Positions 1 through 32,000 of a stretch of 32,000 bases of DNA are shown piece after piece. The notes beneath the pieces are model-generated. The model was given only the letters and a program-made list of their open reading frames with translations. It was not told where the DNA came from and did not search any database. A program made the position numbers and the translations under genes. The stretch comes from Wallemia ichthyophaga EXF-994 (lineage: Eukaryota; Fungi; Basidiomycota), in the NCBI RefSeq assembly GCF_000400465.1, contig NW_008806277.1, positions 30,001-62,000 of the forward strand, written 5' to 3'. Each line of letters begins with the position of its first letter. Within the stretch, counting starts at the first letter, position 1.

Positions 1-76
1 AATCCGGTTAAATGGCATCTGCATTGTTTTCTGAGCCACTACTATCTAAGCATTTTCGTTATTCCAATATTTCATA

Positions 77-495
77 GCGTTTGAAATGGTTGAGATTGAG
101 ACACTGTCTCTCAATCGAATACCCGTAGATTGTCTTTGGCAGCGTGAGGAAGAATTTAAAATGACCTGAAGCATTGGCAGAGTTTTAATTCTATTTCTTT
201 AGGCCTTTTTTACACTCTTCACGTCAGCTCGTCACCCTCGAATTAAACCCCTCTTCGGAAAGGTTTCTGGGTTTCAGCTAGTAAGATTAACAGAATACTT
301 GGAAGCAAAGTGACTACAAGAATTGTTTACTAAGGGATTTTCCAATGTGTGCTATGTGGGCGTCTATTAACCGAGCGTAGCTCAACGATACAGCCTCAAT
401 CTTGCAGCAACATAGATTATCTCAGCAGGGAGCCTTGCGAAGGACTTCTTGTTGGATGTTTTGTCGTCTGTGGATTGCTTTGTCTTGGTGGTTGA
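77..495 (-). pseudogene. Degenerate paralogue of the neighbouring F-box-like gene (fragmented, multiple stops)
   Basis: Minus-strand fragments SFARLPAEII (about 415-444) and YSIERQCLNLNHF (83-121). The latter matches YSIEVLELNLEHF (1872-1910) of the adjacent gene. No continuous ORF; boundaries approximate. Confidence 0.4.
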
Positions 496-1060
496 GGTTA
501 GATAGAGAGATGAAGTGAGGGATGGAGAGCAAACCTACCAGGAGTATCGCTCAAAGTGGACTTTGAACGGACTGCCAGATCTTAGTTGGAGTTCAGAAAG
601 AGTTAAATGAGCGGAGATAAAGCTTACTGGGAGTAGCAAAGACCATTTACAGGGAAAGGGCTAAACCCGCCATACTATGGTCCACAAGACGGCGAGCCGC
701 GAGGAAATAAGTGTGGGCCACTACAGAACGCAGCGGTGTTAGAGTCGTTAATGTACTTTGACTCACGTGACTCTTGCCTTGTCTGTTGTGTTTCACTAAC
801 CCGTTACCCTCGTTCCTAGTCTCGCGGCTAACAGCGTTGAAAGAGGGGTGATGAGCAAAACAAAGTACCATCTCAAAGCATACATATGAGAAAATTAGAA
901 ATCACGATATCAACGCCTATCGCATGTCTGCTGATGACTGTGAAAAAAGCGTGAAAATCAAATGCATCATACAAGTTGGATAAAGCTGGATATCATTAGG
1001 ACGTCGTGCGTGTGAGTAGGTGGATATAATAAGAGGGGAAACACTGAGTTAAGCTGGCAT

Positions 1061-2139
1061 CTAGCGAGTTAGTTCTGGCGAGTTCTGCCAAGCAGAGTTT
1101 TGCAAAGTGAGCAGTTTATGAGTTTCGAGGCATTCCGCAATGAGACCTGGATAATTATGTTCCATCTCCTCTCTTACCGAATAAGCCCTGTAAAGAATCT
1201 CCGCAGTCTGTTTATCCTGCAGGAGGACTCTCAAGGAACCTCGAACGAACGGAAAAAGTTTACAACATTTCTGCAAGTCGTTATTCAGCGCGTTGAATTT
1301 TAAAGCGACAATATCGATATGAAACCCATTTAAAGCGCGCATCTCATCCTTTTGCGTCCGTTTTGTGATATAGTATTTCAGCAGAGCACGTTTCTTACAT
1401 GTCCTGTTTACAGAGTCTGTAAACTTACCAAATGTACGTAATGTATGTGTGTATCAAATTTAGTGGTGTATCGGTGGTGATTGAGCCATTTACCAGTTCG
1501 TAATTCTTGAAAATTATCATGTTCGGTTTACGCATGTAGCAGCTGTCCAGCGCGTTGAGAATTGCAATGAAGTGCTCCTGCGTTATCAAATCGAATCCAG
1601 GCATATCGACCAATGATGGTCGATGGATGCGGAGTAATTTGATACGGAAGTATTTGTCGCATATCGCAATGGCTAGCATCGCGGCTTTGAGATGTGTCAT
1701 GTGGTCTATGTTTATCGTTAGCTCTGTCGCACCGTCTGACCTACCAATCAGGAGATGTGTATTTTCAGTCTCGATGAGCGCGTCGAGTGTGAGAGTGAAC
1801 TTTTGCAGTACAGGCATTTTGTTGATGCATGTGGATAGCTGTGGACATGCTAATAACCGTGTGGATTTATTGAAGTGTTCCAGATTCAACTCAAGTACTT
1901 CTATCGAGTAGAGGAAATCTGTTGGTTGGAGTACACAGTTTTGAAGGAATGTCAGGTAAGATATCAGCTCAGCTGGTTTCGTGTTGTTTGTTGGTTTCAG
2001 AGATTGTATAATCAGACTTTTGGGATGTTTGCGGGTGAGTTTGTAGCTATTCTTAAGAGACGGCAAACAGCTCAGTTGCACCATGTAAGCTAATAATCCT
2101 ACAAACGACATCATCTGGGAAGCTCCAGAATCCTGCCAT
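1061..2139 (-). CDS. Hypothetical protein with N-terminal F-box-like motif; reading frame interrupted twice (intron or frameshift)
   Basis: ATG at 2139 gives MAGFWSFPDDVVCRIISLHGATELFAVS* (stop 2053-2055), one base out of frame with the long ORF ending at 1425. A 25-nt GT-AG segment (1404-1428) joins that ORF in frame to ORF 1061-1342. The F-box call rests on the FP-D-V--I spacing only. Confidence 0.5.
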
Positions 2140-2270
2140 AGGAGAATTAGGTAGAGAAGATGGGGAAAACGGGGAAGAAAAAGCACAAAGCGCTCACAAC
2201 AGACACAAAACACCCGCCCACGCCAATTATACAGCCACAAAGAATCTATGGATGCAACAAGCAACTAAAT

Positions 2271-2764
2271 TTAGTTGCGGCTCTTGAAGTAGTCCAAGAG
2301 GACGTTAAGACCCTCAGACTCAACACCAAAGTCGCGGACAACGACGCAAGAGGTACCGACGACCTTACGTGCGTTACCCTCTCTGTCGATCTTGCAGAGA
2401 CCAGCCCAGGTACCCAAAACCTTGGCGTCGGAGACCTTGATGAGGTTGATTTGGTGCTCTGCGCAGAGAGCTTCGATGAGCTTGATGTACTCAGCCTCAG
2501 TGCAGGTTTCGACGAGCACACAGAGGTGGGCAGCTCTACGGTCGAGAGCCTTAGCACACTCTCTCAAACCACGGGCGAGACCATCGTGGTAGAGGGCGTT
2601 CTTGAGAACTTGTTGGAGGGCTTCCTCGACAGACATCTTGCCTGCTGGAGCAGCCTCAGCGACTTCGACCTCTTCTTGAGGAACTTCGACTTGTTGTTCA
2701 CCGTTTTCAGACTGTAGAGAGTGAGCAGGGGTGTATTAAATCCACTGCACACCAAACACACCAT
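2271..2764 (-). CDS. RPS12: 40S ribosomal protein eS12
   Basis: [29 protein letters not shown]...[20 protein letters not shown] is the eS12/L7Ae-family signature. ATG 2764-2762, 50-nt intron 2712-2761 (GTGTGT...CTACAG), 147 aa. Confidence 0.96.
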
Positions 2765-3176
2765 TATAGATTCTTATGCTAAGTCAGTCAATCGTAAGAC
2801 GTCGTCCTTCGTTCTTAGCTGTTAGCTGGGTCGAAGAGAGAAGGCGGCGTTACAGATTTTATCCACCGAAAAATTTAAATTGTGTGCGAGTGTATGAGTT
2901 TGTAGAGAGTTTGTGGGGTTTGTGGATTTATGCTTACGTATACTTACATCCTCTACTCCTTCGGCGATGGAGTTGTGCGGGGTTTACGCTGTGTGCTGAT
3001 GTAGACGATTGCATGTACGTATATCATTCTGAAAGTAGGCTCTAACCACACTTTTTATTTAAATACACACTGCGAGCTTTTCAGACAATTTTACAGAAAA
3101 TTTCACTATTGTTTAACTAACAACAAACGGTATTATGTATTTAATGTAAAAACAGAAACCCGGTAAACAAAACAAT

Positions 3177-3548
3177 TTAGATGAGTGGGATTGGAGTACA
3201 GTTGATACCGAGGAGACCATCTGAAGATGCCTTCTCGCAGCAGACTGGGGTGTTCTTGCATACGTCTGTGGAGCGTGTTAGTTATATTTACGACGCACGT
3301 AGATTCCAAATACCTTGTAATGCTACTCCGATGAGAAGAGGTATTTGAGTACATTGGATAGCAACTTGGTCGAGAATATCGCCTGTGTGGAGAAGACCGT
3401 CTTCTTCACCAGTGCTTGATTGCTTGTCTTTTGTAGTATCACAACATGAAGTAAGTCCGGTATTACATGAGCCGACTGATGAGCCGCCTGATGGTCTGGC
3501 GAGGGCAGATGCGATGACGGCGGAGATGGCGAGGGTTTGAGCGATCAT
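3177..3548 (-). CDS. Class I hydrophobin (107 aa, secreted)
   Basis: Signal peptide MIAQTLAISAVIASALA. Removing the 48-nt intron 3266-3313 (GTATTT...CTAAC...CAG) gives the 8-Cys pattern C-CC-C-C-CC-C (SCNTG, SCCD, IQCTQ, DVCKN, VCCE, INCTP). Confidence 0.93.
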
Positions 3549-3955
3549 TGTTTAGAGAGCAAGATGAGTTGTGAGGATGCAACATGGGTAGAGCTAGGCT
3601 ATTTAACCATCTGAGAAGCGCACTAAAATGATTATTAGCGCTATCTTATTTTAGTGCACTTTTAGCGTGCATTATGAGCTCCGGAATGTGGTATTTGCAT
3701 TGAATATCATGTGAAATAAAAAGTGTATGTTTGCATGTGCGTACGTTTACACAAAAATATTTAGAAAAACACTCCTCCACACGGGCACACCTCTTGCGTA
3801 TAAGACGAGTAAAATTTTCAAAAGGCAACACAAAAACAAATCAATTATTAAACGAGGAAAGTGATGCAGCGTTGTTGTTAGTGAGAGTGCGAGACAACCA
3901 AGTCTCAACTGGTATCCTGTATGAAATCTGTAAAGTGACAAGTTGAACGACCCCA

Positions 3956-4178
3956 TTAGTCCTTGTAAATGAGCAAAGGTTCACCCGGTTCATGAACCTC
4001 TGGAATTGTACATTTCAAATCGAAAGCCTTTGAGAGAACAATTTTGAATATTTTCTGTACGTGAATGGAGTGCGAAGTGGAGCAGAAGATGAGAGGAGCG
4101 TGCATAGCCTTTGCGAATCTCTTTGCCTGTGTTGATGAGTGGGTAAGTGAATTGAAAGTGCAAATATCGCTCCTACCT
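3956..4178 (-). pseudogene. Orphan 3' fragment of SPG1/TEM1 (last intron plus last exon) left at the duplication junction
   Basis: Identical to 8592-8814 ([28 protein letters not shown]...) but preceded by unrelated sequence instead of the GTPase exons. Confidence 0.88.
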
Positions 4179-4267
4179 AGCATTGCATTGAGGTGAAGCA
4201 ATCAATATGAAAACGTACAATGACTTGATTTTATGAATATTTGCGTACACCTTTTGCGTTTCAATTG

Positions 4268-4274
4268 TATATAT
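4268..4274 (+). promoter_or_regulatory. Possible upstream TATA-like element for the permuted tRNA
   Basis: TATATAT about 55 bp upstream of the 3' half. The region is AT-rich, so this could be chance. Confidence 0.3.
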
Positions 4275-4328
4275 TTTTAAGCTGCAAAGGAATTCTCAGT
4301 TCAAAATAACTCAACGGGAGTAGCTGAT

Positions 4329-4404
4329 ATCGAAAGGTTGCAGGTTCGAGCCCTGCGTCGGTCACCACGGCCGGCTGGCTCAATGGTAGAGTATTCGACT
4401 ACGG
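4329..4404 (+). tRNA. Circularly permuted tRNA-Arg(ACG): 3' half 4329-4364, CCAC spacer 4365-4368, 5' half 4369-4404
   Basis: Reassembled 72-nt cloverleaf: acceptor GGCCGGC/GTCGGTC-A73 (two G.U pairs), D arm GCTC-AATGGTA-GAGT, anticodon arm TTCGA-CT ACG GA-TCGAA, variable loop AGGTT, T arm GCAGG-TTCGAGC-CCTGC. The break is exactly between positions 37 and 38. Confidence 0.9.
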
Positions 4405-4415
4405 CATTGAAATAA

Positions 4416-4422
4416 TTTTTTT
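4416..4422 (+). terminator. Oligo-dT (T7) RNA polymerase III terminator
   Basis: TTTTTTT begins 11 nt after the end of the tRNA 5' half. Confidence 0.7.
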
Positions 4423-4712
4423 CTTATTCACTTTATAAGTGCGGCAGAATAACGACCGTTATCATCAATTGCGTTTCACTCAAGCCAAATTTTTAGCCCT
4501 ATCACTGACACTCACGTTTCAACATAAAAAGTGATACGAACATAAAACTTTCTTCTCAAATGATTTAAGGTTTTGAAGTACTTGTATTATTTGCACGACT
4601 CTCGTTGGTTGTTTTCTAGATTTACATTATTAAGTGAATCCGGTTAAATGGCATCTGCATTGTTTTCTGAGCCACTACTATCTAAGCATTTTCGTTATTC
4701 CAATATTTCATA

Positions 4713-5131
4713 GCGTTTGAAATGGTTGAGATTGAGACACTGTCTCTCAATCGAATACCCGTAGATTGTCTTTGGCAGCGTGAGGAAGAATTTAAAATGA
4801 CCTGAAGCATTGGCAGAGTTTTAATTCTATTTCTTTAGGCCTTTTTTACACTCTTCACGTCAGCTCGTCACCCTCGAATTAAACCCCTCTTCGGAAAGGT
4901 TTCTGGGTTTCAGCTAGTAAGATTAACAGAATACTTGGAAGCAAAGTGACTACAAGAATTGTTTACTAAGGGATTTTCCAATGTGTGCTATGTGGGCGTC
5001 TATTAACCGAGCGTAGCTCAACGATACAGCCTCAATCTTGCAGCAACATAGATTATCTCAGCAGGGAGCCTTGCGAAGGACTTCTTGTTGGATGTTTTGT
5101 CGTCTGTGGATTGCTTTGTCTTGGTGGTTGA
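4713..5131 (-). pseudogene. Second copy of the degenerate F-box-like paralogue
   Basis: Same sequence as 77-495, shifted by 4636. Confidence 0.4.
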
Positions 5132-5696
5132 GGTTAGATAGAGAGATGAAGTGAGGGATGGAGAGCAAACCTACCAGGAGTATCGCTCAAAGTGGACTTT
5201 GAACGGACTGCCAGATCTTAGTTGGAGTTCAGAAAGAGTTAAATGAGCGGAGATAAAGCTTACTGGGAGTAGCAAAGACCATTTACAGGGAAAGGGCTAA
5301 ACCCGCCATACTATGGTCCACAAGACGGCGAGCCGCGAGGAAATAAGTGTGGGCCACTACAGAACGCAGCGGTGTTAGAGTCGTTAATGTACTTTGACTC
5401 ACGTGACTCTTGCCTTGTCTGTTGTGTTTCACTAACCCGTTACCCTCGTTCCTAGTCTCGCGGCTAACAGCGTTGAAAGAGGGGTGATGAGCAAAACAAA
5501 GTACCATCTCAAAGCATACATATGAGAAAATTAGAAATCACGATATCAACGCCTATCGCATGTCTGCTGATGACTGTGAAAAAAGCGTGAAAATCAAATG
5601 CATCATACAAGTTGGATAAAGCTGGATATCATTAGGACGTCGTGCGTGTGAGTAGGTGGATATAATAAGAGGGGAAACACTGAGTTAAGCTGGCAT

Positions 5697-6775
5697 CTAG
5701 CGAGTTAGTTCTGGCGAGTTCTGCCAAGCAGAGTTTTGCAAAGTGAGCAGTTTATGAGTTTCGAGGCATTCCGCAATGAGACCTGGATAATTATGTTCCA
5801 TCTCCTCTCTTACCGAATAAGCCCTGTAAAGAATCTCCGCAGTCTGTTTATCCTGCAGGAGGACTCTCAAGGAACCTCGAACGAACGGAAAAAGTTTACA
5901 ACATTTCTGCAAGTCGTTATTCAGCGCGTTGAATTTTAAAGCGACAATATCGATATGAAACCCATTTAAAGCGCGCATCTCATCCTTTTGCGTCCGTTTT
6001 GTGATATAGTATTTCAGCAGAGCACGTTTCTTACATGTCCTGTTTACAGAGTCTGTAAACTTACCAAATGTACGTAATGTATGTGTGTATCAAATTTAGT
6101 GGTGTATCGGTGGTGATTGAGCCATTTACCAGTTCGTAATTCTTGAAAATTATCATGTTCGGTTTACGCATGTAGCAGCTGTCCAGCGCGTTGAGAATTG
6201 CAATGAAGTGCTCCTGCGTTATCAAATCGAATCCAGGCATATCGACCAATGATGGTCGATGGATGCGGAGTAATTTGATACGGAAGTATTTGTCGCATAT
6301 CGCAATGGCTAGCATCGCGGCTTTGAGATGTGTCATGTGGTCTATGTTTATCGTTAGCTCTGTCGCACCGTCTGACCTACCAATCAGGAGATGTGTATTT
6401 TCAGTCTCGATGAGCGCGTCGAGTGTGAGAGTGAACTTTTGCAGTACAGGCATTTTGTTGATGCATGTGGATAGCTGTGGACATGCTAATAACCGTGTGG
6501 ATTTATTGAAGTGTTCCAGATTCAACTCAAGTACTTCTATCGAGTAGAGGAAATCTGTTGGTTGGAGTACACAGTTTTGAAGGAATGTCAGGTAAGATAT
6601 CAGCTCAGCTGGTTTCGTGTTGTTTGTTGGTTTCAGAGATTGTATAATCAGACTTTTGGGATGTTTGCGGGTGAGTTTGTAGCTATTCTTAAGAGACGGC
6701 AAACAGCTCAGTTGCACCATGTAAGCTAATAATCCTACAAACGACATCATCTGGGAAGCTCCAGAATCCTGCCAT
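5697..6775 (-). CDS. Second copy of the interrupted F-box-like hypothetical gene
   Basis: Same sequence as 1061-2139, shifted by 4636, including both frame interruptions. Confidence 0.5.
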
Positions 6776-6906
6776 AGGAGAATTAGGTAGAGAAGATGGG
6801 GAAAACGGGGAAGAAAAAGCACAAAGCGCTCACAACAGACACAAAACACCCGCCCACGCCAATTATACAGCCACAAAGAATCTATGGATGCAACAAGCAA
6901 CTAAAT

Positions 6907-7400
6907 TTAGTTGCGGCTCTTGAAGTAGTCCAAGAGGACGTTAAGACCCTCAGACTCAACACCAAAGTCGCGGACAACGACGCAAGAGGTACCGACGACC
7001 TTACGTGCGTTACCCTCTCTGTCGATCTTGCAGAGACCAGCCCAGGTACCCAAAACCTTGGCGTCGGAGACCTTGATGAGGTTGATTTGGTGCTCTGCGC
7101 AGAGAGCTTCGATGAGCTTGATGTACTCAGCCTCAGTGCAGGTTTCGACGAGCACACAGAGGTGGGCAGCTCTACGGTCGAGAGCCTTAGCACACTCTCT
7201 CAAACCACGGGCGAGACCATCGTGGTAGAGGGCGTTCTTGAGAACTTGTTGGAGGGCTTCCTCGACAGACATCTTGCCTGCTGGAGCAGCCTCAGCGACT
7301 TCGACCTCTTCTTGAGGAACTTCGACTTGTTGTTCACCGTTTTCAGACTGTAGAGAGTGAGCAGGGGTGTATTAAATCCACTGCACACCAAACACACCAT
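6907..7400 (-). CDS. RPS12: 40S ribosomal protein eS12, second copy
   Basis: Identical to 2271-2764; intron 7348-7397. Confidence 0.96.
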
Positions 7401-7812
7401 TATAGATTCTTATGCTAAGTCAGTCAATCGTAAGACGTCGTCCTTCGTTCTTAGCTGTTAGCTGGGTCGAAGAGAGAAGGCGGCGTTACAGATTTTATCC
7501 ACCGAAAAATTTAAATTGTGTGCGAGTGTATGAGTTTGTAGAGAGTTTGTGGGGTTTGTGGATTTATGCTTACGTATACTTACATCCTCTACTCCTTCGG
7601 CGATGGAGTTGTGCGGGGTTTACGCTGTGTGCTGATGTAGACGATTGCATGTACGTATATCATTCTGAAAGTAGGCTCTAACCACACTTTTTATTTAAAT
7701 ACACACTGCGAGCTTTTCAGACAATTTTACAGAAAATTTCACTATTGTTTAACTAACAACAAACGGTATTATGTATTTAATGTAAAAACAGAAACCCGGT
7801 AAACAAAACAAT

Positions 7813-8184
7813 TTAGATGAGTGGGATTGGAGTACAGTTGATACCGAGGAGACCATCTGAAGATGCCTTCTCGCAGCAGACTGGGGTGTTCTTGCATACG
7901 TCTGTGGAGCGTGTTAGTTATATTTACGACGCACGTAGATTCCAAATACCTTGTAATGCTACTCCGATGAGAAGAGGTATTTGAGTACATTGGATAGCAA
8001 CTTGGTCGAGAATATCGCCTGTGTGGAGAAGACCGTCTTCTTCACCAGTGCTTGATTGCTTGTCTTTTGTAGTATCACAACATGAAGTAAGTCCGGTATT
8101 ACATGAGCCGACTGATGAGCCGCCTGATGGTCTGGCGAGGGCAGATGCGATGACGGCGGAGATGGCGAGGGTTTGAGCGATCAT
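7813..8184 (-). CDS. Class I hydrophobin, second copy
   Basis: Identical to 3177-3548; intron 7902-7949. Confidence 0.93.
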
Positions 8185-8591
8185 TGTTTAGAGAGCAAGA
8201 TGAGTTGTGAGGATGCAACATGGGTAGAGCTAGGCTATTTAACCATCTGAGAAGCGCACTAAAATGATTATTAGCGCTATCTTATTTTAGTGCACTTTTA
8301 GCGTGCATTATGAGCTCCGGAATGTGGTATTTGCATTGAATATCATGTGAAATAAAAAGTGTATGTTTGCATGTGCGTACGTTTACACAAAAATATTTAG
8401 AAAAACACTCCTCCACACGGGCACACCTCTTGCGTATAAGACGAGTAAAATTTTCAAAAGGCAACACAAAAACAAATCAATTATTAAACGAGGAAAGTGA
8501 TGCAGCGTTGTTGTTAGTGAGAGTGCGAGACAACCAAGTCTCAACTGGTATCCTGTATGAAATCTGTAAAGTGACAAGTTGAACGACCCCA

Positions 8592-9398
8592 TTAGTCCTT
8601 GTAAATGAGCAAAGGTTCACCCGGTTCATGAACCTCTGGAATTGTACATTTCAAATCGAAAGCCTTTGAGAGAACAATTTTGAATATTTTCTGTACGTGA
8701 ATGGAGTGCGAAGTGGAGCAGAAGATGAGAGGAGCGTGCATAGCCTTTGCGAATCTCTTTGCCTGTGTTGATGAGTGGGTAAGTGAATTGAAAGTGCAAA
8801 TATCGCTCCTACCTGCTTGGTTATCTCCTCCTGATCTTCCTTAGGCAGACCAGCGAATACATCGAACTTGGTACCTACGAGGAAAGGGATTGCAGTTTTG
8901 TTAAACCCTCTAGCCTGTCTGTACCACTCTTTTATCGAATTAAGGGTGCTCTTCCTGGAAAGATCGAACATGAAGAGAATTGCAACTGCGTCATTGCAAA
9001 CGAGTGGGAGCATGTTGACGAATTCGCGTTGGCCTGTGCGACGAGAATGAGAATGACAATGAAAGTGATTTCAAAGGAAAGTTAATCCCCCAGATAAAGC
9101 CACAACGCACCACCTAGATCCCAAATGGAGAAAGTAATTTCAGTCTGGCGTATGGATATAGTCTTTTCCATAAAGTTTACGCCTGTAAGCGGGTGATTGA
9201 GTGATGCTCTTTCAATAGCCCAAGCTACACGCACCTAGCGTTTGTATGTAGTCTTCATCGAATGAACCTCTGTCGCGCGTAAGTGTAAGAAGCGTCTAAG
9301 AAACGCATCCACTGCACCCACTCCACATATTTAACCATCAAAGACGTCTTCCCAATGCTGCTGTCCCCCACCAACGCTGTTTTGAGATAAAGGGCCAT
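8592..9398 (-). CDS. SPG1: Spg1/Tem1 septation-initiation / mitotic-exit small GTPase
   Basis: Spliced across 4 introns: [36 protein letters not shown]...[47 protein letters not shown]...VGTKFD. An extra 5' exon is possible. Confidence 0.93.
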
Positions 9399-9548
9399 GA
9401 TCGCTGTGAGTAAGGTGGTTGAGGTGTTTGAGGTACTTGAGACAACTTAAATTAGCAAATGATGTTTCAATTTTTAAGCCTATTTTCAAGCTCATTTTCA
9501 AGTTCACTTCGAGACCGTTTAATTGATTAGAGTCATCTAACACACAAC

Positions 9549-10004
9549 ATGAGAGGATACGCGGATATCAATTTGCTGTTGGTGGGTTGAATGTTGCGAA
9601 TCAATCCCTCTCACATTCCATCTTCAGAGCATCGCTGTTGCCATTTTATCGCTTTTGATCATCTCTCCCTACGTTTTCACTTATGAGGCTACTAGGACAG
9701 CCAGCGTTGGGGAAAGAGAAGCAAGAGTTGCAGAACGTGAAAGCTCAGTGGCTGCGAGGGAAAGCAATCTCTACTGGAAGTCTATTCCGCCCCCTGACGT
9801 AACACAAGACGAGGAGGAGGAGTGCAATCATGATACGATTCTACTACGCGAGTTGGAGTTTACTAAGAGAGAAGCAGGATTGCATAAACGTGAAGCTAGC
9901 ATCGCGCGCAGAGAGGCGTGGTTAGTTGATAATTGGTGGGTGAAATTTGGAATATACGAGACATTGTGAGACTCACACACACAATCACACGCAGGCCACA
10001 CTAA
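9549..10004 (+). CDS. Small hypothetical protein with N-terminal hydrophobic anchor and coiled-coil repeats
   Basis: ATG 9549, then a GTGGGT...CAG intron, gives LLLSIAVAILSLLIISPYVF followed by EREARVAERESSVAARE heptads. A probable last intron ends before CCA CAC TAA (10004). Confidence 0.6.
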
Positions 10005-10100
10005 ACATATATATGATAGTCATTATGAATGAATAAAAGATTAAATAAGATTTGCAGTTTGATTTGATCCATGGGGCAGGTCACCTACGTCACACACCTT

Positions 10101-11295
<1,195 letters not shown>

Positions 11296-11437
11296 GGTGG
11301 TGGTATGCGGATAAGGAGGGAATGGATCGATTGACAGATTTATAAATACACAAAGCCGAACGCGGGAATATAAAATTTAATAAAATAGCCGTGAATTTAA
11401 TCAAATTGCCTGATTTGGGTGAATTCGCCGTCTTTTC

Positions 11438-11444
11438 TGAGTCA
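11438..11444. promoter_or_regulatory. Gcn4/CpcA (cross-pathway control) consensus site TGAGTCA
   Basis: Exact TGA(C/G)TCA about 143 bp upstream of the DAHP synthase ATG. ARO3/ARO4 are established Gcn4 targets in yeast. Confidence 0.55.
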
Positions 11445-11603
11445 ATTTGAGTGTTTAACGGAGTTTCAAGGAATTTTAAGTGGGTTCAAGTGAATTTCAA
11501 GTGTTTAAGATTATTTAATAGTGTTTACTATTAATAATCAGTGACACTTAAAATTACTAGTGAAATTAGAAATACATAGTTACACCCCAACCACCATGCT
11601 CAA

Positions 11604-12680
11604 ATGAGATACCTTGAAATATCCAAGCACAGCTCTATATCCCCGAACGATCTCATAAATTCAATAAACAAGGCAAACCTAACGCCACCACTGCAAGTAC
11701 TCTACAACAATCACAATGACGTCTTCTACTTTGAATTTGCACACAGTATTGATGCTATTGAGGCGCTGAAATGGTGTGATAAGTGGGTTAGATTGGTTGG
11801 TGGCAGTAACGGTGATCAAGTACAGTCACAGGTACACTCAGAGCAATACCCACAGCCACACTCCCTCAACCAGCACTCATCCTCAGGTCCGCCTGTTGGT
11901 AGCATCCTAAATCCACTCATAGTAACTCACTCTGATCCGATCTCGCCCCCACTTTCCCCCAAATCACCCAAATCACCCAATTCCTCTTTGTCTACTTTTA
12001 ACGCTTCTCCACCGCAGAATTTGTTTGATGTATTAGCCTCGTTGCCTGGTGCAAATACAAACACTGTAAACACTGTAAACACAGCCAACACAACACAAAG
12101 CATACACACTCCACACCGCACACAAACACCAAACAACTCCCTCCCTCCCATCCTCAACACTGGCAGCCAGGGACCGATGCAGATGCAACCCGGCGACTGG
12201 GTGTGTTCGTGCGGCTTCGTTAATTGGAGGAGAAGGAAGTCGTGCTACCGGTGCTATCCATTTGCAAATGGTAATGAGAGTGGTAGCGGTAATAATGGGG
12301 AGCTGGCTAGGGCTGCTCAGAAGGCTGCTCAGTTGGCTGAGGAGGGTTTGAGCGAAAGTCAAGACAATCAAGACATTCACAACACCCAAGACACTCACAA
12401 TTCTACTCACAACGATTCTGCGTTTGCGTTCGACACACATCTTCTTAATGTCGGCTTGGGCCGTTTGGAGCTGAACCAGTTGGACCATCACCCACATCAC
12501 CCAGAACACCCCACCTTAGACTATCGCACTTTCTTGGCGTCCAGAAAGGCGTGGGACAGCGGTAATGATGGTGGTTTTAATGGCGGCGGCGGTGGTGGTA
12601 GCGTCGGAGTGGATCACAACGCGCACGACACCTTTGACCAACTTGGGGAAATCTTGCAGCGCGTGCAGTCAAGCCGTTGA
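11604..12680 (+). CDS. RanBP2-type zinc-finger, probable RNA-binding protein with low-complexity regions
   Basis: GDWVCSCGFVNWRRRKSCYRC is a W-x-C-x-C...N...C-x2-C RanBP2 finger. The N-terminus may be a degenerate RRM. Contains SPK and NTV/NTA micro-repeats. Confidence 0.8.
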   Translation: MRYLEISKHSSISPNDLINSINKANLTPPLQVLYNNHNDVFYFEFAHSIDAIEALKWCDKWVRLVGGSNGDQVQSQVHSEQYPQPHSLNQHSSSGPPVGSILNPLIVTHSDPISPPLSPKSPKSPNSSLSTFNASPPQNLFDVLASLPGANTNTVNTVNTANTTQSIHTPHRTQTPNNSLPPILNTGSQGPMQMQPGDWVCSCGFVNWRRRKSCYRCYPFANGNESGSGNNGELARAAQKAAQLAEEGLSESQDNQDIHNTQDTHNSTHNDSAFAFDTHLLNVGLGRLELNQLDHHPHHPEHPTLDYRTFLASRKAWDSGNDGGFNGGGGGGSVGVDHNAHDTFDQLGEILQRVQSSR

Positions 12681-12904
12681 CTGGAGAGCGAATGTGGAAT
12701 GTGGATGGACACAGGAACACATAAGCGTGTGGATGGATATCAACACATGATTTTTCCGGTATTTTTCTTATCTTTTCTGATGACCACTTGCTTTCTTGGA
12801 TACCATTGAGTATGAGCACGAGTTTATCTATTTCTACTTTTATTTATACATTTCCAAACGCAATTCCGCATTCTTGTATAACAAATCAACTCATTCAAGT
12901 CATT

Positions 12905-14521
12905 CTAAAAAGTACCCAACTCCTCACTGACAATAAAGTCCGCCTCTGTGTTCCTTCTGACGTCGTCGAGGGTAGAATCTTCAGCGACATCAGTCAACAC
13001 CAATGTGCCACGCTCGTAGTCGACAGCAAACACCGCCAACTCGGTGATAATTTTCCATATGCATCGTGAGCCCGTGAGAGGGAGGCTGCATTGATTAAGC
13101 ACTTTACTGCGACCGTACTTATCGTTGTGTTCCATGAGCACCATGATGCGGGTATGTTTGGGGTTACTGACGAGATCCATAGCACCGCCCATACCTGTAG
13201 GTGGCTAGTCAGCGATAAAACGTCTCCGGCTAAGCACTAAGCGCTGCTTCAGGAACAACCTACCCTTCATCAGCTTGCCCGGTATCATATAGTTGGCGAG
13301 GTTGCCAGCGCAGTCGACCTGAAAAGCGCCCAGCATGCTCACGTCAATCCTTCCACTCCTGATCATGCCGAATGACTCATCACTCCCGAATGCCGCGGCA
13401 CCTTTACGCAGCGTCACTGTCTCCTTACTCGCGTTGATGGTGTCGGGGTCGACAGCGTCTGCGTGGGGATAGCCACCGATATTGAGCAGCCCGTTCTCTG
13501 CTTGAACAGTGACACCCGAGTGTGAAGGTATGTATTCGGGTACGCGGCCTGGTATCCCCACACCGAGGTTCACTACCTCCCCACTACCCACTTCGCGCGC
13601 TGCTCGACGCGCTATCCTGTCCTTGAGTGTGAGAGTGGGGACTTTCGTAGCCGCAGTCTCGCTCGCACCCCCGTCCTCACTCTTACCAGCCTCGCTCACG
13701 CGCAACACCTCAATCTCGGCAGAGGTCGTCGCAGGGCACACCCTATCCACATAGACACCGGGGACGTGTACGTGGTTAGGGTGAATGGCGCCAACATCTA
13801 CGATTTCCTCCGCTTCGACGATGGTGAGAGGGGCGGCCTTTGCCATGACGCTGTTAAAGTTGTTAGCCGAGCTATTAAAGACGAGGTTGCCAGCGTGATC
13901 AGCGATTCGAGCGCGTACGATGGCAACATCGGCGTGTAGGGCGTGTTCAAGGAGGTAGTTGCGACCGCCGAACGAGCGCGTCTCACGGGGAGGCTGGTGA
14001 GCAAGAGCGTTGCCTGCGTCGTCATACGCACTCACCAGCCCGCCCACCTCCACAGCCGTGCCTGCGCCAGTGGGAGTGTAGAATGCAGGCACGCCGCGCG
14101 CGGCTGCACTCACCCGCTCTGCTATGCTGCCTTGGGGCGTGAGCTCGACGGTGATCTGCCCGCGTCTGTACCCCTCTTCCAAGGTGCGGTTGTTGCCGAG
14201 ATAGCTGCAGATCAGTCTCGTCACTTTACCCGGCGTGCTGAGGAGCCGGGCCAGCCCCTTCTCCCCCACACCGGGATTGTTGGATATGGCGGTGAGGCTG
14301 TGCAGGTCTGTGCGGCGTTGTATAGCGTCGATCAACGTGCTTGGGATGCCACACAGCCCAAACCCCCCGCTGTACAGCCTCGTTCGCGATCGGAGGTCCG
14401 CGATCGCCGCACTGGCATCGCTGTACACCTTGCGTGGCTGCTGCGTGGTGTAAAGTCGCACGCTAGTTCGCACCCTTAAGCCCACGCGCACGCTAGTGTT
14501 GATAGCAGCTCGCGACGTCAT
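12905..14521 (-). CDS. Succinyl-CoA:3-ketoacid CoA transferase (SCOT/OXCT type), mitochondrial
   Basis: GGFGLCGIP, ELTPQGSIAER, GVPAFYTPTGAGT, VNLGVGIP, QAENG (catalytic Glu motif), KGMGGAMDLV. Arg-rich presequence from ATG 14521; intron 13195-13263. Confidence 0.94.
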
Positions 14522-14576
14522 CGATGATGGTGGTTGATAAGCAAGAGAAATAAAAATAAGATATAATACACTATCG

Positions 14577-15389
14577 CTAGCTTGCTCCGGCTGCCAGACT
14601 CGCCGACCAGCGCTTGCGCTGCCAGTTGAGCAGCACGGGGACGAGTTCAGCGATGCCGATATCCGGCCAGAACGCATCGACGACTTGCACGTGGGTGTTG
14701 TGGAGGGAAGCCTGGAACATGAGGAAGTCGCTGAAGCGGTTGACGGCAGAGGAGCGAACGAGGATGTCTAGTGGGGGAGAGTGGTGCGTCATGAGGTGGG
14801 CGTCGAAAGCGCGTCTGTCCCCGCCACTGTGGAGCATTGCGGTGGACATCTCGTCTCTGCTCGTGTACGGCATGCATATGTTGAGCGTAGCCCCGTCGTT
14901 GTGCTGCGTGCGCGTCTCGATCTCCACCAGCTTGGCGCGCACGTCGGCGCGCAGGAGGTGGGTCGCGCCCAGCACGGCTATACGTACATTATGCTGCTGC
15001 ACGATATCACCGTGCTGCGCGATCTCGGCGAGCTTTTCACTCGCGAGCCCCATCAAGTATTCCACCTCGTCATCCCCCCGGTTGAAATTCTCGATGGAGA
15101 AAGCGTATACGGAGACAGTGCGTACGTGGAGACGCAGGCAGAATTCAAGCACGCGCCGTAGCCCCAGGAAGCCACCCTCGTGGCCACTCTTTATCGCTAG
15201 GTTGTGCTGCCGGGCGAATCGCCGGTTGCCATCCATAATGAAACCTATGTGGGATGGTACACCGCCGAGCTTGAGCACAGAGATTAGCAGCTGGGATCGC
15301 CAGTCGCTGAATTGCTGCTTGGAGGTGTACGTGCTGAGCGTGGCGCGTGGAATCACGTCGGGCTGGAGTGCTGGATACGGGGATGACAT
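14577..15389 (-). CDS. cis-prenyltransferase catalytic subunit (dehydrodolichyl diphosphate synthase, Rer2/Srt1/DHDDS type)
   Basis: PSHIGFIMDGNRRFA, VSVYAFSIENFNR, LNICMPYTSRDE, LDILVRSSAVNRFSDFLMFQ. No C-terminal RxG, as expected for the heteromeric type. Start assigned to CAACCATG at 15389. Confidence 0.93.
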   Translation of the reverse strand: MSSPYPALQPDVIPRATLSTYTSKQQFSDWRSQLLISVLKLGGVPSHIGFIMDGNRRFARQHNLAIKSGHEGGFLGLRRVLEFCLRLHVRTVSVYAFSIENFNRGDDEVEYLMGLASEKLAEIAQHGDIVQQHNVRIAVLGATHLLRADVRAKLVEIETRTQHNDGATLNICMPYTSRDEMSTAMLHSGGDRRAFDAHLMTHHSPPLDILVRSSAVNRFSDFLMFQASLHNTHVQVVDAFWPDIGIAELVPVLLNWQRKRWSASLAAGAS

Positions 15390-15407
15390 GGTTGATGGGC
15401 TGCAACC

Positions 15408-15929
15408 ATGTTGGATGAGCTGGATGGCGACCACGTCGATAGCATCGAGGAGCTCTTTGATGAGGGTTTTATAGCGTCGTTGGGGAGCGCAGGCAGTGGC
15501 AGTGGCAGCACCAACATCAACACCAATATACACACCTGCACCACCTGCTTCAAATCATTTCCCTCCCAATGGAACCTCGACAGACACGCTACTATTCACT
15601 CCCCCGACAAAGACTTCAAGTGTGCTTTGTGTGGTAAAATTTTCGCATTGAAAGACAAATACCAGCAACACCTGCGGAGGCATAGGGGTGATGTCACAAA
15701 GCACACTTGTCCAGAATGCGGGAAAGAGTACACGGACAAATCCAGCCTCAAGCATCACCTAGCAACGCACAACACACCCAGACAGCGCTACAAATGTCCA
15801 ATATGCAATCTATCCTACACGAAACCACGAACGACCAAGATGCACATACTACGAGAACATCTAGAGGGGAGGGAGGGGGTGAATGTGAATGAAATACCAC
15901 TGGATGAGGGTGTTTACGCCTTTTTCTAG
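15408..15929 (+). CDS. C2H2 zinc-finger protein (4 fingers, acidic N-terminus)
   Basis: CTTC..H...H, CALC..H...H, CPEC..H...H, CPIC..H....H. Confidence 0.88.
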   Translation: MLDELDGDHVDSIEELFDEGFIASLGSAGSGSGSTNINTNIHTCTTCFKSFPSQWNLDRHATIHSPDKDFKCALCGKIFALKDKYQQHLRRHRGDVTKHTCPECGKEYTDKSSLKHHLATHNTPRQRYKCPICNLSYTKPRTTKMHILREHLEGREGVNVNEIPLDEGVYAFF

Positions 15930-15934
15930 ACGGC

Positions 15935-16465
15935 TTAATCGAATACAGTGTCCTCGGGTGCACAGCGGTGTAGATGGCCATCACTCCTCACCGTCACGCC
16001 ATCGACATCGCGCGGTAGAGACTTGCGCATGTCGTATGCATCTTCGTGGTCGCCGTAGTAGCCAACGACGCGCCTGAAGACGGAGTAGCCGAGTTTTGTA
16101 TACATATGGATGGCATTGGAGTTGGTGAGGCGTACGAAGAGGTCGACAAAGTAGGTGGGCGAGAGCGTAGCAGAGAGGTGCTCGCATGCTTTCATAAGCT
16201 CGCTGGCGAGACCAATCTTGCGATGAGTGGGGGATATAGAGAGAGCGGTAACGTGGCCGTGGTGGTCCAAGCCCCGCCCTTCAATTTTACCGAACAAATA
16301 ACCCATCAAGGAGGAATCAGGGTGCGTGAGGCTGATGCAGATATCAGGCCAATTGATGAGGTATTGCTGGTAGAACGAGATGGAATACGTCTCTGTCCAG
16401 TAATCGAGGTTTATTTTATTGAAATTCAGAATATCCGTCGATTTAAAGCTCTTTATCGTCGTCAT
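15935..16465 (-). CDS. NAT3: N-terminal acetyltransferase B catalytic subunit
   Basis: MTTIKSFKSTDILNFNKINLDYWTETY...WPD, HGHVTALSISPTHRKIGLA, FVDLFVRLTNSNAIHMYTKLGYSVFRRVVGYY, EDAYDMRKSLPRD. Confidence 0.92.
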   Translation of the reverse strand: MTTIKSFKSTDILNFNKINLDYWTETYSISFYQQYLINWPDICISLTHPDSSLMGYLFGKIEGRGLDHHGHVTALSISPTHRKIGLASELMKACEHLSATLSPTYFVDLFVRLTNSNAIHMYTKLGYSVFRRVVGYYGDHEDAYDMRKSLPRDVDGVTVRSDGHLHRCAPEDTVFD

Positions 16466-16467
16466 TG

Positions 16468-17250
16468 ATGAAGGCAGAAGAGCGGAGCGTGGTTGAGGCG
16501 TTGGGCGAGTTGGGAGTACACAGGAGAGAGTGTGTGAGGGAGAATGATGAAAATATCCCCACAGACACACTCCACGCGGATTTGATGAGCAATCTCAGGC
16601 TGATTTCAGTGCATTTGAACAAACTTGTAATCTCAACAAAGAAGCCAGTGAATTGGAGTTTATTGAACCAGCTAATCCCAGACTTGAATGGATATCTGAA
16701 TAATCTAGTTTTTATTCTGAAATCCACAAAGTCTCACTTGCTCAAGAAGAATTGGCTGGGTATCTTCAACGACATCCTCGATAACATCCATGGATTACTG
16801 TCCAGCGTTATAGAATACAGCTACAGTGATATCATGAATCACGCTGAAATCATTCATCAAATATCCCTCTCCAATCTCCCTTGTTCTGAACTACAGGCTT
16901 TGAAGACGTCCCTTTACTCCCTCCTAGACATATTCAAGGACACGCAAAACGAGATCAGCGATTTAGACCTCGTTGAAAGCGACTTGTCGGACAAAGGTCA
17001 GAAAATTCTCAAAATTTCTCACTCACTTCCCAATAAATTCGAGCAATTGATAGACTCAATAAAAGATACAGACAATCTCCATCAAATACACACTAAATCC
17101 ACCCAGTTGTCAGATATCTGGGATGACGTAGTGTACAACCTCGATGACGATCATTCGGATGACTTTAACCAGTCAGCTGATAACTTGATGCGGGTGTACA
17201 ACGACATATTTAGCAGCGTGCAAGTTGACCTATCCAAGTTGAAGATATGA
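16468..17250 (+). CDS. Hypothetical helical, acidic protein (start uncertain, 16468 or ~16586)
   Basis: Long open frame with protein-like Leu/Ile/Asp composition; no family I can name with confidence. Confidence 0.65.
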   Translation: MKAEERSVVEALGELGVHRRECVRENDENIPTDTLHADLMSNLRLISVHLNKLVISTKKPVNWSLLNQLIPDLNGYLNNLVFILKSTKSHLLKKNWLGIFNDILDNIHGLLSSVIEYSYSDIMNHAEIIHQISLSNLPCSELQALKTSLYSLLDIFKDTQNEISDLDLVESDLSDKGQKILKISHSLPNKFEQLIDSIKDTDNLHQIHTKSTQLSDIWDDVVYNLDDDHSDDFNQSADNLMRVYNDIFSSVQVDLSKLKI

Positions 17251-17314
17251 GGACTGCGACATGTAATAACCTGATTTTCCCACGTCGTACATAAATCACA
17301 TCTGACCTCAGCAC

Positions 17315-17716
17315 ATGATTTCCATTAGAAGAACAACGATGAGCCCAATAACACACGCGCTTAGAAAAGCCACAGTGGCTGCACCGCTTGCACGACCAGC
17401 CACAGCCACAGCCACAACTACTGCCAGACAAATACACCGCACAGCACCCCTCTTGAAAGCCCTAGACAACAAAGCAACGTCGTCATGGCCAGAAGGCAGC
17501 TCATCACGTCCACACACCGAGTACAAGCCAGTTGAAGGTCGTGAAGGCAAGACGGCCAGACTGATATTCCGCATAAAGCCATCAGATATCCCGATGGAAC
17601 TGCTGCCTCTGTTTGCGGCTGTTGGCTTCGCTGTCGTTGGCGCATCGGCGTACGGCGTTTATGCGCTCTGGAATGACAAGACACTGCGTGTGCACAGACA
17701 CGGCGAGCGTAAGTAG
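17315..17716 (+). CDS. Small mitochondrial single-pass membrane protein, NDUFA4/MLRQ (B12D)-like
   Basis: Arg/Thr/Ala-rich presequence, then IPMELLPLFAAVGFAVVGASAYGVYALWNDKTLRVHR, resembling the P-EL-PL...TM...D--L pattern of this family. Confidence 0.6.
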   Translation: MISIRRTTMSPITHALRKATVAAPLARPATATATTTARQIHRTAPLLKALDNKATSSWPEGSSSRPHTEYKPVEGREGKTARLIFRIKPSDIPMELLPLFAAVGFAVVGASAYGVYALWNDKTLRVHRHGERK

Positions 17717-17797
17717 GAGTTGGCGAGGATGACGATTGTAACGCTTCTGTAACGACATGACGAAATGAATATGTATTTCTGTTTCCTTTCAACTCCT

Positions 17798-18145
17798 TTA
17801 CTCCCGCTTGGATTCTCCTACCGCTTGCGTCTTCTCGCCCTGCGCTTTTATCCCGTAATCCGCCGTGAATCGCCAATGAACAGCGTTGGTGAGCCCAACA
17901 TCGCCGCGAACAACGCCAAGCATCTTGAGAACGCCCTTGAATAACACCAGTGTGAGATAACATCCAGATAGCTCTAGCACCCAATGCAGCGCTCTGTGCT
18001 CAAGCAGTACGTGTGCTTGGAAATACTGCAGATAGCAATTCACGCCTACTATAACGAGGTATATCGGCAGACTGCGCCGCATCACCATCTTGTCTTTGTC
18101 CGACAGCCTCCTCAGGTGTCTCTCTACGCTGTTTGGTGTGCTCAT
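17798..18145 (-). CDS. Small hypothetical membrane protein (about 2 hydrophobic segments)
   Basis: ATG-initiated 115-aa ORF filling the gap between two genes; LPIYLVIVGVNCYL and LSGCYLTLVLFKGVL are hydrophobic. Confidence 0.55.
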   Translation of the reverse strand: MSTPNSVERHLRRLSDKDKMVMRRSLPIYLVIVGVNCYLQYFQAHVLLEHRALHWVLELSGCYLTLVLFKGVLKMLGVVRGDVGLTNAVHWRFTADYGIKAQGEKTQAVGESKRE

Positions 18146-18258
18146 TTGGAAGCCCGGGTTTAGGAAGCCACATCCCGAGTGGATCTTTCAGACGTAAAAA
18201 AAAAGAGTCATCTTATTCAATTTCATTCGCATTGTAGTGTTTACATGTTTTGTTGACG

Positions 18259-20907
18259 TCACTCTCCCTCACCCACGCCGTATCTCAAACAAGGTCCAGC
18301 GATGTTGACATTGTGGAACGCAGGGACTTGCGACTTTTTCCTGTGTATATGTTCCAATGTGCGTTTGAAGTGACTGACTACGTTGTGCACGGTGAGGTTA
18401 ACGTCAACGGTGGATGGTGCTTTCAATTCGACGCTGATAGGGTGGTTATCAACCGCGTCTACTTGGTCTATCTTGGTAGAAATGCACTCTACCACACCAT
18501 TAGCCGCATTACTAAGATTTGCAACGCTCTCCACGCCCGCCCCATCCTCGAGATACATGAGGTATGTGTCAAGGATATCCACATAAACTTGTGCGCTAGT
18601 GAGTGGATCGATGAGGTGGGATGCAATGTCGGCTGCTCTACCCAACACGCGTCCCAACTTATCTTCCTCATGGGTATATACACCGGAAGCCACCATGAGC
18701 GACTCGGCCTGGTGCGACTTCTTCACCATCTTCGCTGCGAGGTTGATCAATTTATCTGCGAGCGTCGCGTAGTCGTGTGCGTTCACCTCCAGCCTTTGCA
18801 GCGCCCGCGTCGCTTCTGCCACCAATCGCATCTGGTATTTGGAGCTGACGACCTGCTCCTCGACCAGCAGCAGTGCCTCGCTGAACAGCTCGTACGCCAC
18901 CGCACCCATCTCCTTCTCCTTCTCCTTCTCGGCTGTCGACGCCGCCGCGGCCGCGCGGATGAAAAGGCGTGCGCAGTCCTCGGGTGTATCTGCCAAGACG
19001 TGTAGGTGGAAAATAGACTGGTGGATGAAAGCAAACAGTGCATCGTGCGCATACGACCTGCTTAGCTGTATAGCGCGAGTGACGAGGGTGGGGAAAGTGA
19101 ACACGATGCGTCGCCCGCCCCTGCCCAGTTTCTCGCCCGTCTTTCTGAGCAGCGCGAATTGTGTAGGAGGGTCATCTGAGTGGAAGAGGTGGATGAGGCG
19201 CGCGAGTGAGCCTTGCTCGCTGGCCAGCTCCATATCCGATTCTGAATCTGTATCTGTTGCGTCGTGGGGCGCATCGCTGATAAGCACCGCGCATAGGTCG
19301 AGCAGGTCACCCACATCCTGCTCGTCGGACACGATTGTGTGGCTGTCGAGTAGCGCGCGGCAAATGTCCTGCGCGACACTCTTGCGTGAGTGGTATGGCT
19401 GCATGCGCAATAGCGGCGCGTAAGACGTCAAAGCGAGCAACGTCAACATACTCTTGTAACTCCCAATCGGCGCGCGCAGCAGCGCAAGCACATTCGTAAC
19501 CGTCGCAGGTGAGTGCTGTGGCACCTCATCTAGCTTCGCCTGCGTGAACGAGAGCACTTGGTCGACATATTCCAATCTGTCCGGGTAGCAGTTGAGCGAG
19601 AGAACAAGCAACGAGCCCAATAACGCAGTTATATCCTGCATAGATAGATCTGGACGTGTGTCTATCAGCCTCACTATCTGCTCCCAGAACATCTCGAATA
19701 GCTTAACAGAGTGTGGGATTCCGCGGTATTTCTCCACTTCTTCTTCTCGTCCTTTACCTTTACCTGAGGTCTTTTCTGAGGTGGCACTGCCATTCTTTTC
19801 ACCTTCACGCTTCGCCCTCACTTTTTCCTGCAACCGCTTCTCAATCTCGACATCCTGTTGCTTGAGATCTTCGGGCGACTGCTGCTCAGCCTCTCGCCTC
19901 GCATACTGTGAGAGGCGGTCAATGAGGGATATGACAATCTGCTTGATGTTGACGCGAGTATTGAGCTGCGACGCGGCTGTGAGAAAAGGCGTGAGAGTGT
20001 TGAGTTGAAATTCATCCGGGAACACTTGTATAACGACCTCCATGAGATACTCCTGCGCAATAACGTCACGACAGTTTACGACCTGCTCGAGTATGTTGGG
20101 GAGTATGACAGACTGATATGTGTGCAAGTCAAGTTCCTCGAGCTGCGAGAGACGCACGAGGTTGGTGCCGACAAGAATACGCAGCTCCTTCCTCTCCAAT
20201 TCCCTCCTTTCCCTGTCCCTCGAGTGGCCCTGGTGTTGCAGTCTAACCCAGAGTTTGTTCATCTCGATAAAGTTGGAAAGAATAAAAGCGATGCTGTCGT
20301 TGAGTGTCCCCTGGCTCTTATCGGTGGAGTTCAGAGTCACTGGTAGATAATCCCTCGTCTGGCCCGACAGGTAGTGTCTAAGGAACAGGCCGCGGATCGG
20401 ATGCTGTACCCCGCGAGACATTTCCATGATATCTTTGATTATCTCTCGGACGGGCGCGTCTGGAACAGACATGTACACTGAAGCCACAGTTATCATCAGG
20501 TAGAGTCTGGGGATGATGTTTGAAGCGTATTGCACCAACTCGTATAGATCAGCGAGGTGGTGCTTCGACGACATGTGTGCGTCGTATAAGTAGGTAGACA
20601 GAAAGCGGAGACTGTCGAATATTGACATGTACAGCTCGTAATAAGCTTTGGGGCCTAGAGAAGACGTTCGCAGCTCGGATAACATGGCAGAGGCAGATTT
20701 GAAAGCATCAATGAGCTCATCGCTGTCGAGGCATTTCTTCATTTGTATTTGGTGAGTCTGAGGTGTTGGCGTGGTGTTAGCCGTGAGCTCAGTGATGCGT
20801 GTCAGTTGACTCACTTTAACGGCACTCAAAGCCTCGATTAGTAGCTGCGTAGGGGATCAGCGTGGTCCCCGCGTGCTGTGTATATCTCCCACTTTGGGCT
20901 CATCCAT
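18259..20907 (-). CDS. VPS35: Retromer subunit Vps35
   Basis: MLSELRTSSLGPKAYYELYM, LYELVQYASNIIPRLYLMITV, GVQHPIRGLFLRHYL, NFIEMNKLWVRLQHQGHSRDRERRE. Two short 5' introns give the N-terminus MDEPKLLIEALSAVKTHQIQMKKCLD. Confidence 0.96.
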
Positions 20908-21323
20908 TTGATAGATGATGGTTGTTTGATAAAGAGAAGCAACGGCAGTGGATGTCGAAACGATAACTGACAGCAACAGCAGCAGCAGTGGCCCATTCAC
21001 TCTGCCCATCACACGTCTCCCCCCACTCCAAATCCGGTCACCCCGCTATAACCACCGTTAAGGAAAAAACGCGTAGATATTGCAAGATAAGGGTATGTAA
21101 TTAGTCAGCTGGATTCCCTGATTGCAGCAATACCAACCATCTCTTACATCTCAACTTTCCAAATATAGAAGTCAGAGTATTTTATGCACTGCCCGCGATT
21201 TCACATTTTGAACCAGAACACTCATCAAGTAAATTACAAAGGCGTTGCGTTGAGTTGACAACACGTGCCATAACATATAAAGCAGACACAACACAAAACA
21301 CATCGCACAAAGCACACAGCACA

Positions 21324-24065
21324 ATGTCCACTCCTTATTACCAAAGTGCTTATCAAGACAGCACGCCTGGACTAAACAACGCTCCTTACAGTGATGACCC
21401 AATGAGCAATGAGGGTTTCAAGTACGCTGGTGGTGGCGCTGCTTTCGGTGGCGCACAGGTCGCAGCACCAAAACCCTGGTACAAGAAGAAGAAATTCCTT
21501 GTGAGTTACGTTGATTTGGCGTTGATGGCTGGGGCTGGGGCTGTCGACGTGGCTGCGTTGATTCCATTTTTTATTTTAATATTCAATCCGCCAATGATTC
21601 TGGATTCCGACCCTGTTGGTTCCTTATCTTAATTTAAAAATAACAGCCACCGTCATCACCGTCATTATCCAATAGCCACAACATCCACTAACACATGAAA
21701 AATCAGATTGGTATCCCTGCAGTCATCGCTGCTATCATCATAGCCTGTGTCGTTGGCGGTGTCGTCGGCTCTCGCAACGACGATGACAATAGCAACTCAA
21801 ACGCCAACAACGCAGCTCAACCTTCCCCTTCAGACGCTGCTCAATCTAAATTATCAAGCGGCAGATTCTCAACAGACACCAATGATGCTGGTGTTCCTAT
21901 CTACGGTAACAATGGTGTAAGCACTGCACAGCCTCTTTTCGTGCAAATTTTGACATATCTCAGACAAACTCAAAGCTTTTCCAAGCTCCTACCTTCCTCA
22001 GTGATCAAGATGACGAACTCAATCTTCCAACTTGCGACGAAAGCCCTCCTTCTTTCGACGGCGATGGTATTCAAGTCACCACTGACAGACCTCGTATTGG
22101 TGGTGTTGCTGGTCGCTGGGAATGCCTTAAAGACATGATCGACGCCGATGCATACATGAGCTATTGGAATCAGTCTATTTTCGATGAAGCTCAGCACTTC
22201 CTTGACACTCCAGCCCCAGCTTGGATCCCAGATGGTGGTTTAACTGGTTCTGGTGTACTCGACCAAGCTCGTGAATGTCAAATGGCTGTCAAGTCCTTGT
22301 CTTACGCGTATCGTATGACCAAAGACGATAAGTACAAGGATGGTGTTTGGGACCGTCTTCAAGTTATTGGTGGTGTCAAAGAAACTCCAGCAGGTACCGA
22401 TGAAGATTCCAAAACATACGGTTCTGGAACTGAAGGTGAAACCAACAACTGGAATCCAAAGCACTTCCTTGATACGGCTGAATTCATGAACTCTTTCGCC
22501 ATTGGTTACGATTGGCTCTACGACTCATGGTCCCAAGATGAGAAGGATTGGATCCGTGACACTCTCGTCACCTACGGTCTCAACCACTCTCAAGCTGAAA
22601 ACAACTACTGGTGGAGAAGTGAATCGGGTAACTGGAACTGTGTCTGTAACGGTGGTATGATTAACTCTGCTCTCTCCATCTGGGAAGATGACACTTCTGG
22701 TCTCGCTGAGCAGATACTCAACGAAGCTCTTGAAAACGCAAAGTCGAACTGTGTTTATGGTGCTCGCGAAGACGGTACATGGACCGAAACTTCCGACTAC
22801 TGGTACTTTGGTACCACTGGTTGGTCATTAGCCACATCCTCATTGATCGCTTCAACCGGTAATGAACAAGGAATGCTCACCACCAATCCAAACTTTTACA
22901 AGACTGCTGATTTCCATATGTACAACTTTGGTAACCAAGCTAAATTCGACTACGGTGACACTGGTCCAAACAAGTACACCGCCACCGCCAACGCTTTGGT
23001 CTTACTCGGTAGAGAAACTAAAACACCTGAATACATGCTCTACCAACGTGATCGCGCTGACGCTACTGACGCTTTCAACATGTTATGGTACGACCCTCAT
23101 GTAGCAGGTGCATGGTGGAACAACATGCCATTGGACAGATACTTTGACGACTCCCACACTCAATGGGCTTCATTCCGTTCTTCATGGACCGACAACAAGG
23201 GTCTTTTCGCAGCAATTAAAGCGGGTAACACGAGTGGTCACCAAACACACGGTGATCTTGATGTCGGTGACTTTGTCATTGATGCTCTCGGTCAGCGCTG
23301 GGCTGGTGAATTGGGTGCAGCCAACTACCTCGGTGAAAACTACTTCAACTCTGAAGCCCAAGATGCAGAGAGATGGCAATGGTACAGAAAGGGCACTGAA
23401 GGTCAAAATGTTTTGTTGTACAACAACACAAACTCAAACGCAGGTGTTGCTTCAGATGCTGCTTTCGGCACTTCAAACACTACTCAAGGTGCAACAATGG
23501 ATATTGACATTGATGATGACTCGACTGGTTTCTACACATCCGATATCACCAGCTCCTACTACGGTAACTCAGTCAAGCGTGGTTTAAGACTCCTTAACAA
23601 GCGTCGTCAAATCTTGCTTCAAGATGACATTGACACAGACGCGCAAATGCAATGGAGAATTCAAACTAACGCTACTATCTCGCTTAACGGTCAATCAGCT
23701 GATTTAGAATTGAATGGTGAAAAGATGACAGTCAGAATCACTAATCCTTCCTATACCGACCTTGAATTCGGCCAAGAGAAAGCTGAGCCAGATTCTTCAG
23801 ATGAACTTCCCGAAAACGGTGAAGGTGAAAATGCTGCTATTCCAAACGTCGACTCGCACGGTAATGAGACTAACGTAGGTGTTGATGTCTTATAATCTTC
23901 TTATCATTAACATCATCTCAGGTCCTTACTATCGATATCCCTGCCGGTTCTTACAGCTTACAAATCTCGTTCGAACCACAATGGGACGGCATGTCATCGG
24001 ATGACTTCCAAACCCCAAAGAATGTTGCTATCGACGATTGGTCGTTGAGGTCTCACGATGCATAA
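21324..24065 (+). CDS. Type II membrane protein with heparinase II/III-like (alginate-lyase-like toroid) ectodomain
   Basis: KPWYKKKKFL then TM IGIPAVIAAIIIACVVGGVVG. Motifs HFLDTAEF, NWNCVCNGG, ETSDYWYFG, GHQTHGDLDVGDFVIDALGQRWAGELG, YRKGTEGQNVL. Introns 21501-21706, 21917-21963 and one near 23875-23921. Family assignment is from motif memory. Confidence 0.75.
21501..21706 (+). other. Unusually long (206-nt) intron with nested inverted repeats
   Basis: GTGAGT donor, CTAAC branch 21688-21692, CAG acceptor at 21706. Three nested complementary arm pairs (see findings). Confidence 0.7.
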
Positions 24066-24187
24066 CCGGCGTCTCTTTTTCAATTCTGCAATATACACAC
24101 TCTCGTTTTATAACATTTTGATTATATCAATTTCAATCTTGTGAATAGAAGATTTCGAACAATGACAATGATACATTTCTTCGACGT

Positions 24188-27100
24188 CTACACGAGTAGT
24201 TTGAGCAATGCGACTGTCTTCCAGTTGTCTTGGTCCGTTGGATCAATGTGCAGTGCACGTTGAGCATCTTTCAATGCCTCCTCTGCCATTCCTCCGTCAG
24301 CTTTAGCCAGAGCTTGCAAGGCGACATTGCTAGCGTTTAATCTGGTCGCAATGCTGTCGTCGGCCAATGCTACGTTCACACCCAGATCTTTCTTGTCGGT
24401 TGCTAGTAGCAGCTTGGAGAGGTCCCTCTTGAGGTCTTGAGCGTATGGCTCGAAGGATAACTGCTTAGTGAGCATTCTGATTGTTGAGAGTGTGTCTCCC
24501 TGTGTAAATGTTAGCGTAGCATCTCATTAATCATCTCACCTACGCTCATCAAAGTATTCTGAACGAGCAGCTTGTGCACACCCCTGTGCTTATCAATCTC
24601 GCTGCGCTTGTCAATGGGCATAGACAGGATTTCAGACAATGCAGCATCGAGCAGCCCACCGTCGTGTGTGAGTATACCTATAGCTGCGAGGGTGGAGATA
24701 GCAGGGAGATACTCGCTATCAATTTCCACACACTCCAATAACACAGACGTAGCCGAGTCTCTGTCGCCCTTACACCACAAGAGCTGCGCGAGAAGCACAC
24801 CAGCATCGACATGTTTAAACTCGTCGAAAGCATCTTTGATGGGTGTGTGCGACGAGTCGCTATAATACCCAGCCAGTCCCAAGCCAAGCATAGCTGACAG
24901 CTTCATATCTTTTTCCTCCTCTTCGACCAGACTAAGAGAGATATTGAATGCTTCTATTGCGCCACCATACTCTTCCAACGCGAGTCGGATCCTGCCTAGC
25001 GAAACATTTGCAAGGGCGTAATTCCTCTCAGTTTCAGCACTCTCGCTATCTTCATACGCAGCCTCGAGGAGCTCGACACAACGCTCTATCTGTGCTCGTG
25101 CTACGTCGTGCTGTCCTAGGCGCTCACTGACAAGGGCGTGCAGATGCAGTCCGGCGCAGTCATTCGGACTGTCCTCTGTGAACCTCTGCATCGCGTAGTT
25201 TTGACGATGCATTTCGGAGCTTTCCGCTGCCTTGTTGTGAGCAAATGCGAATCCAAAGTTGCTCTCAAGCTGTTTTTGGCATGGTTAGCTTGAGTTTAGT
25301 GAAAGAAAAGTACACTAGAATACGAACCTCTGAGCCGCCTGATATAGTAAACGAGTGCTCGTACAGCATCCTGGCATCCTCGTGTCGACCTTCCGATGTC
25401 GCGAGGATGGATAACCCAACCCATGCATACACATAGTCTGGATCAACTGTCTGGGATTTCTTGAGTGCATATCCAGCCAGCTCGGCATCCTTCTGTGCTA
25501 TATACAAGAAACCTAAGTTGGTCCAGTATGTGGGGTTACGTCCATCGATCTCAATGGCTTTGATGTACGAGTGCTGAGCAAGTCGCGCATCACTCTCGAA
25601 TACAAGATTGCCTAGCGCGTTCCAATAGTCATCATTGCCAGGCTCAGAGCGTAGAGCGTTCCTTACTGCCGCAATTGACAGCTTGGACGTATCCTTTTTA
25701 ACATCTGCCTCTGACTTCAATGAGCTTTGTTTAGAAAGCTCCTCAAGAACGATAGCGAGATCATACCACGATGACCCCACGCTATCTGGTCTGCCGAAAT
25801 CCAAAGTGATTGCAAATTCGCTGGTGAGTATTGCCACCATAACACAGGCTCTGTTGATTGAGCTTCGCGTGTTGATCGTGTTGCTGATCCTACCCAAGTC
25901 GATTATATCTTTGCTATGAAATTTCCCTAAGATATCTTCCTCCTTCACTACGCTAACTATAGTCTCGACAGCTTCACTGAGATCTGAACGCACATCCAAA
26001 GCGGCCAGCTTAGCCAATCCATAGAAAGCATCACTAAAAACCTTCCACGCTACCCTCAAATACTTCTCTTGGTGAACAAGAGTAAGGGCATGTTTAACTG
26101 ACTCAATGTAGCTCTCGACGGCTCGGCCTTTGAAGCCGCTCATTGTCTCATAACGTGCTTGTGAAATATATGATTGAGACAATGCAACCACAATCGCGAG
26201 GTTGTTTTTATCGTAGATAGACTTTAAAGTCTCAATAGCCGATGCGTGGAATCCCATCAAACGCAAGACGTCAGCAGTAGCATAAAGAGCTAGCCAGTTA
26301 TCTGCACTATTATCCAGTTCCCTACTCTTACCGAAAGTTTTTAGAGCAGCAGAATGACGTCCGGCAGCTGCATAGCTCTCACCAAGACGCAACCAGCTCG
26401 ACATATCGGCAGTATTTGCACGCAAAGCGATCTGGAATGCTTCAATAGCAGCACCATAGTTATTTCTGTTGAGTTCAACCACACCAATAGCTTTCCATGC
26501 CCAGGCGTTTCTACTGAGATATCTACCTTTAACCAATTCTTCGACTGTGCTACCTTCACCTTCGACGGTCCTCCTGGCTACAATTTCCACTAAATCCCAT
26601 TCCTTTTCATCTGCGAAACCATCAGCTAACCATCTCGCTGCTTCTGTTTCGCGGCTATCCAACTCGAATGCCTTTTGGAAACACTTGGACGCGCGTACGA
26701 CATCGATTGGTTGAGCTACCTGTAAATAGTATAGACCAAGGTACGTGAAAGATGGTGCATATTTGTTGACGTGTTTGATTGATTGTATGAAGAGTGAGTA
26801 GGAGCTCATCTTCTCCTGTCCACCTTGCTCCCAAAGACATTTGCCTAGCTTGAAATAGCATCTTGCTTGGTGGGTTGCGACGTTCTCCATATCATCTCTC
26901 TTAGAAAGCTCATCCAACACCTCCTCTAGCCCAGCTTTTCCGCTTGCGTAATCAGATTGCATCACATAGCACCAACTGTGCTCCTCTTTCGCAATAAGGT
27001 TGGCGGGATCGATGGTAATAATCCTTTGGAATACTTCCCTCGCTTGTTCCCACTTGCCGCCATACTCCATACAGGTTCCTTGAGCAGTTAGAATGTCAAC

Positions 27101-28608
27101 GTCTTGAGGGCGCAGGTTGAGAACGTTGTAGATATGCCCCATTGCTCTCATGTGATGCTTGGGAGGGAAATTATAAGTGAATGAGATTGCAAGTGTGCGT
27201 TCAAAAGCCAAATTGTGCAAGTCGTACGTTAGACTACTGTCTTTAGCGAGTACAGTACAAAGATCAAGACCTGCATCTGAGACAGCTGAAGCGTCTTCAA
27301 ATTGCTTCTCAGTCTCGTAAACAAAGCTGAGTACTCTATGAGTGAAGAGAGAGCTGTTGTTTGATTCAATACCATCAATAATTGCGTTGAGTGCCATGTC
27401 CTTTGGCATGATAGGCGTTGGATCATCTTCCAATCTGAAAGAAGGAAGATAAGCAAATAAGCCATTTATGACGCCGCAAAGAGGGTGATCTGGGAATAAT
27501 GCTTGGAAGCGTCTGAGCAGGATTGCATTGTATTCATTGAGATGTTCAACATTGCACCACTCAATTATTGTAGTCCACGCTAACAAATTGGGGACATTTA
27601 TTGTCACCATTCCTGTTGCCATAGTCATGACTTGGTGGATAAGTTGTTGCTTGAGATCTGCTTCCTTGAGGGATGTGGCTAAGAGATGGTCATGTTTGAA
27701 TTTGAAGAGGGCTGCTTCGATGTCACGCCTCAGTTCGTCGGATGTGAGTGGATGATTTAGTATTTCCAAGTAAAGGGGCTCTAACTTGCTGTCTTTTGAA
27801 GATTCAGATATCAAGTTCTTCTCAATAATATCCCTTTTTGGCGCGCCCAAGCGAGTTCTCCTTTTTTCCATCTCAGACCACCTCCACTGAGACATGTTTG
27901 AGAGGTGTATGTCCTTCAACTGAATAAGAATTGGCAATGAATCGTAAATAGCGCATTGTGATTCGTAAGTAGTGGTAAGGAGAGGCTGGGTATGATCTGG
28001 TGGTGGTAGAGTGGTCAACAAGTCGTAATATTTTGAGCCAGGCAAGTACCAATGGAGGCATTCTGTCAAATCGTCGATGTTGTTGAGTTGCTTGTGAAGC
28101 TGCAATAGCTTTTGAATAGTCTCAGCTAATTTCGTAGCGTCTGAGCTGTGGTAAGTGTGGGTGAGAGGACTGTCTTTTCTTTAGTGAAAATCAACGCACG
28201 CGTCGTGGAACAACTCAAGCAATTCAAACAGAGTCTTTATGAGTCTATTCCAGTTTTCACATTTCTCATAAAAGCTGGCCAAGCCCTTTGAGAAAGGGTT
28301 AGATTTTGTGGATGAGTGAGTGAATGGCTCACCCTCCAAGCGAGTAATTGAGTTGGATTTGATTCGATAGCTCTCCTATAAGCCTTTGATAGGAGTTGTG
28401 AGTATTATTCTGTTGATTCTACCTATATAACAACCTTCTCTGCACCGATTTCGTCACCCAAATTTAGCAGAGCTAAACCGTGGAAGACGTTGGCATTGTA
28501 ATTGAAAGGCTCAAATGTAAGAATTCCTTCTACCGATATCTTTGCCTTATCAAAGTCCTTAGCATCCAAAGACTCTTTTGCTGATTTCAATTTGGCCTTT
28601 GATGACAT
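24188..28608 (-). CDS. SKI3: Superkiller complex TPR subunit Ski3 (TTC37)
   Basis: MSSKAKLKSAKESLDAKDF...NYNANVFHGLALLNL, AYRRAIESNPTQLLAWRGLASFYE, FPPKHH, YAPSFTYLGLYY, RASKCFQKAFELD, AWKAIG and many TPRs. Five introns inferred. Confidence 0.92.
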
Positions 28609-28624
28609 AGCTTGAACAAGGACA

Positions 28625-29527
28625 ATGAGGCGGGCAATTGGTGCATTTGGTGCACTTGACAGGATGAGAACGCGCATCTGTAGAAGTCATAAATTTCACT
28701 CCACGGCTTCAACAGGTTCTTCAAACGGATCAGACGCATCAGATTCTTCAGACTCAACGTGGAAGACAATTTTCAGTACACTAGAGAACGATTCCACTTC
28801 ACTTGATAGGCAAGAAATACGCAATTTGAAGCCTAGTGATACACTCCCACCCCTTATCGGAAATCGCAGGCAGCTTTCAAACAAGAAGACTAACATAACT
28901 GCACAAGAATCTGAAATATTTGAAGATATTCTCAATCTTCTATTCCAGCATTCACCTAATCAACATCAATCGATCGATAAGCGCAAGTTGCCTAAGCGTC
29001 CACGACTCAAACAATCTGATACAGATCTTCTACTCGATAAGTCAAGGGAGGAGCTACTAAGCTGTAGTAACCCCGTTGAGCTATTTAATTGGTCAAAACT
29101 CAACGTTTTAGACGTCGATCCAACGAGTCCCACTCTCCCTTATCTCCTCACTGACCTCATGGTTGTCTTCAGGGATACTTACAATAACCCACATCTCTCC
29201 TTGTCCATATTTAAATACGTTAAGAACAGAGGCGTATACCATTATGTTCTCGGATGCACTACTCCCGCGTATAATGAACTTATAGCGACGAAATGGGCAT
29301 CATTTGCAGATATTAATGGTGTCAGGGATATTCTCGAAGAAATGCTTACGAATGGCGTGAAGCGTGATGCTCGTACAGAGCAATTAGTTGAAGATATACG
29401 CAATGACGTCATGAAGCAACATAACAACGATATCGACGAACAACTTGCAGCGACGCTTCTCAGGATGGAGTATACGTCGTCTAAACCTTTGAAACCTTCG
29501 GAGAAATCGTCTTCCCGGTACATGTAA
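28625..29527 (+). CDS. Mitochondrial protein, Mtf2-like C-terminal helical domain
   Basis: Presequence MRRAIGAFGALDRMRTRICRSHKFHSTAS. C-terminus HLSLSIFKYVK...YVLGCTTPAYNELIATKWASFADINGVRDILEEMLTNGV. Confidence 0.6.
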   Translation: MRRAIGAFGALDRMRTRICRSHKFHSTASTGSSNGSDASDSSDSTWKTIFSTLENDSTSLDRQEIRNLKPSDTLPPLIGNRRQLSNKKTNITAQESEIFEDILNLLFQHSPNQHQSIDKRKLPKRPRLKQSDTDLLLDKSREELLSCSNPVELFNWSKLNVLDVDPTSPTLPYLLTDLMVVFRDTYNNPHLSLSIFKYVKNRGVYHYVLGCTTPAYNELIATKWASFADINGVRDILEEMLTNGVKRDARTEQLVEDIRNDVMKQHNNDIDEQLAATLLRMEYTSSKPLKPSEKSSSRYM

Positions 29528-29606
29528 CATTATTGTAAGATTCATCACAAGACATTTGAGTCAAATGCACCTGTGTGAAATATTAGTGCTTTATCACACA
29601 ACAACC

Positions 29607-29975
29607 ATGTTCAAAGGAGCAAGATTAGTTAACTCATGCGCACTCAGATGCAGCACTCGTAGATACGTAATGACCCAAGACGGGGCAACTGCGAAAGCTG
29701 TGCAGTGGAAAGAGCGTGAACAGGCACTAGAGAAGGCTTACATTGCCACAAGAGATACTGAAAACCTCCTCAAGTTGAAAAACAGTCTTGAGAAGAGCAT
29801 CGAACACATCGACAGTCACTTAAACGCACCGCCCGAGAAGGTACAGAAATCAACTCTTACAAACTCACTAGAGAGTGAGCAAGACCGCACAGCTCAGATT
29901 GATTCACTTGAGAAAGAGCTCGAACTCATTTCCAAGCGCTTGGCTTCGTTGGAAGCGGGCTCAAGACATATTTGA
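29607..29975 (+). CDS. Mitochondrial ATPase inhibitor (IF1/Inh1)-like protein with extended coiled coil
   Basis: CAACCATG start and presequence, then GATAKAVQWKEREQALEKAYIATRDTENLLKLKNSL, resembling the IF1 G...(F/W)-RE-A-E--Y...E-L--LK core. Confidence 0.65.
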   Translation: MFKGARLVNSCALRCSTRRYVMTQDGATAKAVQWKEREQALEKAYIATRDTENLLKLKNSLEKSIEHIDSHLNAPPEKVQKSTLTNSLESEQDRTAQIDSLEKELELISKRLASLEAGSRHI

Positions 29976-30016
29976 GTTTTTGACTGCTATCACGAATAAA
30001 TAAACCGATACAAACA

Positions 30017-32000
30017 TCACGGCCTCATTTTGTTACTATCATACGCATTGAATATTTTCTCTACCATGGTCTTGCTTGATGAGTTACTGTCTAATCTTGA
30101 AAGAGTCAGTTGAAGCATCAGTTTGAGCGCGCTCCTTGGTAATTCCTTGCAAGCATCTATCTGATTAAACATAGCCATCACCGTACCTCGATCTGGATAA
30201 TTGTGTGCTGATAAATAGACACCGGCTTCCCATTCAGGTCTTTTCCCAATAAGGACATCCCTAAGCACATGCTCTTCCACGCCACCTTTGCAAAGTGTTC
30301 GGATAGCGTAAGTTATCATTGAGCTTTGCAGCAGTGGTGCGAGATAACCTAGCACACTCCTTAATGTGCCTCTATATGCGGCCTGCAGGTAATTGAGCTC
30401 GCGAGCACTCAGAACAAGCTCTGTCGAGTTAGACCGAGAGTATGTCTTTTTATGTGCAAGATTGCATAAGCGGTTCAAGGTCAAATGATACCAAACACTG
30501 ACAGGCTTGTCATTAGACAGCGCATCCAACAGCACAGCATCGATGAAATTGCAGCTGCCTCCAGACCTAGCGAAGCTTGCTAGAGACGACAAACTGCCAC
30601 TCAGCTCCAGACTATTACCGACTTCTTCGTAGTTTTCGGAACGTAGCAGCCCCTGGTCGGGTGTGAGATCCGTCCTCAGGTTGGCTACAAGGTCAAGTCC
30701 AGCCTTATTTCTGCTAGCGGTAGACTTCAGATTGCGAGGATCAGCTGCGTAGCTCAAATATCCTGCTTTCTTCTTAACGTAGAAAGTCTGTGATGTCTTG
30801 AGATTCTTCAGACTGTTCTCATCGTTGAAATCAATAACAAGCGGCCAATATCTGGGCGAATCAATCTTCAGGCTGAGCAGTCTAGAATATTTGGGCACGA
30901 GCGTTGGCGCTATCATCCTCATGCTTTTCGGCATCTTGTCCAATTCGTCGACAGCCTTGATCTTAATGGGAACATAGACAGCCTCATTAGTCTTGACATC
31001 GCGCGGAATAAAGCATCGTTTCTGTACAGCCTTCACCCACAAATGTCTGTATGCGAATGAATGGTTTGACTGATCGGCTGGCGTCATTGGCCATTTGGGG
31101 TACAGAGCGCACAAGAGGAATCCAACAGCTTCGTTTGAGTTAGTGAGCGTGTACTCTCCGCCTCCTAGAAATAGTAATCCAAGTGCCATATGCGTCGCCA
31201 TCTGTGAGCCGAAGTTTCTGCCACTTGATGCACCGAATTGACCGTGAGCTATGCGGAGACGCTTCAAGATTCCAAGTTCGCCAGTGCCAGCCATAACCGC
31301 CGCTAGTGCTACGGTTATTGTGTTCAGACCTGACCTGATTGCTGCTCGTTTCACTTTGCCCTCGTATGTGATAGCTGGAATGGGAGTCAAAGTGTCAGTC
31401 CATTAACCATCGCATTGTCACACAACCCACATTTAATCGATGCGGCTTGTGTGAAGAGATCCATATAGTAAAGTAGACACTCAAACGCATCGTCTTCGGC
31501 TGTACCCGCAAATTTGAGTCCTTGAGCAAGACATGCGCCGGCGACGATGTTGTAGTAGCCCAATTCGATACTATCATCCACAGACTCAAACCTATCCTTC
31601 TTTCTATCAAGAGCAGATCGTATGAACTGGGGTATTTGACTCTCAACCCACTCCTTCTTCCTGCCAATCGAATCCCACATGATGAGATTCTTGGCGAGAG
31701 TTCTAAATAGGAGGAAATCAGGTCTGATCCAATCTAATTCAGTGGAGTTGTGGGGTAGATCCATTAGAGACGCCACGTCGCTTCTCTCAGACTTTAGAAA
31801 CCACATTGCGAGTGCCAGTGTCGCGCCGGGACTGGTAAAGTTGGCGTCAAGGGCGTCAAACTCGATGCCCGACTTGTTGTGGCCGTGCTTATCGCCATGC
31901 ATATAGTGTCTCAGTTTTGTAATCATCTGCGTCTCTGATGGCGATGTCGCTTCTTTACCTTTCGCGAGCATGACTAATCCGAAGCCAAGAGCTGCCGATA
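30017..32000 (-). CDS. APC1: Anaphase-promoting complex subunit 1 (3' part; 5' part beyond the window)
   Basis: SAALGFGLVMLAKG, TSPGATLALAMWFLKS, VRPDFL-like WIRPDFLLFRTLAKNLIMWD, VMAGTGELGILKRLR, FGSQMATHMALGLLFLGGG, SPRYWP. One intron near 31377-31432. Confidence 0.94.

Follow-up and report, generated by a model that had tools for sequence, protein, structure and literature searches.

How can a tRNA gene stand in the nuclear genome of a fungus with its 3′ half in front of its 5′ half, and can such a gene work? The DNA analysed here is a stretch of 32,000 nucleotides (the window), within which an earlier note had read positions 4329-4404 as a circularly permuted tRNA-Arg(ACG) gene, a kind of gene of which it knew no fungal example. 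The fungal host is confirmed by 99% identity to a Wallemia ichthyophaga protein and by 99.55% DNA identity to the assembly GCA_004918235.1. The absence of a precedent also stands: no permuted tRNA gene in fungi is reported in the literature searched, up to 2026, in which the eukaryotic cases come only from unicellular algae and nucleomorphs; outside eukaryotes, permuted genes are known from one archaeon (PMC3978253). The answer that we favour is that Wallemia, a salt-loving fungus of the Wallemiomycetes (Basidiomycota), very probably has at this locus a nuclear, circularly permuted tRNA-Arg(ACG) gene of the 37/38 type (type II) that is functional and of great evolutionary age, a judgement made from sequence comparison with expression inferred. 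The earlier note had argued for function from undecayed stems only; the claim now has a far stronger comparative basis, consisting of four loci, their randomised flanks and the signals in these flanks.

The sequence of the locus reads as had been claimed. The 3′ half (ATCGAAAGGTTGCAGGTTCGAGCCCTGCGTCGGTCA; 4329-4364, plus strand) corresponds to tRNA positions 38-73 and includes the 3′ strand of the anticodon stem, the variable loop, the T arm, the 3′ strand of the acceptor stem and the discriminator A73. It is followed on the same strand by a linker, CCAC (4365-4368), which closes the acceptor stem and can be read as an encoded CCA with one further C, the three bases of CCA being immediately 3′ of A73. 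Then comes the 5′ half (GGCCGGCTGGCTCAATGGTAGAGTATTCGACTACGG; 4369-4404, plus strand), which corresponds to positions 1-37 and includes the 5′ strand of the acceptor stem, the D arm, the 5′ strand of the anticodon stem, the anticodon ACG (4401-4403) and G37. In the swapped order, the halves are recognised by ARAGORN as a tRNA-Arg(acg) of 72 nt, in which all of the stems are paired (7/4/5/5 bp) with three G.U pairs (2:71, 6:67 and 10:25) and which has G18G19, A15/T48 and the T-loop sequence TTCGA. The full cloverleaf with the anticodon ACG, as described in the earlier note, is thus borne out. In the native order, by contrast, no tRNA was found in the whole 32,000-nt window by ARAGORN with or without introns or at the Rfam gathering thresholds, as is expected for a permuted gene, and the prediction that tRNA scans would overlook the native locus holds. 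Each half occurs only once in the window, with no second copy at up to three mismatches on either strand (0/100 shuffles match), and the window therefore has neither an upstream 5′ half nor a downstream 3′ half, again as had been stated. Because of the swapped order, the A and B boxes are inverted: the B box (GGTTCGAGCC; 4343-4352, plus strand), being part of the 3′ half, precedes the true A box, which is inside the D arm of the 5′ half (4376-4386, plus strand). An exact look-up of a small ORF of the window gave no match.

Is this arrangement peculiar to a single genome? A search for further cases and for orthologues in related species, as the earlier note had suggested, revealed the same permuted gene at three further Wallemia loci. 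The permuted order, always broken at 37/38 as had been read from the window alone, is shared by three Wallemia lineages that diverged deeply from one another, in which it occupies four independent loci. The W. ichthyophaga locus is represented by two assemblies and partial contigs, and that of GCA_004918235.1 is identical to the window at 76/76 positions. In W. mellicola, locus 1 (L007, L023-L026) is syntenic with the window, the shared order being RPS12, a gene for 350 amino acids, the tRNA and ferrochelatase, and locus 2, which adjoins a hydrophobin paralog and tricalbin, is known from six strains and from a single contig of a JGI metagenome. The W. mellicola genome has at least two permuted copies, and a single tRNA species has been found permuted so far. 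A third deep lineage of Wallemia is represented only in ENA metagenomes; its permuted gene lies ~400 bp from RPS12, and its SKI3 is 56-57% identical to that of both named species, as compared with 77% between W. ichthyophaga and W. mellicola. At one W. hederae locus (L006), which is rearranged, the permuted gene is absent, a result limited to that locus. A query with the 5′ half against 241 million JGI metagenome records gave a single match, itself permuted (W. mellicola locus 2), and searches of GTDB prokaryotic genomes and IMG/VR with the halves gave no match, as expected. A scan by self-concatenation and ARAGORN over ~342 kb of Wallemia DNA, which included no whole genome, recovered every permuted locus and nothing else, indicating that the permuted call is specific.

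Comparison of the loci also reveals which parts of the gene have been maintained. The 5′ half is identical (36/36) across all four loci, and the 3′ half at both W. mellicola loci is identical (36/36) to that of the window. The third lineage has only the changes T47C, G59A and C60T, all at loop positions of the 3′ half, and one W. mellicola strain has C68T, which converts G5:C68 to G5.U68. The 100-nt flanks are at the shuffled level (identity of 0.58-0.64 versus 0.54-0.58 for shuffled sequences), and within a syntenic block of ~13 kb blastn aligns the coding exons and the permuted tRNA only. The boundary of conservation falls exactly at 37 and 38. All 72 tRNA bases are thus unchanged, or altered only at loop positions or to G.U, despite the randomised flanks, and purifying selection on both halves is evident from these alignments. 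An arrangement unchanged across deeply diverged lineages looks like that of a working gene. The demand for tRNA-Arg(ACG), as estimated from the share of Arg codons, is high: CGT, CGC and CGA account for 114/212 Arg codons (53%) in the long ORFs of the window. The linker has a different history. It is a single A at both W. mellicola loci and in the third lineage and is CCAC only in W. ichthyophaga, which indicates that CCAC is derived in that species; the "CCAC junction" that the earlier note had treated as a feature is therefore not a conserved one.

What signals could direct the expression of a gene in this order? A TATA-like motif (GTATATATTTTTAA; 4267-4280, plus strand), about -62 to -49 from the start of the 3′ half, is a putative upstream Pol III promoter element. 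A motif of the G(A/T)TAYAY type is found at about -66 to -51 in all four loci, in flanks otherwise randomised, although the consensus match is weak, and its role as a Pol III promoter element is inferred in the absence of transcription data. The putative 5′ leader (4295-4328, plus strand), which would play the part of the 3′ portion of an intron, contains an A-box-like sequence (TAACTCAACGG; 4307-4317, plus strand) with a weak match (8/11, p ~0.04); such a leader motif is significant at two of the three loci tested, the exception being W. mellicola locus 1. Both promoter candidates, TATA-like and A-box-like, are weak consensus matches, and this was counted against the gene. The true A and B boxes, being in reversed order, should not suit TFIIIC, which also counts against it.

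The sequences bordering the halves bear on processing. The leader has CTG at -5 to -3 (4324-4326, plus strand), followed by AT. G at -3 is invariant in the four permuted loci and in both alleles of the canonical Wallemia tRNA-Val intron, and it could pair with C32 as an A-I pair, a pair that is reportedly a part of eukaryotic tRNA splicing (PMC4090602; Baldi et al., 1992). Positions -5 to -3 are CUG, UCG, CCG and UCG depending on the locus, a YYG complementary to C35-G36-G37. The 3′ trailer (CATTGAAATAA; 4405-4415, plus strand), which would play the part of the 5′ portion of an intron, is hypervariable even among W. ichthyophaga strains. It is followed by a T7 run (4416-4422, plus strand), a putative RNA polymerase III terminator, and in every locus and strain a T5-T7 run begins at +10 to +17, although the trailer sequences are unrelated. 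In W. mellicola and the third lineage, leader positions -36 to -16 pair with trailer positions +1 to +15 in a helix whose sequence differs at each locus; its energy is -14 to -16 kcal/mol at W. mellicola locus 1 and -15.1 kcal/mol at locus 2 (0/1000 shuffles each), and -8.4 to -10.9 kcal/mol in the third lineage (p ~0.06). No helix was found between the leader and trailer of W. ichthyophaga. Direct inspection of the sequences also failed to yield a strict bulge-helix-bulge (BHB) at any locus, as only one to three of the four central pairs can be drawn, depending on the locus. The missing BHB and the missing helix in W. ichthyophaga both speak against the gene. W. mellicola has a canonical intron-containing tRNA-Val(AAC) gene (L009 17257-17357), which indicates that the tRNA splicing pathway is in use, and the permuted genes resemble it in the exon boundary at 37/38, G(-3), a downstream T-run a few nucleotides away and an AT-rich upstream region.

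A possible outline of the maturation of the permuted transcript is as follows. Pol III would start ~30-35 nt upstream of the 3′ half, directed by the upstream TATA-like element and possibly also by the B box in combination with the A-box-like motif of the leader. The transcript would consist of the leader, the 3′ half, the linker of 1-4 nt, the 5′ half and a short trailer in this order, and would stop at the T run. It is predicted to fold as an ordinary tRNA body, in which the linker caps the acceptor stem and the anticodon loop is left open. The leader and trailer would be stand-ins for both ends of a canonical 37/38 intron, a proposal based on G(-3), the anticodon-complementary -5 to -3 and the leader-trailer helix at most loci. 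The precursor can be regarded as an intron-containing pre-tRNA with its intron loop opened and its acceptor ends closed. The eukaryotic tRNA endonuclease uses a ruler mechanism and has no BHB requirement (PMC4090602), and the tRNA splicing endonuclease (Sen complex) could measure from the mature domain and cut off both leader and trailer. A fungal tRNA ligase (Trl1 type) would then join G37 to A38, RNase P would cleave before G1, the 3′ end would be trimmed after A73, and CCA would be added or repaired. If splicing came first, a circular intermediate would be produced; if RNase P came first, a two-piece tRNA would be formed and subsequently ligated. This scheme follows the maturation of permuted tRNAs as known for algae (PMC3978253). 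With A34-to-I editing, the product would read CGU, CGC and CGA.

Could the order of the halves instead be an accident of assembly or of copying? A unit of 4636 bp (4179-8814) is tandemly duplicated in the window assembly, positions 1-4178 being 100% identical to 4637-8814. Besides the permuted gene, the unit includes RPS12, a hydrophobin, an unknown gene and a portion of a Ras-like gene; since the permuted gene is duplicated with it, another copy is probably located immediately before the beginning of the window. The unit is single-copy in GCA_004918235.1, whose alignment ends at window position 4179, and in Logan contig L001. This 100%-identical duplication, absent from other assemblies, and the fact that short-read de Bruijn contigs break within the 5′ half would suit an assembly error, either two pieces wrongly joined within a tRNA gene or a side effect of the 4.6-kb duplication. 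Such an artefact is hardly conceivable, however, as the same adjacency of 3′ half, linker and 5′ half is present in at least 14 independent assemblies, which differ in assembler and sample and comprise NCBI IDBA assemblies of two species together with a JGI metagenome and metagenomes from ENA. The possibility that the permuted feature is itself the duplication junction is ruled out, because 150 bp separate it from the junction (4178|4179) and strains with a single copy of the unit have it too. Copying from RNA would be a different route: a reverse transcriptase may have copied a mature or nicked tRNA from position 37 to 1, added a base, jumped to the CCA and copied 76 to 38, leaving a recent retro-copy or, in a variant, the extended primer-binding site of a minus-strand LTR retrotransposon. 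The window has CCA right after A73 and then one extra base before G1, eukaryotic tRNA genes normally lack an encoded CCA (PMC3978253), and the minus strand (TGGTGACCGACG...) resembles a primer-binding site. Nevertheless, the CCA is not ancestral, given the single-A linker at the other three loci; its restriction to W. ichthyophaga means that there is no retro-copy signature, and the locus is old, syntenic and undecayed. Neither an LTR, a direct repeat nor a retroelement ORF flanking the permuted gene was found in the window, and the primer-binding site is ruled out for lack of an LTR or retroelement around the gene. The retro-copy deserves very little credence as an account of the present locus, being refuted by the comparative data, and an RNA-mediated event remains possible only for the origin of the ancestral permuted gene, not for its present function.

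A genuine and old arrangement need not give a translating product. The locus might be conserved and transcribed to yield a capped tRNA-like ncRNA (a YrlA/Y RNA-like module) or to serve as a dedicated source of tRNA-Arg halves, and this is not excluded by any expression data. The native order does match the YrlA model RF02553 (28.6 bits, E=8e-4 in Rfam E-value mode), but far under the gathering threshold of 69 and only through its permuted tRNA-like arms, which align to positions 23-88 of the 114 in the model, a weak match that the shared order of T-arm, capped stem and D-arm explains; identity with YrlA or Y RNA is ruled out on the sub-threshold match. Moreover, the locus contains the whole of a canonical eukaryotic tRNA-Arg(ACG), whose anticodon-loop sequence is intact and is divided precisely where a canonical intron would sit; conservation breaks off exactly at 37|38, the leaders share G(-3) with a real Wallemia tRNA intron, and the flanks contain nothing like a Ro-binding stem, all of which make a non-translating product unlikely. 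It could also be supposed that the locus is a non-functional rearranged relic, for example of a tandem tRNA pair, whose halves are kept by gene conversion from conventional tRNA-Arg(ACG) genes. Concerted evolution occurs in tRNA gene families, and conventional copies elsewhere in the genome are not excluded. Yet a relic is quite unlikely to have kept the same permuted order at four loci in lineages whose neutral DNA is saturated, together with a T-run, G(-3) and an anticodon-complementary leader at every locus and a helix at three of the four loci, in differing sequences. Gene conversion leaves these features outside the tRNA sequence unexplained, as it does the fact that W. mellicola has kept two permuted paralogues. 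The leader was also considered as a decayed 5′ half and the trailer as a decayed 3′ half; the local alignments were mostly non-significant (p ~0.01 for the leader of W. mellicola locus 2 alone, p ~0.1 for W. ichthyophaga), and this was rejected except as a weak idea. The A-box-like motif is too near the 3′ half for an undeleted relic. Even if the permuted genes are functional, as we favour, Wallemia may possess conventional tRNA-Arg(ACG) genes as well, in which case the permuted copies would be redundant and gene conversion could help to keep their halves intact. Only two indirect hints point the other way, namely the permuted state of the single JGI metagenome match to the 5′ half and the 53% share of CGU, CGC and CGA among Arg codons.

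The closest counterparts of the functional permuted gene proposed here are the type II genes of Ostreococcus, Micromonas, the Bigelowiella natans nucleomorph and Cyanidioschyzon merolae (Soma et al., 2007; Maruyama et al., 2010; PMC3978253). Like these, the Wallemia gene has the 3′ half ahead of the 5′ half on the same strand with a short intervening sequence joining the acceptor-stem ends, a break at 37/38, a downstream T-stretch, an upstream AT-rich or TATA-like sequence and possible pairing of leader and trailer. The expected maturation, inferred only in the case of Wallemia, is likewise by the intron-splicing machinery and then by RNase P and 3′ trimming. Unlike the algal hosts, Wallemia is a non-photosynthetic fungus; its genes have no strict BHB but only G(-3) and the anticodon-complementary leader, as in ordinary eukaryotic introns, and the linker is very short: 1 nt, or 4 nt in the version that includes an encoded CCA. 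Fungi also differ from the algal systems in having a Trl1-type (5′-phosphate) ligase and a TFIIIC-dependent promoter, and C. merolae apparently lacks the box-binding subunits of TFIIIC (PMC3978253).

An archaeal comparison is provided by the permuted tRNA-iMet and tRNA-Tyr genes of Thermofilum pendens (Chan, Cozen and Lowe, 2011; PMC3978253), which have an extremely short intervening sequence (1 nt for tRNA-Tyr) and a gene-encoded CCA, the latter shared by the W. ichthyophaga copy. In contrast to those of Wallemia, they have the junction at 59/60 in the T-loop, a separate 37/38 intron and a BHB-dependent endonuclease. The split tRNA genes of Nanoarchaeum equitans and Caldivirga resemble the Wallemia gene in that 5′ and 3′ halves are joined at or near the anticodon loop, but they are separate genes with separate transcripts, whereas the Wallemia halves are 1-4 nt apart, in one transcript and in inverted order. 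YrlA (RF02553) has a similar order of T-arm, capped acceptor-like stem and D-arm in the unprocessed transcript, but it is a bacterial RNA that binds Ro60 and lacks an anticodon. With respect to intron-containing tRNA genes, the permuted gene differs in that ligation gives a circle or requires a two-piece intermediate, and in that standard finders are blind to it.

What would such genes mean for Wallemia? BHB-recognising endonucleases, together with transcription that is TATA-driven and independent of TFIIIC, have been connected with the persistence of permuted genes (PMC3978253). We tentatively entertain a wider reading, which may well turn out not to hold, that all of the tRNA-Arg(ACG/ICG) genes of Wallemia are permuted, are matured by the standard opisthokont machinery, are ancient in Wallemiomycetes and were amplified after the permutation. 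If this were true, Wallemia would possess the first family of permuted tRNA genes beyond algae, nucleomorphs and archaea. A heterotetrameric Sen complex acting as a ruler, a Trl1-type ligase acting on a circular or two-piece intermediate and RNase P would carry out the maturation, and TFIIIC/TFIIIB-driven Pol III would act on inverted A and B boxes. Even without the wider reading, a conserved, multi-copy permuted tRNA gene in a basidiomycete would mean that routine annotation silently misses a heavily used tRNA in these genomes, which would distort tRNA gene counts and analyses of codon usage and tRNA supply, and a culturable fungus or a laboratory yeast could serve as a system for studying transcription from inverted boxes and the circular intermediates of Trl1-type ligation. 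As to how permuted genes originate, the leader and trailer in Wallemia still resemble the two ends of a canonical intron. A conserved permuted gene of this kind would show that the arrangement can arise and persist with ordinary fungal tRNA machinery, and on the wider reading a fungus would depend on permuted genes for an essential tRNA, tRNA-Arg(ACG/ICG).

On the plus strand of the window, positions 4329–4404 read directly as ATCGAAAGGTTGCAGGTTCGAGCCCTGCGTCGGTCA-CCAC-GGCCGGCTGGCTCAATGGTAGAGTATTCGACTACGG, in which the first block (4329–4364) corresponds to positions 38–73 of a tRNA-Arg(ACG) and the second (4369–4404) to positions 1–37, an assignment based on the ARAGORN call for the swapped order. 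When the blocks are swapped, ARAGORN returns a 72-nt tRNA-Arg(acg) with all four stems paired and with G18G19 and a TTCGA T-loop, bearing out the order of 3′ half, 4 nt and 5′ half and the flawless cloverleaf claimed in an earlier note. In the native order, neither ARAGORN nor Rfam at its gathering thresholds detects any tRNA across the whole window, as the note had predicted of standard scans. It had also claimed that partner halves are lacking, and indeed no second copy of either block occurs in the window even with three mismatches allowed; since each block is single there, an ordinary intron-containing gene whose other half lies farther off is ruled out. The linker (4365–4368) consists of CCA and C and directly follows the discriminator A73. 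CCA is not normally gene-encoded in eukaryotes (PMC3978253).

The 946-aa SKI3 ORF shares 99% identity with a Wallemia ichthyophaga protein, a 13-kb stretch of the window matches W. ichthyophaga assembly GCA_004918235.1 at 99.55% identity, and the gene neighbours are RPS12, a hydrophobin, a Ras-like GTPase and DAHP synthase. Window 1–4178 equals 4637–8814 at 100% identity, defining a tandem unit of 4636 bp (4179–8814) that contains the permuted tRNA, an unknown gene, RPS12, hydrophobin and the 3′ part of the Ras-like gene. GCA_004918235.1 aligns only down to 4179, beyond which it runs into a ferrochelatase gene, and a Logan contig crosses 8814/8815 uninterrupted. The duplication, absent from that assembly and from one Logan contig, is either a very recent strain-specific event or an assembly artefact; if it is real, EXF-994 carries the permuted gene once more, immediately before the window begins. 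The gene itself lies 150 bp inside the unit, not at its junction. As to annotation, the deposited 528-aa model E3P91_01722 (10001–11703 of the W. ichthyophaga region L005; about 1061–2720 and 5697–7360 of the window, minus strand) merges RPS12 with the adjoining unknown gene. These are separate in W. mellicola (146 aa and 350 aa), and the fusion is probably an annotation error.

The same arrangement is found at other loci. In GCA_004918235.1 the permuted gene is 76/76 identical, CCAC included, and at W. mellicola locus 1 (contig L007 and four more strains, L023–L026) both halves match at 36/36 positions, with a lone A as linker. Gene order at locus 1 is that of W. ichthyophaga: DAHP synthase, Ras, hydrophobin, RPS12, the 350-aa gene, the permuted tRNA and ferrochelatase. 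An exact search with the 5′ half through 241 million JGI metagenome records returned one contig, in which it is preceded by the 3′ half and A and whose proteins cluster at at least 90% identity with W. mellicola proteins; this locus, W. mellicola locus 2, is present in six assemblies and is neighboured by a hydrophobin paralog, tricalbin and a DAG-kinase-like gene. Permuted copies in W. mellicola thus number at least two, and their flanks are unrelated. In a third lineage, known only from ENA metagenome assemblies, the permuted gene lies about 400 bp from RPS12 with the linker A; its SKI3 is 56–57% identical to those of W. ichthyophaga and W. mellicola, which are 77% identical to each other. 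The earlier note had proposed a permuted-aware search for further cases and relatives. In a scan of that kind, each 120-nt segment was concatenated with itself and submitted to ARAGORN, introns being allowed; the gene is recovered at each of these loci, which serves as a positive control, and, as a specificity control, there is no further match in about 342 kb. The W. hederae locus that was retrieved is rearranged.

Between W. ichthyophaga and the two W. mellicola loci, none of the 72 tRNA bases differs. Substitutions in the third lineage are T47C, G59A and C60T, all in the variable loop and T-loop, and one W. mellicola strain has C68T, converting G5:C68 to G5·U68. Between lineages, the 100-nt flanks on each side show an identity of 0.58–0.64, vs 0.54–0.58 for shuffled sequences, and are no more similar than shuffled sequences. 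Within the syntenic block, blastn aligns the coding exons and the permuted tRNA and nothing else, and in the multiple alignment the invariant block starts at A38 and finishes at G37. As far as sequence can tell, in the absence of expression evidence, this pattern is the signature of a functional tRNA with canonical 37/38 exon boundaries.

Several signals outside the tRNA sequence are shared by all four loci (W. ichthyophaga, W. mellicola loci 1 and 2, and the third lineage). A G occupies position −3 of the leader before A38 (ctGat, tcGat, ccGtc and tcGat); a 32:−3 rule was reportedly formulated by Baldi and colleagues in 1992. Bases −5 to −3 (CUG, UCG, CCG and UCG) are complementary to C35-G36-G37, and this pairing is predicted in both constrained and unconstrained folds. 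A run of T5–T7 begins 10–17 nt after G37, and a G(A/T)TAYAY motif lies about 51–66 nt upstream. A predicted helix between leader (about −36 to −16) and trailer (+1 to +15) differs in sequence at each locus: it is strong at both W. mellicola loci (10 and 13 bp, −14 to −16 kcal/mol, 0/1000 shuffles), moderate in the third lineage (7 bp, −8.4 kcal/mol, p about 0.06 in the shuffle test; 9 bp and −10.9 kcal/mol in a slightly longer window) and not significant in W. ichthyophaga. The sequences do not allow a strict archaeal-type BHB to be drawn, but eukaryotic endonucleases find their splice sites by measuring from the mature domain, with help from an anticodon–intron pair (PMC4090602). The conventional W. 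mellicola tRNA-Val(AAC) gene has an intron at 37/38; G stands at −3 in both intron alleles (28 and 43 nt), and downstream of the gene there is a T-run. Judged by these features, the leader resembles the 3′ end of a Wallemia tRNA intron, and the trailer resembles the 5′ end.

Flanks also vary between strains. The trailer just after G37 is wholly different between W. ichthyophaga strains (CATTGAAATAATTTTTTT vs CAAGAGTGTATCTTTTTG; window 4405–4440 vs 16660–16715 of Logan contig L001 and the end of L027) that are otherwise 98–99% identical, with the T-run kept at about equal distance. At the conventional tRNA-Val(AAC) locus, W. mellicola strains differ in intron length (28 vs 43 nt; L009 17257–17357 vs L011 17248–17363) and throughout the T-stem, where the changes are compensatory (ATGAG/CTCAT vs GCCGG/CCGGC). 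It is as though the 3′ portion had been exchanged, gene conversion by a different Val gene being one example of how.

Since the permuted gene is found in at least 14 independent assemblies, an assembly artefact is ruled out. Because eukaryotic genes normally lack CCA, its presence after A73 raises the possibility of a retro-copied mature tRNA, but it is a derived, species-specific change of the linker; neither a retro-copy nor an LTR primer-binding site fits a locus that is ancient and syntenic and has no flanking retroelement in the window. A match to the bacterial Y RNA-like YrlA at 4332–4399 (28.6 bits, E = 8e-4, against a gathering threshold of 69) reflects only the permuted order of tRNA arms, as in the tRNA-like module of YrlA. 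A dead relic preserved by gene conversion would leave unexplained both the conserved signals outside the tRNA sequence and the retention of two paralogous copies. Constraint and shared flank signals together give strong comparative support to a functional permuted tRNA-Arg(ACG) gene, as the earlier note had proposed.

Expression can be envisaged as follows. Pol III would transcribe leader, 3′ half, linker, 5′ half and trailer, ending in the T run, and the transcript would adopt a tRNA fold in which the acceptor stem is capped and the anticodon loop open. Sen endonuclease would excise leader and trailer and a Trl1-type ligase join G37 to A38, while RNase P would cut before G1, followed by 3′ trimming after A73 and CCA addition; in W. 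ichthyophaga, loss of one C would expose a ready-made CCA. Splicing before RNase P would produce a circular intermediate, as described for algal permuted tRNAs (PMC3978253), and the reverse order a two-piece tRNA to be ligated afterward. The step most in doubt is Pol III recruitment, given that the B box (4343–4352, plus strand) lies ahead of the true A box (4376–4386, plus strand) in the 5′ half. Speculatively, recruitment may depend on an upstream TATA-like motif or on an A-box-like leader motif at near-normal spacing to the B box. The match to the A box is 8/11 in W. ichthyophaga (p about 0.04) and 9/11 at W. mellicola locus 2 (p about 0.003), whereas locus 1 has no significant match. Either motif would put the start near −35, where the leader–trailer helix begins; the promoter assignment remains speculative. 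About 1 kb upstream of the locus-2 gene lies an ORF with a retrotransposon gag domain (PF14223; 11535–12204 in contigs L009–L012), in 4/6 strains as annotated. Some fungal LTR elements typically insert near Pol III genes, and this ORF could be indirect evidence, without RNA data, of Pol III activity there.

In seven long ORFs of the window, CGT, CGC and CGA, the codons read by tRNA-Arg(ICG), account for 114 of the 212 Arg codons. Regarding copy number, L001 and L027, from different sequencing runs, both end at window 4376 with the same 31-mer within the 5′ half (TGGCTCAATGG...ACGGCA), implying a de Bruijn branch from another sequence sharing the 5′ half and the following C. Such a sequence could come from a second permuted copy, from a copy with an intron or from W. 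mellicola present in those samples; a conventional gene without an intron would not account for the shared end. The third-lineage contig L016 likewise ends inside the permuted tRNA (locus 10935), where sister contigs read through, which hints at more than one copy in that genome.

In architecture, the Wallemia genes match the type II (37/38) permuted tRNA genes of green algae, the B. natans nucleomorph and C. merolae, and the very short linker and encoded CCA resemble those of Thermofilum pendens. Eukaryotic permuted tRNA genes are listed only for unicellular algae and nucleomorphs in the literature searched, including a 2026 review. Full-text searches found no fungal case, in line with the earlier note, which knew of none, and for Wallemia tRNAs they found only gene totals. 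Expression evidence is lacking, and on strong comparative support this is a known kind of permuted gene in an unexpected kingdom, the fungi.
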